Shown: positions 1-64,000 of the stretch, piece after piece
Numbering within the stretch: the first letter of the stretch is position 1
Layout of the letters: the number at the start of each line of letters is the position of its first letter
Assembly (NCBI GenBank): GCA_964425075.1
Contig: CAYRKM010000002.1
Location: 162,898-226,897 of the forward strand
From: an uncultured Gammaproteobacteria bacterium
Lineage (GTDB): Bacteria; Patescibacteriota; Microgenomatia; Levybacterales; GWA1-39-11
Reading direction: 5' to 3'
Length of the DNA: 64,000 nucleotides
The notes under the pieces: model-generated
The model's input: the letters and a program-made list of their open reading frames with translations, nothing else
Database searches by the model: none
What the model was told of the DNA's origin: nothing
Made by a program: the position numbers and the translations under genes

Positions 1-934
1 TTAAATCATGCTCTGACTGAAGACGTCTAGCCTTTGTCCTCATCTCAGGAACTGAAAGTCCCGGGGTGTCATCAATATAAAGAGGGGCTTCCGCAAGCTG
101 CCCCATTGAAACGGACAATTTCTCAAAATCTTCATCTGATAATCGTCCTGTTTTTAACTTCCATGCATCAATATCACCAAGGCTTACAACAAGTCTATCT
201 GCAAGCTCTTCTTTACTCATTTCGAGAGAAAAAACTCCAACTGGCTGCTTATTAACAACAGCAGCATGAGCTGCAATATTAATAACAAAAGCCGTTTTTC
301 CCTGGCCGGGACGTGCAGCAAGAATAATAAGATTTGACTGCTGAAGACCTGATAATAAATTATCAAGATCAGTAAATCCTGTTTCAATTCCGCGAAGTCC
401 TTCACCGTTTCGCTGTAATTCTTCTATTCTGTCGAAACTCTCAGCAAGTGTTTCTTTAATATGTATAAATCCTTGCTTTATATGCTCTTGAGAAACCTTA
501 AATATCTCCTGCTCTGAATGAGACAATATTTCGTTTGCCTCTTTATCCTCAGTAAATGCATCTTCAGTTATCTGGCCACTTATTTGAATAAGAGAACGCC
601 TTACATATTTTTCTCTTATAATTTGTGCGTAATATTCACTATTTGCCGCAGTGGGAACTATGTTAGTAAGAGACGAAAGATAAGCACTCCCTCCTACCTT
701 ATCGTGCATTTTCTTTTTTTTAAGAAAACTAGTTATGGTCAGAAGGTCAATTGGTTTCCTTTCTTCATATAAAGTAAGCATCACATCATAAATTGCCTTA
801 TGTCTTTCGTCATAAAAGTTATCAGAAGAAACAAGTTGTGAAACAGAAATAATTGCATCCTTATCAATAAGAATTGCGCCTAAAACGGCCTGCTCTGCTT
901 CAATATCATGAGGAGGGATACGAACAACTGCCAT
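1..934 (-). CDS. dnaB: replicative DNA helicase DnaB (C-terminal part cut by window edge)
   Basis: Minus-strand ORF running off the window start, absent from the ORF track because it has no in-window stop. N-terminus MAVVRIPPHDIEAEQAVLGAIL; Walker A ARPGQGKTAF; DnaB N-domain architecture. Confidence 0.85.
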   Translation of the reverse strand, partial: MAVVRIPPHDIEAEQAVLGAILIDKDAIISVSQLVSSDNFYDERHKAIYDVMLTLYEERKPIDLLTITSFLKKKKMHDKVGGSAYLSSLTNIVPTAANSEYYAQIIREKYVRRSLIQISGQITEDAFTEDKEANEILSHSEQEIFKVSQEHIKQGFIHIKETLAESFDRIEELQRNGEGLRGIETGFTDLDNLLSGLQQSNLIILAARPGQGKTAFVINIAAHAAVVNKQPVGVFSLEMSKEELADRLVVSLGDIDAWKLKTGRLSDEDFEKLSVSMGQLAEAPLYIDDTPGLSVPEMRTKARRLQSEHDL

Positions 935-942
935 ACATTAAT

Positions 943-1025
943 TAGTAGTAAGTAGGTGGTAAATGGTAGAAAGAGATAAAAAATACTGCTGTTTCCTTGC
1001 TACTTACTACATTCTACATACTACC
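943..1025. repeat. TAG-rich inverted repeat pair (AGTAGTAAGTAG ... CTACTTACTAC, perfect 11-bp arms, loop about 45 nt) in the dnaB 5' region; member of a dispersed TAG-rich family
   Basis: Direct reading: 943-973 TAGTAGTAAGTAGGTGGTAAATGGTAGAAAG and 1000-1025 CTACTTACTACATTCTACATACTACC. The 15-mer CTTACTACATTCTAC recurs at 53651. Confidence 0.6.
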
Positions 1026-1027
1026 TG

Positions 1028-1543
1028 TCATTTCTTTACCAGATATACTATATTCGCGGGTAATTCTTCTTTTTTTCGAAGTGTTACTTTTGTAACTTTA
1101 TTTTCTTTTATTTTTTCTGGAATATTTCCCTCTTCTCCATACACAACTATAATGCCACTTGAAATAGAAGTTAGTTGAGATTCCTCAAGTGGTCCATTTG
1201 CCTTAACAATTACAACGTCAAAGTCATCCTCATCTGTTAATTTTGCAATAGAATCTGACAATACATGTAGTGCTCTTCCTTCTCCATTGTCTATTTCGTA
1301 CTTCGTTGATCCTTCCTGCCTATTACCCTTTACAATAATGCCTCCCGCTTCATATTCACCAGGTCCATAAATGCAAAGGACATCATCATCAAAAGAAGAA
1401 TCACTAGCATCATCAAGAACAATAATTTTTGCGTCGTCAGCTGTTTGAGGGTTAAAAAGAACATGGCCATTTTTGCCAGTAATTTTTAGTGTTTGTTGAT
1501 ACGGTACTGTAAGTTCCATAGAATGTGTCACTAATATTACCAC
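1028..1543 (-). CDS. hypothetical protein (171 aa)
   Basis: ORF with genome-typical composition, co-oriented with dnaB; no confident family match by eye. Confidence 0.45.
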   Translation of the reverse strand: MVILVTHSMELTVPYQQTLKITGKNGHVLFNPQTADDAKIIVLDDASDSSFDDDVLCIYGPGEYEAGGIIVKGNRQEGSTKYEIDNGEGRALHVLSDSIAKLTDEDDFDVVIVKANGPLEESQLTSISSGIIVVYGEEGNIPEKIKENKVTKVTLRKKEELPANIVYLVKK

Positions 1544-1646
1544 TAACCCTCATTCCTTGACAAGGAGAAAACAATCAACTATTATCGGTTAGGCGCATCA
1601 AGACACAAGAGATTTAGAAGTCATCCCCTGTCCGCACTTTATATAA

Positions 1647-2069
1647 ATGAAAGAACGTTTTGTCATAATAATTATTGCAATTGTTGCCGGTCTTTTTATA
1701 ACATCGGCTGGGTTTTTTATATATCAAGCTACCAAAAAGCCTGCAGATGAAAATATTTCAACCAATATAAACGCTTCACCAACAGAAACGCCAGAAAATT
1801 CTTTATACATAAAAATTACAGAGCCAGCAGATGAACTAATAACCAATAAAAGAACACTGCAAATAAAAGGTTCTACAAATCGCAATAATACAGTTATTGT
1901 TTCTACAAATCAGGAAGATGTAACCGGAAAACCAACAAATGACGGAGAATTTTCTATTACTATAGAAATTGATGCCGGTGCAAATATCGTTACGACCCGC
2001 GCGATTTCTCCAAGTGGAGACTCAGTTGAGGACAAAAGAACAATAACTTATTCATCCGAAGAATTTTAA
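1647..2069 (+). CDS. hypothetical membrane-anchored/secreted protein
   Basis: N-terminal TM helix IIIIAIVAGLFITSAGFFIY followed by a soluble beta-rich region. Confidence 0.5.
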   Translation: MKERFVIIIIAIVAGLFITSAGFFIYQATKKPADENISTNINASPTETPENSLYIKITEPADELITNKRTLQIKGSTNRNNTVIVSTNQEDVTGKPTNDGEFSITIEIDAGANIVTTRAISPSGDSVEDKRTITYSSEEF

Positions 2070-2074
2070 CCTAT

Positions 2075-2878
2075 ATGAAAAAAATAATATTCTTACTAAT
2101 AATTTTTCTTTTCCTAAATCAAAATATTGCTTTTGCCCAAAGTAAAACTCCCACTAAAAAACCGACTCCTACTCCTACCGCAAACACATCTCCCACAGAA
2201 AGCGAAGCGCTTGAAAAAATTCAAAGAATTAAAGATATTGTTGCCTCTAAAGTCGCAGAGCTTAATTTGGTAGAAAAAAGAGGAATTATAGGAACAATAA
2301 AACAAACATCTAGCACTCAGATAACAGTAAGGGATTTACACGATAGAAATAGAATTATTGATATCGATGAATTAACTAAGTTTGAAGGAAAAAATGATGA
2401 CAAAGATCTCGGTGTTTCTGATCTTAAAAAAGACACTAAATATTCTTTTGTGGGAATTTACAATAAGGACACTAAAAGGCTCCTTGCAAGAGTAATTTCT
2501 GAATCCTCAACTATTCCAGTGAGCATGCAGGGAGTTATTTCAAAAATTAACAAAGATGACTTTCAAATTGAGGTTATTGATGAAGAGGGGAAAAAGAAAA
2601 ACGTTGATATAGAACGCTCCACAAAAACTAGTGTTTACGATAAAGATGGAGAGCTTGCCAAATCAGGTTTCTCAGATTTTGAAATTAATACAAGAATTAT
2701 GATCGTAGGCTTTACTGATTCTGATGATAAAAATCTTATTGCAGCCACTCGCGTCATTCATTTTGAAAATTTACCCCCTTCAAAGAAAATGCAATCATTT
2801 GTAAGTCTTGGTGAAACTCCAATTTCAAGTGGTAGCGGAAAGAAGCTCGAAACTCGTACCCTTAAAGAAAGCAACTAA
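2075..2878 (+). CDS. hypothetical secreted protein with signal peptide and TPT-rich linker
   Basis: Signal peptide MKKIIFLLIIFLFLNQNIAFA-QS, then KTPTKKPTPTPTANTSPTE. Confidence 0.55.
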   Translation: MKKIIFLLIIFLFLNQNIAFAQSKTPTKKPTPTPTANTSPTESEALEKIQRIKDIVASKVAELNLVEKRGIIGTIKQTSSTQITVRDLHDRNRIIDIDELTKFEGKNDDKDLGVSDLKKDTKYSFVGIYNKDTKRLLARVISESSTIPVSMQGVISKINKDDFQIEVIDEEGKKKNVDIERSTKTSVYDKDGELAKSGFSDFEINTRIMIVGFTDSDDKNLIAATRVIHFENLPPSKKMQSFVSLGETPISSGSGKKLETRTLKESN

Positions 2879-4260
2879 ATCTTTTTAAAAACTTTTGGCT
2901 TCCCTTTTGGCTGATCCAAAATCTCATAACCCATTTTTTCAATTTTATGTCTCATTTGATCGGCAAGATGAAATTTGCCATCATTTCGAAGGCTTTGCCT
3001 TTCATCAACCATCTGCAGAATAGTTCCTGGAACTTGAGTCATCTCCACTGCATTATGAAAAATCTTTACTCCCAAAATCTCATCCATTCTTCCTAAAGCA
3101 GCTGCTTTCTGAGCATCTCCTACATTACTCCTTAACATCTCCCACATAATTGATAGTGCTTTTGGCATATTTAAGTCTTGATTTACTGCATGCAAAAAAT
3201 CCATTTCATATTTATCTGCTGCCCCCTGTGGTTCTGGCAATTTGGATGCTATCTCATATATTTTCTTAAGAGCAACTGAAGCAGCTTCTAAGGATTGCCA
3301 AGTAAAATTCATCTCGCTTCTGTAATGTGTTTGCAGGGTAAGATATCTAAATGCTAATGGTGAAAATCCCTTTTCCAAAAGATCATGAATTCTATAGGTA
3401 TTTTCCAAAGATTTACTCATCTTCGTTTCATTAACCCTTAGAAAACCATGATGCACCCAGTAATTTACGAATTTCTCACCAGTTGCGCATTCGGATTGGG
3501 CAATTTCATTTGTGTGATGAACAGGTATATGATCAGTTCCTCCAGTGTGAATATCAAAATGCAGCCCCAAATATTTCATTGACATTGCGCTACATTCAAT
3601 ATGCCATCCGGGAAAACCCTCTCCCCACGGAGATGGCCACCTAAGGAAGTGGTTTTCAAACCTACCTTTTGCAAAAAACCAAAGAGCGAAATCTTGAGGG
3701 TTTTTCTTATCCTTGTCTACCACCACACCCTCTCTTGAACCAACTTCTTTCTCGTCTAATTCTTGCCCCGAAAGTTTCGTGTAATCGGGAAATTTGCTAA
3801 CATCGAAATATATTGCTTGTGGGGTTTGGTATGTATACCCTTTTTCAATAAGTGTCTCAATGAGTGCAATCTGATCTTCAATATGCTCACTTGCCCTTGG
3901 TGCAACATCTGGTTTTATAGCATTTACCCTTTTTAAACTATCCCAAAAATCCTCTTCAAAAAACCGAGCTACCTCAATCGGCGTTTTTCCGTGTTTCTCT
4001 GCTCCTTTCTCTAATTTATCAATTCCTTCGTCATTGTCTGAAGTCAAATGTCCAACATCTGTTATATTCATTACGTGCTTAACTTCATAATCATTTGCTT
4101 TTAAAACTCGAACCAAAATATCATCTCCGATGTATTTTCGAAGGTGACCGATATGCGTAAAGTCATACACGGTTGGACCACAACAATATATTCCTACTTT
4201 TGCAGGGTTAATTGGAGAAAATTCCTCAAGCTTACGAGTTAATGAATTAAAGAGTTGCAC
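2875..4260 (-). CDS. cysS: cysteinyl-tRNA synthetase
   Basis: HIGH-type motif CGPTVYDFTHIGHLRKY, KMSKSLEN motif, class I CysRS architecture. Confidence 0.95.
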   Translation of the reverse strand: MQLFNSLTRKLEEFSPINPAKVGIYCCGPTVYDFTHIGHLRKYIGDDILVRVLKANDYEVKHVMNITDVGHLTSDNDEGIDKLEKGAEKHGKTPIEVARFFEEDFWDSLKRVNAIKPDVAPRASEHIEDQIALIETLIEKGYTYQTPQAIYFDVSKFPDYTKLSGQELDEKEVGSREGVVVDKDKKNPQDFALWFFAKGRFENHFLRWPSPWGEGFPGWHIECSAMSMKYLGLHFDIHTGGTDHIPVHHTNEIAQSECATGEKFVNYWVHHGFLRVNETKMSKSLENTYRIHDLLEKGFSPLAFRYLTLQTHYRSEMNFTWQSLEAASVALKKIYEIASKLPEPQGAADKYEMDFLHAVNQDLNMPKALSIMWEMLRSNVGDAQKAAALGRMDEILGVKIFHNAVEMTQVPGTILQMVDERQSLRNDGKFHLADQMRHKIEKMGYEILDQPKGKPKVFKKI

Positions 4261-4267
4261 AGCCTCA

Positions 4268-4273
4268 ATTGTA
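4268..4273 (-). promoter_or_regulatory. putative -10 box (TACAAT on minus strand) 7 nt upstream of the cysS ATG (leaderless arrangement)
   Basis: Minus-strand read: ...TACAATtgaggctATG. Confidence 0.3.
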
Positions 4274-4345
4274 CCAGAATGGAGATAAAGAAGAAAGACT
4301 TGGAGATTAAACTCCTAAACATTCCTTAAGAGTTGATTTGGGAAG

Positions 4346-5635
4346 TTATTTAGACAAAGATTTTACTGCTTCCAAAATTTGATTGTCCAAGTTATCTTTT
4401 AGCTTGCTGCTTTGAGTGGCATCAAATTTTATTTCTATGTCTGGTTTTAGTCCCTTTTCATGTACCCATGTGCCTTTTGGAGTTAGCCATTTAGCAATGG
4501 ACACATGCACGCTTCCACCACCATCAATATCTGCTGCTTGCTGAATAGTTCCTTTCCCAAAGGTATTCTCACCTATCAACTTAGCCCTGCTATAATCACG
4601 TAGAGCGCCTGATAAAATTTCAGAAGCTGAGGCTGATCCTTTATTTACAAGCACAACAAGTGGAATGTCTAAAAGCACTCCTCGTCTATTTACACGCAAA
4701 GGTTCTTGCCTCCCACTTCCATCTTCTTGAATAACAATAGGCCCATCCTTTATAAATTCTGAAGCTATATAAACAGCATCATTAAGATAGCCCCCTGGAT
4801 TGTTTCGAACATCCAGAATAATACCCTTGAAATTGGGGGCTTTCTGAATTTGAGGAACCAAGGAGTTAATAGCACTCATCCATTCATCATTTGTTTTGTC
4901 TCCAAATTGAGAAACTCTAATGTAGGCAATGCTTGCACAATTTTGGCAACTGGATGCTACCTGGCAAGAACTACCACTACAATTAAAATACTTTATCCAT
5001 GTAGTGACACTCTTTATCTGAATAACATCTCTTGTTATTGAAATGTCACGTGCATTTTTTTCATTCTCATGAATAATTGTAAGTGATACCTTTGTTCCTT
5101 TTGGTCCCCTTATCTTCTCGACTGCCTGAGCAACAGTCCAACCATAAGTCGTTTTTCCATCCACTTTCGTAATAACATCACCACTTTTTATTCCTGCTTT
5201 TATTGCAGGAGAACCGTCTAAAGGCGAAATCACCTCTACCTGATTTTGGTCGTTGATTGTAAGTTCTGCTCCTATTCCAGAGAATTCACCAGCAAGTTGG
5301 GTCTTAAAACTCTCATTTTCTTTAGGTGGAAAAAATGATGTATATGGATCAGAGAGACTCTGAAGCATTCCAGAAATTGCACCATACACCATTTTGTTTC
5401 CATCAATTTTTGATTTGTCATAGTAATCAGAATTGATTCGCTCGACAACATCATAAAAAAGGCGCATATCAAGCGTAGTTGTAGCTGGTGGAGATTGATT
5501 TTTGATTGCAACAATTGGACGATAATTCTTCCATTGCGCAGCGACTTTATAGTTTCCAAGCAAATATCCTATCCCAATGGATATAAAAATTACGATAAAA
5601 AGCTGAAAGACACGAATGGAAATCTTCTTTGACAT
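4346..5635 (-). CDS. ctpA: carboxyl-terminal processing protease (S41 family) with PDZ domain
   Basis: PDZ GIKSGDVITKVDGKTT; S41 catalytic region NKGSASASEILSGAL with upstream K. Start set to the internal ATG (MSKKISIRV) because the track start is TTG and a TATACT box lies 7 nt upstream of that ATG. Confidence 0.88.
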   Translation of the reverse strand: MSKKISIRVFQLFIVIFISIGIGYLLGNYKVAAQWKNYRPIVAIKNQSPPATTTLDMRLFYDVVERINSDYYDKSKIDGNKMVYGAISGMLQSLSDPYTSFFPPKENESFKTQLAGEFSGIGAELTINDQNQVEVISPLDGSPAIKAGIKSGDVITKVDGKTTYGWTVAQAVEKIRGPKGTKVSLTIIHENEKNARDISITRDVIQIKSVTTWIKYFNCSGSSCQVASSCQNCASIAYIRVSQFGDKTNDEWMSAINSLVPQIQKAPNFKGIILDVRNNPGGYLNDAVYIASEFIKDGPIVIQEDGSGRQEPLRVNRRGVLLDIPLVVLVNKGSASASEILSGALRDYSRAKLIGENTFGKGTIQQAADIDGGGSVHVSIAKWLTPKGTWVHEKGLKPDIEIKFDATQSSKLKDNLDNQILEAVKSLSK

Positions 5636-5739
5636 AGCATCTAGTATATCACCAAAAAAACACAAAATAAAAATAACGCGCTAAATGGAAAATAATTGAA
5701 GTGTCGTTTTGTTTTGACGAGCAAAAATTATAGCCCGCG

Positions 5740-5991
5740 CTATTCAGCGCGAACTATGAAGGGAAGAAAAGCCAATATTCGAGCTCTTTTGACTGCAACA
5801 GTCAATTTTCTCTGGTGCTTACTGCAAACCCCACTTCGTGAACGGCTGTGTATTTTCCCTCTTTCTGAAATAAATCTTTTCAAAATTTCGTACTCAAGAA
5901 AATCAGGATTCTTTTTCTCTTTGCAAAAGAAACACTCCTTTTTCACATCCATCTGTCTTGGTTTTCGTTGTATTGTTTTTCTTTTTGGCAT
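5740..5991 (-). CDS. rpsR: 30S ribosomal protein S18
   Basis: CFFCKEKKNPDFLEYEILKRFISERGKI...RKLTVAVKRARILAFLPF. Confidence 0.93.
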   Translation of the reverse strand: MPKRKTIQRKPRQMDVKKECFFCKEKKNPDFLEYEILKRFISERGKIHSRSRSGVCSKHQRKLTVAVKRARILAFLPFIVRAE

Positions 5992-5999
5992 ATTTTCTC

Positions 6000-6521
6000 C
6001 TAAAAAGGTATGTCATCAGGATTAATGTCTTCTGATGGCGCTTCCTCAGCTACTGCTTCTTCCTTTTTTACTGCTTTTTTTGCACTCTTAGAGTCCTCTT
6101 CCCTGGGTGCATCCTGAGAATAATCCTCATCTTTTACTGCTGAAGAGCCCTCTCTTTTTGAATCAAGAATAATCATGTCGTCAATAACAATTTCCGTTAA
6201 TGATTTTTGCTGACCATCTTGGGCTGTCCAACTACGAGTTGAAAGTCTTCCTTCAACATAAATTTTTCGGCCTTTTGTCAAAAGCTGAGAACATAATTCT
6301 GCAAGCTTGTTCCAAGCAATAATTCTGTGATATTCTACTTCTTCTTTCTTCTCTCCAGACTCAGTAGTCCATCCTCTATTCGTTGCAAGGCCAATAGTAA
6401 CCACTGCTGTTCCCTGAGGCGTATAACGCAACTCAGGATCTCTTGTTAAATTTCCAATTAATTGTACTCGATTAAGTGATCTTGCCATATTTCGAACTCT
6501 TCCGCAAGCTTTAGCTTGCAC
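6000..6521 (-). CDS. ssb: single-stranded DNA-binding protein
   Basis: OB-fold LNRVQLIGNLTRDPELRYTPQGTAV...; acidic tail ending DDIPF. Confidence 0.93.
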   Translation of the reverse strand: MQAKACGRVRNMARSLNRVQLIGNLTRDPELRYTPQGTAVVTIGLATNRGWTTESGEKKEEVEYHRIIAWNKLAELCSQLLTKGRKIYVEGRLSTRSWTAQDGQQKSLTEIVIDDMIILDSKREGSSAVKDEDYSQDAPREEDSKSAKKAVKKEEAVAEEAPSEDINPDDIPF

Positions 6522-6611
6522 TTAAAATACAAGTCATTCAGTGAGAAGTATACCGAAAGTCTCAGCTCAAATTGCCAGTTGGCTATTTGAGCAAGAGTTG
6601 TCGGTATAATT

Positions 6612-6887
6612 CTAATTTACTCTCACTAACAAATGTCTTAGTATACCGTCTTGAATTCTTGATTTATTCTCTAGCTCATCTGAAATTCTTTCGCTACCAA
6701 ACTCAACGAGAACATAATCTCCTTTTAAATTACCCTTTATTGGGTACGCAAATTTCTTCTCTCCAAGTTCGACAATTTTCTCTTTATCCAATTTTCCACC
6801 CCAAGAAACAACGTCTTTTAGAAGCTTTTCCTTGGCTTCTTTTTTAAGGTCGCTTTTCAAAATTAATACTAATTTATAATCACGCAT
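6612..6887 (-). CDS. rpsF: 30S ribosomal protein S6
   Basis: MRDYKLVLILKSDL...YVLVEFG; conserved rpsF-ssb-rpsR order. Confidence 0.9.
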   Translation of the reverse strand: MRDYKLVLILKSDLKKEAKEKLLKDVVSWGGKLDKEKIVELGEKKFAYPIKGNLKGDYVLVEFGSERISDELENKSRIQDGILRHLLVRVN

Positions 6888-6977
6888 AATGTTTTGAGCC
6901 CAAAAAAAACTATTTCCCTTTTGGATTCGTATGACGATGATACTAAAATATGCTCAAAATTACAATAGTCTTTTCTC

Positions 6978-7006
6978 TTGACTCAGAATTTAAGGTGTAC
7001 TAAACT
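6978..7006 (+). promoter_or_regulatory. sigma70-like promoter TTGACT-N17-TAAACT, 9 nt before the htrA ATG (leaderless or near-leaderless)
   Basis: Direct reading: ctcTTGACTcagaatttaaggtgtacTAAACTatttgacgtATG. Confidence 0.4.
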
Positions 7007-7015
7007 ATTTGACGT

Positions 7016-8140
7016 ATGAAAAGACTTGTTATTTCTCTCATAATAGTCTTCACATTGGCCCTCATTTGGGATACATTTTCAAATAATAATCTCCAAAACT
7101 TTTTTTCTTCAAAAATATCTCAAAATGGCGAAAGTGTAAATGTCGTAAAAGAAGAGTCAGCTGTCATTGACATCGTTAAAAAAGTAAGTCCATCTGTTAT
7201 TACAATTGCAGTAAAACAAAAAAAGACAACAGAAGATCCCTTTTCTATATTTTTTAATGAAACACCAGAAAACAATGAACCAATTCCTGAAGAACAATAT
7301 ATTGGCACAGGTTTTGTTGTCAGAAAAAATGGAGTTATTGTAACTAATAAACATGTTGTTTCAGACACCAGCGAAGATTATATTGTTGTTGATGAAAAAG
7401 GGAATAAATTCGATGTTGAAAATATTTACAAAGATCCGGTTAATGATATTGCTATCATTTCAATTAAGAACCCGCCCATCAATGGTCTACCGGTTATTAC
7501 TTTGGGCAGTTCAAAAAATCTACAAGTAGGGCAATTTGTTGTTGCTATCGGAACTGCTCTTGGAGAATTTAGAAATACAGTTACTACGGGAGTTGTTTCA
7601 GGACTTGGTCGCGGAATTACCGCAGGCAGCCCATATGAGAGATTTACGGAAAGACTTGATAACGTTATTCAGACTGATGCTGCAATAAATCCCGGTAATT
7701 CAGGTGGTCCTCTATTAAATTCTAAAGGTCAAGTAATTGGCGTTAACACTGCTGTTTCAAGTCAGGGTCAGAATATTGGCTTTGCAATTCCAATTGATAC
7801 TGTAAAAGAGTCTCTTAATAACTTCACCAAAACCGGTGAATTTGAGCGCCCATTTTTAGGTGTTTCATATAATCTCATCTCGCAACGTGCAGCACTCCTA
7901 AACGAAATGCCACAGGGAGCACTTGTTCAAGACGTTGTTAAGGATTCAGCGGCTGAGAATGCAGGAATCAAACCAGGAGATATTATTACAGAAATTGATG
8001 CACAGAAAATTAATGACACTGACAAAACAATTGCTGCTATTATTTCAAAGAAAAAAATTGGGGACACAATAAAAATTAAAATATATAGGGACAATAAAAC
8101 AGAAGAGGTTTCTGCTAAACTAAAAAAGGCAGAACTTTAA
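7016..8140 (+). CDS. htrA: HtrA/DegP-family serine protease with C-terminal PDZ domain
   Basis: His region TNKHVV, Asp DIAII, Ser GNSGGPLLN; PDZ GIKPGDIITEIDAQ; N-terminal TM. Confidence 0.92.
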   Translation: MKRLVISLIIVFTLALIWDTFSNNNLQNFFSSKISQNGESVNVVKEESAVIDIVKKVSPSVITIAVKQKKTTEDPFSIFFNETPENNEPIPEEQYIGTGFVVRKNGVIVTNKHVVSDTSEDYIVVDEKGNKFDVENIYKDPVNDIAIISIKNPPINGLPVITLGSSKNLQVGQFVVAIGTALGEFRNTVTTGVVSGLGRGITAGSPYERFTERLDNVIQTDAAINPGNSGGPLLNSKGQVIGVNTAVSSQGQNIGFAIPIDTVKESLNNFTKTGEFERPFLGVSYNLISQRAALLNEMPQGALVQDVVKDSAAENAGIKPGDIITEIDAQKINDTDKTIAAIISKKKIGDTIKIKIYRDNKTEEVSAKLKKAEL

Positions 8141-8141
8141 T

Positions 8142-8537
8142 ATGTCGGATAATGGAAGCATAATGAATGCCGTACTTGAGGGAATCAAGGATATTGGCAA
8201 AGGAGCAGTTGAACAAGTTACTGGAGTCTCTTCTGGATCAGGAAAAGTAATGCTTGATCAAATAACTGGAAAAAAAGAAGATACGGAGGAAGAACTAAAG
8301 AAAAAACAACAAAATGCGCAAGTGCATGCTAGTTCAATGCAAATAGACGCAAGGATACAACAAATAAGAAAACAAAAGGAAGAAGAAAGAATACAGCAAG
8401 TTCAACAAGAACTAAAAAGTGAATCCCCTCCCGCTACTCTTGAAGATTCGCCTAATCCTGGGCACACAAATAATATTGCACTTGAACGTGCTCAAACAAA
8501 AATGGAAAATGAATCAGCCCGCGCAGCAAAAGGATAA
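8142..8537 (+). CDS. hypothetical coiled-coil protein
   Basis: Charged K/E/Q-rich ORF immediately after htrA. Confidence 0.45.
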   Translation: MSDNGSIMNAVLEGIKDIGKGAVEQVTGVSSGSGKVMLDQITGKKEDTEEELKKKQQNAQVHASSMQIDARIQQIRKQKEEERIQQVQQELKSESPPATLEDSPNPGHTNNIALERAQTKMENESARAAKG

Positions 8538-8584
8538 CCCCTCCTCCACTATCAGCTAGCTTAAAAATGTTGTAAAATCTCTAT

Positions 8585-9808
8585 ATGTCAATTGTGCCCA
8601 AAACATTAAAAGGTTTTCGTGATTTTTTACCTGAAAAGGCTTCCAAGCGCGAATATGTAAGAAAAATTTTAAAAGAAACTTTTGTGTCATTTGGATTTGA
8701 ACCACTCGAAACTCCAAGTCTTGAATACGAGGAAGTTCTGCTTGGTAAATATGGAGAAGAAGGCGATAAATTAATGTACCGGTTTATGGATAATGGGGGT
8801 AGAAAAGTCGCGTTACGCTATGATCAAACAGTACCTCTTGCACGCGTTGTGGCACAATTTCAAAATGATATTCCACTACCCTTTAAAAGACATCAAATGC
8901 AAAATGTTTGGAGAGCTGAAAATACACAAAGAGGAAGATTTAGAGAATTTTTGCAGTGTGATATCGATACAGTTGGTGCATCATCCGCATTAACTGATGC
9001 TGAAATTATTGCGTGTGCCTATGAAGCTTATATTGCTTTGGGGTTTGATGATATAACATTTCTTGTAAATGACCGACTAATTTTTAATGAAGTTACTAAA
9101 GGCACCATAACATCAATAGATAAATTGAAAAAAATAGGTAGAGAGCGGGTTGTTGAAGAATTAGTTTCACGCGGTGAATACGACTCCTCTGAAACAGCTG
9201 AAAAGGTTCTGATAAAAATTGAACAATCAGAACCAACGCCTTGGATAAATGACGTCATAGAAACTGCAAAGAAATTAGGAGTCCCAGAACGAGCTATTCA
9301 ATTTTCTCCAACTCTTGCTCGAGGACTGGACTACTACACTTCTACTATTATTGAAGCAGTTACCCCATCTTATGAGGTTGGTTCATTGGGTGGAGGAGGA
9401 AGGTATGACAAACTTATTGGACTATTTTCAAATAAAGCGCTTCCTGCAGTTGGCTTTGCGTTTGGTTTTGATAGAGTAATTGAAGCAATGGAAGACCTTG
9501 GCCTTTTTCCTGAAGAATTAACACATGTAAAAGCGCTCGTTACCGTTTTTTCAGAAGAAACAAAAGACGCCTCACTTAAAGCAGTAAGAATTTTGCGACT
9601 TGGTAATATTTCTACAGATATTTATCTTGACGAAAATTACAAAATGGAGAAACAAATAAAATATGCCATAAAAAAACAAATTCCCTATATTGTAATAATC
9701 GGACCCGAAGAAAAGGCAAAAGGTGTTGCTGCTGTTAAAAATTTAAAAAGCGGACTTCAAACAACTATTCTCTTAGAGAATCTTACGGACGCAATTGAGG
9801 AAAACTAA
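8585..9808 (+). CDS. hisS: histidyl-tRNA synthetase
   Basis: Class II motifs LKGFRDFLP, YRFMDNGGRKVALRYDQTVPLAR, RFREFLQCDID; C-terminal anticodon-binding domain IVIIGPEEKAKGVAAVKNLKSG. Confidence 0.93.
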   Translation: MSIVPKTLKGFRDFLPEKASKREYVRKILKETFVSFGFEPLETPSLEYEEVLLGKYGEEGDKLMYRFMDNGGRKVALRYDQTVPLARVVAQFQNDIPLPFKRHQMQNVWRAENTQRGRFREFLQCDIDTVGASSALTDAEIIACAYEAYIALGFDDITFLVNDRLIFNEVTKGTITSIDKLKKIGRERVVEELVSRGEYDSSETAEKVLIKIEQSEPTPWINDVIETAKKLGVPERAIQFSPTLARGLDYYTSTIIEAVTPSYEVGSLGGGGRYDKLIGLFSNKALPAVGFAFGFDRVIEAMEDLGLFPEELTHVKALVTVFSEETKDASLKAVRILRLGNISTDIYLDENYKMEKQIKYAIKKQIPYIVIIGPEEKAKGVAAVKNLKSGLQTTILLENLTDAIEEN

Positions 9809-9862
9809 AATCTTAATACCCTCTGGATTTTAAATAAGAAACCTGCGTAGAATTAATATTGG

Positions 9863-10768
9863 ATGAAAAATACGCAAAAGGCCGTTTTTGCACTAATTCT
9901 TGCAAATTTTATTTGGGGAGCAGCTGCACCCATATTTAAGTGGTCGCTTGAAAGCACACCACCCTTCACGCTTGCCGTGCTTCGATTTGGAATTGCTTCA
10001 CTTATTTTTCTTCCTTTGGCCAAGAGACATTCCTTTTCAATAAAAAGCAAACATATTCTACTTCTTATCATTATGTCTTTTTTGGGAGTTTCACTTCATA
10101 TAAGCTTTTTCTTCTTGGGACTTGGATATACAGATAGTATCAATGCACCAATTATTGCCTCGTCAGGCCCCTTATTTATTATTCTTTTTGGTTTCTTATT
10201 TCTTAAGGACAAGATAAAAAAAAGAACAATGATTGGAGCATTTATTGGGCTTTTGGGAGTACTTGCTATCATTGTGCTTCCCGCTGTGGAGAAAGGTTTG
10301 GATGGATCTATAGTTGGAAACGTTTTTTTTGTAATAGCTATGCTTGCGGGAGTTATATACGCATTACTTTTAAAAAAACTCATGAATGGATATCATCCTT
10401 TTACTATAGCTTTTTGGACTTTCTTAATAGGAACAATAGGATTTCTTCCAATGTTTTTTGATGAAATTCAAAGAGTTGGTTTTTTGCCCATAATTAATAC
10501 TCAAGTTATTGTTGGGATTCTTTTTGGCGCCCTTCTATCTTCCTCTCTTGCATATGCACTACAAATGTGGGCGCTTCAAAAGATGTCCGTTGAGGATGTT
10601 GGTTTGTTTGCCTACGTTGACCCTGTTATTGCGGTTCTAATTGCCGCGCCGCTTTTGGGCGAACAACCAACATCTGTTTTCTTTGCTGGCTCCTTCTTTG
10701 TGTTTTTTGGAATTTATATTGCCGAAGGAAGAATACATTGGCACCCCATTCACAGACTCTTCAAATAA
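9863..10768 (+). CDS. EamA/DMT-family transporter (10 TM)
   Basis: Two EamA repeats, hydrophobic throughout. Confidence 0.8.
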
Positions 10769-10773
10769 TAATA

Positions 10774-10802
10774 TTGCAATTTGAGGCTTTTTCTAGTAAA
10801 AT
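10774..10802 (+). promoter_or_regulatory. promoter TTGCAA-N17-TAAAAT, 7 nt before the rpmE ATG
   Basis: ataTTGCAAtttgaggctttttctagTAAAATagacaaaATG. Confidence 0.35.
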
Positions 10803-10809
10803 AGACAAA

Positions 10810-11100
10810 ATGAAAGCTCAAATTCATCCACAATATTTTGAGAACGCACAAGTAACCTGCTCTTGCGGGAATTCTTTTACTGTGGGTTCAACCGTTGAGA
10901 AAATTCACATCGAGCTTTGCAATAATTGCCACCCATTCTATACAGGACAGCAAAAATTCGTTGATACAGCCTCCCGCATTGAGAAATTCCAGAAAAAAAT
11001 GGAATCAGCACGTCCTGTTATAAAGAAGGCTCAAAAGGAAGTAAAAGAGGACAAAGGCCCATTGACACTCCGGGAAATGCTTCAATCTCTCAAGAAATAG
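10810..11100 (+). CDS. rpmE: 50S ribosomal protein L31 (zinc-ribbon type) with C-terminal basic extension
   Basis: MKAQIHPQY...CSCGNSF...[10 protein letters not shown]; true start is the internal ATG of track ORF 10738..11100. Confidence 0.88.
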
Positions 11101-11115
11101 CTAGAGCCTTCCATA

Positions 11116-12045
11116 ATGGACAAAGATACACTCCTTGCACAACTATACGCTCTTGATTTTAAAATTGCAGAAGCAGAAAAATTAACCTCTGATCCTGAAT
11201 TATCCTCTATGGCTTATGAAGAAATTGCTTCATTGAAAAAGCAAAAGGAAGAACTTTCAAAGCTTGTCGATATGCCTACTTTTGAAAACTCCACTCAAGC
11301 TACAAAAGACAATGCTTCTTCCCTTGATATGCGTCCAGCTATTATTGAAGTAAAGGGTGCAGCTGGGGGAGATGAGGCCAATATTTTTGCGAGGGAACTT
11401 GTAAGACTTTATATGCGCTATGCCGAGAGAAAAGGTCTAAGGGCAGAAATGATGGACGAATATGCTCTTAAAATTTCGAATCATAAGGCTTTTGGTATTT
11501 TTAAATTCGAAGCAGGCGTACATAGGGTTCAAAGAGTGCCTGAAACTGAAAAGCGCGGAAGAGTTCATACGTCAACTGCAGTTGTTTCAGTTCTTCCTGA
11601 GCTTGCTGATATTGACCTTCACATTAGACCAGAAGAAATAGAATTTGACGCGTTTCGCTCAGGAGGACATGGAGGACAAAATGTAAATAAAGTTTCAACT
11701 GCGGTAAGACTTAAACATATCCCAACTGGTATTGTAGTAACCTGTCAAACAGAACGACATCAAGCACAAAATAGAGAAAACGCGATGGGAATGCTTCGTG
11801 CAAAATTGTGGGAGCTTGAAGTTGAAAAACAAAACAAGGAAGTTTCAGAACTTAAGTCTACTCAAGTTGGAAAAGGAATGCGAAATGAGAAGATCCGCAC
11901 ATATAACTTCCCACAAGATAGAGTTACTGACCATAGAATTGGAAAGTCTTATCATAACCTTCCCACTTTTATGGATGGGGATATCGACCAAATGCTAAAA
12001 GACCTCAAAGAATCAGAAACTTTAGCTACTACTCCCCAGGCTTAA
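11116..12045 (+). CDS. prfA: peptide chain release factor 1
   Basis: GGQ motif [13 protein letters not shown]; RF1-type tripeptide region RVPETEK; shortened N-terminus. Confidence 0.9.
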
Positions 12046-12373
12046 TTAACTCTGGCCAAGTACGATAATAATTCTCTTCATTACCCTCAGGCTTTTTTGC
12101 AAGCGGCACAACAAACACATTTCTACCGCCTTGACTCATCATTAAATCTCCAGATGCAACCAGTCCCTCCAAGCTTGCTTTTAAAATATGGGGATCAACT
12201 CTACCAGCAACCTCTTCTAGGGAATCGGACATAACCATATCGGTGAACCAGGGTGTTTTTGCCTCAGCAAAACCTCCTGCAATCTCAACAATTTGCCCTT
12301 GAATTTCCCTTGAAATCATGCGCTCCGACTGATGCGTTCCGCCAATTTTTCTTAAAAACTCTCGAAGTTCCAT
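12029..12373 (-). CDS. hypothetical protein (114 aa), possibly a PPC/DUF296-like fold
   Basis: Compositionally distinct ORF; weak resemblance only. Confidence 0.35.
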
Positions 12374-12440
12374 ATGCGTATTATAGGATTTAAATAAAGA
12401 AATTTCAATCGCTTTACCAACTTAAGAGGTAAATTCCAAA

Positions 12441-13385
12441 TTATTGATTTTGAAGAACTTCGACAACTTGGGACAAAGTAAGCTTTGTGCCATTCATTGT
12501 AGGATTTTTTGAGCTTCCATTAAGAAGCATGCGTTTGGAAGCATGAAGAAACCATGAGGCATCGGGATCCATTTTCTTGAGCTTTTTGTAATATGGAGTT
12601 AAATCAATTGTTTTGATAAGGTCTTGTTTCTTTTTCTCTTCTTCATTTTTAATTCCTAATTCTTCATTTTTACTTCTAACATCAGGTAGTGCTTTGATTC
12701 GAATGAATCCACCATTTGGGTCCTTTCGTACGGCCAAAACATACCCTCTCATCTGAGAAAGCTTAAGAACCTCATCATTTATTGTCTCGATTGCCAAAGA
12801 CTTGCCCCATTTTGAGGTAAATTCAATACCCTTCTTATTTATTTCCTCTTCTGCCCAAATTCTTGTTTCCAAACTATGAAGTGCAACATCCAAACACTCC
12901 ATAATAAAATTGACTAATTTTGCATCATCCTTTTGAAACATTAACTTATGCCCCTGAATCAACTCAACTATTCCTAACGCATAAATATCTTTATTGCTAT
13001 CTGGATAATAAACCTCCTGAAAATGATCATCATCAATCACTAACTCAACAATTCTTTCTACTGCTTCTTTCTTAACTTCATGCTTATGAAGGTTTGACTC
13101 AGGATTTTTGAGAATAAAATCCAAAGTTAATTTTGCACCACAAGTGTTATTATCTGAAGTTTGGTGGTGGTCAAGAGCTCCCATTCCCGTATCAACGTGT
13201 ATTGTTTCAACTCCATCTACTAATTCTATTGGATTACCCTCATTTTTATATTCACCTGGTAATCTGTCTCCAGCAGACACAAATTCCACCTCTGCCCCAT
13301 CCCAATCAGGGTAAAATCTCTTCAAAAGCCAAACAGAGGCAATTGCGTCAAGGTCAGAGCTTTTATGAGTTACTATTCTTCGCAT
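12441..13385 (-). CDS. DHH-family phosphoesterase (NrnA-like)
   Basis: Motifs HKSSDLDAIAS, DTGMGALDHHQ (DHH); start moved to the internal ATG MRRIVTHK to avoid a divergent overlap. Confidence 0.78.
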   Translation of the reverse strand: MRRIVTHKSSDLDAIASVWLLKRFYPDWDGAEVEFVSAGDRLPGEYKNEGNPIELVDGVETIHVDTGMGALDHHQTSDNNTCGAKLTLDFILKNPESNLHKHEVKKEAVERIVELVIDDDHFQEVYYPDSNKDIYALGIVELIQGHKLMFQKDDAKLVNFIMECLDVALHSLETRIWAEEEINKKGIEFTSKWGKSLAIETINDEVLKLSQMRGYVLAVRKDPNGGFIRIKALPDVRSKNEELGIKNEEEKKKQDLIKTIDLTPYYKKLKKMDPDASWFLHASKRMLLNGSSKNPTMNGTKLTLSQVVEVLQNQ

Positions 13386-13480
13386 AATATCAGTATATAT
13401 TAACTTTCCCTTAAAGTTGAGTAGTATATCCAAATCTATCAAGCTTGACAAGTATGAATATTTAACCCTACTATTAATGT

Positions 13481-13963
13481 ATGGATGGAAAGAAACAAAC
13501 AAATTTAACACCAGAACTTAAGGAAATATATGACAGAGTTATGAATACTTCTGCTGCACCAAAACCTGCAGCCTCCCCCCAATCACCATCATCTCCACTT
13601 GCCTCTCCAACGCCTCCCCCCACTCCAGCTTCACCTACCACACCTCCACCTACATCAGAGCCCACCATGGCACCTCTTGGTGCTTCACCCACCACTTCTC
13701 CACCCGGAATAGGAATGCCAAATACAAATACGGCTGAGGAGGCATTAACTTCTTCTCCTCCACGGCCAGTTTCTCAAGTGGACGGAACAAAACCTTTCTC
13801 CTTTAGCGGAACTGCATCAAGCACACCCGCTACAAAAGACACGAGTGCAAAGTCTTTAAAAAAACCTGTTATTTCTATGCCAATTTTGATAGTCCTTGGA
13901 ATTGCTTTTGTTGCAGTATGGGCTGTTTTCTGGCTCGTTATCTTGGGGTTTATTAGCCGTTAG
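13481..13963 (+). CDS. Pro/Thr/Ser-rich low-complexity protein with C-terminal TM anchor
   Basis: SPQSPSSPLASPTPPPTPASPTTPPPTSEPT... then C-terminal helix ILIVLGIAFVAVWAVFWLVILGF. Confidence 0.5.
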   Translation: MDGKKQTNLTPELKEIYDRVMNTSAAPKPAASPQSPSSPLASPTPPPTPASPTTPPPTSEPTMAPLGASPTTSPPGIGMPNTNTAEEALTSSPPRPVSQVDGTKPFSFSGTASSTPATKDTSAKSLKKPVISMPILIVLGIAFVAVWAVFWLVILGFISR

Positions 13964-15225
13964 GCAACTTTTTGGAGTAACTCTTCTTCAGAAATTATAC
14001 TTACTTCCGCTTCATTTCTTTTTTTAAGTTCCACTTTTCCTTCCAATTTTGAGGATAAAACCACCCGGTAAGGAATTCCTAAAAGATCACAGTCTGCAAA
14101 TTTCTCTCCAGGGGTTTTATCTTGTCTGTCATCAAACAGCACCTCAGCACCTTTATCAGTTAACTTTTTGTAAAGGCTGTCTGCTTCCTCATCTTTTCCA
14201 ATTGAAATAAGACAAAATGTATATGGCGCAATTTCCTCAGGCCAAATAATTCCTTTATCGTCATGTAATTTTTCTACGAGTACTCCCATTACACGAGATA
14301 TTCCCAAACCATAACATCCCATTATTGGAAATTGCTTATTGCCATCTTTATCTAAATATCCTAAGTCAAAATCTTTACTGTATTTCTGTCCAAGATCAAA
14401 AACATTACCCACTTCTGAAGCTCTTCCCATTTTCAAACCCGAAGTATTACATTTTGGACAATCATCTCCTTCTTTTAAATTGTCCGCAACTTCCACATTG
14501 ACGCAATAATCACAACTATTACAATATAAAATATCGTCTTCACCAGCATCGGTTAAAACCATGAATTCATATGAGATTTTTTTACTAAAACTTCCACCTG
14601 AGGCCTCAGTTGCTTTTGCGACAAGACCCAATCTTTCAAAAATTCTAATGTATGATTCTTTGACAATTTTGTAGTACCTATCAAAATCGTCCTGACTTTC
14701 ATGGAATGAATACATATCCTTCATATAAAATTCACGACCTCGTAAAATTCCTGATTTTGCACGGAGTTCGTCCCTATATTTCCAGTGTATTTGATAAACT
14801 GAAAGAGGAAGATCTTTGTAAGAATTAACGCGTGATAAAACCAAAGGAGTTACAACCTCCTCCTCAGACTGACCAATTGCATACTCCTTATCAGTTCTAC
14901 TTTTAACCTTGAATAAAACATCGATCCCATCCCATCCTCCAGTTTTTACCCAATTTTCTTTTGGATGAAGAACAGGCATCAGTAACTCATTGCCACCAAT
15001 AACATTCATTTCCTCCCTTACTACACCTTCTATTTTTCTAAGCACTCGAAGTCCGAGTGGAAGATAACTATAAACACCTGCCATAAGCTGCTCAACAAAT
15101 CCTGCTTGAGTTAGCAATTTATGATTTATTGTTTCTGCGTCCTTAGGTGCGTAACGCAGGGTTTTGCCAAAAAGTTGTGAATATCGCATGAGGATAGTAT
15201 ACCTCAGCGCTCGTCCGTTTTTCAA
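13960..15225 (-). CDS. proS: prolyl-tRNA synthetase, bacterial-type core lacking the INS editing domain
   Basis: MRYSQLFGKTLRYAPKDAE..., class II motifs; the INS position holds only about 20 aa with a CxxCxxC...CxxC cluster. Confidence 0.9.
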   Translation of the reverse strand: MKNGRALRYTILMRYSQLFGKTLRYAPKDAETINHKLLTQAGFVEQLMAGVYSYLPLGLRVLRKIEGVVREEMNVIGGNELLMPVLHPKENWVKTGGWDGIDVLFKVKSRTDKEYAIGQSEEEVVTPLVLSRVNSYKDLPLSVYQIHWKYRDELRAKSGILRGREFYMKDMYSFHESQDDFDRYYKIVKESYIRIFERLGLVAKATEASGGSFSKKISYEFMVLTDAGEDDILYCNSCDYCVNVEVADNLKEGDDCPKCNTSGLKMGRASEVGNVFDLGQKYSKDFDLGYLDKDGNKQFPIMGCYGLGISRVMGVLVEKLHDDKGIIWPEEIAPYTFCLISIGKDEEADSLYKKLTDKGAEVLFDDRQDKTPGEKFADCDLLGIPYRVVLSSKLEGKVELKKRNEAEVSIISEEELLQKVA

Positions 15226-15234
15226 CGAATGTTA

Positions 15235-15984
15235 CTACGCAACTTTTGATATTGGCGCCACATCTGCTCCCTTATCCTGGCGTTCCAACATTTTTCTCAA
15301 AAACTCGTCGTACTCTGTTATGTTACTTCCAGTTCTTTTGACAGGCTTTTTTCTTGCAACTGTTTGGTTGTATCCGTAATTTTCTTCCTCTGGTTTGGCA
15401 AGTGACTCCAACAGATTCCCCATCATCGCTACAAATATTTCAAGAAGCGATACCTTTTCTTTCTCATCTTCCTCTTTCTCTATGATTCTTCGTAAGAGCA
15501 CAGCCATTTGTTGCAATACTTCAAGAGATAACTGTAAGTTCTCGTTTGTACTCTTGAGTTGCTCAGCAAGTTGTTGATTCTTGCCTTCAAGATCTACAAC
15601 TTTAGCCTCAAGTTCATTAATTCTCTCAAGCACCATAATTTTCTCTATATCTTCTTCCTCAGTTTTTGGTTTATCGCGAGTTTCTTCCAAAACTTCTTCT
15701 TCCTCATCCTGAGTGTTATTATCACTTGTTGCCATTCCTTCTTCTGTTTCAGGTTCGTCTTCTCCCAAACTGATTAATGCCTCCTCCATGCCTTCATCTC
15801 TCACTCTATCCAAAAGCGCATCTGCATCATTTTTTCCTTCGTCTGATGCAATTATTTCGTCTTGAGCAGCGACTACAACGTTTTGCTGAGCAATTTCACT
15901 AAAATACCCCTCCTCATCAAAGTTCTGAGTAGAAGTAACTGCGGTTGGTGTGTTTGCTGTCATATTTATTCCTTCCATATACAT
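15235..15984 (-). CDS. hypothetical acidic coiled-coil protein
   Basis: D/E-rich N-terminus, central heptad region. Confidence 0.45.
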   Translation of the reverse strand: MYMEGINMTANTPTAVTSTQNFDEEGYFSEIAQQNVVVAAQDEIIASDEGKNDADALLDRVRDEGMEEALISLGEDEPETEEGMATSDNNTQDEEEEVLEETRDKPKTEEEDIEKIMVLERINELEAKVVDLEGKNQQLAEQLKSTNENLQLSLEVLQQMAVLLRRIIEKEEDEKEKVSLLEIFVAMMGNLLESLAKPEEENYGYNQTVARKKPVKRTGSNITEYDEFLRKMLERQDKGADVAPISKVA

Positions 15985-16038
15985 TCACCTCCCTTCGTCA
16001 GCTTTGCCTCCTCAGGGCAAGCCAATCTAATTTTCGTC

Positions 16039-16350
16039 TTATTTTTGTATGCTAGAAAAAGATTGATCCTGATTTATGCTATTTCTAACCATTGTTATTT
16101 TTCCCTTTAATGTAGCTTTTTCATACTCCCTAACTGTTTTTATGAATGCCTCTGTAATTTCTGGTGAATATTTGCAGGCTTTCTCAATACCCTTTAAAAA
16201 TTCATCGATATTTTCATTTTTAAAAAATGGAGTTACTATTTTTGCAATCAATTTAGCATTCTTCTTTGTAATTTTCCCTCGTCTCATATTAAGAATTATG
16301 AAAAATAAAAGCTCTCTTTGGAAATTTGTTTTTAGAGTTTTGTATTCCAT
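16039..16350 (-). CDS. hypothetical protein
   Basis: K/E-rich ORF on the same strand as the proS operon; the antisense + ORF is F/S/C-rich and implausible. Confidence 0.35.
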   Translation of the reverse strand: MEYKTLKTNFQRELLFFIILNMRRGKITKKNAKLIAKIVTPFFKNENIDEFLKGIEKACKYSPEITEAFIKTVREYEKATLKGKITMVRNSINQDQSFSSIQK

Positions 16351-16374
16351 AGTTTTTTTTATTGGTTTTAGTCG

Positions 16375-16692
16375 TTATCCGGTAAGTTCCGCTACTTTTT
16401 CATTTGTTTCTCGGCCTTTACGCTCTGCCTCTTCTTTTTTTTCATGTGCAGCTTGTGCGCTAAGCAATTCCATTTCAAGATTCAAAGCTTCCTCTTGTGC
16501 TTCTGCGGCCTCCATTTGCTCAATCTGTACCTTGATTTGCACATCTCGAACAATTTGTTCCATATTTACTTCTTTCGTTGCCCCTTTAATTGTTTCGCCA
16601 GTTATATTTTTCATATCCTGCGTAGTGTAGAACTTAAAACTAATTCGAACTTGATATCTTCCTTTTCTTTTCCTAACAAAGAGGTAACACAA
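16375..16692 (-). CDS. hypothetical protein
   Basis: Charged ORF; real start may be the internal Met. Confidence 0.3.
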   Translation of the reverse strand: MCYLFVRKRKGRYQVRISFKFYTTQDMKNITGETIKGATKEVNMEQIVRDVQIKVQIEQMEAAEAQEEALNLEMELLSAQAAHEKKEEAERKGRETNEKVAELTG

Positions 16693-16734
16693 AAAAATTT
16701 GACTAAAATTTGAGGCTGAAGTATACTACAAGAT

Positions 16735-17085
16735 ATGACTGCAGAAATTCCAAATGGCGTGCCGGATAACGTAACTCCTATTGCGCCTCATATAGAATTT
16801 TACACAAGTTTGGGAACAGGAGAAATCCCCGATAGGGCCCGTTTTGTGCTCAAAGAGGTGCTTCCGACACTTGGTCTTTACTGTCCACAGGGAGAAGAAG
16901 GTCAAATAATGGTTAGTAAGTTACTTTTGTGGTTAAGTCGGCATCCTAATGAACCAGAGGGTTATGCCCCCAATTCGTTAACCCAAACTAATGAAGGGCA
17001 ACTAACTCAAGCAAGAAGGTTTAGAGACATAGAAAGATTTGAGGAAAGAAGAGCTAGACCTCAAGATGGGAACCAATTAACTTAG
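16735..17085 (+). CDS. hypothetical protein
   Basis: ORF with R/E/G-rich atypical composition. Confidence 0.35.
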   Translation: MTAEIPNGVPDNVTPIAPHIEFYTSLGTGEIPDRARFVLKEVLPTLGLYCPQGEEGQIMVSKLLLWLSRHPNEPEGYAPNSLTQTNEGQLTQARRFRDIERFEERRARPQDGNQLT

Positions 17086-17959
17086 AAAGAGACAAAACCT
17101 CAAGCTTTTCAAATTTCTTCTCCTCCGGAATTGGCAAAGCGTCTGTTACAAAAACTTTCTTAACGTGTGAGTTTTGCAAAATTTCTGAGGCATTTCCCGA
17201 CAATAAGGGGTGAGTAGCAAAAGCATATATATTCTCTGCTCCGCCTTCGTGAAGCTTCTCAATTGCCTGAACCATTGTCTTTCCACTTGAAATCATATCG
17301 TCAATAATAAAACAAGTTTTCTTAATTTCTCCATGCACCGCTGAAGCCTTGATTGAACCACTATCATAATCTCTCTCTTTCTCAATTGAGGTAAATGGTA
17401 ACTTATCTAACATTTCAGATAGCTGCTCCATGCGTCTTAGTCCCCCCATATCAGGGCTTACGATAACGGAATTTTCCCTATCAAATCCAATTTCCTTAAT
17501 TTTTTCTGCGAAAAGCGGAAGGGCTGAGAGATTTACGACATCTATCTTGAACATTTCAGGCATTTTTATGGTGTGTGGGTCTACAAATATGATTTTTGTA
17601 AGACCAGCATTTTCAAGCAGATTAATTACAACTTCAAGAGGTACGGCCTCACCTGTGCGGAATACGTGATCGGCTCTGGAATACGGAATATATGGAATAA
17701 TTCCAGTTACAGAACTTGCTCCACTTCTTTTAATAGAATCTATTAAAAAAGCAGTTTCTATAAGATATGAGTCAAGGCTTGGGGTAACTGAAGCTGTTTT
17801 TACAAAAACCACATGCTCGTCCACTACCTCTTCAGTCAAACGAATACGCCTTTCCCCGTCCGCAAAAACAGTAACTTCAGGAAAATTTAGAGTCGTTTTA
17901 AGATTCGAGGCTAGACCTTCGGAAAGTGAAGCATTCTGTGGGTCCCCAAAAAACAACAT
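17054..17959 (-). CDS. prs: ribose-phosphate pyrophosphokinase
   Basis: PRPP synthetase N and C domains; PRPP-binding loop CFIIDDMISSGKT. Confidence 0.92.
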   Translation of the reverse strand: MLFFGDPQNASLSEGLASNLKTTLNFPEVTVFADGERRIRLTEEVVDEHVVFVKTASVTPSLDSYLIETAFLIDSIKRSGASSVTGIIPYIPYSRADHVFRTGEAVPLEVVINLLENAGLTKIIFVDPHTIKMPEMFKIDVVNLSALPLFAEKIKEIGFDRENSVIVSPDMGGLRRMEQLSEMLDKLPFTSIEKERDYDSGSIKASAVHGEIKKTCFIIDDMISSGKTMVQAIEKLHEGGAENIYAFATHPLLSGNASEILQNSHVKKVFVTDALPIPEEKKFEKLEVLSLSKLIGSHLEV

Positions 17960-18064
17960 AGAAATATAATTACAAATTGACCTAATTATTCTAATTTTCC
18001 TAATTCAATAACTTTATTAGAAATTAGATCAATTAGAAATTAGTCATTGCCTGGCAGAGGCCTT

Positions 18065-18352
18065 TTACTCTCCGCCACCACCAAATAATGAACTTAGTCC
18101 AGCTCCCATTGATTGCATTTTCATTGCACTCTTTTTTTGAGCCTTCTCAACCGCGTCATTTATGGCGTCTTTTACGTCCGACATTTCCTCACCATTTATC
18201 TCAATGGACTTTAATTTCATATTTCCATTCATGATAACTTTTGCTCTTCCCTTTTCGGTTTCTACCTCAATTTGCTCAAGTTCTCTTTGGATTTGTTTGG
18301 CAGTATCTCTTAGTTTTTTAAGTTCTCCTGCTTGTTTTAATGGATTAAACAT
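18065..18352 (-). CDS. ybaB: YbaB/EbfC nucleoid-associated protein
   Basis: MFNPLKQAGELKKL...GGGGE; typical length and motifs. Confidence 0.88.
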   Translation of the reverse strand: MFNPLKQAGELKKLRDTAKQIQRELEQIEVETEKGRAKVIMNGNMKLKSIEINGEEMSDVKDAINDAVEKAQKKSAMKMQSMGAGLSSLFGGGGE

Positions 18353-18391
18353 ACATTCACCCCCTTCACATCATTATACAGAATAATTCTT

Positions 18392-18901
18392 CTAAAGAAA
18401 GTCCTCACGAGACGCAACAAAATCATGATATCTTTCAATCTGTGTTCTTCTTCTTTGCTCCATTTCTTCATAAGTCATACCATGAAGTTCAGTTTGCAAA
18501 GCATTTCTAAAAGTGGTCATTCTTTCCGTAAGAATTCTTTGAATATTATCATTAAAAATAGCTCCATCAAACAATCTCTCGCTATGTCTTTTTGATTGAT
18601 GAGCACTCACAGCGTTAAACGCATCCATAAAGACCTGCCTTTCACTCTCAGTTAATGCTGCCCATCCCCCAGCCTCGCAACACTGCCTAATTAACCCCAT
18701 ATAATCTACCCCTTGATTAATAGCATACCATTCTAGTTTTATTACCTGCGCACCAAATGAACCGTAAGATCCGTCATGAGACTGAATATAAAAATCCATA
18801 AAATTAGCTCTTGTCAACGGGGCTCCTGAAATAAATGGCTCCATGCCGCCTTCTTCCTGCGACAAAGCAAATTCTATAGGAACTGGGGAACGGTTTTCCA
18901 T
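18392..18901 (-). CDS. hypothetical protein (169 aa), atypical R/E/G/W-rich composition
   Basis: No recognizable family by eye. Confidence 0.4.
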   Translation of the reverse strand: MENRSPVPIEFALSQEEGGMEPFISGAPLTRANFMDFYIQSHDGSYGSFGAQVIKLEWYAINQGVDYMGLIRQCCEAGGWAALTESERQVFMDAFNAVSAHQSKRHSERLFDGAIFNDNIQRILTERMTTFRNALQTELHGMTYEEMEQRRRTQIERYHDFVASREDFL

Positions 18902-19000
18902 AAAAAGAGCTTAAATTTTAATTCTTTCCTTAGTTTATGTCAACGTTCTCACACGAGTCTTCTGAAATTAATGAAACTTAAACAATCAGCACCCAAATGA

Positions 19001-19006
19001 TATAAT
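19001..19006 (+). promoter_or_regulatory. -10 box TATAAT 6 nt before the ispH ATG
   Basis: aaatgaTATAATtgcatcATG. Confidence 0.3.
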
Positions 19007-19012
19007 TGCATC

Positions 19013-20053
19013 ATGCCAACTGAAAGATTGTTCCAACCAAAAGTTGAAATTTCCCCACAATCGCCACTCGGACTTGAAGAAGTTTTGGTGGCAGGCAACA
19101 GAGGTACTTGTGGTGGAGTAAGAATGGCAATTGAAGCTGCTCAGCAGGTAGTAGATATTGTTGCAAAGCGAGAACCAATCTATATCAATTGGAACATTGT
19201 TAACAATAGATTAACCGCTCAACATTTCCAAGAACAAGGGGTTATTGATGTTGCCAACGATCTTAGCCTTGTCCCAGACGATTCGATTCTTCTTTTTTCA
19301 GCACATGGTGTTGCTCCTTCTTTTTACGAAGAGGCAGAAAGAAGAAATCTTCTTGCTATTGATGCGACTTGCCAATTGGTAGAAAGAGGACATTGGCTCG
19401 CTCGACGGGCTGCAGAACGTGGAGAACATGTATTCTATATTGGCGACGCCGCACACCCAGAAACTCAGGGGATAGTAGGTGAACTAAAAGAAGGAGAGTA
19501 TACTCTTCTTGAAAAACCTGAAGATGTAGATGCTGTATCTATTCCCGAAGGACCTAGTATTGTCCTTTCTAAGACAACACTTGGTGCTGCAGAAATTGTT
19601 CCCATAATTAAACCTCTCCATGATCGTGTAGGAGATAACTTAAAGGTTCCAACAAAACATGACACTTGTTTCGCCACTGACAACAGACAAGATGCAGTAA
19701 GGGATTTGATAGGTAGAACAAATGCTCTTCTTGTTGTTGGTTCAGGTCATAGCCACAACTCACAGCAGCTTAGATTAATTGGAGAAAAAAGTGGACTCCC
19801 ATCCTGGTCTGTAGATACCCCTGAAGAAATAGAGAGAAGTTGGTTTACGGATGAAATAAAAAAACTCGGGATCACCTCTGGAGCTTCTGTTGTAGGTCTT
19901 TACACTGAAAGAGTTCTTGATTACTTTAGAAACGAAGGAATTCCTATAACATATGTAGATCCAGTTGCAGAAGAGCCAGAAATCATGTTTAAATTACCCA
20001 TAGGCGACATCAATAAACTCAGGATGAGATATAATATGGATCCTATTCAATAA
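19013..20053 (+). CDS. ispH: 4-hydroxy-3-methylbut-2-enyl diphosphate reductase (IspH/LytB)
   Basis: NRGTCGGVRMAIEAA (first Cys motif), FSAHGVAPS, DATCQLV, VVGSGHSHNS. Confidence 0.88.
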   Translation: MPTERLFQPKVEISPQSPLGLEEVLVAGNRGTCGGVRMAIEAAQQVVDIVAKREPIYINWNIVNNRLTAQHFQEQGVIDVANDLSLVPDDSILLFSAHGVAPSFYEEAERRNLLAIDATCQLVERGHWLARRAAERGEHVFYIGDAAHPETQGIVGELKEGEYTLLEKPEDVDAVSIPEGPSIVLSKTTLGAAEIVPIIKPLHDRVGDNLKVPTKHDTCFATDNRQDAVRDLIGRTNALLVVGSGHSHNSQQLRLIGEKSGLPSWSVDTPEEIERSWFTDEIKKLGITSGASVVGLYTERVLDYFRNEGIPITYVDPVAEEPEIMFKLPIGDINKLRMRYNMDPIQ

Positions 20054-20056
20054 ACT

Positions 20057-20605
20057 ATGAATTCAAGTCCTTACTTAAAACTAAAACAAATGATTGCAAC
20101 TTGTGACAGAAAGGGCAATATCACGGGGGAAATTGAGAAATGGGAAGCACACAAAAAAGGAATTTTACACCGGGCTTTTACTGTAGCTATTATTTACAAA
20201 GGTAATTTGCTTGTTCAGCACAGAAAACACGTTGCTTTTGACGGGGTTTTGGACGTCACTATCTCTTCCCACCAATTGATGGTAAACGGTAAATTAGAAG
20301 ATACAATCCAGTCAACGCTTAATACTTTAAAACGTGAATGGAATATTTCAAAAAACGACTTGGTAAAACCCTTAAAAAATGAGGGGTTTGTTTATTACAA
20401 GGCAAAGGATAAATTTAGTGAATTTACCGAACATGAGGTTTGTGATCTTTTGGTAGCGGAAATAAAAACATTAAAAGAGCCAAATTTTGAATTCGCTTAC
20501 GGATATTCTCTTGTTATAAAAGAAGAATTAATGCGCAGGAATTCACGTCTATACAAAAATCTCGCTCCATGGGTAAAAGTAATGCTAAAGAAGAATCTTC
20601 TTTAG
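20057..20605 (+). CDS. idi: Nudix-fold isopentenyl-diphosphate delta-isomerase type 1-like protein (catalytic Cys position is Ser)
   Basis: AHKKGILHRAFTVAIIY and TEHEVCDLLVAE match IDI-1 motifs. The region corresponding to TNSVCGHP reads DVTISSHQ. Confidence 0.65.
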   Translation: MNSSPYLKLKQMIATCDRKGNITGEIEKWEAHKKGILHRAFTVAIIYKGNLLVQHRKHVAFDGVLDVTISSHQLMVNGKLEDTIQSTLNTLKREWNISKNDLVKPLKNEGFVYYKAKDKFSEFTEHEVCDLLVAEIKTLKEPNFEFAYGYSLVIKEELMRRNSRLYKNLAPWVKVMLKKNLL

Positions 20606-21978
20606 TTTGGAAGAACTTTCATTATCAATTTTACATTTTTTCCAAGTAATTTTTCCGCGGCTTTCTCAATGACACTACGGATTTGCTCACTCTTTAGTTT
20701 CTCAGCATGAATTGTAAAAGGAGTTGTAATAACTAAGGTGTCATCTACTATTTGCGCGTCTTTGCACGACTTAAGTAACGCTCCGCCTTGCTTACTATCA
20801 AGATTTACCTCTCCAACTAGTTTTAAAAGTAATTCATTGGTCATGATACTTGAAGCTTCTTTTTTCTGAATTGGTATTTCGGTTGTTGTTTTTGGTGTAT
20901 CTACTACTTGCTCAGATTTTACATCTTCACTCACTACTGTTCCAAGTTCACACCATTTTATGGTAACAAGTTCTAATGGAAGCTGGGGAATTACGGAATA
21001 TTTCAACTCAGAATATGCCTCATTTACCAATTCCAAGATCATACGAAGGTCAGATGGCGTAAAAGGTATGTCTTTCTCGTCACTTGGAATTCTACTACGC
21101 AACATTAAAATACCCCTTAGGTGATCTACAATTCTCTCGATAATCATTTTAAAATCATATCCGTTATCAGATAGCTTTTGAATAATAAGAAGTGCTTCTT
21201 TTGTTTCTTTTTTATGAAGAGATTTAAGATACGAATTTACTTCTTCTTTTATGCTATTTGTTTTATAAAGACTTTCCAATAATTTTGTGTCTATCTTTTC
21301 CCCTTTTGAGGCAAATGAGAGTTCCTCCAGAATTTTTGCTCCATCTCGAAAACTGCCTTCTGACATTTTGAAAATTTCCTCAAGAACACCTTTTTCTACA
21401 GATAATTTTTCTCCTTTTACTATTCGCTCAAGGGAAGAAACAAGTTCTTTTTGTGTTGGTTTTTCGAATTGTACTTGAAAAGTTCGAGATACTACTGTTG
21501 CGGGAAGTTTGTGAAGTTCTGTTGTTGCTAGCACAAAAACCACATGACTTGGCGGCTCCTCTAGTGTTTTTAAAAGGGCATTGAAGGCACCAGTGGAAAG
21601 CATGTGCACCTCGTCAATTATGTAAACTTTTTTGCTAAGCCCGGTGGAGGCAAATTTCACCCTTTCTCGCAGAGTTCGTATCTCATCTACTCCACCATTT
21701 GACGCAGCATCAATTTCCAAAACATCTATGTTTGATCCGTCAGTTATTGATTTGCACACATCACACTTGTTACATGGCTCGATCCCTTTTCTGTTTGGAC
21801 AATTTATGGCTTTTGCCAAAATCCTTGCACTAGAAGTTTTACCAAGTCCTTTAGAGCCCGTAAAAAGCAGAGCATGAGGAAGTTCTTTTGAAGAAAGAAT
21901 GGATGTTAATTTTTCACGAACAGCATCTAAGTCAAGTTCTGAAATTGTTTGAGGACGATATTTACGATAAAAAACCAT
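20602..21978 (-). CDS. dnaX: DNA polymerase III subunit gamma/tau
   Basis: YRKYRPQTISEL, Walker A GSKGLGKTS, Zn cluster CPNRKGIEPCNKCDVC, sensor ATVVSR. Confidence 0.92.
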   Translation of the reverse strand: MVFYRKYRPQTISELDLDAVREKLTSILSSKELPHALLFTGSKGLGKTSSARILAKAINCPNRKGIEPCNKCDVCKSITDGSNIDVLEIDAASNGGVDEIRTLRERVKFASTGLSKKVYIIDEVHMLSTGAFNALLKTLEEPPSHVVFVLATTELHKLPATVVSRTFQVQFEKPTQKELVSSLERIVKGEKLSVEKGVLEEIFKMSEGSFRDGAKILEELSFASKGEKIDTKLLESLYKTNSIKEEVNSYLKSLHKKETKEALLIIQKLSDNGYDFKMIIERIVDHLRGILMLRSRIPSDEKDIPFTPSDLRMILELVNEAYSELKYSVIPQLPLELVTIKWCELGTVVSEDVKSEQVVDTPKTTTEIPIQKKEASSIMTNELLLKLVGEVNLDSKQGGALLKSCKDAQIVDDTLVITTPFTIHAEKLKSEQIRSVIEKAAEKLLGKNVKLIMKVLPN

Positions 21979-21986
21979 GAAATGCT

Positions 21987-22080
21987 AGGATTAGTTATTA
22001 GGAATAGTTGTTAGTTTATACCCTAAAAAGAGAAAAGAATCAAACCACTCTAACTATTCCTGCTCCTGATAACTAATAAC
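21987..22080. repeat. inverted repeat (TTAGTTATTAGGAATAGTT ... AACTATTCC..TAACTAATAACTAA) between ybeY and dnaX
   Basis: Direct reading of both arms; could be the ybeY/rpsU terminator or a dnaX leader structure. Confidence 0.45.
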
Positions 22081-22087
22081 TAAAATC

Positions 22088-22474
22088 TTACCTGTGATGA
22101 AATCCAAGAAGATGCATGAGACTGTGCTCAACCAGTTCGTTTATCCTATCATCAATTAGCATATTGTCACGAGCGCACTCCTCTACCACTTTCGGGAAAC
22201 ACAAAACTATATCGCCAAGATAAAGTTTGTCGGGCGGCTGCACGGTTATGTCCCCTTCCGTTTGAGAAAAAGAGAGAACATTCGTAGACTTGTCTATGTC
22301 TCGGTATTTTTTATTAAGGGAGCGCATTTTACGAGACCCAATTATCGCAACCGAAACTTCAATTGGCCCATCAACTCGCTGTCTTTCAAGAACCTTATTC
22401 ACTGTCTCCTTAATTTTTTTACGGTTTACTTTATACCTACTTTCTATAAATATAGGGATAGACACAGCACTCAT
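22088..22474 (-). CDS. ybeY: rRNA maturation endoribonuclease YbeY
   Basis: HSLMHLLGFHH zinc-binding motif. Confidence 0.9.
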   Translation of the reverse strand: MSAVSIPIFIESRYKVNRKKIKETVNKVLERQRVDGPIEVSVAIIGSRKMRSLNKKYRDIDKSTNVLSFSQTEGDITVQPPDKLYLGDIVLCFPKVVEECARDNMLIDDRINELVEHSLMHLLGFHHR

Positions 22475-22517
22475 ATAAGATTAGTATAGGGATATTCTTG
22501 GCGTTCGTAAATAAGAA

Positions 22518-22700
22518 TTAGTAGTTATTAACTTTCATCTTACGAGCCAATTCTTTTCTAAATTTCTTAGCAAGTGAAGGTTTGAGATGAAATTCTCTTT
22601 TTTTCATCTCATGAATAATTCCCTCAGTCATTACTTTTCTAGAAAATTTTCTTATCATTGCATCAGGACTATCGCCTGGTTGTTTTTTAACAAAAACCAT
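22518..22700 (-). CDS. rpsU: 30S ribosomal protein S21
   Basis: MVFVKKQPGDSPDAMIRKFSRKV... Confidence 0.88.
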   Translation of the reverse strand: MVFVKKQPGDSPDAMIRKFSRKVMTEGIIHEMKKREFHLKPSLAKKFRKELARKMKVNNY

Positions 22701-22875
22701 AAAAAAACACCTCCTTTAGAATACTTTTTCAAACTTTATGAGCTTGAAATCTCGAATACTACGAGATATATAATCATACATTATAGTACAAACTTGGAAA
22801 AAAGAAAACTCCATAATGATTGCTATATCTAGTAAAAAGTGCTAAATTACGCCATACTAAATTAAGCTGGCACTT

Positions 22876-23664
22876 ATGGGAGCTGAAAAACTACCTGGTC
22901 ATAGTTTTCTAAATCAAGAAATAGATAGAAGAACTTTATTTAGGGGTGGGGCAAAAGTTGCAGCTGGACTTGCAACCGCTGCAGCTCTTTATGAAATAGA
23001 CAAACATGGCATAGCATTTGAGCTTCGTCCCCCGGATGAACCCCCATACCCCTTTAGCTTAGATCCTGGTGAGGAAATAATTTTTCCACCCGAATTTGCT
23101 CAAGGACGAGAAATGAGAATAACCAAACCAAAACCAGTTAAAAAAAAGGTCTTCACCCCAAATACACCTAACTATCTGGAGGAGAATCCTCAGGTACTTT
23201 GGGGACACAGGTGGGGCAATAATATTGAGAAAATGAATGAAGGATACGAAATGGGTGTGAGGATGTTTGATATTGACGCTAACATTGCTGACATTGGAGG
23301 CGAAAAAATATTTGCAGAACATGGAGATATAGTTACTTTCTGGGGAAAATTTATTGCAGTTGTCGATTGGAATGAGAGAGAATTACGAATTAGAGGAAAG
23401 CGTCCAAATACTGTTGAAGAGGTAGTGAATAATGCAAAAACACTGCCAGGCAGTTCGGTTACAATTGAGTGCAAAAGAGGAACTTTTACGAAAAGGTGGT
23501 TCAATAAATTGCTAGATATCATAGGAGATATGCCAGGCATAATTCAGGTAAGTACTTTTCAAGAGTTTGAGGTTGTACAAAACCTTATCACGGAAAGAAA
23601 TTCAGAATTTGTAACAGTGGCAATGTCACCAAATGCCCAAGAAGGATTTCAAATGGTAGCCTAA
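22876..23664 (+). CDS. hypothetical exported protein with twin-arginine-like signal
   Basis: N-terminus IDRRTLFRGGAKVAAGLATAAAL. Confidence 0.5.
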   Translation: MGAEKLPGHSFLNQEIDRRTLFRGGAKVAAGLATAAALYEIDKHGIAFELRPPDEPPYPFSLDPGEEIIFPPEFAQGREMRITKPKPVKKKVFTPNTPNYLEENPQVLWGHRWGNNIEKMNEGYEMGVRMFDIDANIADIGGEKIFAEHGDIVTFWGKFIAVVDWNERELRIRGKRPNTVEEVVNNAKTLPGSSVTIECKRGTFTKRWFNKLLDIIGDMPGIIQVSTFQEFEVVQNLITERNSEFVTVAMSPNAQEGFQMVA

Positions 23665-23676
23665 AGGATCAATTAA

Positions 23677-25491
23677 CTACGCAGCAAGTTTTGCGTCGAT
23701 TTCAGGTTTGATAATATCAATTGGCCTTTTTTCTGGAATCCAAACACTATCAATTGAAAATAGACCGTATCGGTGAAGCTGCGCAAGCATTTCAGCATTA
23801 ACTCCGGTCAAATAGAATAATTTTTCAAGCTTAGTACCTCTTATTTTTCGAGCTAAAACTTCACCCTCTAAATATTCCAGTGCCCCACTGTTGGTAAGGT
23901 TTCTTGAAGTGTCGTCTGTGTTTCCCCCAGTTCTAAAAAGCCTTAAGGTTCTATCTGTTGCATCTCTTGCAGCCTTCTGTTTATCTCCTCCGGGATTAGT
24001 TTGCATTGAAGAGTCATAAAATGCTTTAAAACAATCCCTAAATGTTCCACCTCTAAGTCTTACTGCCATGGCTTTTAAGTAATCTGTCACCACTGGTCTT
24101 ATCACTCCAAAATCTGTATACAAACAGTCTCTTTCTTTTTCAAGTCCTCCGCTTTCAGCATTAGTACCTGACCTATCCATTCCAACCCTATCAGTAATAG
24201 AAAGATTTTGTCTTTTTTTATTCTCGTGCTGAATTACATGTGTAATTTCATGAACAACTACGGGCACAGTACCAAGCCTTGCTGGTGCTAGAAATCGTGA
24301 AGCTGCAGGATTTTTAACTACTTGTTGCTTATTATCAGCTGCGAAAGAATTTCCTGAAGCGTCCACAACTTGCCATTTTTTATCAGCTGCAACTCCCACC
24401 CTGTCAGGGTCATAATCAGTTTGTGTGCTTAACAAACCATATTCTTTAAGTATTTTCTCAGTCATTTGTCTTCTCTCCTCCGATGTAATTTCCACCTGAC
24501 TGAACTTTGCCTTATCCACACCCTTAAATGTGTAATCACTGGGTGCCTGAACATCCTGACCTCTTTCTAAATCGTTTACTAATCTTATAGCCTGTTCTGA
24601 AAGCTGAGTGTAATTTTTACCATCTTTTACTCCAGCACCTCTAAAATATTTATCGAGTCTTGAGAAATTCTTCTGTGCCCGTCCGGAAGTCAATGCATTA
24701 ACCCCCTTCATTGCTTTCTGTAATCGTGGCAACAATTTAAAATCAACAGTGTGTTTTCGAGTATTTGCCTGAGTGGCATATGCAGCTGCTTCAGGATAAA
24801 GTTCTACCAACATCTCATTAAGTCTTCTTCTTGTCATCTCTACCATTAAGCGATTTGCTGCTGTTAAATTGTCCTCCCCAGTCAAGGTTTGACTGTATTT
24901 CCTAAGAACTGCCTTAAGTTTTCGTAATCCCTCAACTTTCTGTACCAATTTGTCAGGATTTCTTACTATTAGTAGTCTTGTGGGATTCATTACGCCTTCA
25001 GTAGATGCAAAATCCTTTTCTGCAAATTGACCTGCAACAGTTTCCGTTACATAATCCAAGCTAGCTTTTTGTAGCTTATCTGATGTTGGACCATCAATTT
25101 TTGAAACATCATGCTTTAAAAATAAAACCCTTACATCATCAACAGACTTTGCAGAATCAATTACATCCTTTGGTATTCCTGCTTTTACTGCTGCTTCTCT
25201 TCCTTCAGGGGTTAGGAAATATTCAAGATATAGTTGAGTAGTATTTACCTTGATTTCATAAATATTTTCAAGACCGGTTACGGGTTCTGGAGTGTTTATG
25301 CCCAATTTACTCCCTACATTGTCAGATTTTATAAGCACGTCAAGTACACCTCTCGCTTTTTCTTGTTCGGAAGCATTTAGAAGTCTGTCGGGCGGATTAT
25401 TTAGTATTTCTATATCCCTGTCCAGATCAGCCCCTCCTGGTCTTTCCGGATATAATCGTTGTGGTTCTCTTTCTGCGTTCATTTCGGCCAT
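23677..25491 (-). CDS. large hypothetical protein with HExxH zinc-metallopeptidase-like motif (DUF4157-like HEITHVIQHE)
   Basis: 604 aa, no signal peptide, R/E-rich; motif VVVHEITHVIQHEN. Confidence 0.55.
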   Translation of the reverse strand: MAEMNAEREPQRLYPERPGGADLDRDIEILNNPPDRLLNASEQEKARGVLDVLIKSDNVGSKLGINTPEPVTGLENIYEIKVNTTQLYLEYFLTPEGREAAVKAGIPKDVIDSAKSVDDVRVLFLKHDVSKIDGPTSDKLQKASLDYVTETVAGQFAEKDFASTEGVMNPTRLLIVRNPDKLVQKVEGLRKLKAVLRKYSQTLTGEDNLTAANRLMVEMTRRRLNEMLVELYPEAAAYATQANTRKHTVDFKLLPRLQKAMKGVNALTSGRAQKNFSRLDKYFRGAGVKDGKNYTQLSEQAIRLVNDLERGQDVQAPSDYTFKGVDKAKFSQVEITSEERRQMTEKILKEYGLLSTQTDYDPDRVGVAADKKWQVVDASGNSFAADNKQQVVKNPAASRFLAPARLGTVPVVVHEITHVIQHENKKRQNLSITDRVGMDRSGTNAESGGLEKERDCLYTDFGVIRPVVTDYLKAMAVRLRGGTFRDCFKAFYDSSMQTNPGGDKQKAARDATDRTLRLFRTGGNTDDTSRNLTNSGALEYLEGEVLARKIRGTKLEKLFYLTGVNAEMLAQLHRYGLFSIDSVWIPEKRPIDIIKPEIDAKLAA

Positions 25492-25518
25492 ATTATATCA
25501 CAAAACGTATACTCTAGG

Positions 25519-25893
25519 CTAGTTATGTAATTTGTGAGGACCAAAGAGATGAAAATGCAGATGAAAAATATCCTGTGCTCCGCCACCATTTACCTCAATT
25601 TTATACCCTTTTTTATCTAACCCAGTCTTTTCAATTAGATGCTTTATCGCATTTGAAATAGCGATATGAATTTTCTCATCACTAACCTCAAAAAAATCAG
25701 AAATATGCTCTTTTGGAATAATAATTAAATGAACAGGTGCAACTGGATTTATATCATCAAAAGCTAAAATGGTGTCATCCTCGTAAGCAAATTCCTTTGG
25801 AATTTCGCGCCTTGCAATTTTACAAAATATACAGTCTTTATTATCCATATTATTATTTAACCATTTTTTTAAATTCTCATTAAGCGTTTCCAC
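25519..25893 (-). CDS. HIT-family (histidine triad) protein
   Basis: CIFCKIARREIP ... HLHFHLFG. Confidence 0.88.
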   Translation of the reverse strand: METLNENLKKWLNNNMDNKDCIFCKIARREIPKEFAYEDDTILAFDDINPVAPVHLIIIPKEHISDFFEVSDEKIHIAISNAIKHLIEKTGLDKKGYKIEVNGGGAQDIFHLHFHLFGPHKLHN

Positions 25894-26318
25894 CCATTTC
25901 CCTCAAACCGTTCCTTTGCACTTGAAAATGATTTTCTTAACTGGTCTGTCCTATCAGGTAAAATCGTTTCTCCACAATTATAATAAACACAATTATAAGC
26001 TTCCATCATAGAGTCAACATCTGTTTGGGAAAGGGGAATTGAAGCTGAAAATTCTCGGCTATTTTTCAAACTCAAAAATCTATCCATAACTATTGGGGTC
26101 TGAGAATTCCAATATTCTTCAACCTCTTCCTTTCCTCCTAAATAAAAAGTAGGTGCGGTCATTTTTATTTCATGAAACCAAGAAAGAGTATCTCCCCAAA
26201 ATATAACTGCGTCTGTTGTAAGATTCACCAAGAATTGTTTCTCTCTTTGGGAAATATTTCCACCTTCTCGCTCTAGCATAATCCTATCGTCCGATTTTAA
26301 ATTCAATAACATCCCCAT
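25869..26318 (-). CDS. hypothetical protein (149 aa) between ychF and the HIT gene, with overlapping ends
   Basis: Overlaps ychF by about 35 nt and the HIT gene by 25 nt (operon coupling). Confidence 0.4.
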   Translation of the reverse strand: MGMLLNLKSDDRIMLEREGGNISQREKQFLVNLTTDAVIFWGDTLSWFHEIKMTAPTFYLGGKEEVEEYWNSQTPIVMDRFLSLKNSREFSASIPLSQTDVDSMMEAYNCVYYNCGETILPDRTDQLRKSFSSAKERFEGNGWKRLMRI

Positions 26319-27420
26319 CCTGCACTACATAATCCCTTCCCTCAAGCCGAGCACGTCCTTTGTCTCTTGCACCTTTCCACCCATTCGTCGTCGCTCCACT
26401 CATCATGGCAGGCCCACTTTCTCCTACAAAATCATTATATGACACTACTTCAGCTTTTATGAATTTGTTCATAAAATCGGTATGAATTTCACCACTTGCC
26501 TCAACGGCATTTGAACCCTTTTTTGTAGTCCAGGCTCTGACTTCTTTTTCTCCTGCAGTAAGAAAACTTATCAAACCCAATTTTTCATATGCTTTCTGAA
26601 TTAACCGCTCAAGCCCTGACTTTTGAATTCCCAATTCTTTTAAATATTCCCTAGCGTCATCTTCTCCTAATGAGGCAAGCTCACTTTCGATTTTTGCTGA
26701 AATAACTACAAAGTTTTGGCTATCAATTTCAAGTATCTCTGAAAATTCCTTTATTTTGTTTTTAATTATTTCCTCCGAATAATCCTGCTCAGCAACATTT
26801 AGAACTATTACTTCAGGTTTTGATGTAAGAAGTGACAAGGTTTTTACTACCTCTTGTTCTTTATCATTTAAAACAGCAGTCCTTGCTGTCCTTCCATCGC
26901 TTAAGTGACCCAAAAGTTTCTCAACTGCTGACTTTAGATTTTGATCAAGCCTCAAACTTTTATCATTTATCTTTCCCAATGTATCAAGATCGGCCAATAT
27001 AAGCTCGAGCTGGATAGTTTCATAATCAGATTTTGGGTCAACAGCGCCCTCTTTTATAACATCCTCGTCCTCAAAAGCACGCACAACATGTGCAATTACT
27101 TTTACTTCTCTGATGTGTGACAAGAATTTATTACCAAGTCCTGCTCCCTCTGCTGCGCCTTTTACAATTCCTGCAATATCTACGAATTCCACCATCGCAG
27201 GTTTTTTGGGCGGAAGATCATTCATTCCTACCTCTTCTTTTGTGATTTCTGCCAAGCGGTCAAGTCGCTCGTCCGGAACCGCAACTATCCCAACATTTGG
27301 CTCAATTGTCGCAAAAGGGTAATTTGCAGCCAAAGCTGCCTGTTTTTTAAGCAGTGCATTAAACAATGTAGACTTACCAACATTTGGAAGACCCACAATT
27401 CCAACGCTTAAATTCGCCAT
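26284..27420 (-). CDS. ychF: ribosome-binding ATPase YchF
   Basis: [19 protein letters not shown]-terminal domain. Confidence 0.93.
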
Positions 27421-27509
27421 ATCGCAAGATTATACCAAACTTGAACTTGATTCAAAATCAATTAATTACCTGAGTATTTATTCTTAGAATAAATCTGTTC
27501 ACTTTAATT

Positions 27510-27538
27510 TTGACTTCAGTTCTGATTAGGAGTATAAG
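27510..27538 (+). promoter_or_regulatory. promoter TTGACT-N17-TATAAG, 8 nt before a small-ORF ATG
   Basis: ttTTGACTtcagttctgattaggagTATAAGaaagttatATG. Confidence 0.35.
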
Positions 27539-27546
27539 AAAGTTAT

Positions 27547-27720
27547 ATGAATAAGTATCTAAAAGCAATTTTACTGCTTCTATTTTATTGGGCAATTGTC
27601 GGAACCGGAATAAGTATTATTTTGCATTTAATTGGATTCGATTTGGGTGGCGTGGGATCTGTAATCGGTTTTGCATTAGGTGTTTACTTTGCAACGACTA
27701 CAATCCGATTAAAAGATTAA
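27547..27720 (+). CDS. small hydrophobic protein (57 aa, 2 TM)
   Basis: MNKYLKAILLLLFYWAIVGTGISIILHLIGFDLGGVGSVIGFALGVYFATTTIRLKD, preceded by a consensus-like promoter; preferred over the overlapping track ORF 27588..27842. Confidence 0.4.
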   Translation: MNKYLKAILLLLFYWAIVGTGISIILHLIGFDLGGVGSVIGFALGVYFATTTIRLKD

Positions 27721-28006
27721 TAATAAATGGGATTATAAAATTATTATTTGGAGGGACAAAAAAATATGGGATTGCTTGTACTATCTGTAAAACTAGAGGA
27801 TTGATATTCAAAAAAGACAGTCACATAAAGGATTTTTTTTGAAATGTTTGGTAAAACACAGAATGGTAGTATAGAAATTAAGAGAATGTCCAAATTGCCA
27901 TTATCCACTTTCATATGACCCTAGCAAAACCAGTATCATCCTTGTCAATAAAAAATCAAAAAGTTTTTTTGACATTGCATCCGTATTATTTTATTCTGGA
28001 AGAGAC

Positions 28007-28465
28007 ATGAATTTATTTAGCCGAAGTTACGTAAAATATGGCCTTGTGATGGCTGGGGTCACTATCATTTGTCTTCTTTTGATGGAGATAACAGGGCAAA
28101 ATGAAAGCTTTGACAAATCCCCTATTGCAACTTTCTTTATATTTATTGCTCCGCTTATTGTTTGGTTTTTTGGAATCCGCGCTAAGAAAAAGAAATTGAA
28201 AAACAAATTGACCTTCAAAAAAGGTCTTGCTGAGGGATTTAGAATTTCTCTTGCTTATGCAATTATTTCACCTTTTATTTTTCTAATATATTATCTTGTG
28301 ATTAATCCAGATATTCTTACGTATGTAGGGCAAACTTATGGACTTCAAACCACATCAAAAGTATTGATAGTCTTAGTTGATATGATTGCGCAATTCATTG
28401 GTGCTATTGTTTTTGGAACAATTTATGCGGCCATTATCTCCTTTGCTCTAAAGTCAAAAAAATAG
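28007..28465 (+). CDS. hypothetical membrane protein (DUF4199-like, 4 TM)
   Basis: Hydropathy pattern and length. Confidence 0.45.
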   Translation: MNLFSRSYVKYGLVMAGVTIICLLLMEITGQNESFDKSPIATFFIFIAPLIVWFFGIRAKKKKLKNKLTFKKGLAEGFRISLAYAIISPFIFLIYYLVINPDILTYVGQTYGLQTTSKVLIVLVDMIAQFIGAIVFGTIYAAIISFALKSKK

Positions 28466-28630
28466 CTTATATTTAATTTTTCTTATTCTCATCATAATTT
28501 TATGGTAGAATATCCCATATTATGTTAGGCGGGAACATATTTGGAACATCTGCTTTTTTATTCTTGGGAAATTCTTCATTGAGTCAAACCCTTGGGAATA
28601 TTCTGATGTTTTTGGCAATATTCTCTGGAA

Positions 28631-29962
28631 TTGTTGTCATTACAAGTTTTATCACTACTCGCTTGCTTAAAACCCTTGTTCGCTAATTCTATGATTCAAA
28701 TACTTAGCATTATTGTAATTACAGTTGGTGTTATCAATTTACTGAGAATGGTAATGCTTTTGGTTGGTTCTGATATATATAACTTGGCTTTCCATATAAA
28801 AAAAAGAGGAAAAAAGGTTTTAAATTTTCCCACTATTAGCATAGTCATCCCTGCCTTCAATGAAGAAAAAACAATTATTCAGTGTGTCTCATCTATTCTA
28901 AGTAGCAATTATCCAAAGGAGAAAACCGAAATAATAGTGGTTGATGACGGCTCAAGCGATAAAACCGCATTGAAAGTCGAAAAATTTAAAAACCTTCATA
29001 ATATTAAAAATCTCATTGTAATAACTCAAAACAATCTCGGTAAAGCACATGCTTTAAATAATGGAATGATGAATTTTGCGTCAGGAGAATTAGTTATGTG
29101 TCTTGATGCTGACTCCAAGCTAAGTAAAGACGCCCTAAGTAAGGCATCCGTGTATTTTCAAGATGAAAAAGTAGTTGCCCTAGCAACAAATGTCAAAATA
29201 GATAAAAACAAGGGCCTTCTGAATCTATTGCAAATGTACGAGTACATCGTCTGTTATCAAACGAAGAGAGCTCAAACAATTTTTAATATTGAATATATTA
29301 TTGGTGGAATTGGTTCAATGTTTCGAAAAAGTTTCATTGAACAAATTGGATATTATGATGCTAATACTGTAACGGAAGATATCGATATAACCATGAAAAT
29401 TTTGCAAAACGGCAACAGGAAAGTAAAAGTTATGTATGCCGCAGACGTTATAACATATACCCAAGGGGCGCTTACTGTTTCTGATTTAATTAAGCAAAGA
29501 ACTCGATGGAAATGGGGAAGATATCAAACCTTCCTAAAAAATAAGTCGATGTTCTTCACGAATGACAAAAAATTTACCAAAGGATTAACGTGGCTATATT
29601 TGCCTTTTGCTCTATGGAACGATTTTGCATTTATTTTTGAGCCAATCATCATAACTTATATTGTTTTAATATCTATTATATTCCGTGACCCATTTACAAT
29701 TTTGTCAGCCTTTACTGTTTTAACCTTTTATTTAAGCATGAATATACTTGCTGAGAACACAATTCCATTGAAACTTAGATTAAAGCTTTTACTATTAACT
29801 CCTTTTATGTATGTACTTTTTTATGTTTTAAGTTATGTCGAATATGTTGCACTTATTAAATCTTTAGGTAATATTCATGCTCTTAAAAATAGCCTCACTA
29901 CTCAAAATAACACTTGGCATCCTATCAAACGCCCTAGCTACATAACTGATACAACCTACTAA
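28631..29962 (+). CDS. membrane glycosyltransferase family 2 (PgaC/cellulose-synthase-like)
   Basis: IVIPAFNEE...VVDDGSSDKT, DAD motif CLDADSKL, QRTRWKWG (QxxRW), C-terminal TM bundle; probable true start MIQILS at about 28691. Confidence 0.85.
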   Translation: MLSLQVLSLLACLKPLFANSMIQILSIIVITVGVINLLRMVMLLVGSDIYNLAFHIKKRGKKVLNFPTISIVIPAFNEEKTIIQCVSSILSSNYPKEKTEIIVVDDGSSDKTALKVEKFKNLHNIKNLIVITQNNLGKAHALNNGMMNFASGELVMCLDADSKLSKDALSKASVYFQDEKVVALATNVKIDKNKGLLNLLQMYEYIVCYQTKRAQTIFNIEYIIGGIGSMFRKSFIEQIGYYDANTVTEDIDITMKILQNGNRKVKVMYAADVITYTQGALTVSDLIKQRTRWKWGRYQTFLKNKSMFFTNDKKFTKGLTWLYLPFALWNDFAFIFEPIIITYIVLISIIFRDPFTILSAFTVLTFYLSMNILAENTIPLKLRLKLLLLTPFMYVLFYVLSYVEYVALIKSLGNIHALKNSLTTQNNTWHPIKRPSYITDTTY

Positions 29963-29969
29963 AAACCAA

Positions 29970-31100
29970 CTACTTCAAATACTTTTCAAAAAATTCCACA
30001 GTATTTTGCATTGCCCGGTTAAAACTCGCACCTGAAATGTTGTGCCCCCCACTCTCATACTCATTAAGCTGATGAGGAATTGACGTTTTGTTAAGAAGTG
30101 CATTCAAATCTCTACTGTAGCTTATGTCAACCACATCATCATTAACTGCGTGATCAAGCTGAATTGCGCCCTTTATATCAGTTAAATAATTGGTCATTGG
30201 TACTTGTTGCCAAAAAGGACTCTCTTTAGAAAATTGACCATATTTGTTGAATAATTCCGTCCTTCTTCTTTGCCTATTGGAATTATCCATTGGAGGTCTG
30301 TAGCTATTATCATTTAAACCATATTTACGTAAATCCTCATATGAATACCCGGCTCCTGCCCAAATAACGACTGCAGGAATTGTGGGTTTTACGGCTAAGC
30401 TTCTAGAAACAACATTGCCTGCCATGGAATGCCCCCAGAGGCCAATTTTCTCAGGGTTTACAAATTCCTGGCTTTGTAGTGCGCTATAAGCTGACAAAGT
30501 GTCTATAACATAGTCTGATGAGTAATACGCTCCACCAGGCTCACCCTCAGAGCTTCCATGACCTCTAAGATCAATTTTGAAAACAACAAATCCATTTCGA
30601 GCAAGGTAATCAACATAGTCTGAATAGTTTGAGGTCGTTTTGTAAAGGGTAGGCGGAATATATCCATGAACAAATACAATTGCGCTCCACCCCTCAAGAG
30701 GTCTGTCTCCTTTTGGAACAGTAAGATATCCATTAACCTTCAAACCGTCTGAAGTGAAACTCGTTAAATACCCACTATACTCTGCAAACTCATCAATTTG
30801 TTGCATCTCGCCCATTTTACTTTCATAACTCCTATTGCGAAGATATGGAACTGTCAATTCTTGAAAAGAAAATGGAGTCGGTGAGGGAGATATTGTTGTC
30901 GAATTTGAAATAACTGGCAATTCAGTTGAAAAACTAATTTTGTTTTTAAGCAAAAAAAAGGCAGAAGTTAACAGCAAAAGAATTATTAAAGCAGAAAAAA
31001 GCCATAATCTTTTATTATTTTTCTTTGGGACTGAGGGGAAATTATCCTCAGATATCGTAGTTACAGGTAAGGATTCAGGCATGATTTCAAGTATAAACAA
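29970..31100 (-). CDS. secreted alpha/beta hydrolase (prolyl-oligopeptidase/dienelactone-hydrolase-like)
   Basis: N-terminal TM; nucleophile elbow GLWGHSMAGN; downstream D and H. Confidence 0.78.
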   Translation of the reverse strand: MFILEIMPESLPVTTISEDNFPSVPKKNNKRLWLFSALIILLLLTSAFFLLKNKISFSTELPVISNSTTISPSPTPFSFQELTVPYLRNRSYESKMGEMQQIDEFAEYSGYLTSFTSDGLKVNGYLTVPKGDRPLEGWSAIVFVHGYIPPTLYKTTSNYSDYVDYLARNGFVVFKIDLRGHGSSEGEPGGAYYSSDYVIDTLSAYSALQSQEFVNPEKIGLWGHSMAGNVVSRSLAVKPTIPAVVIWAGAGYSYEDLRKYGLNDNSYRPPMDNSNRQRRRTELFNKYGQFSKESPFWQQVPMTNYLTDIKGAIQLDHAVNDDVVDISYSRDLNALLNKTSIPHQLNEYESGGHNISGASFNRAMQNTVEFFEKYLK

Positions 31101-31204
31101 CCCGCGACCTTACGGTCGAGGTAGTTAAAAAAACTTTTTTTAGCAAGATTAGAGAAGGAGAATGTCCTACACCCTCCTTCTCAACATTTTGTAATCAGAA
31201 GATG

Positions 31205-31624
31205 TTATTCGGTAGCTCCTGATTGATCGTCTCCAGGTTGGCCTTGTGGGGCGCCTGTTGGAGCAGTTCCTCCGGTTGGCATTGTGCCACCCATTGGGGT
31301 TTCTCCACCCAAAGGTGCACCAGTACCAGGAGCACCACTAGGTGCTGCTGGAGCTTCGGTTCCACCCAAAGGAGCAGTAGGTTCATTCATCCCGCCAGTC
31401 ACACCAGTGTCTTCCGTTGCAGGTGCAACGGGTGCAGTAGGCTCAGTGGGAACGACAGGTTCTGGTTGACCCATCCCTCCAGCTGGGGGAGTTTGCACTC
31501 CACCACCCATTCCAGTATCGGTTGGCATACCTCCTGGTTGCTGTGGCATACCTGGGGCCTGTGTTGGAGTTTGAACTCCATCTTGTTGAGTTCCGTTATT
31601 GTTTTGATTTGGATCCAAATTCAT
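31205..31624 (-). CDS. Pro/Gly/Thr-rich low-complexity protein
   Basis: GMPQQPGGMPTDTGMGGGVQTPPAGG...; the antisense + ORF is W/C/S-rich and rejected. Confidence 0.45.
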   Translation of the reverse strand: MNLDPNQNNNGTQQDGVQTPTQAPGMPQQPGGMPTDTGMGGGVQTPPAGGMGQPEPVVPTEPTAPVAPATEDTGVTGGMNEPTAPLGGTEAPAAPSGAPGTGAPLGGETPMGGTMPTGGTAPTGAPQGQPGDDQSGATE

Positions 31625-31741
31625 TCACCTCCCTTCTCTATCTTTATTTTAGTTGTCTTATTTTAAAAGATAGTATATTTGTAACACGTTCTGCATACTG
31701 CTTACAAGTATTTTTTTCTACTTTTTGAAAATCAAAATTTT

Positions 31742-32248
31742 GTGTACAATGGTTTCATGCCAAAACTTCATGAAGATTATTTACGTTCGCTAATGTTTGG
31801 TCTCCAAGATGGACTTGTTTCTACAACTGGTGTAGTTGTGGGAATTTCGGTTGGAACCAACAATAAACCCATTATTGTCCTTGCAGCGCTTGTTGCAGTT
31901 ATGGTTGAGGCAACCTCTATGGCTGCTGGGCAATATTCTTCTGAGAAAGCTGTCCACCAGATGGATAAAACAGGAAAACATACTGATAGCCTTATTCTGG
32001 GTGCATTAATTATGTTTTTTGCCTATCTTATCGGAGGAATGTTCTCCATTGTACCTACTATCTTCTTTGGACAGCCTGAAGCACAACTAATCGCTGTTCT
32101 TTCTGCCTTTGCTGGACTTTTCTTAGTAGGCTACATTAAAGGACAACTTGTAGAACACCACCCCTTAAGAAGTGCTGTTGAGCTCTTTATAATAGGTGCT
32201 GTTGCAACCGTGATTGGACTTGCTGTTGGACTATACCTTAAGGTTTAG
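31742..32248 (+). CDS. VIT1/CCC1-family (DUF125) membrane protein
   Basis: GLQDGLVSTTGVVVG motif, 5 TM. Confidence 0.78.
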   Translation: MYNGFMPKLHEDYLRSLMFGLQDGLVSTTGVVVGISVGTNNKPIIVLAALVAVMVEATSMAAGQYSSEKAVHQMDKTGKHTDSLILGALIMFFAYLIGGMFSIVPTIFFGQPEAQLIAVLSAFAGLFLVGYIKGQLVEHHPLRSAVELFIIGAVATVIGLAVGLYLKV

Positions 32249-34572
32249 GAAAGAAATGCACGAAGATAGGGCGTTGACATTACTATAAATTGAATAAGAA
32301 GCGTTATAAGAACTGAGAAAATAAGAAACCAACTTACTGGCCTAAATCCCCGACGTATAAGAAAAACGATCCCCATCTCGCCTATTATTAATGCATTAAA
32401 AACTACAAGTCGGGCGTTTTCATGTGGCATGTACTTTAGGCTTATGTAGTAAAGAACTAAAAGAAATAGGGCAAAAGGAACAGTTATTTTGGTAATTCTT
32501 ATAATCCTTTTAAGGCTTAAAATGTTTTCATTTACATTCCTTGGCTTCTTGAGCAATAAGTTCTTACCCTTCGTATCTGTTGAAAGAGCCAATGCAGGCA
32601 ATCCATCTCCTACTAAATTCACCCACAAAATCTGGGTCGCTGTAAGGGGAATAGGAAGTCCCAAAACAATACTTATGAAAATTAGTAAAAACTCTGTAAT
32701 ATTGGAGGACAAAAGGAAAACCACAACCTTCACAATGTTTTCAAATATCCCTCTTCCTTCCTCTACCGCTTTGACAATGGTATATAAATTGTCATCTGTT
32801 ATTACAACGTCAGACGCTTCCTTTGCTACATCAGTCCCACTCTTACCCATCGCAACCCCAATATGAGCCTCAGAAAGCGCTAATGCGTCATTTACCCCAT
32901 CCCCCGTTACGGCCACAACATAGCCTGCCTGCTTATAAAGTCTCACAAGACGCTGCTTATCCTCAGGCTTCATTCTTGCAAATATTCTTATGCTTGGAAG
33001 AATCCTCAACAATTCTTCATCCGTTGTTTTTTCCATCTCGTCTGTTGTAAATATCATTTCCCCATCTTTTATCAAACCCACTTCCTCAGCTATGAATTTT
33101 GCGGTTTGGGGGTTGTCTCCAGTTACCATAACCACCCTAATTCCAGCCTTATTTGCCTGAACTATGGCCTCTCTAGCCTCAATTCTTGGAGCATCATAAA
33201 TTCCCAATAACCCAATAAGGGCATATTCTTTTCCTTCTTTTGAAGCAAAAGCAATAACCCTAAGCCCAACGCTTGCCATTTTTTCCATTTTTTTAAATGC
33301 TTCTGTTTCTTTTGAATAACCTACAAGTTCAAATATGCTTTCGGGCGCGCCACGCACAAATTCCGTTTTCTTACCTTCATTTTCCCAAACAATATGAATT
33401 AATTTTGTCTCGGGGTCAAAAGGATCTTCGGATACAATTTTCCCCTCCTTTTGAAATTCTTCGAGGTTTTCTACCTTACCCTTTGCAAAAGAAAGCATTG
33501 CTCCATCAGTTTTGTCTCCTATAATTTCTATTTTCCCATCCTCTTCATCCACAAGGCTTGCAGTGTTTCCCAAAACACAGCTTCTAATAAGCAAAGGCAT
33601 TTTGCTATCAGCTACTAACCAATGCGACTTCACTGACATTTTATTCTGAGTGATAGTCCCTGTTTTATCAGACAAAACTGCAGTTGTTGCGCCCAATGTT
33701 TCAATTGCAGACATTTTACGCACGATGGTCTTTTGCTGCGCAAGCCGATGGGCCCCTACGGCCAAAGCAACAGTTACTACAAGAGGTAATCCCTCAGGAA
33801 TTACAGCAACTGCTACGCTAACAACGGTCAAAATAAGCTGCTGAAAATCTCTATTTTGAAGTATTCCAATCGGGATGAGTAATATTGCCAACAAAATTCC
33901 AAAAAATGCGAGTTTTTTACCTAATTCATCAATATTTTGAGCAAGAGGCGTTGGGGGGCGTTTTATTTTTTTTATAGCTGTAGCAATTTGTCCAAGTCGT
34001 GTTTTAAAACCCGTTGCCTCAATTTTAATCATTCCTTTTCCTTGTACGATAAAAGTTCCCATAAACATTGAGTCATTCAATTTCTTCTCAACAGACATCG
34101 ACTCTCCAGTGAGAAGAGACTCATCTATTTCAATAGGAACAGTAGTTAAAAGAATACCGTCAGCAGGAATTCTATCTCCCTCTCTTAACGAAACCATATC
34201 TCCTGGAACCAGCAACTTAGCCTCGATTTCGATCTCCTCACCGTCTCTTATAACTCTTGCTAATGGAGATGAGAGGTCTTTTAGTTTTTCAAGGGTTTTT
34301 TCAGCCCGAAATTGTTGAATAAAACCAAAAAGACCATTCAAAAGTAAAATAAGAAAAATGAAAAATGAGTCAGCTTTCTCTCCCAAAAACAAAGAAAAAA
34401 GACCCGCAAAGAACAATATTAACGTAATGATGTTGGTGTATTGTGAAATAAGAAGCCTAAAAATTGAGCTTGACTCTTTATCAGCTATCTCATTTTTCCC
34501 AAATTCCTTGAGCAATATATTTGCTTGCGACGAAGATATTCCCTGGTATTCTTGCTTCATAACAATTCTCAT
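32245..34572 (-). CDS. P-type cation-transporting ATPase (P2-type, Ca2+/Mg2+-like)
   Basis: DKTGTITQNKM, TGES, VTGDGVNDALALSEAHIGVAMG, 10 TM. Confidence 0.93.
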   Translation of the reverse strand: MRIVMKQEYQGISSSQANILLKEFGKNEIADKESSSIFRLLISQYTNIITLILFFAGLFSLFLGEKADSFFIFLILLLNGLFGFIQQFRAEKTLEKLKDLSSPLARVIRDGEEIEIEAKLLVPGDMVSLREGDRIPADGILLTTVPIEIDESLLTGESMSVEKKLNDSMFMGTFIVQGKGMIKIEATGFKTRLGQIATAIKKIKRPPTPLAQNIDELGKKLAFFGILLAILLIPIGILQNRDFQQLILTVVSVAVAVIPEGLPLVVTVALAVGAHRLAQQKTIVRKMSAIETLGATTAVLSDKTGTITQNKMSVKSHWLVADSKMPLLIRSCVLGNTASLVDEEDGKIEIIGDKTDGAMLSFAKGKVENLEEFQKEGKIVSEDPFDPETKLIHIVWENEGKKTEFVRGAPESIFELVGYSKETEAFKKMEKMASVGLRVIAFASKEGKEYALIGLLGIYDAPRIEAREAIVQANKAGIRVVMVTGDNPQTAKFIAEEVGLIKDGEMIFTTDEMEKTTDEELLRILPSIRIFARMKPEDKQRLVRLYKQAGYVVAVTGDGVNDALALSEAHIGVAMGKSGTDVAKEASDVVITDDNLYTIVKAVEEGRGIFENIVKVVVFLLSSNITEFLLIFISIVLGLPIPLTATQILWVNLVGDGLPALALSTDTKGKNLLLKKPRNVNENILSLKRIIRITKITVPFALFLLVLYYISLKYMPHENARLVVFNALIIGEMGIVFLIRRGFRPVSWFLIFSVLITLLIQFIVMSTPYLRAFLS

Positions 34573-34701
34573 GGTACCTGAAATTGCTTATTAAAAACAA
34601 GAACCCAAGTAGGAAATACTTTACTATATACATCTACCACTTGACATTTGGGCACAAGTAGTGTATATTACCGGACTAAGCTCTTAAACAGAGCTTTTTT
34701 T

Positions 34702-36012
34702 ATGAAAAAATTAATGAAGAAATTATTCTATTCTTTAGCAATTATTCTGTTGCTGGGGACCTTCGTATCTAAAGCATTCAACGCTGCTCCTGTAGTCCTT
34801 GCACAAGGCAACACAGATGTTACTATTTGTCACGCAACAGGAAGTTCTAGCAATCCCTACTCTAAAATTACAGTTGATGACGATGCTGTTGATGGAAATG
34901 GAAACAGCGACCACAACCGAAACGACCACCAAAATGGGGAAGATATTATTCCTCCAGGACCATGGGATTGGAATGGAAGAAATTGGGATACTACTGGTCA
35001 AGCAATTTGGAACAATAACTGTGTAGTACCTAATCCTTACTCTGTAGCAATTAACGAAGTCGCATTGAGCTGTGGATCTGGTCAAAAAACAATTACAGGT
35101 ACTGCTACTTTCGGCACAGATACTTCAACTACTCTACTTGTAAAAATTAACGGAACTACAGTTATTGATAGCGAAAGCGAAACTACTTCATGGAGCTTTA
35201 ATTACAACTTAACAGCAGGAACTAGCTACACTGTTACTGCAGCTGTATATGATAGTAGCAATCCAGACGTTACTGGATCACATCAAGATACACCTAAGGC
35301 TACTGATTCATGGACATTCACAGTAAACACCTGCGTTAATGACGTTTGTACTAATCTTGATGGAATTCAGGAATCATTACCAAATGGTTATTACTTTGCA
35401 AGTGCTGGAATTTGTGCTGAAAAAACTCCAGTGTGTACTGATGTAAATGCTTCAAACTATGATTCAGAAGTAACTGCTAACGAGTACAGCAACAATAATG
35501 TTTGCCAATACCCAATTGATGTATGTACCAATATTGATGGTACCCAAACCACATTGCCTGAAGGATATCATTATGCAGGTGAAGGTATTTGTGTGCAGGA
35601 TGAAGTAGAAACAACTCCTACTCCTACACCTACTCCAACCGATGAGTGTAGTGAATTTGATGAAAATGGAATTTGTATTGAATGTGACGGCGGTGGAGAA
35701 TGTGAAGTAGTTATTGGTGGCACACCAACTCCTACACCAACTCCAACTGAAACCGTAACACCAACTCCAACTCAACCTGCAAACGTAGGTGGAGCTGCTC
35801 CTGGAGGAGACGGACTTTCAGATGGACGTTCTGATGGAAGATCTGATGGACGAGGAGGACAAGCTCCTTCAGCAGGTCAAGTATTAGGTGCTAACACAAT
35901 GGGTGCAACTGGAGACTTTGGTTCACTTATCTCAAAAATGCTCTTCGCTTTAGGTCTTACTTTTACCACTCTTGCGAGTGCGGGCCATGCAAAAAAGAAA
36001 AAATTATCATAA
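34702..36012 (+). CDS. secreted Cys-rich, TP-repeat surface protein with C-terminal tripartite sorting signal (candidate sortase substrate)
   Basis: Signal peptide MKKLMKKLFYSLAIILLLGTFVSKAFNA; two tandem CTNxDGxQxxLPxGYxxAxxGIC modules; TPTPTPTPT linkers; SDGRSDGRSDGR; C-terminus LGANTMGATGDFGSLISKMLFALGLTFTTLASAGHAKKKKLS (motif, hydrophobic segment, then basic tail). Confidence 0.6.
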   Translation: MKKLMKKLFYSLAIILLLGTFVSKAFNAAPVVLAQGNTDVTICHATGSSSNPYSKITVDDDAVDGNGNSDHNRNDHQNGEDIIPPGPWDWNGRNWDTTGQAIWNNNCVVPNPYSVAINEVALSCGSGQKTITGTATFGTDTSTTLLVKINGTTVIDSESETTSWSFNYNLTAGTSYTVTAAVYDSSNPDVTGSHQDTPKATDSWTFTVNTCVNDVCTNLDGIQESLPNGYYFASAGICAEKTPVCTDVNASNYDSEVTANEYSNNNVCQYPIDVCTNIDGTQTTLPEGYHYAGEGICVQDEVETTPTPTPTPTDECSEFDENGICIECDGGGECEVVIGGTPTPTPTPTETVTPTPTQPANVGGAAPGGDGLSDGRSDGRSDGRGGQAPSAGQVLGANTMGATGDFGSLISKMLFALGLTFTTLASAGHAKKKKLS

Positions 36013-36598
36013 TTTTTTCTCCCGCAAAAAAATTCGCAAACTATCCAAAAAGATAACCGGGAGAATCACACGACTTAACAACCCCACAGTATTTTTTGCT
36101 TTGGGTCTTCTTTTCCTTGCCCTTTGGGGAATTCGGGAAGTACACATAGCAACAAGGCTTTCATTTAGTTCTACCGTTATAACAAATGAGCTAAGTGGAA
36201 ATATCATTCATCCAGTTAAAATTTCAATTCCCTCAATTAAAACTGACCTTCCAATTGAGGAAAAGCTGATTGAAAAAGGCATTTGGCAAATAAGCAACAA
36301 AGGAGTATCTCACCTAGCAACATCAGCATATCCTGGAAATCCTGGAAACATAATCATGTATGGACACAATACTGACGAAAGACTTGGAAGGTTGCAGTTT
36401 ATAAAAACGGGTGAAATTATAAAAATAACATCAACAAATGGAAGAGTATTTGAATATAAGGTAAAAACTGTAGAAGTAGTTAAGCCCACAGATATTGATA
36501 GGCTTATGTCATATTCTGGGGAAACCTTAACTATTTATACATGTATTGGATTTGCTGATCTTAAAAGAGTTTTGGTTAAGGCTGAAAGAGTAAGGTAA
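35972..36598 (+). CDS. sortase-family transpeptidase
   Basis: N-terminal TM; IPSIKTD; His-loop HLATSAYPGNPGNIIMYGHN; TLxTC-type LTIYTCIG; conserved Arg RVLVKAE; overlaps the upstream gene by 41 nt. Confidence 0.88.
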   Translation: MRVRAMQKRKNYHNFFSRKKIRKLSKKITGRITRLNNPTVFFALGLLFLALWGIREVHIATRLSFSSTVITNELSGNIIHPVKISIPSIKTDLPIEEKLIEKGIWQISNKGVSHLATSAYPGNPGNIIMYGHNTDERLGRLQFIKTGEIIKITSTNGRVFEYKVKTVEVVKPTDIDRLMSYSGETLTIYTCIGFADLKRVLVKAERVR

Positions 36599-36601
36599 CT
36601 T

Positions 36602-36817
36602 TCATTTTTTCCCATTAAGACACACCTTACACTCCCCCACATGGGTTGCTCCTATATATATTCCTGAAATTCCAACGAGAATGTAGAAAAAAGTCACGAA
36701 TCCTGGAATAAAAGCAAGTAAACTTTCTGCTAAATTAAGATTAAAAAGTCCCACAAGCCCCCAATTTATTGCTCCGATTAATACCAATAAAAAAGCTACA
36801 ATATGGATTCCTCGCAT
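36602..36817 (-). CDS. DUF378-family small membrane protein
   Basis: GAINWGLVGLFNLNLAE signature. Confidence 0.72.
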   Translation of the reverse strand: MRGIHIVAFLLVLIGAINWGLVGLFNLNLAESLLAFIPGFVTFFYILVGISGIYIGATHVGECKVCLNGKK

Positions 36818-36915
36818 AATTTCACCTCCTTCTTAGAAATTTAAGTGTGTCACGAAACAAAAAAAGAGTCAACACTAATTCTATTTGACCAAATTATGCC
36901 AACCCAATCTCTCTC

Positions 36916-36944
36916 TTGACTTGTGGATGGTAAGCCCTTACGAT
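36916..36944 (+). promoter_or_regulatory. promoter TTGACT-N17-TACGAT, 7 nt before the ATG (leaderless)
   Basis: ctctcTTGACTtgtggatggtaagccctTACGATtgattccATG; shares CTCTTGACT with the htrA promoter. Confidence 0.4.
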
Positions 36945-36951
36945 TGATTCC

Positions 36952-37494
36952 ATGTCAGAAACACCCGAAGCATGTCCAAAATGCGGCAATCCACTTGCTG
37001 AGATAACCACAACTCCAACTGGTAGGAAACTACAGAGATGCTCAACTGGATCCTGGGACAAAGAAACGAGAAAAAATGTTGGATGCGACTTCGTAAAATG
37101 GCTTGAAGTAGAACCGCAAGAACTTGAAGAAAAATGTCCCAAATGTGGTTCCCCCCTAATTCTTGTCGTATCCCGTTTTGGTAAAAAAATGAAGAAATGC
37201 TCAACCAACAAATGGGATAAGGAAACAAAAAAGTCGTCGGGATGCGACTATATTGAATGGATAAATGGAACAACTGAGGAACTTGATGAAGACTGCCCTA
37301 CTTGTGGCAACAAACTTGTTCTCTATACAACCGCTGCCGGTAAAAAAATGAAGAAATGCTCAACCTCCGGATGGGACAGCAAAACAAGAACCGCAACGGG
37401 ATGCACATATGTTGAATGGTTAAAGCCTGGTGAATATCCCGTCAAATTTGATAGCGGTGGCGAAGAATTCCTTCCTCCAGAACCTAAAGATTAA
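36952..37494 (+). CDS. standalone protein of three tandem topoisomerase-I-type C4 zinc ribbons
   Basis: Three repeats of CPKCG(N/S)PL...(K/R)(L/M)(Q/K)(R/K)CST..WDKETxK..GCD(F/Y)(V/I)(K/E)W(L/I); both antisense track ORFs rejected. Confidence 0.75.
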   Translation: MSETPEACPKCGNPLAEITTTPTGRKLQRCSTGSWDKETRKNVGCDFVKWLEVEPQELEEKCPKCGSPLILVVSRFGKKMKKCSTNKWDKETKKSSGCDYIEWINGTTEELDEDCPTCGNKLVLYTTAAGKKMKKCSTSGWDSKTRTATGCTYVEWLKPGEYPVKFDSGGEEFLPPEPKD

Positions 37495-37547
37495 TCTCAA
37501 ATTGATACTCTTGTAATTTATTTTTAAAATCTCTACGATATATCCCA

Positions 37548-38813
37548 ATGGATAGTCATTTGAAAAAAGGGCTCATAGAAAAAGCCAACGAAATTTTTGA
37601 GATAAATACAATCCAAGGACATTCCGACTGGAAAAATACGGATTACAAATTTATTGCTCCCGCAAATAAAGAATATGTCTATCAATGGTTGTGGGATACT
37701 TCCTTTCATGCAATTGTTCTTTCTCATTTTGATACTTCCTGGGCAAAAAATGAAATTAGAACATTGTTAATTGCTCAGTGGGAAAACGGTTTTTTACCAC
37801 ACATTATTTTTTGGGGCAAGAAAAGAAGACTGCCACACTGGGCATACATTGAAAGTGCGCTTTCTATAAGACCACGCAGTACTTCAATTACCCAACCACC
37901 AGTTATAGCGCTTGCTGTTGAAAGTATTTATACAAAGGATAAAGATAAAGAATTTTTGAGAGAAGTTTTACCAAAAATTGCTAATTTACATAGATGGCTA
38001 ATTGAGAATCGTGATATTGATAATGACAACCTTCTTTCTATTATTTCTCCAAATGAAAGTGGGATGGATGAACTACCTGTCTTTCAAGTAGCTGCAGGAT
38101 ACACTGGACTTAATACCACTAGGCTTCATTATATATACAGAAAAGGAGATTTTCTAAATCATAGATATAGATTTAACAACAAGAAAATTTTGGAAAAAGA
38201 TTATTTTAATGTCGAGGAATTATTGTTCAACACTGTTTTTGTAGAGAGTTCGCGTGCACTTTCAAGGCTTTTTAAAGAAATTGGGAATAATGAAGAATCT
38301 GATTATTTTAAAGAGGTAGCTAAAAAAAGCGAAAGTTCACTTCTTGAAAAATGCTGGGACGAAAAAGATGAGATATTCTACTCACTTTATTCAAAGAGTG
38401 AAAAATTCGCAAAAGTTAAAACAGTTGCCTCCCTTGTTCCCTTATTTCTTGAAGGGCTTAAAGGCGATAAGCTTGATAAATTAGTTAACAAACATCTATT
38501 AAATCCGGATGAATTTTATACACCCTACCCTTTTCCAAGTGTTTCAAAAGACGAACTTTATTATGAACCAGAAGACACTCCTCTTTATAAAATTAAGCTA
38601 GTTTGGCGAGGACCAACATGGATAGCTACAAATTGGCTGGTTGTAAAAGGCCTAAGGCGCCATGGATACAATAAAATCGCAGATGATGTTGTTAGAAAAA
38701 TGAGCGAGATGATACAGCGCGAAGGATTTCGGGAATACTACAATCCGGAGACGGGTGAAGGATATAGGCGTCACAACTTCGGCTGGAGTACTCTTATTGT
38801 TGATCTACTTTAA
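37548..38813 (+). CDS. (alpha/alpha)6-barrel glycoside-hydrolase-like protein (GH63/GH37/mannosylglycerate-hydrolase-like)
   Basis: WLWDTSFHAIVLSHFD, WENGFLPH, C-terminal YNPETGEGYRRHNFGWSTL. Confidence 0.6.
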   Translation: MDSHLKKGLIEKANEIFEINTIQGHSDWKNTDYKFIAPANKEYVYQWLWDTSFHAIVLSHFDTSWAKNEIRTLLIAQWENGFLPHIIFWGKKRRLPHWAYIESALSIRPRSTSITQPPVIALAVESIYTKDKDKEFLREVLPKIANLHRWLIENRDIDNDNLLSIISPNESGMDELPVFQVAAGYTGLNTTRLHYIYRKGDFLNHRYRFNNKKILEKDYFNVEELLFNTVFVESSRALSRLFKEIGNNEESDYFKEVAKKSESSLLEKCWDEKDEIFYSLYSKSEKFAKVKTVASLVPLFLEGLKGDKLDKLVNKHLLNPDEFYTPYPFPSVSKDELYYEPEDTPLYKIKLVWRGPTWIATNWLVVKGLRRHGYNKIADDVVRKMSEMIQREGFREYYNPETGEGYRRHNFGWSTLIVDLL

Positions 38814-38840
38814 ACATTGCTTTCTCCGGATTGAGCTTCT

Positions 38841-38911
38841 AATCCGGAGACAGGTGAAGGTTACCGGAGAAAAAACTTTGGCTGGTGCACGCTCCTAATT
38901 GACTTACTTTA
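38841..38911 (+). pseudogene. duplicated 3'-end fragment of the upstream glycosidase gene (encodes NPETGEGYRRKNFGWCTLLIDLL*)
   Basis: About 70 nt, about 75% identical to 38743-38813 and includes its own TAA; no start codon. Confidence 0.6.
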
Positions 38912-38930
38912 AGCTATGATTTGCCTTAAG

Positions 38931-39587
38931 CTAAACCCTCTTATTTAAAAGCTTTGCAACTATTATTATAAAAAGATCAATTCCTATTGGGATTAAAAGA
39001 AAATATACCCCCAACTTAACTACTGAGGGACTTATCAATTCTCCTAAGAAACCAAAACTTGCCATTCTTACGCCAACCAAAAACAAACCTCCTAAAATAA
39101 TCAAAATAAAAACAAAAAATTCTATCGCCCCTTCCATATCTTTTTTCGAAGAATACATCGAATTTGAAATAACAAAAATTAGATAAAGAAAAAGCCCGGT
39201 AATCAAATTTAAACCAATTAATTTATTATCAAACACATACCACATAGACACTAATAAAATACTTGTTCCTACAAAAAACGGAGCAACTCCTATAAAAAAA
39301 TTGCGGATAAAATCAGTCTTACCTACTTCAACACTTCCTAGTTTCAAACTATCGTCCGACATTTCCGGCATAAGTTCCATCTTGCCTACGTTGACAAAAA
39401 GCAGTTTTGCAACAATTGCATGAGACAATTCATGAATTAATGTTCCGGGTAAAAAAATAAGCGCAATCAAATATGTTGAAATAAATCTGCTTCTTGAAAC
39501 ACGATGGAAAAAAATTGAAAGTTCGCGGGTTAAAAATCTGGAAAGAATGAAAAGAAAAAAAAGCTCCAGGAAAAATATAAAAAGCAT
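38931..39587 (-). CDS. membrane HExxH protein (peptidase M50B/COG1994-like)
   Basis: PGTLIHELSHAIVAKLLF within a TM helix, 5-6 TM. Confidence 0.55.
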   Translation of the reverse strand: MLFIFFLELFFLFILSRFLTRELSIFFHRVSRSRFISTYLIALIFLPGTLIHELSHAIVAKLLFVNVGKMELMPEMSDDSLKLGSVEVGKTDFIRNFFIGVAPFFVGTSILLVSMWYVFDNKLIGLNLITGLFLYLIFVISNSMYSSKKDMEGAIEFFVFILIILGGLFLVGVRMASFGFLGELISPSVVKLGVYFLLIPIGIDLFIIIVAKLLNKRV

Positions 39588-39599
39588 AAATCTATCGTA

Positions 39600-40085
39600 T
39601 CATGCTTTACTGATAAAGCTTAGTAGGTAATCGGGCACTCTATCCTCCCATTTTTCTTTCTTATTCATTAATTGTCTGATCTGTACCCCTTCCCAAACGT
39701 GACGTTTCTTAAAACCTATCGCTATAGCAGGAATTCCATGTCTCTCAATAATCCCATTGTTCCATGGGTTATTTCCAATTGTTACATCAAATTGACCCGT
39801 CGCTTTTTGTAAATTTTGAAACCAAACATCATCGTCCGGATTATCAAATAGAGGAATAATGTCTTTTACATTTTTTTCCAATCCTTCGTGTTGTAAAAAT
39901 GTCTCTATAACCTTTTTCCTTTCTTCCCAACTCCAGGGATTTTTTTCATCACTCTTATTCGCACTCCCTATTCCAATAATTATTTTATCAGCAAGTTTTA
40001 ACGACTCTTCAATAAGATATTTGTGTCCCTTATGGAAAGGTTGAAATCGACCTATTATAAACCCTAATCTGTATTTTTTGCTCAT
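39600..40085 (-). CDS. nadM: nicotinamide-nucleotide adenylyltransferase, archaeal NadM-type cytidylyltransferase fold
   Basis: GRFQPFHKGH (HxGH), about 160 aa. Confidence 0.8.
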   Translation of the reverse strand: MSKKYRLGFIIGRFQPFHKGHKYLIEESLKLADKIIIGIGSANKSDEKNPWSWEERKKVIETFLQHEGLEKNVKDIIPLFDNPDDDVWFQNLQKATGQFDVTIGNNPWNNGIIERHGIPAIAIGFKKRHVWEGVQIRQLMNKKEKWEDRVPDYLLSFISKA

Positions 40086-40126
40086 GATATTTTTTGAAAA
40101 ATTAATGAAGTCTTGATATGAAAAAT

Positions 40127-40696
40127 TTATGAATTAGTCGAAACAGTTATTCCTACCTCAGGACTGTTTGCACACAAATCAATTAACGAAGAGTATGCTT
40201 CTATGTCCGAGGGAAGGGATGGTCTACTGGTAGCCGGACCATTAGGGTTGTGGCCTGGCCCAATTGGCGTAAAATCAGATATTGGGGTGTATGCTCTTGC
40301 TTTTGATTCAATGGTCGCCTGATAACCGCTTACTACCAATTGCTCGTCAAGGCCACTAAGTCCAACCTTAAATACTTCTTGTCCAATTCCGGTTCGTGAA
40401 GAACTTATTTTTACATCAATGCTTGAATCTTCAACTGGAATTCTGCAATCAACACTTAACTGTTCTAACCGTAGAGTTCGTGCTACTACAGACGCAACAA
40501 AATCTTCTCTTGTGGTATTGTCTTCTTCTAATTGTCCGTCATTGGTGTCTGGAAACTGAGCATCAATAAATCCTTTTATAGTTACTCTTAATTCGGGAAC
40601 CATTTCCTTAGCCTCTTGCACCAACTGATCGTGTTCCCTTTTTGACTGTAGATTGTCGTATGCTCGACCAATTAATAAATGCGTATCTCTATCCAT
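40127..40696 (-). CDS. hypothetical protein (189 aa), acidic with atypical composition
   Basis: No family recognized. Confidence 0.4.
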   Translation of the reverse strand: MDRDTHLLIGRAYDNLQSKREHDQLVQEAKEMVPELRVTIKGFIDAQFPDTNDGQLEEDNTTREDFVASVVARTLRLEQLSVDCRIPVEDSSIDVKISSSRTGIGQEVFKVGLSGLDEQLVVSGYQATIESKARAYTPISDFTPIGPGHNPNGPATSRPSLPSDIEAYSSLIDLCANSPEVGITVSTNS

Positions 40697-40742
40697 TGTT
40701 AATCAAAATTATATTCCAAAAAATATCTTTGTCAAATCAATA

Positions 40743-41468
40743 TCAAAACTGACCCCTAAGATATTTTTGACGGGTATCGGGCGGGAAATGCTCTATTGAA
40801 TACCTCAGCATAGTTCTTGGCATTGTTTTGTATCGAGTCAAAAGATATTTCTCTAATTCTTCTTTAGAAACTCTTTTTCCCACTTCTCTTAACATCCACC
40901 CCACAGCTTTTTGAATGAGATCATGCACTTGTCCTGAGCCTGTCGAAGGATCATTTAATAATAAATCCGCAATTTGAAAGGTATCCTTAAATTCTCTATT
41001 CCCAATAAACGCCGCAGTTGAGATAATTGCAATTCTTCTCTCCCAAAGATTATCTGACTTTACTAATTTGTACAAAATATTTCTATCACGATTTATTAAA
41101 TATTCTCCAACTATTTTATGCGCAGAACTGTCCACCAAATCCCAATTATTAATACACTTTGTGTTAGCCAAATAAAATTTATAAATTACTTCTTTTTCTT
41201 TATCATTTCCCTTCTCAAATTTAGAAACTAAAATAAAAAGAGCAACCAATCTTTCTTCATGAAATTCTGACTGAAGGAGTTTTTTAATTTCATCCAAACT
41301 AAGATCTTTATATTTTTGTGCAATTACCCGTTGCTCTGGAACTGTTACACCCAAAAATTTATCACCATAACCATACTGTCCTTTACCGGTTTTGAAAAAC
41401 CACGCATTTGCCTTAGCTTTCTTAGGAGTTGCAACTTTTCGAAGTTCTTGTTGAAGATTGATTATCAT
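40743..41468 (-). CDS. DNA alkylation repair protein (AlkD/AlkC HEAT-like repeat family)
   Basis: WFFKTGKGQYGYGDKFLGVTVP, WDLVD, ERRIAIIST. Confidence 0.8.
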   Translation of the reverse strand: MIINLQQELRKVATPKKAKANAWFFKTGKGQYGYGDKFLGVTVPEQRVIAQKYKDLSLDEIKKLLQSEFHEERLVALFILVSKFEKGNDKEKEVIYKFYLANTKCINNWDLVDSSAHKIVGEYLINRDRNILYKLVKSDNLWERRIAIISTAAFIGNREFKDTFQIADLLLNDPSTGSGQVHDLIQKAVGWMLREVGKRVSKEELEKYLLTRYKTMPRTMLRYSIEHFPPDTRQKYLRGQF

Positions 41469-42083
41469 CTAAAAAGAAAGAGTCATAAAGCCACCTTTAC
41501 CAATTTCTTGCCAACGATTAACATACAATACAGTTGCCATATTATCTCGTTGCCGCTCGCCGTCGTCGTCCTGTTGCTCACCATCGTCCTGCTGCCTACC
41601 GCTCTGCTCAAGAGTTTTGATGATTGAATATAATGCACCTACGTTCTCTTCATTTATTGGACTATTAACAATAGGACCCCTTCTAGGTTTTGCTCTGTAG
41701 GTGAAATCATTCTCGCGATCAATTACAGCCCTTCCATCATCAAGATCATAAAAAGCCACTGATTCATAAGTAAAATTCCCATTTCTTCTTAACCTATATT
41801 GGATTCCCATGTCATTATTACCGTCACTATCTGGTGGAATTGAAATTGTTATGTCCTCCAAATCTCCATTAACCCCCTCTTCAACATCGGTTGGAGTTCT
41901 TCCAAAATTTATCTTAACACCAGAGACTGGGAAACGTACTTCTACTGTTTCAAAACCGCTTGATATACCGGCAGGATTTCTCGGATCCACATCCAATGAT
42001 TTTATTTCAATTCCTAAACCGAGAACTCTATCTCTCAACATTTGTTTGTCCGCAGAAGACAATTGTTTTGGTTTCTCTAACAT
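41469..42083 (-). CDS. hypothetical protein (204 aa), acidic with QQDDGEQQDDDGERQRD tail region
   Basis: No family recognized. Confidence 0.4.
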   Translation of the reverse strand: MLEKPKQLSSADKQMLRDRVLGLGIEIKSLDVDPRNPAGISSGFETVEVRFPVSGVKINFGRTPTDVEEGVNGDLEDITISIPPDSDGNNDMGIQYRLRRNGNFTYESVAFYDLDDGRAVIDRENDFTYRAKPRRGPIVNSPINEENVGALYSIIKTLEQSGRQQDDGEQQDDDGERQRDNMATVLYVNRWQEIGKGGFMTLSF

Positions 42084-42132
42084 AATCTTTGGAACTTATA
42101 ACAGAACCGCCAGCTAACTGTCAATTGTAAAT

Positions 42133-43032
42133 TTAATGCACGGGGTTTTCTCTTTGTTTTTGCCTTAAATAGGTGCAACCATTTGGACAAATTTGTCCTG
42201 CCTCACTTATACATTTCTCACATAAAATAAAATGCCTATGGCAACCTACGGTATCGCAATTTATATAATGCTCTGAAGTTTCCATGCATCTTTCACATCT
42301 TCCAACCACTTCGTGTTTATCAGAGCTAGTATTAAACCCCATTAAAATTCTTCCATCAAAAACATATAGCTTCCCCTTGAAATGTTCATTTGGGTATTTT
42401 TCCATATAAGTTACAATTCCATTTTTAAGTTGATATACATCAGAAAATCCGTTTTTTACTAAAAACCCAGAAGCTTTTTCGCATCTCACTCCACCTGTAC
42501 AAACAGTTAACACCGTTTTGTCTTTAAGTGTTTCCAGGTGTGGTAAAAGCTCCGATAAATCTCTGAAATTACTAAATGGTGGCAAAATTGATCCTTCAAA
42601 GTATCCTGATTTGTGTTCATAATCATTTCGCATGTCTACGATAAAAAACTCTTTTCCCTCTTCAAACCATTTATGCAATTCCTCAGCCTCCAAATATTTT
42701 CCGGTAACCTGCCATGGTTTTATATCTTTGTCATGAAGATGTAGACTTACAATTTCTTCCCTAACTTTAACTTTGAGTTTTGGGAATGCATCTCCCGTAC
42801 CCTCTGATTTTTTCCAATCAATATCTGAGAACCTTGGGTCCCAAGACATTTCTTTTATATATTTTTCAGTATTTTCAATTGTTCCCTCTACCGTTCCATT
42901 AATACCTTCTTCTGCAAGAATAATGCGCCCTGTCAAACCTAATTTCTCACAAAGACGACGCTGTTCCCGCATTTCGTGAACCGGGTTGTCAATTGGTGTG
43001 TATTTGTAATACAAAAGAATTTGATATTTCAT
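42133..43032 (-). CDS. trhO: rhodanese-domain tRNA uridine(34) hydroxylase TrhO (UPF0176/YceA)
   Basis: MKYQILLYYKY, EGINGT, rhodanese active site CTGGVRCEKA, C-terminal Cys cluster. Confidence 0.85.
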   Translation of the reverse strand: MKYQILLYYKYTPIDNPVHEMREQRRLCEKLGLTGRIILAEEGINGTVEGTIENTEKYIKEMSWDPRFSDIDWKKSEGTGDAFPKLKVKVREEIVSLHLHDKDIKPWQVTGKYLEAEELHKWFEEGKEFFIVDMRNDYEHKSGYFEGSILPPFSNFRDLSELLPHLETLKDKTVLTVCTGGVRCEKASGFLVKNGFSDVYQLKNGIVTYMEKYPNEHFKGKLYVFDGRILMGFNTSSDKHEVVGRCERCMETSEHYINCDTVGCHRHFILCEKCISEAGQICPNGCTYLRQKQRENPVH

Positions 43033-43192
43033 ATTCTTTATTTTAACAGAAATGAGGCTAAAATTCTAACTGAATAAGCTAACTGTAAATCTTACAACAA
43101 GCCATAGTAACCCTATAGCCACAAAAAATAACCCAAGATAAAATGTGGCCTTATTGAATTCCTTCATCACTATATAATACCAAAATTGCCAG

Positions 43193-43519
43193 TTGAAACT
43201 TCTATTCCTTTTGGTAATATATTACCTTGTGGCAGCTAAATACCGACAACTATTTCTCCAGATGATTGAGGATAATAGAGACTTATTCCTCGACTTCAAA
43301 GAAATTCATGATAAATTTACAGAAGACCCCGAAAGCTTTAAGGATGAATTTAACGAGAAAGGTAAAGTGCTCGTTGAGATTATAAGAGAATATGAATTGA
43401 AGCTTACCGCCCAACAAAACAGGGGACAATATTCGAAGTTTTCTTCTAATTTGTCAGATAAGTTCTGGGACCAAATTAGAGGTTTCCTGCCAAAAATTGA
43501 TTTTGTTGGTGTTAAATAG
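43193..43519 (+). CDS. hypothetical protein
   Basis: Charged ORF; start may be the internal MIEDNRD. Confidence 0.35.
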   Translation: MKLLFLLVIYYLVAAKYRQLFLQMIEDNRDLFLDFKEIHDKFTEDPESFKDEFNEKGKVLVEIIREYELKLTAQQNRGQYSKFSSNLSDKFWDQIRGFLPKIDFVGVK

Positions 43520-43550
43520 GTAGAAAGTAGAATGTAGTATGTATCAAGTA
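43519..43550. repeat. TAG-rich repeat copy (GGTAGAAAGTAGAATGTAGTATG)
   Basis: Shares GTAGAATGTAGTA with copies at 53245, 53651 (reverse complement) and 1000 (reverse complement). Confidence 0.5.
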
Positions 43551-43766
43551 TTTTTTTTGATGCAATGGGGAGTTCCCTCCTCATTTTGAAAAGAACGCAT
43601 GAAACAGTGAGTGATTGAACGCCCGAAAAGCTGAAAAGCCCGAACAAAGTGAGCTGGCGAAGCTTTTAGTGAAAGATCGAACTGTTAAATGCATGAATTT
43701 TCAATTGAGGAGAGCTTCTGCTTCTCTTGTCGGCACAAGAGAAGAAAAAACTATATAATTAAAAAT

Positions 43767-44102
43767 ATGGATAAAATAACTGAACTTAAAATCGAGGACT
43801 TAGTTGAAGGAAATGGCCCAGAAGTAAAATCCGGCGATACCGTTGTCATGCACTACACTGGAACTTTCCAAGACGGTGAAAAATTTGACTCTTCATATGA
43901 TAGAGGGATGCCTTTTGAAACAAAAATTGGAGTAGGGAGAGTCATAGCCGGTTGGGACAAGGGCGTCCCTGGAATGAAAGTTGGAGGCAAAAGAAAATTA
44001 TATATTCCCTATACTCTAGCGTATGGCGAAGAAGGAGCTGGAGACGTCATTCCCCCACTTGAGGATTTGCTTTTTGAAGTTGAATTGGTTGCTATAAAAT
44101 AG
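43767..44102 (+). CDS. FKBP-type peptidyl-prolyl cis-trans isomerase
   Basis: VVMHYTGTFQDGEKFDSSYDRGMPFETKIGVGRVIAGWDKGVPGMKVGGKRKLYIPYTLAYGEEG ... LLFEVEL; start at the internal ATG. Confidence 0.88.
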   Translation: MDKITELKIEDLVEGNGPEVKSGDTVVMHYTGTFQDGEKFDSSYDRGMPFETKIGVGRVIAGWDKGVPGMKVGGKRKLYIPYTLAYGEEGAGDVIPPLEDLLFEVELVAIK

Positions 44103-44103
44103 A

Positions 44104-44132
44104 ACTAAACGCTAAATGCTAACCGCTAGACG
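44104..44132. repeat. ACTAAACGCTAAA-type short repeat at a convergent gene junction
   Basis: actaaacgctaaatgctaaccgctagacgc; relatives at 49192 and 50429. Confidence 0.45.
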
Positions 44133-44144
44133 CTTCTTCCCTTC

Positions 44145-45707
44145 TTACCCCAACTCTTCTCTTTTTGTATTTAGGAAGAAAAACCACTGATCAAAAAATC
44201 CGACAAGCCCCTTAAATGGTGTTTCTATAAGAAAGTCTAGTATAAACAAGAATATATTTATTTGAGAAATCCCTTCCGTTAAATATCTTCCAACACGAGC
44301 AATTGGCGTAAAGAAGAAGTCGATTAGAGGAGTAATAACTGTAAGACTTCGCTGGACTGTAAATTCACGCGCTGTGATACTAATCCGATACGCTAAGAAT
44401 GAAACAATAGCTAAGAAAAATATAAATACCATTTGAGAGACAGGATTAAATTTCAAAAGAGACAAAGTAAGAGTAATAGCACCAAAACTTAGAAGAAAAG
44501 CAAAAACCCACAATACACTAAATATTATCTCCAAAATAGTCATTGGGCGTTTTCTACTTTCAGGAAATAATAGTACTCGTCCAACTTTAGGATCAGGATC
44601 AAATAAAATTTTGCGAATCCTTTCAACAATAATTTGGGAATTTTTGCTTCCAGGTGGCCTTATCCATAGACCTGCCAAGATCATGATTAGAGTCGGAATG
44701 ATAATATTGAGTGAAAGACTTAACCACTGTATTTCTCCGTATACAATTTTCTCGTATGTTCCCTCCACAAAAAAAGCAAAGAAAACCTTAGACAACAGAA
44801 TAAAAATCACACTTCTTATAATTGCACGTCTAACTTTCTCAGAGATTGTTTTATATTTTCTTTTGCATGTTTCAATAATTTCATTAGTTAAAGCATGTTC
44901 GTCTTGCGAAAGCTCTTCAAAGTTCTCAGAATTTTTTATAATATCTTCCATAATAAGAAAAGGCGGAATTTGACGTTTGACGTATGAGAGAATTTTGTAT
45001 CTTGCTGGATGAGTCAGCTGTGCCTCAATAGTTTTGTGCGCTTTTGGAAATTCATCAATAATATCCTCCACTTTTTTTTCTGTCATTTTTCCAAAATATT
45101 GAGTAAATAATGCATGGTGCAAAAAGGCTATATCGTCTTTTGAGTATGCTTTACGAATTGCAATAAAAGTTTGAACATTTTTTTGCTCCTCGTGTTCCGG
45201 GGTGGACTCGATATTTTTTTCAAGAATGTAGAAAATAAAATTACTTAATGCATCCTCTACTTCATTTGGATTTATTTCCCCTTCAATTTCTGCAGAAAGA
45301 AGTTGGAACATCAGTGGACGAATTTTTGCCTCCTTCATCCCGTGAGATTTAACAACTCCACTTTTAACTTCAAGATAAAAATCAATTATTTTCTCAATTT
45401 TCTTAATTGACTCTTCTGTAAGAATGGCTTCCGGTAAATATCTTGCCCAAACCAACTCCTGAAGCAAATGCTTTGCAGTAGTCTCACCATTTCCACCCAA
45501 TGCAAGACGGCGTTTCAAAATTCTCTCAATTGAAGCTCTTAAAATTACTTCTTCATCCCTATACTCAATTGAATTTCTAAATTTTTCATACCAACTTGCA
45601 AGCTCCGCAACGAGAGGATTTACACCGGATGAGGAATCAGAAGTTAATTGTTTTGAATTGTTAACTAGAGAAACAATGTGCTGTGAGAATTTGTTGAGGG
45701 TTTGCAT
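44145..45707 (-). CDS. hypothetical membrane protein (520 aa; soluble N-terminal half, polytopic C-terminal half)
   Basis: Hydropathy; no family recognized. Confidence 0.5.
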   Translation of the reverse strand: MQTLNKFSQHIVSLVNNSKQLTSDSSSGVNPLVAELASWYEKFRNSIEYRDEEVILRASIERILKRRLALGGNGETTAKHLLQELVWARYLPEAILTEESIKKIEKIIDFYLEVKSGVVKSHGMKEAKIRPLMFQLLSAEIEGEINPNEVEDALSNFIFYILEKNIESTPEHEEQKNVQTFIAIRKAYSKDDIAFLHHALFTQYFGKMTEKKVEDIIDEFPKAHKTIEAQLTHPARYKILSYVKRQIPPFLIMEDIIKNSENFEELSQDEHALTNEIIETCKRKYKTISEKVRRAIIRSVIFILLSKVFFAFFVEGTYEKIVYGEIQWLSLSLNIIIPTLIMILAGLWIRPPGSKNSQIIVERIRKILFDPDPKVGRVLLFPESRKRPMTILEIIFSVLWVFAFLLSFGAITLTLSLLKFNPVSQMVFIFFLAIVSFLAYRISITAREFTVQRSLTVITPLIDFFFTPIARVGRYLTEGISQINIFLFILDFLIETPFKGLVGFFDQWFFFLNTKREELG

Positions 45708-45757
45708 GGGTGGATAGTATTGTATACCCCACAGCTAAAGTTGGCAAACAAATTTAG

Positions 45758-46366
45758 CTAAATCAAAAACATAACCAATCCCATGGCCGACATTAAAAGA
45801 TCTTCAGTAAGTGTAATTTTAGTCATCGGAAGTTTAAGTTTTGCACCAAGACATGCGCATTGAAATTTTCTGTTTGACTTCAAAGCTCCAAATACACCAA
45901 TTGCAGAAATCCCCATAATCAAAAAGGTGATAAGGCTTACGATTCTTATCTGAAATGAGAAAAGCAAACAAAAACCTAGTAATAATTCTATAAATGGATA
46001 AGAAAACGCATACAATCTGCTTCGTTTTGCAAGTAAGTCATATGTTTGATAGGCATCTGCAAAACCCTTTACGTCAAGTAATTTAAATCCCGAAAAAGTA
46101 AGGAAAAACCCACCCATAAAAATCTGCATTTGCTTATTCCATTGATCCAATCCAAGCACCATGCTTACAATAAATGTAAAAACAATCACACCAAAAATTA
46201 TTACAAAAAGCGGGAAGAGTTCTTTAAAGCTATCTATTCGATTATTCTTATGCGCTGTGTGCTTATTTTCGTCTCCTCTTCTCACCAAATTCATGCCACA
46301 TTTCGGACAATTTCCAGGTTTGTCGTCCTGTACTTCTGGATGCATTGGACAATAATATTTCTTCAT
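45758..46366 (-). CDS. fusion of an N-terminal heavy-metal-binding domain (CPMHPE...CPKCGM) with a MauE/DoxX-like membrane domain
   Basis: YYCPMHPEVQDDKPGNCPKCGMNL, then 4 TM with a CxC in the last helix (FQCACLGA). Confidence 0.68.
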   Translation of the reverse strand: MKKYYCPMHPEVQDDKPGNCPKCGMNLVRRGDENKHTAHKNNRIDSFKELFPLFVIIFGVIVFTFIVSMVLGLDQWNKQMQIFMGGFFLTFSGFKLLDVKGFADAYQTYDLLAKRSRLYAFSYPFIELLLGFCLLFSFQIRIVSLITFLIMGISAIGVFGALKSNRKFQCACLGAKLKLPMTKITLTEDLLMSAMGLVMFLI

Positions 46367-46429
46367 GTTTATATTCTACACCCTTTAATTTTCCTTTTTA
46401 TAAAAAAGTGGTACTATCGATAATACAAA

Positions 46430-47539
46430 ATGCAAAAAAACGCTATATTATCCAATTCAACACTACAACAACTTAAAAAATTAGCAAAAGAAATAATCGA
46501 GAACAAGAAAGAATTAAAACTTGGAACCACCTCTCTAACCCCAATAAATTACACAGAGGAGATGAATAAGTTTTTTAAATCAGATTCCTATAATCCAATT
46601 TTTAAGTATAGGAAAAATAAATTAGGGAATTTTAAAAAAAGAATTTCAGATTTGAAAAAACAAACCTACTCAACCCAAATGCCTGATGATATAAAAGAAC
46701 ATTTTTTAAGTATTTTGGATGAGCAAGAAATTTTATATCAGACGAAAAACTCGATTGGGAAAGAAAAGTTTTCAAATAATGCACATAAACTTTTTGACTG
46801 GGGAACAGATAGACTTGATACGCTACTTACAACAACTCCAAAAGTCACTTTTCATCTGTACACTTCACATATAATGCAAGATGCTCCAATTATTAAAAAA
46901 AGGTTTCAGGAAACTTTAAATGAATATGGGATTAAAAGTTTCAAACCAGAAATTGATTCGTTCACTACTCATATAATAGCTGTCGGATATAAAAAAATTA
47001 AAGTTGGAAGTGCCATAAAAAGATTTGAATGTAATGTAGATAGACTTATTGCTCATGAAATTGAAAGTCATGTTTTGCAGGTAGAAAATATAAAAAGAAG
47101 CCACAATCCTATCTTGGAACTTTCCAAATTTGGTAACGAGAAATTATTTACAGAAGGTCTTGCTGTTTATAATGAAATTACGACACGGGTTGTAACACCA
47201 AGCGCATTTGAAACTTACTACAATAGAATAAAAGCGGTAAGGCTTTTGAATAAAAGTTTTCGGGAAATATTTGAAACACTAGCACGCGATCTACCCCTAA
47301 AGAAAGCATATGTTATGACATATCGAGTCAAACGTGGACTACGCCACACCAAAGAACCTGGTGGATTCCCAAAGGACGCAGCATATCTTCTTGGGTTTCA
47401 CGAAGTGGAAAATTTGATAAATGAAGGGTTTGATAAAAAACTTTTATACGCTACTAAGTCACCAATCTTGACGCAAATTCTTAAGAAATATAATTTAATT
47501 GACGAAAAAAAAATTCTTACTCCTAAATTTCTACAATAG
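46430..47539 (+). CDS. DUF1704-like protein (HExxH plus QEGLA-type motif)
   Basis: IAHEIESHV and FTEGLAVYNE. Confidence 0.55.
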   Translation: MQKNAILSNSTLQQLKKLAKEIIENKKELKLGTTSLTPINYTEEMNKFFKSDSYNPIFKYRKNKLGNFKKRISDLKKQTYSTQMPDDIKEHFLSILDEQEILYQTKNSIGKEKFSNNAHKLFDWGTDRLDTLLTTTPKVTFHLYTSHIMQDAPIIKKRFQETLNEYGIKSFKPEIDSFTTHIIAVGYKKIKVGSAIKRFECNVDRLIAHEIESHVLQVENIKRSHNPILELSKFGNEKLFTEGLAVYNEITTRVVTPSAFETYYNRIKAVRLLNKSFREIFETLARDLPLKKAYVMTYRVKRGLRHTKEPGGFPKDAAYLLGFHEVENLINEGFDKKLLYATKSPILTQILKKYNLIDEKKILTPKFLQ

Positions 47540-47576
47540 ATTTTATTAAACCATTAATGTGTAGTACAATTGCCTC

Positions 47577-48323
47577 ATGAAAATACAGGCTGTAAAAACT
47601 CATAAAATAACCGAGGAAGACAAAGATATTTTTAAAATTATCGACAGATATATTTTGCGTCTTGAGGAAAATTCGATTCTTGTAATAACGTCAAAAATTG
47701 TTTCAATTTGTGAAGGAAGAATTGCAGGAATTGACGTAAGCAATAAAGATGAATTAGTAAAACAAGAGTCGGAATATTTCATAGACAAATCGGAAAACGC
47801 GTACGGATTTTATCTCACAATCACTCAAAACCTTCTTATCCCAACCGCAGGAATTGATGAGTCAAATGGTAATGGATATTATATTTTGTGGCCAAAAAAC
47901 CCCCAGGAAACCGCCAATAAAATTCGTGAGCATCTGACAAAAAAATTTAACTTAAAAAATATAGGAGTCATTATTACTGACAGCAAAACCACTCCGCTTC
48001 GCTGGGGAACAACAGGCGCTGCCATTGCACATTCCGGGTTTAACCCATTGATAAACTATATTGGAAAAAAAGATTTGTTTGAAAGAGAACTTAGATTTAC
48101 TCAATCTAACATTTTGGATGGTTTTGCGGCCGCCTCTGTTGCTATTATGGGTGAGGGAGACGAAGCAACTCCTTTAGCAATAATTACCGATATTCCTCGG
48201 ATAGAATTTCAAGATAGAAATCCTACGGAAAAAGAACTTTCTCATCTTCATATCGATCTTGACCATGATGTGTATGGATCTATTTTGAAAAAAGCCCCCT
48301 GGCAAAAGGGTAAAAAGTCTTGA
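47577..48323 (+). CDS. CofE-like (F420-0:gamma-glutamyl ligase family, PF01996) protein
   Basis: ITSKIVSICEGR, PTAGIDESN, IMGEGDEATP. Confidence 0.72.
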   Translation: MKIQAVKTHKITEEDKDIFKIIDRYILRLEENSILVITSKIVSICEGRIAGIDVSNKDELVKQESEYFIDKSENAYGFYLTITQNLLIPTAGIDESNGNGYYILWPKNPQETANKIREHLTKKFNLKNIGVIITDSKTTPLRWGTTGAAIAHSGFNPLINYIGKKDLFERELRFTQSNILDGFAAASVAIMGEGDEATPLAIITDIPRIEFQDRNPTEKELSHLHIDLDHDVYGSILKKAPWQKGKKS

Positions 48324-48355
48324 CAAGACAATTTATTTTCATGTAATGTATTTTT

Positions 48356-49183
48356 ATGGATCCAAACTTTAAAGAAGGACAACCTCCTGTTCAAAATCCA
48401 GGCCCAATGCCGGATGCTTCACACAATGCCCCTCTTCCACCAAGTTCAGCACCCACACCGCCTGCAGAAAAAAAAGGCTTATTTAGCTGGCTTAAGTTTG
48501 GGGGCGGCAAACCATCATCTCAAGGTGAAAAAATTGTTCCAACAGGACTTGATACTGAAAGTGTAACTGCTATGGGTGCGGTTCGAGAGGAACGAAATGC
48601 AGCCAAAACAGGTGGAGAGCAAGTTGTTACCGAACCCAATCCAGGTCTTACGCCAATTGGGACAACCGCAGCTGAACAACCGCCAACTTTTGGGATTAAT
48701 TCCTTTACTGGCCCAGCTGCTACTCCAACCACAAATTTAGGAAATCAAAGCGGACCTAGAGAAAACGAAAGGCCTCCTGTCACTACTGAACCAAGAGTTA
48801 CTGTTACACCACCTGCACCAACCGAAGCAAAATTAACTGATGCATCATCAGTGGAAGTGGACGCGGCAACAAATCTTTCAAGTCAAAGAGAACTTGAAAC
48901 ACCAGGTTGGGATCCTAAAACTCCAAAATCTCCAACCCCCGGCTTACCAGACACCAAACCAGCTGCCCCGACATCTGGTTCTCTCCCAACAGCTGAAGAA
49001 ACAGTTTCTGTAGCGGAAGATGTCGCAGCCGCAGCTTGGGATAAAACAGAACCAAAAGTACCTGCTGATGCAACTCTGCAACCATTAGGTGTAGGAACGG
49101 CAGCGGGAAACTCTATTGAAACAAGTTCTGGTGATACTAGTGGAAATACCGGTGGAACCTCTGGCGGTGCCCCAACTGTTTAA
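48356..49183 (+). CDS. Pro/Thr/Ala-rich low-complexity protein
   Basis: 275 aa, no TM, PT/PA-rich throughout. Confidence 0.45.
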   Translation: MDPNFKEGQPPVQNPGPMPDASHNAPLPPSSAPTPPAEKKGLFSWLKFGGGKPSSQGEKIVPTGLDTESVTAMGAVREERNAAKTGGEQVVTEPNPGLTPIGTTAAEQPPTFGINSFTGPAATPTTNLGNQSGPRENERPPVTTEPRVTVTPPAPTEAKLTDASSVEVDAATNLSSQRELETPGWDPKTPKSPTPGLPDTKPAAPTSGSLPTAEETVSVAEDVAAAAWDKTEPKVPADATLQPLGVGTAAGNSIETSSGDTSGNTGGTSGGAPTV

Positions 49184-49191
49184 AATCTTCA

Positions 49192-49226
49192 ACTAAACAC
49201 TAAAAGCTAATTTTCAAACCGCTAAA
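49192..49226. repeat. ACTAAAC(A/G)CTAAA-type repeat at the 3' end of recR
   Basis: actaaacactaaaagctaattttcaaaccgctaaa. Confidence 0.4.
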
Positions 49227-49227
49227 T

Positions 49228-49833
49228 TTAGTATTCACGTCGCCCTTCAAGAGCTCGTCCAAGTGTCACTTCATCAGCATATTCTATATCTGCACCTACT
49301 GGTAAACCACGCCCAATCCGGGTTACTTTAATCTGAGGAAATTCTTTTTGTAGTTCCTTTGCAATATACATAGCGGTTGCCTCCCCCTCCATTGTGGGAT
49401 TGGTTGACATAATTATTTCAGTTATTCTATTGTCGTCTCTTAATCTTTTCAAAAGTTGAGGTATGAAGATATCCTCAGGTCCTATCGAATTTAGTGGATC
49501 AATTACTCCATGCAAAACATGATACACACCCTGATATTTTCCACTTCTTTCAAAAGCCACCACATCCAAAGCGTCCTCAACAATACATACCATCGATGTA
49601 TCACGCTGATTATCTCGACACACTTCACATTCTTCCTCGTTACCTATGTTAAAACAAGTAGAGCACATTTTTGTGTTTTTTTTAAGCTCTTCTAATGAAT
49701 TTGCAAATTCATCCAAGTCACTTTGAGGAACATGAAGCAAATAAAATCCAAGTCTTTGCGCTGACTTTGGACCAATTCCTGGAAGCCTTTCAAAACTTTC
49801 AATAACGCGTTCAACTGCTTTTGGAATACGCAT
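49228..49833 (-). CDS. recR: recombination protein RecR
   Basis: HhH LPGIGPKSAQRL, C4 zinc finger CSTCFNIGNEEECEVC, Toprim domain. Confidence 0.93.
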   Translation of the reverse strand: MRIPKAVERVIESFERLPGIGPKSAQRLGFYLLHVPQSDLDEFANSLEELKKNTKMCSTCFNIGNEEECEVCRDNQRDTSMVCIVEDALDVVAFERSGKYQGVYHVLHGVIDPLNSIGPEDIFIPQLLKRLRDDNRITEIIMSTNPTMEGEATAMYIAKELQKEFPQIKVTRIGRGLPVGADIEYADEVTLGRALEGRREY

Positions 49834-49843
49834 AAAGGAGGAC

Positions 49844-50428
49844 TTATACTGTCATTAATTCTTTCTCTTTTAGCTTTTCAACTTCATCAATTTTCTCGGT
49901 AAATTCATCTGTTAACTTTTGAATTTCTTTCTCCCATCTCTCAACTTCGTCTTCTGAAATATGTCCTTCTTTATTGAGTTTGTCTATGTCATTTTTTGCT
50001 TCTTGTCTTACCTGACGAATCATAATTTTTCCATTCTCAGCTTTTTGATGAACTAATTTTACAAATTCCTCTCGTCTCTCCTGAGTCAACGGTGGTATGG
50101 TTACACGAATAAGGTTCCCATCAACTGCAAGCCCCAAACCCATTTGGCTATCGGAAATTCCCCTTTCAATTTCTCCCAAAACGCTTTGGTCAAAAGGAGT
50201 TATAATTATTGTTTGTGGGTCTTGAACATGAATGGTTGAAAGCTCCATAACCTTAAGTCGTGCACTACCTCCATATGCATTTATCACGACACTTTCTACA
50301 AGTTGTGGATTAGCTTTACCAGTCTTAACTGTTCCAAAATCATCCTTAAGCACTTCGAGTGCTTTTTCCATTTTTGACTTTGTTTGTAAGATGATTTGAT
50401 TGCCGTCCATGTTTGTAAAAGATACCAA
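49844..50428 (-). CDS. frr: ribosome recycling factor
   Basis: Full-length RRF similarity. Confidence 0.93.
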   Translation of the reverse strand: MVSFTNMDGNQIILQTKSKMEKALEVLKDDFGTVKTGKANPQLVESVVINAYGGSARLKVMELSTIHVQDPQTIIITPFDQSVLGEIERGISDSQMGLGLAVDGNLIRVTIPPLTQERREEFVKLVHQKAENGKIMIRQVRQEAKNDIDKLNKEGHISEDEVERWEKEIQKLTDEFTEKIDEVEKLKEKELMTV

Positions 50429-50460
50429 AACTAAACGCTAAACGCTAGTGGCTAAGCGCT
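50429..50460. repeat. ACTAAACGCTAAACGCTAG-type repeat/hairpin between frr and rseP
   Basis: actaaacgctaaacgctagtggctaagcgctg (imperfect palindrome AGCGCTAG/CTAAGCGCT). Confidence 0.45.
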
Positions 50461-50464
50461 GTAT

Positions 50465-51568
50465 TCACGGTAATATACTTTTTCCCTGAATGAGGCGTGT
50501 TACGTCAAGTGCTGTAATTAAGGCCATAAGACCCAAAAGAACTATCAATCCTACACCATGTGCTATCGCCTCATATCTAGGACTTACTTTCTTTCTAGTT
50601 ATCATTTCAATAACCATAAAGAAAAATCTTCCCCCATCAAGAGCCGGAATTGGCAAAATGTTAAGCACTGCTAAATTAAGAGATAAAAGGGCAGCAAACC
50701 ACAATACTGCCGCTACACCCACTTTTACAGCTTCACCTGTGAGCTGCGCAACACCAATTGGCCCTGCTACTCCTTCAGGTTTTGCGCCTGTTGTTGCAAA
50801 ATCCATAACCATTTGACCCAACCCTTGCGCAATTAATAAAGAAAGCTTCCCAGCCTCTAAAGTTCCGTAAAATGGAGCCTCCCACCAAGTGTATTTTTTA
50901 ATTTCAATATTACTTATTGAAACCCCCATGGCTCCCTCGCCTTTTGGAGGGTTCTCTCGAGGAATAAGAGTAACCACACGGCTTTCTCCATTTCTCAAAA
51001 CCGTTATTTCAACCTGCTTTCCTTTATGTTTTTGCGTTTCGGAAATGAAGGTTTCAGGAGTTGTAATATTTGCTCCATTAATTTTTACGATCTGGTCATC
51101 TTTCTTAATACCTGCTTTTTCTGCTGGAGAATTTTTTGCAACTTCGCTTATAGATACTTTCTCTGTGGGAAGTGCAACTCCCTGAGTTGCAAATAGTGAG
51201 GAAATAATAACTACAGCAAGAATAAAATTCATGATAACCCCAGAAGTCACCACCAACATCCGCTGCCACAATGGTCTTGCAAAAAACGCACGACTTATAT
51301 CCCCCGCAACATTTCCTCCTCCACCTATCTTTCCACCACCCGCACTATCCTCTCCATATAACTTCACAAATCCTCCAATTGGAAGCAAATTAACAGAATA
51401 GAGGGTTTCACCAATTTTTTTTCCAAATACTCTTGGGGGGAATCCAATACCAAATTCCTCAACTTTTATACCAAGTTTTTTTGCAGTCAAAAAATGACCC
51501 AATTCATGTATAAGAACCAGGACTGAAAGAACAAGAAGAAAAGAAATTACAGTAAGTATCATCAGCAA
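50465..51568 (-). CDS. rseP: RIP metalloprotease RseP (site-2 protease, M50, with PDZ)
   Basis: LIHELGHFLTAK, PDZ, LDGG motif; TGA stop. Confidence 0.9.
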   Translation of the reverse strand: MLMILTVISFLLVLSVLVLIHELGHFLTAKKLGIKVEEFGIGFPPRVFGKKIGETLYSVNLLPIGGFVKLYGEDSAGGGKIGGGGNVAGDISRAFFARPLWQRMLVVTSGVIMNFILAVVIISSLFATQGVALPTEKVSISEVAKNSPAEKAGIKKDDQIVKINGANITTPETFISETQKHKGKQVEITVLRNGESRVVTLIPRENPPKGEGAMGVSISNIEIKKYTWWEAPFYGTLEAGKLSLLIAQGLGQMVMDFATTGAKPEGVAGPIGVAQLTGEAVKVGVAAVLWFAALLSLNLAVLNILPIPALDGGRFFFMVIEMITRKKVSPRYEAIAHGVGLIVLLGLMALITALDVTRLIQGKSILP

Positions 51569-51612
51569 CTTATTATATTGGAAAACTATAAAAATGGAAA
51601 GTGAGGGAATTG

Positions 51613-51843
51613 CTATTTGCTTGGCTGGGTGGGCTCCTGAGGAGTTATTGACGTCGCTCCGTTCACTGTTGGGTTTGATGCTTCAAAAATGACTTGACTT
51701 TCCACATTAGCAGAATTTGGTGGGATCGGAACAGGATTATGCACAATTCCTCTTGCTTCATCCTGTCTTCTTAGCTTACGCGCATTATCTTGAGCATCCT
51801 TCCTGACTTTGTTGGAACCAGAATCACCTTGGTCTTCCATCAT
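51613..51843 (-). CDS. hypothetical small protein
   Basis: 76-aa ORF between rseP and tsf. Confidence 0.3.
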   Translation of the reverse strand: MMEDQGDSGSNKVRKDAQDNARKLRRQDEARGIVHNPVPIPPNSANVESQVIFEASNPTVNGATSITPQEPTQPSK

Positions 51844-51885
51844 TGAAGTTAGTATGTAATATTATTGTAAAACTGTCAAGAGATT

Positions 51886-52338
51886 TTAAATTTCAGATCT
51901 GAGGAATTCTTTGAGGCGAATGTTCTCTCCAACCTTTGCAATTGTTTCTTTAATAAGCTCATCAATTGTCTTTGAACCATCTCTTATGTATTCTTGTTTT
52001 AAAAGACTTTCGTTGTCTTTTGGATTCATTGCTGCCACCTGCATAGCAATTTCATGGGCTAAAGTCTTGAATTCATCTGTTCTTGCCACAAAGTCTGTTT
52101 CACAAAGCAAAGAAACAAGAACTCCAACTTTACCTGTTTGGTGTACATAACTTTCAACTAATCCTTGACCAGTTTCTCTATCAGATTTTTTTGCGGCTTT
52201 TTCAAATCCCTTTTTTCTTAAAATCTCTTCTGCCTTTTTCATATCTCCCTTAGCCTCATCAAGCGCTGTTTTACAATCAGCAAAACCAGCCTGAGTTAGT
52301 TCTCTAAGTTCTTTGATTTGAGATGCTGAAATTGGCAT
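51886..52338 (-). CDS. tsf: elongation factor Ts (short form)
   Basis: UBA-like N-terminus ISASQIKELRELTQAGFADCKTAL, core YVHQTGKVGVLV. Confidence 0.88.
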   Translation of the reverse strand: MPISASQIKELRELTQAGFADCKTALDEAKGDMKKAEEILRKKGFEKAAKKSDRETGQGLVESYVHQTGKVGVLVSLLCETDFVARTDEFKTLAHEIAMQVAAMNPKDNESLLKQEYIRDGSKTIDELIKETIAKVGENIRLKEFLRSEI

Positions 52339-52350
52339 AGTAATTTAAAA

Positions 52351-53124
52351 TTAAGCTTTTTTTGTTGCGGCTTTTGCGGCAGCTTTTGAAGCCTCTTCGG
52401 CTTCCTTTGCGTCTTTTTTACCTTTGTCCTTAGACCCTTCAAGCCATGCATCGATAAGATATGTAGTTATAAGCTTGATAGAACCTACAGCATCATCATT
52501 TGCAGGAATTGAGTAATTCACTTCAGATGGATCGGCATTTGTATCAGTAATTCCTACTGTTGTAATTCCAACTCTATTTGCTTCTCTTACTGCTGTTTTT
52601 TCGTGATGAGTATCGATAATAAACACAGCACTTGGTGCTTGCTGAAGATCTTTTATTCCTCCGTAGAACATTTTAAGTTTGACAAGTTCCTTTTCGAAAA
52701 GTACAACTTCTCTTTTTGTATATCCGCCGCGATCCTCAGAATTAACAATTTTTTCAAGCTCACTAAGTCTTCTGAAATTTTTCTTAACTTCTTCAAAATT
52801 TGTAATAATTCCACCAATCCAACGAGTTGTTACCATGTGAATTGATAGCGGTGTTACTTCCCTCGCCCTTGTAACTTCTTCCTTTACAATTTGCTGTGCC
52901 TGTCTTTTGGTTCCAACAACTACCAAGCTTCCACCACGGGACGCAAGTTCTTTGATGTATTCTGCAGCCTTAATAAGCCCTTTTTGGGTGTCTTCAAGAT
53001 TGATGATATTTACCCCACTTCGGGCTTCAAAAATGTATCGATTTGCTTTTGGATTTCGGCGATTAACCTGATGTCCAAAATGACAACCTGCTTCCAATAA
53101 TTCTTCAAGAGTTATTTGTCTCAT
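52351..53124 (-). CDS. rpsB: 30S ribosomal protein S2
   Basis: LLEAGCHFGHQVNRRNPK ... with K/A-rich tail. Confidence 0.93.
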   Translation of the reverse strand: MRQITLEELLEAGCHFGHQVNRRNPKANRYIFEARSGVNIINLEDTQKGLIKAAEYIKELASRGGSLVVVGTKRQAQQIVKEEVTRAREVTPLSIHMVTTRWIGGIITNFEEVKKNFRRLSELEKIVNSEDRGGYTKREVVLFEKELVKLKMFYGGIKDLQQAPSAVFIIDTHHEKTAVREANRVGITTVGITDTNADPSEVNYSIPANDDAVGSIKLITTYLIDAWLEGSKDKGKKDAKEAEEASKAAAKAATKKA

Positions 53125-53244
53125 AATTTATGCTTTGAAACTAAAATCGCTTTTGCGATAGTAATCCTTTTTTCCTCTGTTCTTGTGGCGTTTACAGCCA
53201 GGATGTATTCAAGAACATGTGTAATGAGGGTATTATACTAAATA

Positions 53245-53277
53245 TAGTAGAATGTAGCAAGTAGAAGGCAGAAAGGT
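53245..53277. repeat. TAG-rich repeat (left arm flanking the four-helix-bundle gene)
   Basis: atagtagaatgtagcaagtagaaggcagaaagg; contains a TAGAAT -10-like hexamer. Confidence 0.55.
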
Positions 53278-53646
53278 ATGAGAATTCAAAACTTCACAGA
53301 CTTAGAAGTATGGAAAAAAGGGCATGAATTGTTTATTCAAATTTATACTGTCACAAAACATTTTCCGAACAGTGAACTTTTCGGATTCACTTCACAATTA
53401 AGGAGAGCCTCTTTGTCTATCACGTCTAATATTGCTGAAGGTTTTGGAAGAAGCTCAAGAAAAGAGAAGGTGCAATTCTATTATATTGCACATGGTTCTC
53501 TACTCGAACTCCAAAACCAGATACTTGCCGCTAAAGATGTCACTCTTATTAAAGAGGAGGAATTTGAACAATTATGGGAACTGACAATTACCGTACAAAA
53601 GTTAATCAATGGCCTCATCCGGAGCATAAAAAACTCATATTCCTAA
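53278..53646 (+). CDS. four-helix-bundle protein (23S rRNA intervening-sequence protein family, TIGR02436)
   Basis: FTDLEVWKKGHELFIQIY...SQLRRASLSITSNIAEGFGR...YIAHGSLLEL. Confidence 0.85.
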   Translation: MRIQNFTDLEVWKKGHELFIQIYTVTKHFPNSELFGFTSQLRRASLSITSNIAEGFGRSSRKEKVQFYYIAHGSLLELQNQILAAKDVTLIKEEEFEQLWELTITVQKLINGLIRSIKNSYS

Positions 53647-53650
53647 TTTT

Positions 53651-53679
53651 CTTACTACATTCTACCTGCTACTTACTAC
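53651..53679. repeat. TAG-rich repeat, inverted orientation (right arm flanking the four-helix-bundle gene)
   Basis: cttactacattctacctgctacttactac, the reverse complement of the GTAGAATGTAG/GTAGTAAGTAG motifs. Confidence 0.55.
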
Positions 53680-53722
53680 TTTAAAATTGACTTTTGTCAA
53701 TTTCAGTGGCTACACTTAGGAC

Positions 53723-54559
53723 ATGGGACAAAGAAGACGTGGCGGATTTATGTTTTTTAATATTACCTCCTCAGGTAATATGTTCGTTATTACTTTTGTT
53801 TCTTTAGTTGTCATATCAAGCCTACTTCTTGCTCGTGGTTTCTTCCCCAAATCTACTCTAACTGATCCAAAGGATAACACTCAATACGAGCTTGATGATC
53901 AGGAACAAACAGATTCTGCAACGGGTCTTCAGCTTAGAACGCTAAAGCTTAAAGAGTGCAAAAATGCTGTTGCTGTTGATATGCTTTTGGACCGATCAGC
54001 TTCAATGCAAGAACAAAACAAAATGACAAAACTAAAAGAAGCAGCAAATGGATTTACCTCAAATCTAAGCGATAACTCACTTATTGGAATACAATCATTT
54101 AGCTCCACTGGAATTAGTAATGATGTACCCATATCGCTCTATGCAAGCGTCAAACCCCTAGTTGGAAGTGCAATTAACGGCCTTAGACCCTCAGGTGCTA
54201 CACCTACAAAAGACGCCCTCGAATTCACACAAAAAATACTTGCAGATGCTGTCCAAAAATATCCCGGAAAAAATTTTGTATTAATTTTTGTCTCAGATGG
54301 AGCCCCTTGTCCAGGAATCGGATGCCCCGAAGCACCAGGAGCTAACCAGGACCCGGCCCTTTACACACCAAACCCAGCAAGTGAAATAAAAAGTCTTGGG
54401 GTTACAATTTATACAATTGCAATAGGTTCCGACCCACTTAATAGCGTAATGAGCGGTATTGCATCAAGCCCTGACACGATGTTTAGCGCCCCCACAGGAG
54501 CCGAACTTAAGGGAATATATGATAAGATTGCAACACGGCTTTGCAACAAAGTAAACTAA
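53723..54559 (+). CDS. von Willebrand factor A domain protein, N-terminally membrane-anchored
   Basis: MIDAS DRSASM, ...SDGAP... Confidence 0.78.
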   Translation: MGQRRRGGFMFFNITSSGNMFVITFVSLVVISSLLLARGFFPKSTLTDPKDNTQYELDDQEQTDSATGLQLRTLKLKECKNAVAVDMLLDRSASMQEQNKMTKLKEAANGFTSNLSDNSLIGIQSFSSTGISNDVPISLYASVKPLVGSAINGLRPSGATPTKDALEFTQKILADAVQKYPGKNFVLIFVSDGAPCPGIGCPEAPGANQDPALYTPNPASEIKSLGVTIYTIAIGSDPLNSVMSGIASSPDTMFSAPTGAELKGIYDKIATRLCNKVN

Positions 54560-54563
54560 TTCT

Positions 54564-54800
54564 ATGAATATTCTAAATCAAAAAGGGAATGCTTCAGTTG
54601 TTGTTATTTTTATACTAATTGTAATTTTTAGTATTTACCTTGCAGGAGGTCCTGGTTTGCTTCTTTCCGGGGAAACTCCAAAACCAGAAATTCCTATTTC
54701 AGGCACACTACCAGGCGGCAATGCAAGTCCAATCGCCTCACCATCGGCAAGCCCCATCTCTTCTCTTTCTGCAACCATTGCACCTTCACCAACTAGATAA
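54564..54800 (+). CDS. small membrane protein with Ser/Pro-rich tail
   Basis: TM helix VVVIFILIVIFSIYLAGG then SPIASPSASPISS. Confidence 0.4.
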   Translation: MNILNQKGNASVVVIFILIVIFSIYLAGGPGLLLSGETPKPEIPISGTLPGGNASPIASPSASPISSLSATIAPSPTR

Positions 54801-54835
54801 TTTGCTATTGGTAACGTTTCCCTTCTCCCTTCTAC

Positions 54836-54864
54836 TTGCTACTCTCTACTTCCTACTTTATACT
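54836..54864 (+). promoter_or_regulatory. promoter TTGCTA-N17-TATACT embedded in a TAG-rich repeat, 6 nt before the glyA ATG
   Basis: tctacTTGCTActctctacttcctacttTATACTattcgcATG. Confidence 0.35.
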
Positions 54865-54870
54865 ATTCGC

Positions 54871-56211
54871 ATGTTAAGCTCTGATGATCCACAGCTTTAT
54901 TCTATTCTTAAAAAGGAAGATAAAAGACAACGAGATACCATTACACTAATCCCTTCAGAAAACTATGCTTCACTCACCGTTAGAAGCACACTTTCGTCCG
55001 TTTTAACCAACAAATATTCAGAAGGTTATGCGAAAAAACGGTACTATCAGGGAAATAAAAATGCAGACGACGCAGAACTTTTAGCAATTGAGAGGGCAAA
55101 AAAACTTTTCAGAGTAGCACACGTTAATGTTCAACCATACTCAGGCTCACCCGCAAATACTGCGGTTTATTTTGCGCTACTTAGACCCCTCGAGGACAAA
55201 ATAATGGGGCTTGCCCTTTCATCAGGCGGTCATTTAACCCATGGCTCACCAGTATCTTTTTCTGGAAAATATTTTAAAACCGTTTCTTTCCCAACAACCC
55301 GCGACGGACTCTTAGATTATGATGAAATTGAAAAGCTTGCAATTAAAGAGAAGCCTCAAATTATAGTATGCGGGTTTACGGCATATCCTCGAGTTATTGA
55401 TTTTAAAAGGTTCGGGGAAATTGCAGATAAAGTAAATGCATATTTGTTGGCCGACATCTCACATATTTCAGGGCTTATTGTTGGAGGTGCTCACCCTTCA
55501 CCATCTTTAGACGCTCATATTCTAATGACAACAACACATAAATCTTTGCGTGGACCCCGTGGCGCGATGTTAATGGTAACTGAAAAAGGCTTGAAAAAAG
55601 ATGCTGAACTTGCAGAAAAATTAGATAAAGCTGTTTTTCCTGGTCTTCAGGGGGGGCCACATGACAACCAAACCGCAGCAATTGCAGCAGCACTAAATGA
55701 AGCATTAAATCCCAAATTTAGAACCTACGCTCAGCAAATTGTAAAAAACTCAAAAGCTTTAGCTGCTACACTTACCTCTTTTGGATTTGAACTAACAACT
55801 GGTGGAACCGAAAATCATTTGATGGTTATAGATCTTACCAACAAAGGCGTAAATGGTGCCCTTGCTTCATATGCCCTAGAGCAAGCAGGAATAATAGTTA
55901 ACAAAAATACCATTCCTTATGACACAATGCCTCCATTTTATCCATCTGGAATAAGGATTGGAACGCCAGCTGCCACAACGCGAGGCATGAAAGAAAAAGA
56001 CATGCAAAAACTTGGAGAATGGATGCATCAAGTAATTGAAGAGGTAAAAAATTACAGTCTTCCAAAGGAAAAAACTGGATTCGGCAAGCTCACCACAAGC
56101 GAACGGCAACTATTCTTCAGAAAATTTAGAGATGAAGTCAAAAAGAATAAAAAGCTTCTTGCAATTGCAAAAGATGTTCAAAAATACATGAGAGAATTCC
56201 CTCTTCCATAA
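54871..56211 (+). CDS. glyA: serine hydroxymethyltransferase
   Basis: MLSSDD...IPSENYAS, SGGHLTHGS, PLP-Lys TTHKSLRGPRG; the track ORF start at 54640 is an upstream in-frame artefact. Confidence 0.93.
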   Translation: MLSSDDPQLYSILKKEDKRQRDTITLIPSENYASLTVRSTLSSVLTNKYSEGYAKKRYYQGNKNADDAELLAIERAKKLFRVAHVNVQPYSGSPANTAVYFALLRPLEDKIMGLALSSGGHLTHGSPVSFSGKYFKTVSFPTTRDGLLDYDEIEKLAIKEKPQIIVCGFTAYPRVIDFKRFGEIADKVNAYLLADISHISGLIVGGAHPSPSLDAHILMTTTHKSLRGPRGAMLMVTEKGLKKDAELAEKLDKAVFPGLQGGPHDNQTAAIAAALNEALNPKFRTYAQQIVKNSKALAATLTSFGFELTTGGTENHLMVIDLTNKGVNGALASYALEQAGIIVNKNTIPYDTMPPFYPSGIRIGTPAATTRGMKEKDMQKLGEWMHQVIEEVKNYSLPKEKTGFGKLTTSERQLFFRKFRDEVKKNKKLLAIAKDVQKYMREFPLP

Positions 56212-56371
56212 AGGACTTTAAAAATCTTCTAAAAAATGCAATAATTGCACCATAATCCCTCAAATTTATTTTAAGCCGCGAAGAAGGTAATTGTATAAAG
56301 CGAAGTTATATTTTTTGCAAACCTATAATACTTAGGCTATAATGTGCCCTAACGTATAATTCTAATTACAT

Positions 56372-57217
56372 ATGGAAGGAACATCAACACATACACAACC
56401 GGAGCCTGATAATCATGTAGGGTCTCCAGACGGAAGTCCAACCCAGACTGGGGGGTTATCTTCTGCAGATCCAGTACTTGGAGAAAGAAGTGAATGGATA
56501 CCAGAGGAGGAAATCGCAACGCTTTTTCCATTAAGCGTGCCCCAACCTGAAGGTAGTTTTGACCCTGAGAAAGAAAAACAAAGACAAACAGTTACCGAGG
56601 TAAAAGAAATTGGGGTAAGAAATATCAGAATGCGCAGAGCTTTTGCAACTGTTTACTTAGATCAACTAAACCTTCCCTCAAATCGACCCCACTTTACAGA
56701 TATACCTACTAGCGTTAAAGACATGGAAAATAGACTTAGACAGAAAAACGCTCATGGGTTAGCAGTTTACAATGCACTTGGTGAGGTTGTCGGTTTTGCA
56801 GTAATTAGAGATCCAGAAACAGACCAAAATGACAGCTGGCTTGAAAAGATGGTTATTGTTGAAAATCTACAAAGTAAGGAAAAAGACCAAAAAGACTCGG
56901 CGCACGTTGGAACTCAAGCTCTAGACAGAATTGTTGAATGGGCTTTTTCAACTCCTACACATGATAAACGAGAAAGAACTAATCTTCATGCTGCTGTTGT
57001 TATGTTTGTAAAAGACTGGGAAAGAATGGACCATCTTTTAACTGGGCATGGCTTCGAGGCAAGGATGAGACTACACCATCAAGCAATTGTGACTCTAGAG
57101 GATGGCACCAAAGAAACAAAAGACGTCCAACGGTTTGAGCTATCTCGAAGAGCATGGGAAAGCAGACAGGCCCTACAAACTGAAATGGAAAGAGACGTTC
57201 CAAATATCATTACCTGA
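56372..57217 (+). CDS. hypothetical protein with C-terminal GNAT-like acetyltransferase fold
   Basis: GLAVYNALGEVVGFAVI...ALDRIVEWAF; atypical composition. Confidence 0.45.
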   Translation: MEGTSTHTQPEPDNHVGSPDGSPTQTGGLSSADPVLGERSEWIPEEEIATLFPLSVPQPEGSFDPEKEKQRQTVTEVKEIGVRNIRMRRAFATVYLDQLNLPSNRPHFTDIPTSVKDMENRLRQKNAHGLAVYNALGEVVGFAVIRDPETDQNDSWLEKMVIVENLQSKEKDQKDSAHVGTQALDRIVEWAFSTPTHDKRERTNLHAAVVMFVKDWERMDHLLTGHGFEARMRLHHQAIVTLEDGTKETKDVQRFELSRRAWESRQALQTEMERDVPNIIT

Positions 57218-57280
57218 TTCTGCTTGATATTTGGAATTTTGAATGTTAAAGTTAGCTAGGTTTTTGAGAATATTTAAGAT

Positions 57281-58534
57281 ATGAAAGTTGCGGATGTCAT
57301 GTCAAAGCAGGTTGACCACGTTTCGCCAGAAACAAAAGTCAAAGAAGTTTGTAGACTCATTTTTGGTGCTGGTATAAATGGCGTTCCCGTTCAGGAAAAG
57401 AAAAAGGTTGTTGGATTTATAACCGAAAAAGATATTCTCGCACTCTTTTTTCCCACAATTTCCGACTATATTCAAGACCCCTTTCGAGCAAGTGATTTTG
57501 AGGCAATGGAATTGAATGTGAATGACATTCTTAACCTTCCAGTTAAAAGAGTCATGAGCAAAGAGCCTACAACTATTAATGCCGCAACTCCAGTTTTACG
57601 CGCCCAATCTTTAATGATGGTAAAAAAAGTTGGGAGACTTCCAGTTGTCGACGATGATAATAATATCGTTGGAATTATTTCTAGAGGCGATATTTTCAGG
57701 GCTGTTGTTGGAGACAAATTACCATTCACCTCAGAAGAAGAATATCATGATTGGCTTTCAAAGCATTACGACTTAGTGGTTGATTGGAATAGACGGCTTG
57801 GCAACGAAATACCTGATCTAAGAAAGTTATTTCATAAACACAATATTAAAAAGGTCTTAGATGTTGGATTTGGAACAGGCGAGCACGACATTGCGCTTGT
57901 AAAAAATGGGTTTAATGTTCTAGGAATTGAAGCAAGTCTGTTAATGACAAAAGCGGCTAATGCTAAGCGTGAAAAACTGCCAGAAGACCTAATTGATAAA
58001 ATCGAGTTTTTAAGAGGCAACTATCCAGAGCTCTTAGCTAATAAAAAAGGCCAATTTGATGCTGCTATATTTATGGGAAATGCTTTGGGACATACTGCCG
58101 AACAATATCAAAAAGTGATTGCATCAACTGCAAGTGCCCTAAAGGCTAAAAATTCAGTGATGGTTTTGCAATTGGTAAATTATCATAAAGTCTTTGCAGT
58201 ACATAACGGATTTGTAGGCATAAATTTCGCAGACGCAAAAAATGGGCCAGAGAAAAAATATGTTTTTATAGAATTTTATGATACTGGAGCAAAACCGGGT
58301 GATATTCTAACACTTAATATGGAAATTATAGATAATGATGGTAAAAAATGGAAACATCGATCGCTTAATTCTTCAAGAGTTACATATATTAACCAAGCAA
58401 TTATTACAAGGCTCCTAAAAAAGAACGGGTTTAATAAAATTTCAATTTATGGAAGCAGATATAAAGATCCTCTATTTGAGCAAAGCCTTGACGAACGTGA
58501 GCATGACTGGATTAACATAATTGCAACTCGATAG
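57281..58534 (+). CDS. CBS-pair domain fused to a class I SAM-dependent methyltransferase
   Basis: Two CBS motifs (GINGVPV..., GRLPVVDDDNNIVGIISRGDI), then motif I VLDVGFGTGEHD. Confidence 0.78.
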   Translation: MKVADVMSKQVDHVSPETKVKEVCRLIFGAGINGVPVQEKKKVVGFITEKDILALFFPTISDYIQDPFRASDFEAMELNVNDILNLPVKRVMSKEPTTINAATPVLRAQSLMMVKKVGRLPVVDDDNNIVGIISRGDIFRAVVGDKLPFTSEEEYHDWLSKHYDLVVDWNRRLGNEIPDLRKLFHKHNIKKVLDVGFGTGEHDIALVKNGFNVLGIEASLLMTKAANAKREKLPEDLIDKIEFLRGNYPELLANKKGQFDAAIFMGNALGHTAEQYQKVIASTASALKAKNSVMVLQLVNYHKVFAVHNGFVGINFADAKNGPEKKYVFIEFYDTGAKPGDILTLNMEIIDNDGKKWKHRSLNSSRVTYINQAIITRLLKKNGFNKISIYGSRYKDPLFEQSLDEREHDWINIIATR

Positions 58535-58553
58535 AAACTCTTTTTCTTTCCCC

Positions 58554-58582
58554 TTGACTCGAAGCGTAAATTTTTCTAGTAT
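58554..58582 (+). promoter_or_regulatory. promoter TTGACT-N17-TAGTAT upstream of the first dockerin gene
   Basis: cccCTTGACTcgaagcgtaaatttttcTAGTAT. Confidence 0.35.
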
Positions 58583-58597
58583 GGATATATACCGTTT

Positions 58598-59809
58598 GTG
58601 CGGCTATTGTTAATGGATTCGATTAAGAAGCTTTATTCAACTCTATTTCAGCATTCTTTAAAAAGAACTATATATGTCATAGGTGGTCTTATCGTCGCCC
58701 TTTCCCTTCCTATTACTATTATCCTCACTCAACAACAGCAAGATCTTCGACAAAGAGCTACTTTTAATAACTATCCTTATACTGGCGGAGAAGGCGGAAT
58801 CACGGATAGGAGCTGTTTGTGGCAATCAGAAAGAGCAAATAGTTGTTCCTGCACTTCAAACAGCCAATGTTTAAGCAAAAATTGCACATTTAACAAATGC
58901 CAACCAAATCCTACAGCAACCCTAACACCTACGACTCCCCCTTCATCAACATTAACACCAACACCTACACGCACACCTACAAACAGCCCTAGCCCAACTG
59001 GAACAGCAAGTTGTAGTTCTTTCACCAACAAACCTGCTTCATGTACTTGTTATCTTGATTATCAATGTGCGTCAGGCAAATGTAATAAAACCAGTACTTA
59101 TTCAGGAACTTGTTCTGGACCAAGCATATCTCCCTCTCCCTCACCGTCTACGAGTTGTGGACTAACTAATCGCTCAGCAGGATGTGCTTGTGAGCAATCC
59201 ACACAATGCCAATCTGGGTTAACCTGCACCAACAATTCCTGTAGTGGTGCAAATCCTCTATCCCCAACACCCACGAATGGAGCAAATGAAACAAGAATAC
59301 TTTTGTCAGTATCCCTTCCTGGAATAAGCAACAGAACTGGAAGTGCTGCAGCTTCACCCAAAAGAATTGCTCGAGAAACCAAAGTAGAAATCTACAACTC
59401 CTCTAACCAGAAGGTAAGTGACAAAACCGGAAATCTTATCTATGACACAGCCTCAAAATTATACAAAGGCACAATAAGCTTAGGAGATGGATTTACGACT
59501 GGACAATATATTGTAAAAGTAAGAATGGATAATTCATTGTGGAGAAGAGTTCCGGGGATTGTTACAATTACTGCAAATACTGATAATAATCCAACACAAC
59601 AAATTCAACTTGTTACAGGTGACCTTGACCAAAACAACAGCTTAACAGTCATTGACTATACAAATTTCGTAAAGTGCTTTAAGGATGAATCAACCTGTAC
59701 TAGCGCGATGAAGATTCTAGCTGATTTGGATGATGATGGAACTGCCAAAGACGATTTGGATGACTTAACTATTTTACAAAAAGGATTTGCAGTAAGAGAC
59801 GGAGATTAG
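58598..59809 (+). CDS. secreted/anchored Cys-rich protein with C-terminal dockerin-like module (cassette 1, large subunit)
   Basis: TM helix, then QQQQDLRQRA; three CxCx(4-5)QCxSGxC knots; TP/SP linkers; about 100-aa beta domain; C-terminus GDLDQNNSLTVIDYTNFVKCF...DLDDDGTAKDDLDDLTILQKGF (two EF-hand/dockerin Ca-loops). The track start is GTG; ATG at 58613. Confidence 0.6.
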   Translation: MRLLLMDSIKKLYSTLFQHSLKRTIYVIGGLIVALSLPITIILTQQQQDLRQRATFNNYPYTGGEGGITDRSCLWQSERANSCSCTSNSQCLSKNCTFNKCQPNPTATLTPTTPPSSTLTPTPTRTPTNSPSPTGTASCSSFTNKPASCTCYLDYQCASGKCNKTSTYSGTCSGPSISPSPSPSTSCGLTNRSAGCACEQSTQCQSGLTCTNNSCSGANPLSPTPTNGANETRILLSVSLPGISNRTGSAAASPKRIARETKVEIYNSSNQKVSDKTGNLIYDTASKLYKGTISLGDGFTTGQYIVKVRMDNSLWRRVPGIVTITANTDNNPTQQIQLVTGDLDQNNSLTVIDYTNFVKCFKDESTCTSAMKILADLDDDGTAKDDLDDLTILQKGFAVRDGD

Positions 59810-59884
59810 ACAAGAAACTATTATGGTTATAATAGAGAGATTGACAAGAAAAATAATATACTTAATACTTAATTCCTAACTTTT

Positions 59885-60523
59885 ATGAACCTGCCTAGAA
59901 AAACAACAATACTTATAATCATACTCGCGGTTGTTACAGCCCTCTTGATATTTCTTGCCGTAACTAGTGAAACTACTCAGCAGATGCTAATTACCGATGA
60001 GCCACAACCCACTATCCCCACAGAAACAGTTGTTGAACCCTACGCTACTTTTAGCTTTTCCTCCCCTATTATTGATATAGTAAACACTCCAAGCGCAACC
60101 CAGTCGGTAGATATTGTGCTTGATACTGCAGGAAAGGGAGTTTTTGGAGCTCAAGTTGAGCTTCAATACGACCCTGCTCTTTTATTTAATGTGTCAATTA
60201 AACAACCCGCTCAGAACGCTCTGTTTGGAAATAATACTTCAGTGCTAATTAATGAAGTAAATTCCTCCCAGGGAAGAATTTCGTATGCAATAGCACTTAA
60301 CCCAAATGAAGATGAAAAAATTGGACGAGGTACAATTGCAACACTTACCTTTACGCCAAATAGGAACAGTACTACTCCAAGTACAACCGTTTCATTTCTA
60401 CCAAAGTCAGCTGTAACAACGATTGCGGGCAGCGGATCCGTTTTGAAAAACTCTACCCCACTCACAGTTATACTATCTACTCCTATTTCTCCAACGCCCA
60501 CACTGCAGCCCCCAGGTTTGTAA
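59885..60523 (+). CDS. membrane-anchored cohesin-like domain protein (cassette 1, small subunit)
   Basis: N-terminal TM; SVDIVLDTAGKGVFGAQVELQYDPALLFNVSIK...GRGTIATLTFTPN matches the cohesin beta-sandwich pattern (x-L-x-YDP-x-L). Confidence 0.6.
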   Translation: MNLPRKTTILIIILAVVTALLIFLAVTSETTQQMLITDEPQPTIPTETVVEPYATFSFSSPIIDIVNTPSATQSVDIVLDTAGKGVFGAQVELQYDPALLFNVSIKQPAQNALFGNNTSVLINEVNSSQGRISYAIALNPNEDEKIGRGTIATLTFTPNRNSTTPSTTVSFLPKSAVTTIAGSGSVLKNSTPLTVILSTPISPTPTLQPPGL

Positions 60524-60538
60524 CTTGTTTGTTGACAT

Positions 60539-62467
60539 TTGTGCTCATTTAAACCTAATATTAGAGAAAGGTTTAATTCTCTAATGAAGAAATTATTAAG
60601 AAAAATTCATCGTTATTTCTCTAAATCCAGTCTCCGGGTTATTTCTCTTCTTGGCATTACTTTTGCACTGGTTGTAACAGCTACTCTTGCCCAACAGCAA
60701 CAAGATATACGACAACGCGCAGCAGGGGATCCTGGCGGCACAGGAGATACTAAAATAAACGGCTATTACGGAAACTCAAATAATCCCGCTGTATGTTCAC
60801 CAGAAAATGGAACATCACGTACATTTGTTCACCGTTATGCCGGGTCAACCTTCGGACCCAAACTTTTTGAATGCCCATTTCAGTCAGCATGCAAACAAAT
60901 AGACGCAGATACAATTCAATGCGCAGCAACCTACGGGACAGATATAAAGTGCGGCAATTCAGTTTGTGATGCCAGCAAGCAAACTTGTGTTCTAAATCAT
61001 TTTGATAATTCGGCGGTCTGCGTTACAAAAGGAAGCGGACCGGATGGCGCTGACTGTGATAACCCCAATGGAACTCCAAATTCTGAAGTATGCAAATCCG
61101 GTATGTGTGGGGCTGATTTGAAATGTGCTTCTTCTGCAGTGGTCACTCCATCACCTAGCTCGGGCGGTTCTAGTAGCTGTATACCAACAGGCACTGTTCC
61201 TTGTGGAAATGCTTGCCAATATTGTGATGCCGGTTGGACTTGCGGGACAGACAAACAGTGTTATCCTCCAAACACAGGCGGCAGCACAGGAGGAACAGCT
61301 ATATGTACCGGTAGTGATTTTGCCTGCAATGGAAAATGTTACAGCTGTTCAAATGGAGGAAAATGCACTAATAATAATGCTTTCTGTAATTGCCCTACGG
61401 GTTTTGTGGATGGTGGTAGTAATGTCTGTTGTCCAACAAATGCTCCTAAATATTGTTCTGATGGATATTGCAGGGCAGATTGTAACCCGCCTACAACCAC
61501 TCCTGACCCTCGACCTTCTACTTTTACACTCACAACCCCCAATATGGACTGCAACAGCGCTTATCTTTCATGGGGAACTTCCACAGGCGCAACTAGTTAC
61601 TCAATAGAAACCTATATAGACCCTTCCCAAGCACCAATTGCCTCACTTTCAAAAAGCAATTTACCGCTAAACCCAACGACTTATAAGGTGACAGGCCTTG
61701 CTCCAAGCACTATTTATTATTTCGGGATTGTTGCAAATGGAACAGGAACACTAAAAAGAACGCTTGTTGTAAATGGTATAACAACTGCAACTTGTCCGAC
61801 AGCAGGTGGAGGAACCACGTCTACCGCAAAAAAAACACCTACAGCCTCAACTAGTAACACTGTCACCACACCGGTTCCACCCAAAACCGCTTCTCCTACA
61901 ATTACTACCACTATTACATCCTCTCCTGCGATAACGGGTTCTAATTCCACCGCAAATATTTCCCTTATCCTCACTCTCCCTGGCATTGGTTCGTCTTCAG
62001 ACAGCAAGAATTCCAATCCAGCAAGAAGTACAAGAACCGTTAATGTTGGATTAGTAAATTCAAATGGCGCAATTACTTCGTCCCAAGGGGATGTGAGTTT
62101 TGATAGTTCTTCAAATTCTTTTAAAGGAACTGTCAATGTGCCAAATCTAGCTTCCGGTACGTACACTGTAAAGGTACGGCTTGATAATACATTGTGGAAA
62201 AATCTCAGCAGCTCTATAACAATTGTAAGCGGTTCAAATAACCCAACAACAAGCACTGTACGGTTGGTTTCAGGTGACCTTGACCAAAACAATAGCCTAA
62301 CTATTGCTGATTACACAAATTTTGTAAAATGTTATAAGTCCCTTGCAACATGCACTGATACACTTCATACATTGTCTGACCTTGATGACGATGGGGTTGT
62401 AAAAGACGACTTGGATGATTTAACAATTTTGCAACAAGGATTTAATACACAACAACAGGGAGACTAA
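60539..62467 (+). CDS. secreted/anchored Cys-rich, FN3-containing protein with C-terminal dockerin-like module (cassette 2, large subunit)
   Basis: TM helix, then QQQQDIRQRAAG; EGF-like Cys-rich region; FN3-like YLSWGTSTGATSYSIETY...YYFGIVANG; TA/TP linker; C-terminus GDLDQNNSLTIADYTNFVKCY...DLDDDGVVKDDLDDLTILQQGF. Confidence 0.6.
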   Translation: MCSFKPNIRERFNSLMKKLLRKIHRYFSKSSLRVISLLGITFALVVTATLAQQQQDIRQRAAGDPGGTGDTKINGYYGNSNNPAVCSPENGTSRTFVHRYAGSTFGPKLFECPFQSACKQIDADTIQCAATYGTDIKCGNSVCDASKQTCVLNHFDNSAVCVTKGSGPDGADCDNPNGTPNSEVCKSGMCGADLKCASSAVVTPSPSSGGSSSCIPTGTVPCGNACQYCDAGWTCGTDKQCYPPNTGGSTGGTAICTGSDFACNGKCYSCSNGGKCTNNNAFCNCPTGFVDGGSNVCCPTNAPKYCSDGYCRADCNPPTTTPDPRPSTFTLTTPNMDCNSAYLSWGTSTGATSYSIETYIDPSQAPIASLSKSNLPLNPTTYKVTGLAPSTIYYFGIVANGTGTLKRTLVVNGITTATCPTAGGGTTSTAKKTPTASTSNTVTTPVPPKTASPTITTTITSSPAITGSNSTANISLILTLPGIGSSSDSKNSNPARSTRTVNVGLVNSNGAITSSQGDVSFDSSSNSFKGTVNVPNLASGTYTVKVRLDNTLWKNLSSSITIVSGSNNPTTSTVRLVSGDLDQNNSLTIADYTNFVKCYKSLATCTDTLHTLSDLDDDGVVKDDLDDLTILQQGFNTQQQGD

Positions 62468-62469
62468 AA

Positions 62470-62504
62470 TAGTTAGTAGTTTGTAGAAGGTAGTTGGTAG
62501 AAAG
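62470..62504. repeat. TAG-rich repeat upstream of the second cohesin gene
   Basis: tagttagtagtttgtagaaggtagttggtagaaag. Confidence 0.45.
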
Positions 62505-62519
62505 AAATATGAACAAAAT

Positions 62520-63086
62520 ATGAATCAAAGAAAAATATTATTTCCAGCAATTATTATCGTTTTGGCCTTAATAACAGTGGCTCTTATAATCTCTGCTGTT
62601 ACTACGCCTACTAAGAATAAGGCAGGTCTCAATCCCACACCTGCTACAAAACCTTATGCCTCTCTTTCATTTTCACCTGAAAAACTTTCCCCTACAGATA
62701 CAGCTTCACAAACCGCAGACATTGTAATTGACACTAATGGTAAAGGTGTTTTTGGTGCGCAAATTGAACTTCAGTATGACCCCAACATTATTTCCAATCT
62801 CACCATAGATTTGCCTGAGAACTCTTTTTTTGGTAAAAGTAGTACTGAGCTTATAAAGCATGTCTCTCAAGAAGAAGGGCGCGCAACTTTTGCAGTTGGA
62901 GTTGGGCCAAATGACGAAGAAAAAAAAGGACGAGGAACAATTGCAACTATAAAGTTTCAAATAAACCCCTCCTCTGAGAATAAAACTGAGATTACCATTC
63001 TACCGATTTCCTCAATAAATAACTTGGTAGATGAGGGCTCAGTCTTGCTTAATTCAACCACCCTACCAATAACATTTGCTCGCTAG
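62520..63086 (+). CDS. membrane-anchored cohesin-like domain protein (cassette 2, small subunit)
   Basis: N-terminal TM; TADIVIDTNGKGVFGAQIELQYDPNIISNLTID...GRGTIATIKFQIN; paralog of 59885..60523. Confidence 0.6.
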   Translation: MNQRKILFPAIIIVLALITVALIISAVTTPTKNKAGLNPTPATKPYASLSFSPEKLSPTDTASQTADIVIDTNGKGVFGAQIELQYDPNIISNLTIDLPENSFFGKSSTELIKHVSQEEGRATFAVGVGPNDEEKKGRGTIATIKFQINPSSENKTEITILPISSINNLVDEGSVLLNSTTLPITFAR

Positions 63087-63089
63087 CTA

Positions 63090-63476
63090 TTGATTTTTTC
63101 ATCATTCCTCGCTCATAATGATTACATGGCTGACCTACCTTCTTCTTCCTTCCAAGGACCACTTGCTCCCAAAATGGGCCTAGGTGATTCCTTTAAGAGT
63201 CCACTCCATGAAAATCAACAGAACTCACCGCCTCCAAAATCCAGTGGAAGAAATCTGGGACGACTCATACCATATGGGGCAATTGCTGTAGCGCTTCTCG
63301 TCCTTCCTTTAACCATAAGTCAATTAAATCAGCAGCAAGATATACGACAACGGGCATCAGAGCCTATTCCAACTATTATTCTTCCTACGGAAACCCCACC
63401 AAGTACTCCTTCACCTACTGAAGAGGTTGCAAGCCCCTCAGCCACACCTGAGGAGCCAGCAGCAGATATTTTTTAG
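63090..63476 (+). CDS. short paralog carrying only the TM plus QQQDIRQRA N-terminal module and a TP-rich tail (possible truncated family member)
   Basis: LIPYGAIAVALLVLPLTISQLNQQQDIRQRASEP then PTETPPSTPSPTEE; TTG start in the track, internal ATG available. Confidence 0.4.
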   Translation: MIFSSFLAHNDYMADLPSSSFQGPLAPKMGLGDSFKSPLHENQQNSPPPKSSGRNLGRLIPYGAIAVALLVLPLTISQLNQQQDIRQRASEPIPTIILPTETPPSTPSPTEEVASPSATPEEPAADIF

Positions 63477-63487
63477 TTTTTTGAGGG

Positions 63488-63652
63488 TTAAATAATTTTT
63501 CTCCTAGATTTTAATTTGCTCCTTCTATATGACCTCATACCCTCCTCAAAAAAGTACTTGCCCAAAATTTCAGCCGGCGGCTTAAGGATTGCAAAAGTTA
63601 CTTTTGTGCCGGTTTTAATTTCCCTTATTGCAGGCTTTTGTAATCGTTCCAT
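63488..63652 (-). CDS. small basic hypothetical protein (54 aa)
   Basis: MERLQKPAIREIKTGTKVTFAILKPPAEILGKYFFEEGMRSYRRSKLKSRRKII; below the ORF-track size cutoff. Confidence 0.3.
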   Translation of the reverse strand: MERLQKPAIREIKTGTKVTFAILKPPAEILGKYFFEEGMRSYRRSKLKSRRKII

Positions 63653-63789
63653 AGAAAAATTCTAATTTTTAGAACAGACTCTAGCTTGAGAAAAATATAA
63701 CAACATCCTAACAGTTTTTTATTTAATGCCTTTATTGGCTAATATTTATAGCTTTTTACCTCAAATTTTGATAAACTCTACAGGTAAAT

Positions 63790-63836
63790 GGCGCGGTGGC
63801 GAAGTGAGTTCGACACTCCGCCGAAGCACAAAACAA
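63790..63836 (+). pseudogene. truncated tRNA-like fragment: first 17 nt identical to tRNA-Cys, then a T-arm-like AGTTCGACACTCCGCC
   Basis: GGCGCGGTGGCGAAGTG|AGTTCGACACTCCGCC, lying immediately 5' of the intact tRNA. Confidence 0.45.
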
Positions 63837-63838
63837 AT

Positions 63839-63912
63839 GGCGCGGTGGCGAAGTGGTAACGCGGGGGTCTGCAAAACCTCTATGCGAGGGTTCGATTCCC
63901 TTCCGCGCCTCA
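63839..63912 (+). tRNA. tRNA-Cys (anticodon GCA)
   Basis: Hand-folded cloverleaf: acceptor GGCGCGG/CCGCGCC; D-arm GCGA-AGTGGTAA-CGC; anticodon stem GGGGT/ACCTC with loop CTGCAAA; T-arm GAGGG-TTCGATT-CCCTT; discriminator U73 typical of tRNA-Cys; CCA not encoded. Confidence 0.85.
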
Positions 63913-64000
63913 CAGTTTTACTCCTGCAATCAAACTATCAAAAGTATGGATAAATACGCATATCTGATAGGCAACTTCCTTATTCTTATACCTTTGGCTA

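Follow-up and report, generated by a model that had tools for sequence, protein, structure and literature searches.

Does a locus in a Candidatus Levybacteria-like (CPR/Patescibacteria) bacterium, in which a large cysteine-rich surface protein is followed twice in succession by a small membrane-anchored one, encode a device that docks proteins on the cell by cohesin-dockerin recognition, outside any cellulosome? We analysed the locus in a window of 64 kb, by which the whole stretch of DNA studied is meant, together with related loci from Candidatus Levybacteria. The reading that we favour, and hold to be rather likely, is cellulosome-independent anchoring of surface proteins through cohesin and dockerin by a duplicated gene pair.

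The duplicated gene pair and its neighbours

The five open reading frames and the tRNA-Cys gene (Table 1) were recovered where a sequence-only reading of this DNA had placed them, except that three starts had been put at the first GTG or TTG, whereas the public gene calls with exactly identical products (398, 627 and 116 aa), from which we took the start positions, begin at ATG 58613, 60584 and 63126. For large1 an alternative start at GTG 58598 is possible. The supposed duplication was confirmed: large1 and large2 share 47% identity across the C-terminal 171 aa (BLASTP, E=3e-48) and are likewise alignable in their N-terminal TM regions, and small1 and small2 are 42% identical over 184 aa (BLASTP, E=1e-44). 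The locus thus holds two diverged tandem copies of one gene pair. A promoter of the TTGACx-N17/18 form had been proposed for each gene; such sites precede large1, small1 and large2, whereas small2 has a weaker match only, at 62442-62470 in the consensus scan. The site at 60532-60561 overlaps TTG 60539, which argues for a start of large2 at 60584. Since the region contains 19 promoter-like sites against 13.0 ± 3.7 in shuffled sequences and is not clearly enriched, promoters at these sites are plausible rather than demonstrated.

Table 1. Features of the cassette and its neighbours (positions in the window).
Feature	Position	Strand	Description and evidence
Promoter-like site 5' of large1	58554-58582	+	TTGACT-17-TAGTAT; consensus scan 9/12, weak evidence
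large1	58613-59809	+	398-aa surface protein; exact product among public gene calls
large1 N-terminal signal	58670-58759	+	Hydrophobic helix IYVIGGLIVALSLPITIILT, then QQQQDLRQRA (motif scan)
large1 6-Cys modules (three)	58814-58900, 59012-59113, 59156-59242	+	Pattern scan; PT/SP-rich linkers between
large1 predicted X-module	59303-59599	+	Ig-like beta domain; lineage HMM, AlphaFold, Foldseek, phmmer
large1 predicted dockerin	59603-59806	+	Two Ca loops, three helices, conserved Cys pair, end ...GFAVRDGD
Promoter-like site 5' of small1	59841-59869	+	TTGACA-17-AATACT; consensus scan 10/12
small1	59885-60523	+	212-aa protein, predicted TM-anchored cohesin
small1 predicted cohesin domain	60044-60472	+	Residues ~54-196
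Promoter-like site 5' of large2 ATG 60584	60532-60561	+	TTGACA-18-TAATAT; consensus scan
large2	60584-62467	+	627-aa surface protein; public gene call
large2 signal motif	60692-60721	+	QQQQDIRQRA
large2 Cys-rich region	60794-61795	+	Followed by PT/ST-rich stalk before X-module
large2 FN3-like domain	61541-61756	+	fn3 E=1.6e-4, under gathering score; weak PDB FN3 matches
large2 predicted X-module	61961-62251	+	Lineage HMM
large2 predicted dockerin	62258-62464	+	Lineage HMM
small2	62520-63086	+	188-aa protein, predicted TM-anchored cohesin; domain ~62652-63074
116-aa membrane protein	63126-63476	+	Public gene call; syntenic neighbour of the cassette
tRNA-Cys (GCA)	63839-63911	+	ARAGORN; conserved neighbour, outside the system

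The gene that follows small2 had been taken for a third, truncated member of the large-protein family (63090-63476). Its product has a cytoplasmic head of 65 aa, then a TM helix, then QQQDIRQRA and finally a PT-rich tail, and shares 23 invariant columns with its orthologues, the counterparts at the equivalent position in the related loci L019-L021 being 303-310 aa long. This orthologue alignment and the SurA_N_3 and Rotamase_2 domains of the L019 counterpart refute the family membership; the gene is a PpiD/SurA-like membrane foldase gene in its short form and has only the N-terminal signal in common with the large proteins. A tRNA-Cys hotspot had also been suggested, but the tRNA-Cys gene lies downstream of the cassette in 18/18 related loci, so it behaves as a syntenic neighbour and gives no sign of an integration hotspot.

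Cohesin and dockerin domains

The identification of the small proteins as membrane-anchored cohesins was supported. Pfam Cohesin (PF00963) scores 31.0 bits on small1 and 26.1 bits on small2, both above the gathering score of 24.1, and is precomputed on most of the 101 homologue clusters of these proteins; small2 is in addition matched by the lineage HMM (E=1.8e-61). In the AlphaFold model of small1 (pLDDT 91.6), a TM helix at residues 5-33 and a linker of ~20 aa precede the domain and a short PT-rich tail follows it. The domain is modelled as a nine-stranded beta-sandwich (jelly-roll) superposable on solved cohesins, and the top 50 Foldseek matches in the PDB are exclusively cohesins (best 6kgc_A, E=3.7e-8, TM 0.75; target TM up to 0.76), the cohesin-like modules 2jh2, 2w1n and 2vo8 of C. 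perfringens being among the fold matches. Type II cohesins possess an additional alpha-helix and beta-flaps interrupting the strands. No helix is present in residues 54-196 of the small1 model, which is closest to type I cohesins (TM ~0.75), while the type II cohesin 2b59_A reaches only rank 23 (TM 0.59) and the ScaE cohesin 2zf9_B a TM of 0.51 only. Small1 and small2 are N-terminally membrane-anchored cohesins, and the cohesin as modelled in small1 is compact and type I-like.

For the large proteins, the N-terminal TM helix, the Cys-rich modules and the PT/SP linkers were found as described from the letters alone (pattern and motif scans), and in large1 the N-terminal signal comes first, then the three 6-Cys modules and the linkers between them, then the X-module and last the dockerin. 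The 6-Cys pattern of large1 is C-x9-C-x-C-x5-C-x4-5-C-x4-9-C, without a sequence match in Pfam, NCBIfam or PDB; large1 contains 20 Cys and large2 34. The beta-rich domain of about 100 aa noted earlier is present and can be refined to an X-module. AlphaFold modelled the last 175 aa of large1 with a pLDDT of 91.4 and a pTM of 0.85, placing strands within residues 4-96 and helices at 123-133, 141-147 and 159-169, so that an Ig-like X-module lies directly N-terminal to the dockerin and packs with it as one unit. Foldseek returned eight PDB matches at E<1e-3, all of them clostridial type II X-module-dockerin (X-Doc) dyads aligned over 169-185 columns (~170 of 175 columns), the best structural matches being 4u3s_B, 4wi0_B, 5g5d_B, 2b59_B, 3kcp_A and 4fl4. 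Moreover, phmmer matched the large1 C-terminus to the CipA X-Doc 2B59_B (E=8.5e-4) in an alignment that takes in the end of the X-module. With the beta-rich domain read as an X-module, the plug formed by the C-terminal 175 residues is a type II-like X-Doc dyad, of the sort by which cellulosomes are fixed to cells.

The dockerin assignment was supported at the level of family and fold. Pfam Dockerin_1 (PF00404) gives 16.4 bits (E=0.011) for the large1 C-terminus, under the cut-off of 22.9, and no match for that of large2, so the window's own sequences fail this HMM; the assignment is carried by the family profile and the fold match. Twelve of the 20 orthologous C-termini match Dockerin_1 (best 1.3e-7), which establishes homology at the level of the family, and a profile of the 20 C-termini retrieved 2yik_A, 2b59_B, 4wi0_B, 1ohz_B, 1daq_A and others from the PDB at 1e-7 to 1e-5, with alignments to dockerins that run on into the X-module. 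Calcium loop 1, DLDQNNSLTVID, is canonical: D-L-D-Q-N-N-S-L-T-(V/I)-(I/A)-D fits the D1/D3/N5/T9/D12 pattern exactly, as had been claimed. Loop 2, DLDDDGTA(KD)DLDD, keeps D1/D3/D5/D12 and has a 2-residue insertion relative to the relatives. Both EF-hand-like loops are followed by a helix in the model. A Cys pair is conserved in the dockerin family, whose members invariably end in R-x-G-D.

N-terminal signal, conserved pairing and the proposed anchoring

In the mechanism that we favour, the small protein would insert into the cytoplasmic membrane by its N-terminal helix and hold its type I-like cohesin ~20-25 residues above the membrane. The large protein would be exported through a lineage-specific N-terminal signal, probably processed, and its X-Doc with two Ca2+ loops would plug into the membrane-anchored cohesin, while the PT/ST-rich stalks would project the 6-Cys modules and FN3, among which there is no catalytic domain, outward as adhesin-like or structural elements. 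The system is probably used without enzymes, pinning adhesin-like proteins on the cell surface. We infer the physical binding of large and small protein from the nature of their domains and from the conserved proximity of their genes; a type I-like cohesin with a type II-like X-Doc is a combination absent among the solved complexes retrieved.

The signal of the large proteins, in which a TM helix with an internal LPxT(I/L) precedes QQQD(I/L)RQRA, is previously undescribed. It has no entry in Pfam and NCBIfam, and a profile search found it on 1032 protein clusters, N-terminal in every case. Among the 93 best signal matches, 27 carry a Pfam dockerin and others SdrD_B, VWA, FN3 or SpaA adhesin-type domains; a motif scan of the TM-cohesins found no QQQDIRQRA-type signal. 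In the large proteins the hydrophobic stretch spans ~20 residues, as an anchor would, and the classical AxA signal-peptidase site is absent, with Q at position -3 of RQRA. The PpiD-like foldase, which bears the same signal, is expected to remain membrane-bound. The missing classical cleavage site and the signal on the foldase suggest that the large protein may stay N-terminally anchored. Both partners would then be anchored at their N-termini and make contacts in cis, tying the large protein to the membrane at both ends like a hoop, or in trans, between adjacent molecules or adjacent cells, as a surface lattice or in cell-cell cohesion; the large protein would in that case not be released and held by its dockerin alone. 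Chain or lattice formation would also suit the relatives in which signal, cohesin and dockerin occur in one chain (P0113, P0116, P0119 and a 697-aa protein of L003). Nevertheless, we consider this arrangement unlikely: a C-terminal anchor is redundant where the N-terminus anchors already, the coupling of the signal to a C-terminal dockerin (27/93) resembles the cleaved signal and C-terminal anchor of Gram-positive proteins, and so strongly conserved a signal suggests recognition by a factor dedicated to processing or sorting.

Docking of the large protein on the small one is what the conserved pairing points to. A full X-Doc gene lies directly 5' of a TM-cohesin gene in 18 of the 20 related loci, and in the two others its place is taken by a gene whose product has a single-loop dockerin at its end; the first impression of a dedicated pair was therefore upheld by synteny across Levybacteria. 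The same adjacency occurs on a 353-kb metagenome contig, and in L025 the pair has been tandemly duplicated independently. Distance matrices of cohesins and X-Docs correlate with r=0.76, as expected from shared phylogeny alone. The adjacency could instead reflect co-regulation only, the TM-cohesin binding other dockerins and the X-Doc another cohesin. Several such pairings are possible in relatives, where a second dockerin type with a twice repeated DxxDFNxWRDxF sits on Cys-rich proteins directly 5' of the X-Doc gene, and where further cohesins occur, one inside a large protein of L003 (Pfam Cohesin 27.7 bits) and one encoded by a divergent second TM-cohesin gene that lies 5' of SHMT. We nevertheless regard co-regulation alone as improbable, because the adjacency is invariant across loci that differ in whether they have the second dockerin type or an internal cohesin, because in the 64-kb window the lineage-specific HMMs detect two cohesins and two dockerins in all, none of the second type, and yet the pair was duplicated here as a unit, and because known X-Doc dyads bind cell-anchored cohesins (PMC5141474).

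Selection on the two dockerins is consistent with docking as well. The dockerins of large1 and large2 share 74% identity in a core of 57 residues, and 69% when the C-terminal 66 residues are compared, above the 47% of the whole X-Docs, and no orthologue dockerin is more than 54% identical to them. DNA identity across loop 1 is only 81%, which points to selection at the protein level and not to recent gene conversion. Purifying selection that keeps both dockerins alike suggests that either large protein may use the cohesin of either small protein. The sequence identity of small1 to characterised cohesins is 12-19% in the Foldseek matches, a value that would also suit folds that are alike and do not interact, the small protein being a membrane-anchored carbohydrate- or ligand-binding beta-sandwich and the dockerin a Ca2+-stabilised end-cap. 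Non-cellulosomal cohesin and dockerin modules of unknown partner are said, by Peer et al. in FEMS Microbiol Lett in 2009, to be common, and we count them on the same side. However, it would take a shared function to account readily for strict adjacency of the genes in all related genomes, co-duplication in two lineages and purifying selection on both dockerins, and we give the non-interacting reading very little credence.

Relation to known systems and possible meaning

In Ruminococcus and Clostridium, CttA and scaffoldins are held on the cell by X-Doc:cohesin pairs (PMC4266597, PMC5141474). The large proteins resemble R. flavefaciens CttA, a non-enzymatic surface protein with N-terminal binding modules and a C-terminal X-Doc whose dyad plugs into the cell-fixed single-cohesin protein ScaE and which links the cell to its target (PMC4266597). 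ScaE has a type III cohesin and is linked covalently to the wall by sortase (LPXTG), and CttA bears cellulose-binding modules, whereas here we find an N-terminal TM helix, a compact type I-like cohesin, and 6-Cys knots and FN3, with no cellulosome in the window. The genes for CttA and ScaE reportedly adjoin in the sca cluster, as described by Rincon et al. in 2007. In sequence and profile searches the top matches are the X-Docs of Clostridium thermocellum CipA-SdbA/ScaF and Acetivibrio cellulolyticus ScaA-ScaB, which are also alone in matching significantly in structure; in these systems the type II X-Doc secures a secreted protein on the cell envelope (PMC5141474). Those clostridial systems use SLH anchors, type II cohesins and an enzyme-loaded multi-cohesin CBM scaffoldin, and their dockerins have neither the conserved Cys pair nor the R-x-G-D end found here. 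No SLH, catalytic or CBM domain was detected in the five proteins (Pfam, NCBIfam), no LPXTG motif was seen on reading their sequences, and the 64-kb window holds no multi-cohesin scaffoldin; the candidate partner, a type I-like TM-anchored cohesin, differs from the usual one, which is of type II or III and belongs to a scaffoldin anchored by SLH or sortase.

Cohesin and dockerin outside plant cell-wall degradation occur likewise in Archaeoglobus fulgidus and in the toxin-complex modules of Clostridium perfringens, but there they are scattered in multidomain enzymes and hypothetical proteins, whereas here they form a lineage-conserved two-gene unit with a membrane-anchored receptor. Adhesin-type cargo (SdrD_B, SpaA, VWA, FN3) that combines a conserved, family-spanning N-terminal signal with C-terminal anchoring recalls Gram-positive YSIRK/GS and KxYKxGKxW signals with LPXTG and sortase; this is an analogy of function only, without sequence relationship, and the dockerin-cohesin joint would hold the cargo non-covalently, on the membrane and not on peptidoglycan. 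Tentatively, and with more doubt than confidence, we suggest that Levybacteria, possibly the wider Microgenomates, possess a sortase-independent sorting code, in which the signal would mark more than 1000 adhesin-type families for export and processing, and X-Docs ending in R-x-G-D would plug non-covalently into single cohesins anchored in the membrane. Further cohesins and the second dockerin type would then build a multi-tier 'adhesosome' in some species, and the system could be an attachment apparatus of ultra-small episymbionts for hosts or substrates.

To our knowledge, envelope construction and host attachment in CPR/Patescibacteria are largely unknown. A dockerin-domain protein is reported to be essential in their one genetically tractable member (PMC10633639). 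The X-Doc:cohesin joint of the cellulosome is mechanically strong (PMC4266597), and what appears new in the present locus is its re-use with a membrane anchor and a non-enzymatic Cys-rich/FN3 cargo, in a simple two-component module that is biochemically tractable. The N-terminal signal flags many candidate surface proteins and could improve CPR secretome annotation, and orthogonal cohesin-dockerin pairs may serve as parts for protein assembly.

Layout of the tandem cassette

The locus consists of five ORFs on the same strand followed by tRNA-Cys(GCA), and its surroundings are housekeeping genes (RecR, RRF, RseP, EF-Ts, S2 and SHMT). All five ORFs correspond exactly to the products of public gene calls, which retain the starts of the sequence-only reading for both small genes and move the other three from 58598, 60539 and 63090 to the ATG codons in the table. 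The Cys-rich surface proteins large1 and large2 share their N-terminal TM region and are 47% identical over the C-terminal 171 aa (E=3e-48), and the small proteins encoded after each of them, small1 and small2, are 42% identical across 184 aa (E=1e-44). The proposed tandem duplication of a two-gene unit is therefore real. Each gene had also been assigned its own promoter; promoter-like hexamers were indeed found upstream of large1, small1 and large2, but such sites are not clearly enriched in the region (19 vs 13.0 ± 3.7 in shuffled sequence). Upstream, the S2/EF-Ts operon is separated from a VWA gene by one that encodes a 23S rRNA intervening-sequence protein (PF05635, E=7e-38).

Positions of the cassette features in the window and of related features at genome loci of relatives (L numbers)
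Feature	Position	Size or remark
large1	start ATG 58613	398 aa
small1	start 59885	212 aa
large2	start ATG 60584	627 aa
small2	start 62520	188 aa
Short foldase-like gene	start ATG 63126	116 aa
tRNA-Cys(GCA)	63839-63911	
Dockerins of large1 and large2	59603-59806, 62258-62464	
N-terminal signal	58670-58759, 60632-60721, 63270-63359	also in loci L003-L025
23S rRNA intervening-sequence protein	53278-53646	
VWA-domain protein	53723-54559	
Foldase-like proteins at the position of the 116-aa gene	L019:10712-11644, L020:10706-11617, L021:10708-11634	303-310 aa
X-Doc protein with own cohesin	L003:5803-7896	also L007, L008
Apparently split dockerin	L015:6292-7866 and 9187-9957, L016:6327-7928 and 9122-9892	
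Second dockerin-like type	L003:4944-5822, L007:6702-7814, L015:7866-9170, L024:6784-8091	and others
Second pair upstream of SHMT	L003:58-1853, L008:1467-3871, L020:2135-4557	and others; Pfam Cohesin 24.7 bits in L003

Cohesins and X-module-dockerin ends

Both small proteins score above the Pfam Cohesin gathering score of 24.1 bits (small1 31.0, small2 26.1), as anticipated from their sequence. The AlphaFold model of small1, built with a 34-sequence alignment (pLDDT 91.6), has a single N-terminal helix (residues 5-33), a low-confidence linker of about 20 residues and a beta-sandwich at residues 54-196, and its best 50 Foldseek matches in the PDB are all cohesins. Its fold comes closest to type I cohesins from C. 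acetobutylicum and C. cellulolyticum (E=3.7e-8, TM 0.75); type II (2b59_A, TM 0.59) and type III (2zf9_B, TM 0.51) rank below them. Since the cohesin domain of the model contains no helix, we regard it as a predicted compact, type I-like cohesin.

The dockerins proposed at the C-termini of the large proteins do not reach the Pfam dockerin cut-off of 22.9 bits in the window itself (16.4 for the last 68 aa of large1, no match for large2) because of a two-residue insertion in Ca loop 2. Nevertheless, a profile of the 20 orthologous C-termini matches solved dockerins and X-module-dockerin (X-Doc) dyads with E=1e-7 to 1e-5, and 12 of the 20 match Pfam Dockerin_1 individually. In addition, the last 176 aa of large1 match 2B59_B, the X-module/type II dockerin of C. 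thermocellum CipA, in a phmmer search of PDB sequences (E=8.5e-4), with an alignment spanning the end of the X-module and both Ca loops. The AlphaFold model of the last 175 aa of large1 (pLDDT 91.4, pTM 0.85) shows a beta domain with three helices after it, and only eight PDB structures match it at E<1e-3, all of them CipA/ScaA X-Doc dyads aligned over about 170 columns. Together with the phmmer and profile matches, the model refines what had been described as a beta-rich domain to a predicted X-module. In clostridia and ruminococci, plugs of this type attach adhesins or scaffoldins to the cell (PMC5141474, PMC4266597). Two features set the family dockerins apart from the clostridial X-Docs they match: a Cys pair following helix 1, almost invariant and possibly disulfide-bonded, and the ending G-F-x-x-R-x-G-D, present in every member at the very C-terminus.

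The regions carried by the plugs differ between the two large proteins. large1 contains three 6-Cys modules with PT/SP linkers between them, and large2 has 34 Cys, a long PT/ST stalk and an FN3-like domain that stays under the Pfam threshold (E=1.6e-4). The Cys-rich N-terminal regions had no significant sequence match in Pfam, NCBIfam or the PDB, so the label "EGF-like" is unsupported.

Between the two window dockerins, identity reaches 74% within a 57-residue core and 69% in the last 66 residues, against 47% for the whole X-Docs; orthologue dockerins are at most 54% identical to them. Recent gene conversion was rejected as the source of this likeness, as the loop 1 DNA (72 nt) is only 81% identical and differs at many silent positions. 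The pattern points to selection on the protein, as would be expected if the cohesins of one cell had to accept both plugs. The distances of cohesins and X-Docs are also correlated (mirror-tree, Mantel, r=0.76); shared phylogeny explains this correlation and it was discarded as evidence of interaction. From domain identity and the conserved gene adjacency, we infer that the cohesins would bind the X-Docs in the window pairs.

In R. flavefaciens CttA-X-Doc:ScaE, and in C. thermocellum CipA-X-Doc:SdbA/ScaF, are mechanistically the closest systems. In contrast to these, the cohesin of the window is type I-like, the anchor is a TM helix instead of sortase or SLH, and enzymes, CBMs and a multi-cohesin scaffoldin are lacking. 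The dockerin Cys pair with the terminal R-x-G-D, an undescribed N-terminal signal coupled to the plug and the CPR host are further differences. Our full-text literature search turned up no description of cohesin/dockerin systems in CPR. Related mentions are limited to a remark in passing on an essential Saccharibacteria protein with a dockerin domain (PMC10633639) and to generic CAZyme counts.

A shared N-terminal signal and the downstream foldase gene

A common signal recurs in large1, large2 and the 116-aa protein: a TM helix with (L/I)P(I/V/L)T(I/L) at its end and QQQD(I/L)RQRA directly after it. It is absent from the TM-cohesins. In many relatives, as in large1 and large2, F-x-(H/S)-S-x-K-R-T stands before the helix. 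The signal is matched by no model in Pfam or NCBIfam. Its 51-position profile matches 1032 representatives of 1.84 billion (E≤1e-3), always at residues ~5-55; among the best 93 of these, 27 carry a Pfam dockerin and many others adhesin-type domains (SdrD_B, VWA, SpaA, FN3). We propose it as a candidate new, lineage-specific sorting signal. Its combination with a C-terminal anchoring module would fit cleavage, by which the large protein is released and recaptured, whereas an uncleaved signal, retaining the large protein in the membrane, would rather fit the missing AxA site and the occurrence of the signal on a PpiD-like foldase.

The foldase concerns the last ORF, taken earlier (63090-63476) for a third, truncated family member. 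Instead, the first ~80 residues of the 116-aa protein align with its orthologues (23 invariant columns), including longer proteins at the same position in three relatives. The L019 protein has SurA_N_3 and Rotamase_2 domains (Pfam), and those of L020 and L021 align with it. The 116-aa gene is thus a shortened version of a gene for a membrane-anchored, PpiD/SurA-like foldase. It is without the part that matches the chaperone and PPIase domains; all that is left in the window's clade is the cytoplasmic head, the TM helix, the signal motif and a PT-rich tail. The downstream tRNA-Cys, previously read as a hotspot, is found in 18 of 18 related loci and is therefore no sign of an insertion hotspot. 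A mobile-element or tRNA-hotspot origin was rejected, the housekeeping neighbourhood being syntenic across the lineage.

Conservation and elaboration in relatives

Homologues of the small cohesin form 101 clusters, and a genome-loci scan with a 14-sequence alignment of closer homologues placed it at 20 species-representative loci. The X-Doc fragment found one protein in a word-indexed search and 28, all ≤300 aa, with the 20-sequence alignment; X-Doc orthologues were therefore drawn from the genomic loci. Loci with meaningful names belong to Candidatus Levybacteria/Levyibacteriota or "Patescibacteria group". The MAG records of L006-L011, L013, L014, L017, L018, L020, L021 and L025 are titled "uncultured Gammaproteobacteria bacterium" despite a Levybacteria-type locus; the title conflicts with gene content and with the named relatives and is probably a placeholder or a taxonomic mislabel.

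The conserved order is SHMT, variable genes, a signal-bearing large protein with an X-Doc end, a TM-cohesin of ~200 aa, a small membrane protein or PpiD-like foldase, and tRNA-Cys. The X-Doc/TM-cohesin adjacency is kept, with a full X-Doc gene directly upstream of the TM-cohesin gene in 18 of the 20 loci. In the other two, L015 and L016, the upstream gene encodes a TM-cohesin protein with a single-loop dockerin end. There the dockerin is apparently split: one protein ends in the X-module and first Ca loop only, the other (TM, cohesin) in the second loop only and R-N-G-D. Short proteins with single-loop ends are common (P0113, P0116, P0119 and P0120). An independent tandem duplication has occurred in L025.

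Cargo differs among species, 6-Cys modules, FN3 and PKD being among the types. In some Levybacteria (L003, also L007 and L008) the X-Doc protein has its own cohesin (Pfam 27.7 bits in L003), PKD and an FN3-like domain; it would thus be a mini-scaffoldin in the full sense, and its composition implies an assembly of three tiers without counterpart in the window genome. Furthermore, Cys-rich proteins with a second dockerin-like type (two repeats D-x-x-DFNxWRDxF) are encoded just upstream of the X-Doc gene in relatives; this type is missed by Pfam and absent from the 64-kb window. The internal cohesin and the second dockerin type suggest multi-tier assemblies in relatives. The window is the simple two-tier form, and lineage HMMs detected no cohesins or X-Docs in it beyond the two and two. 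Moreover, many relatives have a second pair upstream of SHMT, a very Cys-rich protein (41-52 Cys) and then a divergent cohesin-like protein of ~220 aa; in place of this pair the window has the VWA-domain protein.

Follow-up and report, generated by a model that had tools for sequence, protein, structure and literature searches.

We identify a self-contained N-terminal module of approximately 38 residues that is specific to Levybacteria (Microgenomates, candidate phyla radiation) and in which a basic n-region and a transmembrane (TM) helix of fixed length lead directly into a polar motif, QQQ[DE][IL]RQRA. The same module is found on hundreds of otherwise unrelated surface proteins, and it therefore looks like a sorting signal rather than a leftover of gene duplication. 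As a proposition that we regard as evenly balanced, we put forward that the module is a lineage-specific N-terminal sorting signal, read at the outer face of the membrane and, we infer, probably cleaved after its final alanine. A dedicated N-terminal sorting or processing tag had been suggested in a preliminary description of the DNA analysed here, and the suggestion is supported by the unrelated cargo, the occurrence of the module in 26 assemblies and 140 open-reading frames (ORF), the use of synonymous codons within the motif and the co-existence of classical AxA signal peptides.

Signal predictors and annotation pipelines contain no model of the module, so much of the Levybacterial surface proteome may at present carry labels such as 'hypothetical' or 'membrane protein'. 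Such proteins could be flagged in one step with a profile built from the module, among them those of a cohesin-dockerin surface system in unculturable bacteria with a probable host-attached lifestyle. Should there be a dedicated protease or reader, the module would define a new sorting route, based on an N-terminal tag with its key motif after the membrane helix, and provide a handle on envelope building in cells of the candidate phyla radiation. If the module is only a peculiar signal peptide, it would illustrate how far recognition by signal peptidase can stray from AxA.

Carrier genes in the window

The window, by which we denote the whole 64 kb stretch of DNA analysed, contains three carriers of the motif (P1, P3 and P5), and a six-frame scan of its full length detected no copy beyond these. 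The carriers and two cohesin genes located between them are arranged as follows:

58598..59809, + strand: P1 carrier ORF; 403 aa from GTG 58598 or 398 aa from ATG 58613
58661..58765, + strand: putative sorting module of P1; K22-R23, TM T24-T44, QQQQDLRQRA, then T-F
59885..60523, + strand: cohesin protein 1, length 212 aa; matches PF00963 Cohesin at 31.0 bits (cut-off 24.1)
60539..62467, + strand: P3 carrier ORF; 642 aa from TTG 60539 or 627 aa from ATG 60584
60635..60727, + strand: putative sorting module of P3; R33, TM V34-A51, QQQQDIRQRA, then A-G
62520..63086, + strand: cohesin protein 2, length 188 aa; matches PF00963 Cohesin at 26.1 bits (cut-off 24.1)
63090..63476, + strand: P5 small carrier ORF; 128 aa, or 116 aa from ATG 63126

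As originally described, a hydrophobic helix directly precedes QQQD[IL]RQRA in all three + strand ORFs. The P1 helix (58667-58729) includes L-P-I-T and leads into the motif (nt 58730-58759) as ...SLPITIILT-QQQQDLRQRA-TF; that of P3 (60638-60691) bears V-V-T in place of the usual P-x-T and continues into the motif (nt 60692-60721) as ...VVTATLA-QQQQDIRQRA-AG; and that of P5 (L59-L79, 63264-63326) includes L-P-L-T and precedes the motif (nt 63330-63356) as ...LPLTISQLN-QQQDIRQRA-SE. A local hidden Markov model (HMM) of the module scores P1, P3 and P5 at 61.8, 47.6 and 57.3 bits, respectively.

P1, which has no match in a Pfam search, consists of Cys-rich repeats, an Ig-like region and a dockerin-like tail with the C-terminal end ...RDGD-COOH. 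P3 has a Cys-rich region as well as an Ig-like one, gives a weak fn3-like match and bears a dockerin-like tail with the C-terminal end ...QQGD-COOH, and its 36 N-terminal residues are identical to those of a 627 aa protein (P0001) in the representative library. The C-terminal 171 aa of P1 and P3 are 47% identical (E 3e-48), identifying the two proteins as paralogues. P5 contains, in order, a cytoplasmic N-terminal peptide with SSFQGPLAPK, the TM, QQQDIRQRA and a 39-aa Pro/Thr-rich tail, and its sole common part with P1 and P3 is the TM and motif. The initial reference to three large family members has to be amended on this point, since P5 spans only 128 aa and is no paralogue of P1 or P3. Its residues 9-82 align instead with residues 10-80 of a PpiD-like carrier (P0285, E 2e-10), and short relatives of P5 exist outside the window (P0003, P0015, P0021, P0099 and P0104). 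The nucleotide core reported to be common to P3 and P5 was recovered as an exact 17-mer, CAAGATATACGACAACG, present in exactly two copies (60701-60717 and 63336-63352); 0.03 matches are expected in shuffled sequence, and 0 of 100 shuffles reached two.

Distribution, conservation and cargo

The strict form of a degenerate DNA pattern, run against 185,579 species genomes, returned 73 sites, 34 of which (32 loci, 26 assemblies) follow immediately on a TM helix at the start of an ORF. All 26 assemblies are Levybacteria- or Patescibacteria-type MAGs with 36-49% GC, some of them wrongly named, and the mature parts behind TM and motif are mutually unrelated across these species-level assemblies; the remaining 39 loci have high GC (median 64%), lack a TM and constitute chance matches. 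At the protein level, a three-sequence profile (E<=1e-3) searched against 1.84 billion representatives yielded 260 protein clusters (50% identity) matching at residues about 10-80, and the matches listed are N-terminal apart from two spurious repeat matches. A word-indexed homologue search, a method unsuitable for a 40-residue query, provided only 2 candidates when run with the short N-terminal alignment. The local HMM locates the module in 140 ORFs and in 87 of the 88 DNA stretches scanned (the window among them), with 139/139 matches of at least 19 bits being N-terminal and the module ending at median residue 51. The search for further ORFs with TM and QQQD[IL]RQRA advocated in the preliminary description succeeded, in 26 assemblies and 260 clusters, and the motif is not limited to the paralogues of the window by recent duplication, the outcome that the same description had named as speaking against its proposal.

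We derived a consensus from 180 distinct N-termini, numbering the motif Ala as 0; when referring to the putative peptidase site, the same Ala is designated -1. The extended consensus comprises S-x-K-R (S-x-K-R-T for the n-region), a fixed 21-residue TM with A-[IL]-P-[ILV]-T, QQQ[DE][IL]RQRA and [AS][EG]. The basic pair at -32/-31 is K in 60% and R in 57% of cases (82% for either residue at -31), the intramembrane consensus has P at -16 (91%) and T at -14 (92%), and downstream of the motif [AS] at +1 (79%) and [EG] at +2 (61%) are followed by no further conservation. The helix is strongly hydrophobic, its 19-residue Kyte-Doolittle mean being 2.2-3.1. Codon usage at the conserved positions varies freely, with Arg encoded by 5 codons and Pro and Ala by all 4, and synonymous differences inside the motif are found both within the window and across 28 loci, from which it follows that selection acts on the peptide. 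The TM is 75% identical in protein pairs with 49% mature identity, and evolves therefore more slowly than the mature protein.

The carriers span at least 44 Pfam families, and every family among those listed is of extracellular or cell-surface type (Dockerin_1, SdrD_B, fn3, VWA, SLH, S8, phosphoesterase and a PpiD-like foldase). In the last of these, a PpiD/PrsA-like family, the TM aligns with Pfam SurA_N_3 at the end that forms the membrane anchor, and a homologue search meant to reach beyond the clade returned only 19 close relatives, all of which carry the motif (19/19). The PpiD-like family and P5 keep a cytoplasmic N-terminal peptide, NS[PS]F[NQ]GPL[TA]P, the conservation of which suggests that this N-terminal part is functional. 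The AlphaFold2 model of a PpiD-like carrier predicts TM and motif as one continuous helix set apart from the folded domain, at low confidence (pLDDT about 52).

Both cohesin proteins of the window have an N-terminal TM anchor devoid of the motif, and the module HMM assigns only 3.6 bits to the first. The TM-cohesin family adjoins carriers in 25 loci, where its anchor is always motif-less. The attribution of dockerins to the carriers of the window stands in part: the isolated tails of P1 and P3 match neither PF00404 Dockerin_1 nor NF041540 (dockerin_GC), even at a max_evalue of 10, but they are homologous to the dockerin-like ...DLNDDGKVDExDLNxLxxGFxxRxGD tails of 27 other carriers, with E down to 7e-16. 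Dockerin-like tails occur in 45 of the 140 module ORFs, and in a set of 109 carriers separate from that used for the tail comparison Dockerin_1 is matched in 28 (26%). A C-terminal TM is present in 14 of the 140 ORFs, in several cases with LPPTG, LPSTG or IPVTG just before it, and approximately one third of carriers have a C-terminal attachment of their own (dockerin-like, LPXTG-like or SLH).

Known signal classes and candidate readers

The remark that the motif was not recognised as a known signal class agrees with our searches, in which no Pfam or NCBIfam model matched the module and no paper describing it was found by motif or topic. Classical AxA signal peptides and motif-less TM anchors are both present in the window, which sets the module apart as a separate class. 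Classical examples from the window and carrier loci include NIAFA↓QS, SYVSA↓QA and PLSAFA↓QE, and their c-regions are similar in length to that of the module (e.g. TKTSYVSA↓Q, NQNIAFA↓Q). Plain motif-less anchors are borne in the same genomes by cohesins, S41 protease, HtrA, VWA and sortase. The window also encodes a sortase and a sortase substrate with a classical signal, an observation that we counted towards the sorting reading. In 3 cases, module-less dockerin-like proteins of these genomes carry classical AxA signal peptides; since dockerin-like proteins use either one or the other, the two signals look interchangeable.

Measured against established classes, the module has the charged n-region and hydrophobic core of signal peptidase I substrates. 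Signal peptidase I follows a (-3,-1) rule, whereby small uncharged residues occupy positions -1 and -3. The module has Ala at -1 and Gln at -3 in 180/180 N-termini (both positions being fixed by the anchoring pattern) together with Arg at -2 in 92%, departing from the AxA rule, and its fixed 21-residue core departs from a short, variable h-region of about 7-15 residues. Neither YSIRK-signal nor Tat-signal families were returned for the N-terminal modules from Pfam or NCBIfam at a max_evalue of 10. The module contains no Cys, whereas the lipobox of a lipoprotein signal (L-[AS]-[GA]-C) has an invariant one at +1, and LPAM_1 reached only E 1.3 on a single sequence; it likewise shows no G↓F-T-L-I-E motif and no NCBIfam prepilin match, and its conservation lies at the outer helix end, unlike the cytoplasmic-side motif of type IV prepilins. 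The N-terminal position of the modules and the lack of a linked enzyme across the 88 stretches differ from a sortase/exosortase-type tripartite signal. Length and hydrophobicity fit a type II signal anchor.

Across the 88 DNA stretches scanned, no co-conserved active protease was found near the carriers. The genes that recur beside them are dcd, tmk, thyA, folA, glyA and a CBS-methyltransferase, reflecting housekeeping synteny, as well as TM-cohesins and a CAP-domain protein. A small M50 protease upstream of carriers was discarded, as it is confined to L093, L101 and L116, all of one synteny. The sole signal-peptidase homologue found beside carriers is an RDD-signal peptidase I (RDD-S26) fusion. 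It adjoins carriers in L079, L131/132 and L134 and is not beside them in L127-130, L133, L135 and L136. Three of 8 lineages have the fusion genes within the carrier island. The Ser/Lys catalytic pair is complete in 0 of 8 members, and the gene always follows its own partner gene of 630-860 aa. With such patchy adjacency, no Ser/Lys dyad and a partner of its own, RDD-S26 was rejected as the cleaving enzyme, and it remains a possible binding factor.

Proposed mode of action and alternatives

In the mechanism that we favour, SRP/Sec insertion with the N-terminus inside would be driven by the strongly hydrophobic helix of 21 residues and the basic n-region before it, which would place the polar motif just outside the membrane. 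There, the motif and the A-[IL]-P-x-T stretch near the outer helix end would be read by a dedicated membrane-associated partner, and the most likely outcome would be endoproteolytic release after Ala (RQRA↓[AS][EG]). Freed proteins with dockerin-like tails would then be held on the motif-less TM-anchored cohesins encoded next door, and other freed proteins by LPXTG-like tails via sortase or by SLH domains. In functional terms, the module would be a specialised YSIRK-like signal peptide, built at the N-terminus as a mirror image of the charge, TM and motif that make up a sortase signal.

Judged by its residues, the final Ala (fixed by the anchoring pattern) with the following [AS][EG] resembles positions -1, +1 and +2 of a signal peptidase I site, which speaks for cleavage. 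The (-3,-1) rule is violated by Gln at -3 and Arg at -2/-4, and the housekeeping signal peptidase I may therefore not cut the module. Also counted in favour of cleavage were the end of conservation at +2, the separate C-terminal attachment of about one third of carriers, the invariably motif-less TM anchors of their cohesin partners, the use of AxA signals by module-less dockerin-like proteins and the similar c-region length of classical signals. Counted against it were the fixed full 21-residue span, which resembles a stable anchor, the slow evolution of the TM, which is the opposite of that of ordinary cleaved signal peptides, the SurA_N_3 anchor alignment of the PpiD-like family, the conserved cytoplasmic peptide of that family and P5, the lack of an active protease consistently nearby and the missing catalytic residues of the one signal-peptidase homologue beside carriers.

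A serious rival to cleavage, which we hold to be possible although less than probable, is a retained signal-anchor with a localisation tag. Here the helix would stay uncleaved, and the P-x-T helix and juxtamembrane QQQDIRQRA would bind a common membrane partner (candidates being the RDD-signal-peptidase homologue without catalytic activity, a scaffold and the translocon), so that surface proteins and the PpiD-like foldase would gather at one envelope site. A TM of fixed length that is better conserved than the mature domains, the combination of module and conserved cytoplasmic peptide in the PpiD-like foldase and P5, nine near-invariant polar residues in excess of what a peptidase site needs, Gln at -3, the single TM-motif helix of the low-confidence AlphaFold2 model and the dyad-less RDD-S26 genes of the carrier island in 3/8 lineages all point in this direction. 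Retention would, however, leave about one third of carriers tethered at both ends, comparable dockerin-like proteins carry cleavable classical signals, and the many plain anchors of the same genomes do without the motif.

On a broader and rather doubtful view, Levybacteria may possess a dedicated and hitherto unknown N-terminal sorting pathway, the mirror image of sortase/exosortase systems, in which a specific membrane receptor or processing factor (possibly the dead RDD-S26) would read the P-x-T helix and QQQDIRQRA and gather or release cohesin-dockerin, LPXTG and adhesin-like proteins together with the PpiD-like foldase, building the attachment surface of probably host-dependent ultrasmall cells.

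It is improbable that the module is an ordinary Sec signal peptide, with QQQDIRQRA as the locally preferred c-region of housekeeping signal peptidase I and no dedicated factor or routing. Like such signals, the module has a basic n-region ahead of a hydrophobic core, Ala at what would be -1 and mostly acidic or small residues at +1/+2, and its cargo is extracellular; no dedicated enzyme is encoded nearby. Yet AxA signal peptides of canonical type, with a short h-region, are frequent both in the window and in the carrier loci, indicating that the housekeeping signal peptidase has normal specificity; Gln at -3 is disfavoured and accompanied by Arg at -2/-4; and, where Sec cores have about 10-15 residues, that of the module is fixed at 21, near-invariant and slower than its cargo, so that the nine-residue near-invariance, the intramembrane P-x-T and the slow TM go beyond peptidase specificity.

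A Tat-type signal, with S-x-K-R as a degenerate twin-arginine motif and the Arg after the helix as a Sec-avoidance signal, is very improbable. It would accommodate the long n-region, the basic pair before the helix and the basic c-region residues, and the P1 N-terminus weakly matches the N-terminal end of NCBIfam PhoD (positions 3-61; E 0.016, 13 bits), where the Tat signal of PhoD lies. Against it, the pair is not the RR of the Tat motif S/T-R-R-x-F-L-K, with many carriers having KK, QR or SR, the helix far exceeds the weak hydrophobicity of a Tat core, neither library returned a Tat-signal model for the modules, the cargo is Cys-rich, Ig-like or dockerin-like rather than composed of cofactor proteins, and no TatC was seen in the DNA examined. 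Finally, recent duplication of adjacent paralogues, gene conversion between them or an element acting at the DNA level could account for three copies within 5 kb, two with an identical 17-nt core, but deserves next to no credence, being refuted by the synonymous variation within the motif and by hundreds of unrelated carriers in other genomes, with P5 itself unrelated to P1 and P3 outside the module.

Returning to the proposed sorting signal, one of its closest counterparts is the staphylococcal/streptococcal YSIRK-G/S signal (PF04650 / TIGR01168), which is also a lineage-restricted, unusually long N-terminal signal with an extra conserved motif, carried alongside ordinary signal peptides by surface proteins, many of them with C-terminal wall-attachment signals. 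The YSIRK-G/S signal is thought to route secretion, not merely to permit it. Its motif, [YF]SIRKxxxGxxS, lies in the n-region before the core and the signal ends in a canonical AxA, whereas the module has its main motif after the helix (trans side) and P-x-T within it, and ends in QRA. The C-terminal tripartite signals (LPXTG/sortase, PEP-CTERM/exosortase, PGF-CTERM/archaeosortase and GlyGly-CTERM/rhombosortase) are likewise lineage-specific tags on many unrelated surface proteins that combine an outer-face motif, a TM and an inner basic cluster. They read motif-TM-basic, with motifs of 3-5 residues and a linked dedicated transpeptidase; the module is mirrored at the N-terminus as basic-TM-motif, with a motif of 9-10 residues and no dedicated enzyme gene linked to it. 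A transpeptidase acting on the module would take the signal fragment and not the cargo, leaving release as the only plausible reaction. PpiD-type N-terminal anchors are matched by the PpiD/PrsA-like carrier family, the helix of which aligns with the SurA_N_3 anchor end; PpiD anchors lack a conserved juxtamembrane motif, whereas that of the module is common to unrelated proteins.

The N-terminal module and its conservation

The three proteins P1, P3 and P5 are headed by the same unit of about 38 residues, a TM helix followed by QQQ[DE][IL]RQRA, hereafter the module; any protein headed by it is termed a carrier.

Carrier and cohesin genes of the window
58598-59809, + strand: P1, ORF with hydrophobic helix directly before QQQQDLRQRA
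59885-60523, + strand: first cohesin, ORF between P1 and P3
60539-62467, + strand: P3, ORF with hydrophobic helix directly before QQQQDIRQRA
62520-63086, + strand: second cohesin, ORF between P3 and P5
63090-63476, + strand: P5, ORF with hydrophobic helix directly before (N)QQQDIRQRA

Helix and motif are present in all three ORFs, as the preliminary description had claimed, but its designation of "three large family members" is wrong, because P5 has only 128 aa and shares with the P1/P3 paralogues (47% identity over the C-terminal 171 aa, 37% over the N-terminal 54 aa) nothing beyond helix and motif. No further motif copy was found in a six-frame scan of the whole 64 kb window. The 17-nt core noted in that description occurs exactly twice (60701-60717 and 63336-63352; 0.03 expected), and the three motif copies differ synonymously at Gln (CAA/CAG), Arg (AGA/CGC/CGG) and Ala (GCT/GCA).

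Two further observations concern neighboring genes. The listed SHMT (glyA) ORF (54640-56211) has about 100 additional codons before the conserved MLSSDDP... start, and this N-terminal extension is probably not translated. A tRNA-Cys lies at 63839-63911; its first 16 nt, GGCGCGGTGGCGAAGT, are repeated just upstream (~63780-63830), where no tRNA was called, and the repeat may be a tRNA fragment or degenerate duplicate.

Conservation was assessed on 180 distinct N-termini anchored on the final Ala (position 0).

Conservation across 180 N-termini (Q-6, R-3, Q-2 and A0 are fixed by the anchoring pattern, and invariant there by construction)
-34 to -31: S-x-K-R
-30 to -10: 21 hydrophobic residues
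-18: A 62%
-17: I/L
-16: P 91%
-14: T 92%
-11: L 64%
-9 to -6: Q
-5: D 81% or E 17%
-4: I/L/V
-3 to 0: R-Q-R-A
+1: A/S 79%
+2: E/G 61%
beyond +2: no conservation

All synonymous codons are in use at the conserved positions (Arg five codons, Pro and Ala four), and it is therefore the peptide that is under selection, rather than the DNA or RNA. A subset of carriers also conserves an amphipathic n-region (M-x-x-h-K-x-x-h-x-x-h-F-S-S-Y-K-R-T), and the same loci contain more divergent motif forms (QESRSRA, QELRSKA, QDPRGRA). Carriers whose mature parts are unrelated share 76% identity in the motif and 30% in the helix. Where the mature parts are homologous, at 49% identity, helix identity is 75%, so that the helix changes more slowly than the cargo.

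Distribution across genomes

A scan of 185,579 species, each represented by a single genome, with the degenerate DNA pattern CARCARCARGAYHTNMGNCARMGNGC yielded 71 loci. In 32 of them (34 sites, 26 assemblies; GC 36-49%) an ORF opens with a strongly hydrophobic stretch that is followed by the motif, while the other 39 (median 64% GC, no helix, mostly short reading frames) were rejected as chance hits. The positive assemblies are named Levybacteria/Levyibacteriota (9), Patescibacteria group (5), Woesebacteria (1) and Parcubacteria (1); the remaining ten are TPA entries labelled Gammaproteobacteria or Pseudomonadales with Levybacteria-like genes and synteny. The organism names of these ten TPA_asm MAGs, which come from a species-genome collection and have 38-48% GC (12 loci: L001, L002, L009, L010, L011, L023, L024, L026, L033, L037, L042, L056), look wrong. 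The arrangement of CBS-methyltransferase, carrier, cohesin and further genes beside dcd/tmk/thyA/folA/glyA recurs widely, and the window therefore belongs in Levybacteria.

A profile built from the three window N-termini only, searched against 1.84 billion representatives, matched 260 clusters at E<=1e-3, in nearly every case at about residues 10-80; Q-[DE]-[ILV]-R-x-x-A lies within the first 160 residues in 141 of the best 150. Where members with the Glu variant QQQEIRQRA are named, they too are Levybacteria. A metagenome scan added 55 loci, and a local HMM identified 140 carriers in 87 of the 88 DNA stretches scanned (612 kb in total), the module being never internal and ending at median residue 51. 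The proposal of a dedicated, unrecognised N-terminal sorting or processing tag had been staked on the motif not being confined to recently duplicated window paralogues; its occurrence in 32 loci of 26 assemblies and in 260 clusters leaves that proposal standing.

Cargo and co-resident signals

Carriers contain 44 Pfam families, each listed one of extracellular or cell-surface type: Dockerin_1 (28 of 109 carriers), SdrD_B (12), fn3, CarboxypepD_reg, SpaA, Big_13, VWA, CARDB, SLH, subtilase, phosphoesterase, PA14 and LamG. Among the 140 carriers, 45 have dockerin-like tails, 24 end exactly in ...GD-COOH and 14 have a C-terminal helix, preceded in several by LPPTG, LPSTG or IPVTG. The P1/P3 tails are homologous to the dockerin-like group, yet fall below Pfam and NCBIfam thresholds, being too divergent for Dockerin_1 or dockerin_GC. 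These tails (59570-59806 and 62228-62464), like those of 24 carriers elsewhere, have a Cys...Cys loop between two Ca-loop repeats, and many dockerin-like tails terminate exactly in [RK]-x-G-D. TM-anchored cohesins lacking the motif adjoin carriers in 25 loci. Several carriers (L003:4649-6058, L011:3867-5264, L037:3715-4410, L042:784-1854, L063:5821-6552) have a second, C-terminal helix after A/S-P-G-S-A or N-P-G-G without a basic tail (...GGLVLFVL-COOH); these ends differ from the LPXTG-type tail with KKKK on the window's sortase-adjacent protein and may represent a further C-terminal sorting signal.

The module matches no Pfam-A or NCBIfam 20.0 model (whole proteins, 109 carriers, and isolated N-termini at max_evalue 10), it fits none of the YSIRK, Tat, lipobox or prepilin definitions, and a search of 8 million papers with motif strings and related keywords returned no description of it, in agreement with the preliminary view that it belongs to no recognised class. 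It is of the same kind as known N-terminal signals with a lineage-specific motif, but stands out through the position of the motif behind the helix and through how strongly the sequence is conserved.

Classical signals and sortase in the window
2075-2875: classical signal peptide, ...NIAFA/QS
34648-36009: classical signal peptide, sortase-adjacent protein
35972-36595: sortase, PF04203

Plain TM anchors head the S41 protease, HtrA-like protease, VWA protein and cohesins, and of the roughly 14 window proteins that are exported or anchored at the N-terminus, the module heads 3. Because classical signals and plain anchors share the window with it, the module constitutes a third, separate class. 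It is lineage-wide, N-terminal, conserved at the peptide level, placed on unrelated exported proteins and distinct from the classical signals that these genomes also encode. The sortase-adjacent protein (454 aa, secreted, Cys-rich; 34648-36595 with the sortase) ends in ...LGANTMGATG, a TM helix and KKKK, and its gene overlaps the sortase start; the two are likely a substrate-enzyme pair with a non-LPXTG motif.

Cleavage, retention and candidate readers

With an N-in topology, the motif would lie just outside the membrane. We give even chances to a dedicated cleavable sorting signal. Cleavage after Ala is suggested by a motif ending in Ala and followed by [AS][EG], where conservation stops abruptly, by the carriers' own C-terminal attachment in many cases, by classical cleavable signals on module-less dockerin-like proteins, by plain anchors on the cohesin partners, and by a c-region similar in length to that of local classical signals. 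Against it stand Gln at -3 and Arg at -2 of the putative site, the fixed 21-residue helix with its conserved P-x-T, and the slow evolution of that helix.

A retained anchor or localisation tag is a less probable but credible reading. One carrier family, a PpiD/PrsA-like foldase (SurA_N_3 plus rotamase domains), likewise counts against cleavage: its helix maps to the membrane-anchor end of SurA_N_3, and the cytoplasmic peptide NS[PS]F[NQ]GPL[TA]P is conserved both in this family and in P5, being invariant in 18 orthologues whose full-length identity to the reference is just 39-50%. In the AlphaFold2 model of a PpiD-like carrier, helix and motif form a single helix (residues 49-76, pLDDT ~52) set apart from the folded domain (from residue 85), compatible with either reading. 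An ordinary signal peptide whose c-region has drifted is improbable.

P5 (63126-63473) and the ~302-aa foldase family (P0047, P0277-P0293; L053:589-1518; L056:4862-5770) have in common the TM helix, the motif and an invariant cytoplasmic peptide at the N-terminus, M-x-P-x-x-x-N-S-[PS]-F-[NQ]-G-P-L-[TA]-P. The place that P5 takes in the window is taken by the foldase gene in L053 and L056, and P5 looks like the foldase's N-terminal module kept as a separate small protein.

As to a cleaving enzyme, no protease consistently adjoins carriers in the 88 DNA stretches scanned, and the co-conserved candidate sought in the preliminary description did not emerge among their neighbors. The single signal peptidase homologue found in that DNA, an RDD-Peptidase_S26 fusion, lies directly upstream of two carriers in locus L079.

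RDD (PF06271) and signal peptidase I (PF10502) fusions in Levybacteria-type genomes
L079:442-1377
L131:9986-10969
L134:4569-5498
L127:10001-10957 and 13602-14546

The fusion occurs in Levybacteria and forms a small, discrete family (18 clusters at E<=5e-51, versus 1e-33 or weaker for ordinary peptidases). Its gene is always preceded, with stop and start overlapping, by that of a 630-860 aa TM protein whose helix has G-I-P-x-T, and in 3 of 8 lineages examined the pair lies inside the carrier/cohesin island. In an alignment with SipS and ordinary Microgenomates peptidases, each of 8 members lacks the catalytic Ser, the catalytic Lys or both, and the fusion was rejected as the cleaving enzyme; its members look like dead peptidases and, as a lead, may act as signal-binding pseudo-peptidases.

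Separately, three QQQEIRQRA-lineage loci with common synteny (def, fmt, rpmB-like) have a small gene of the M50 (site-2 protease) family immediately upstream of carriers and in the same orientation: L093:5855-6505, L101:8780-9424 and L116:4886-5233.
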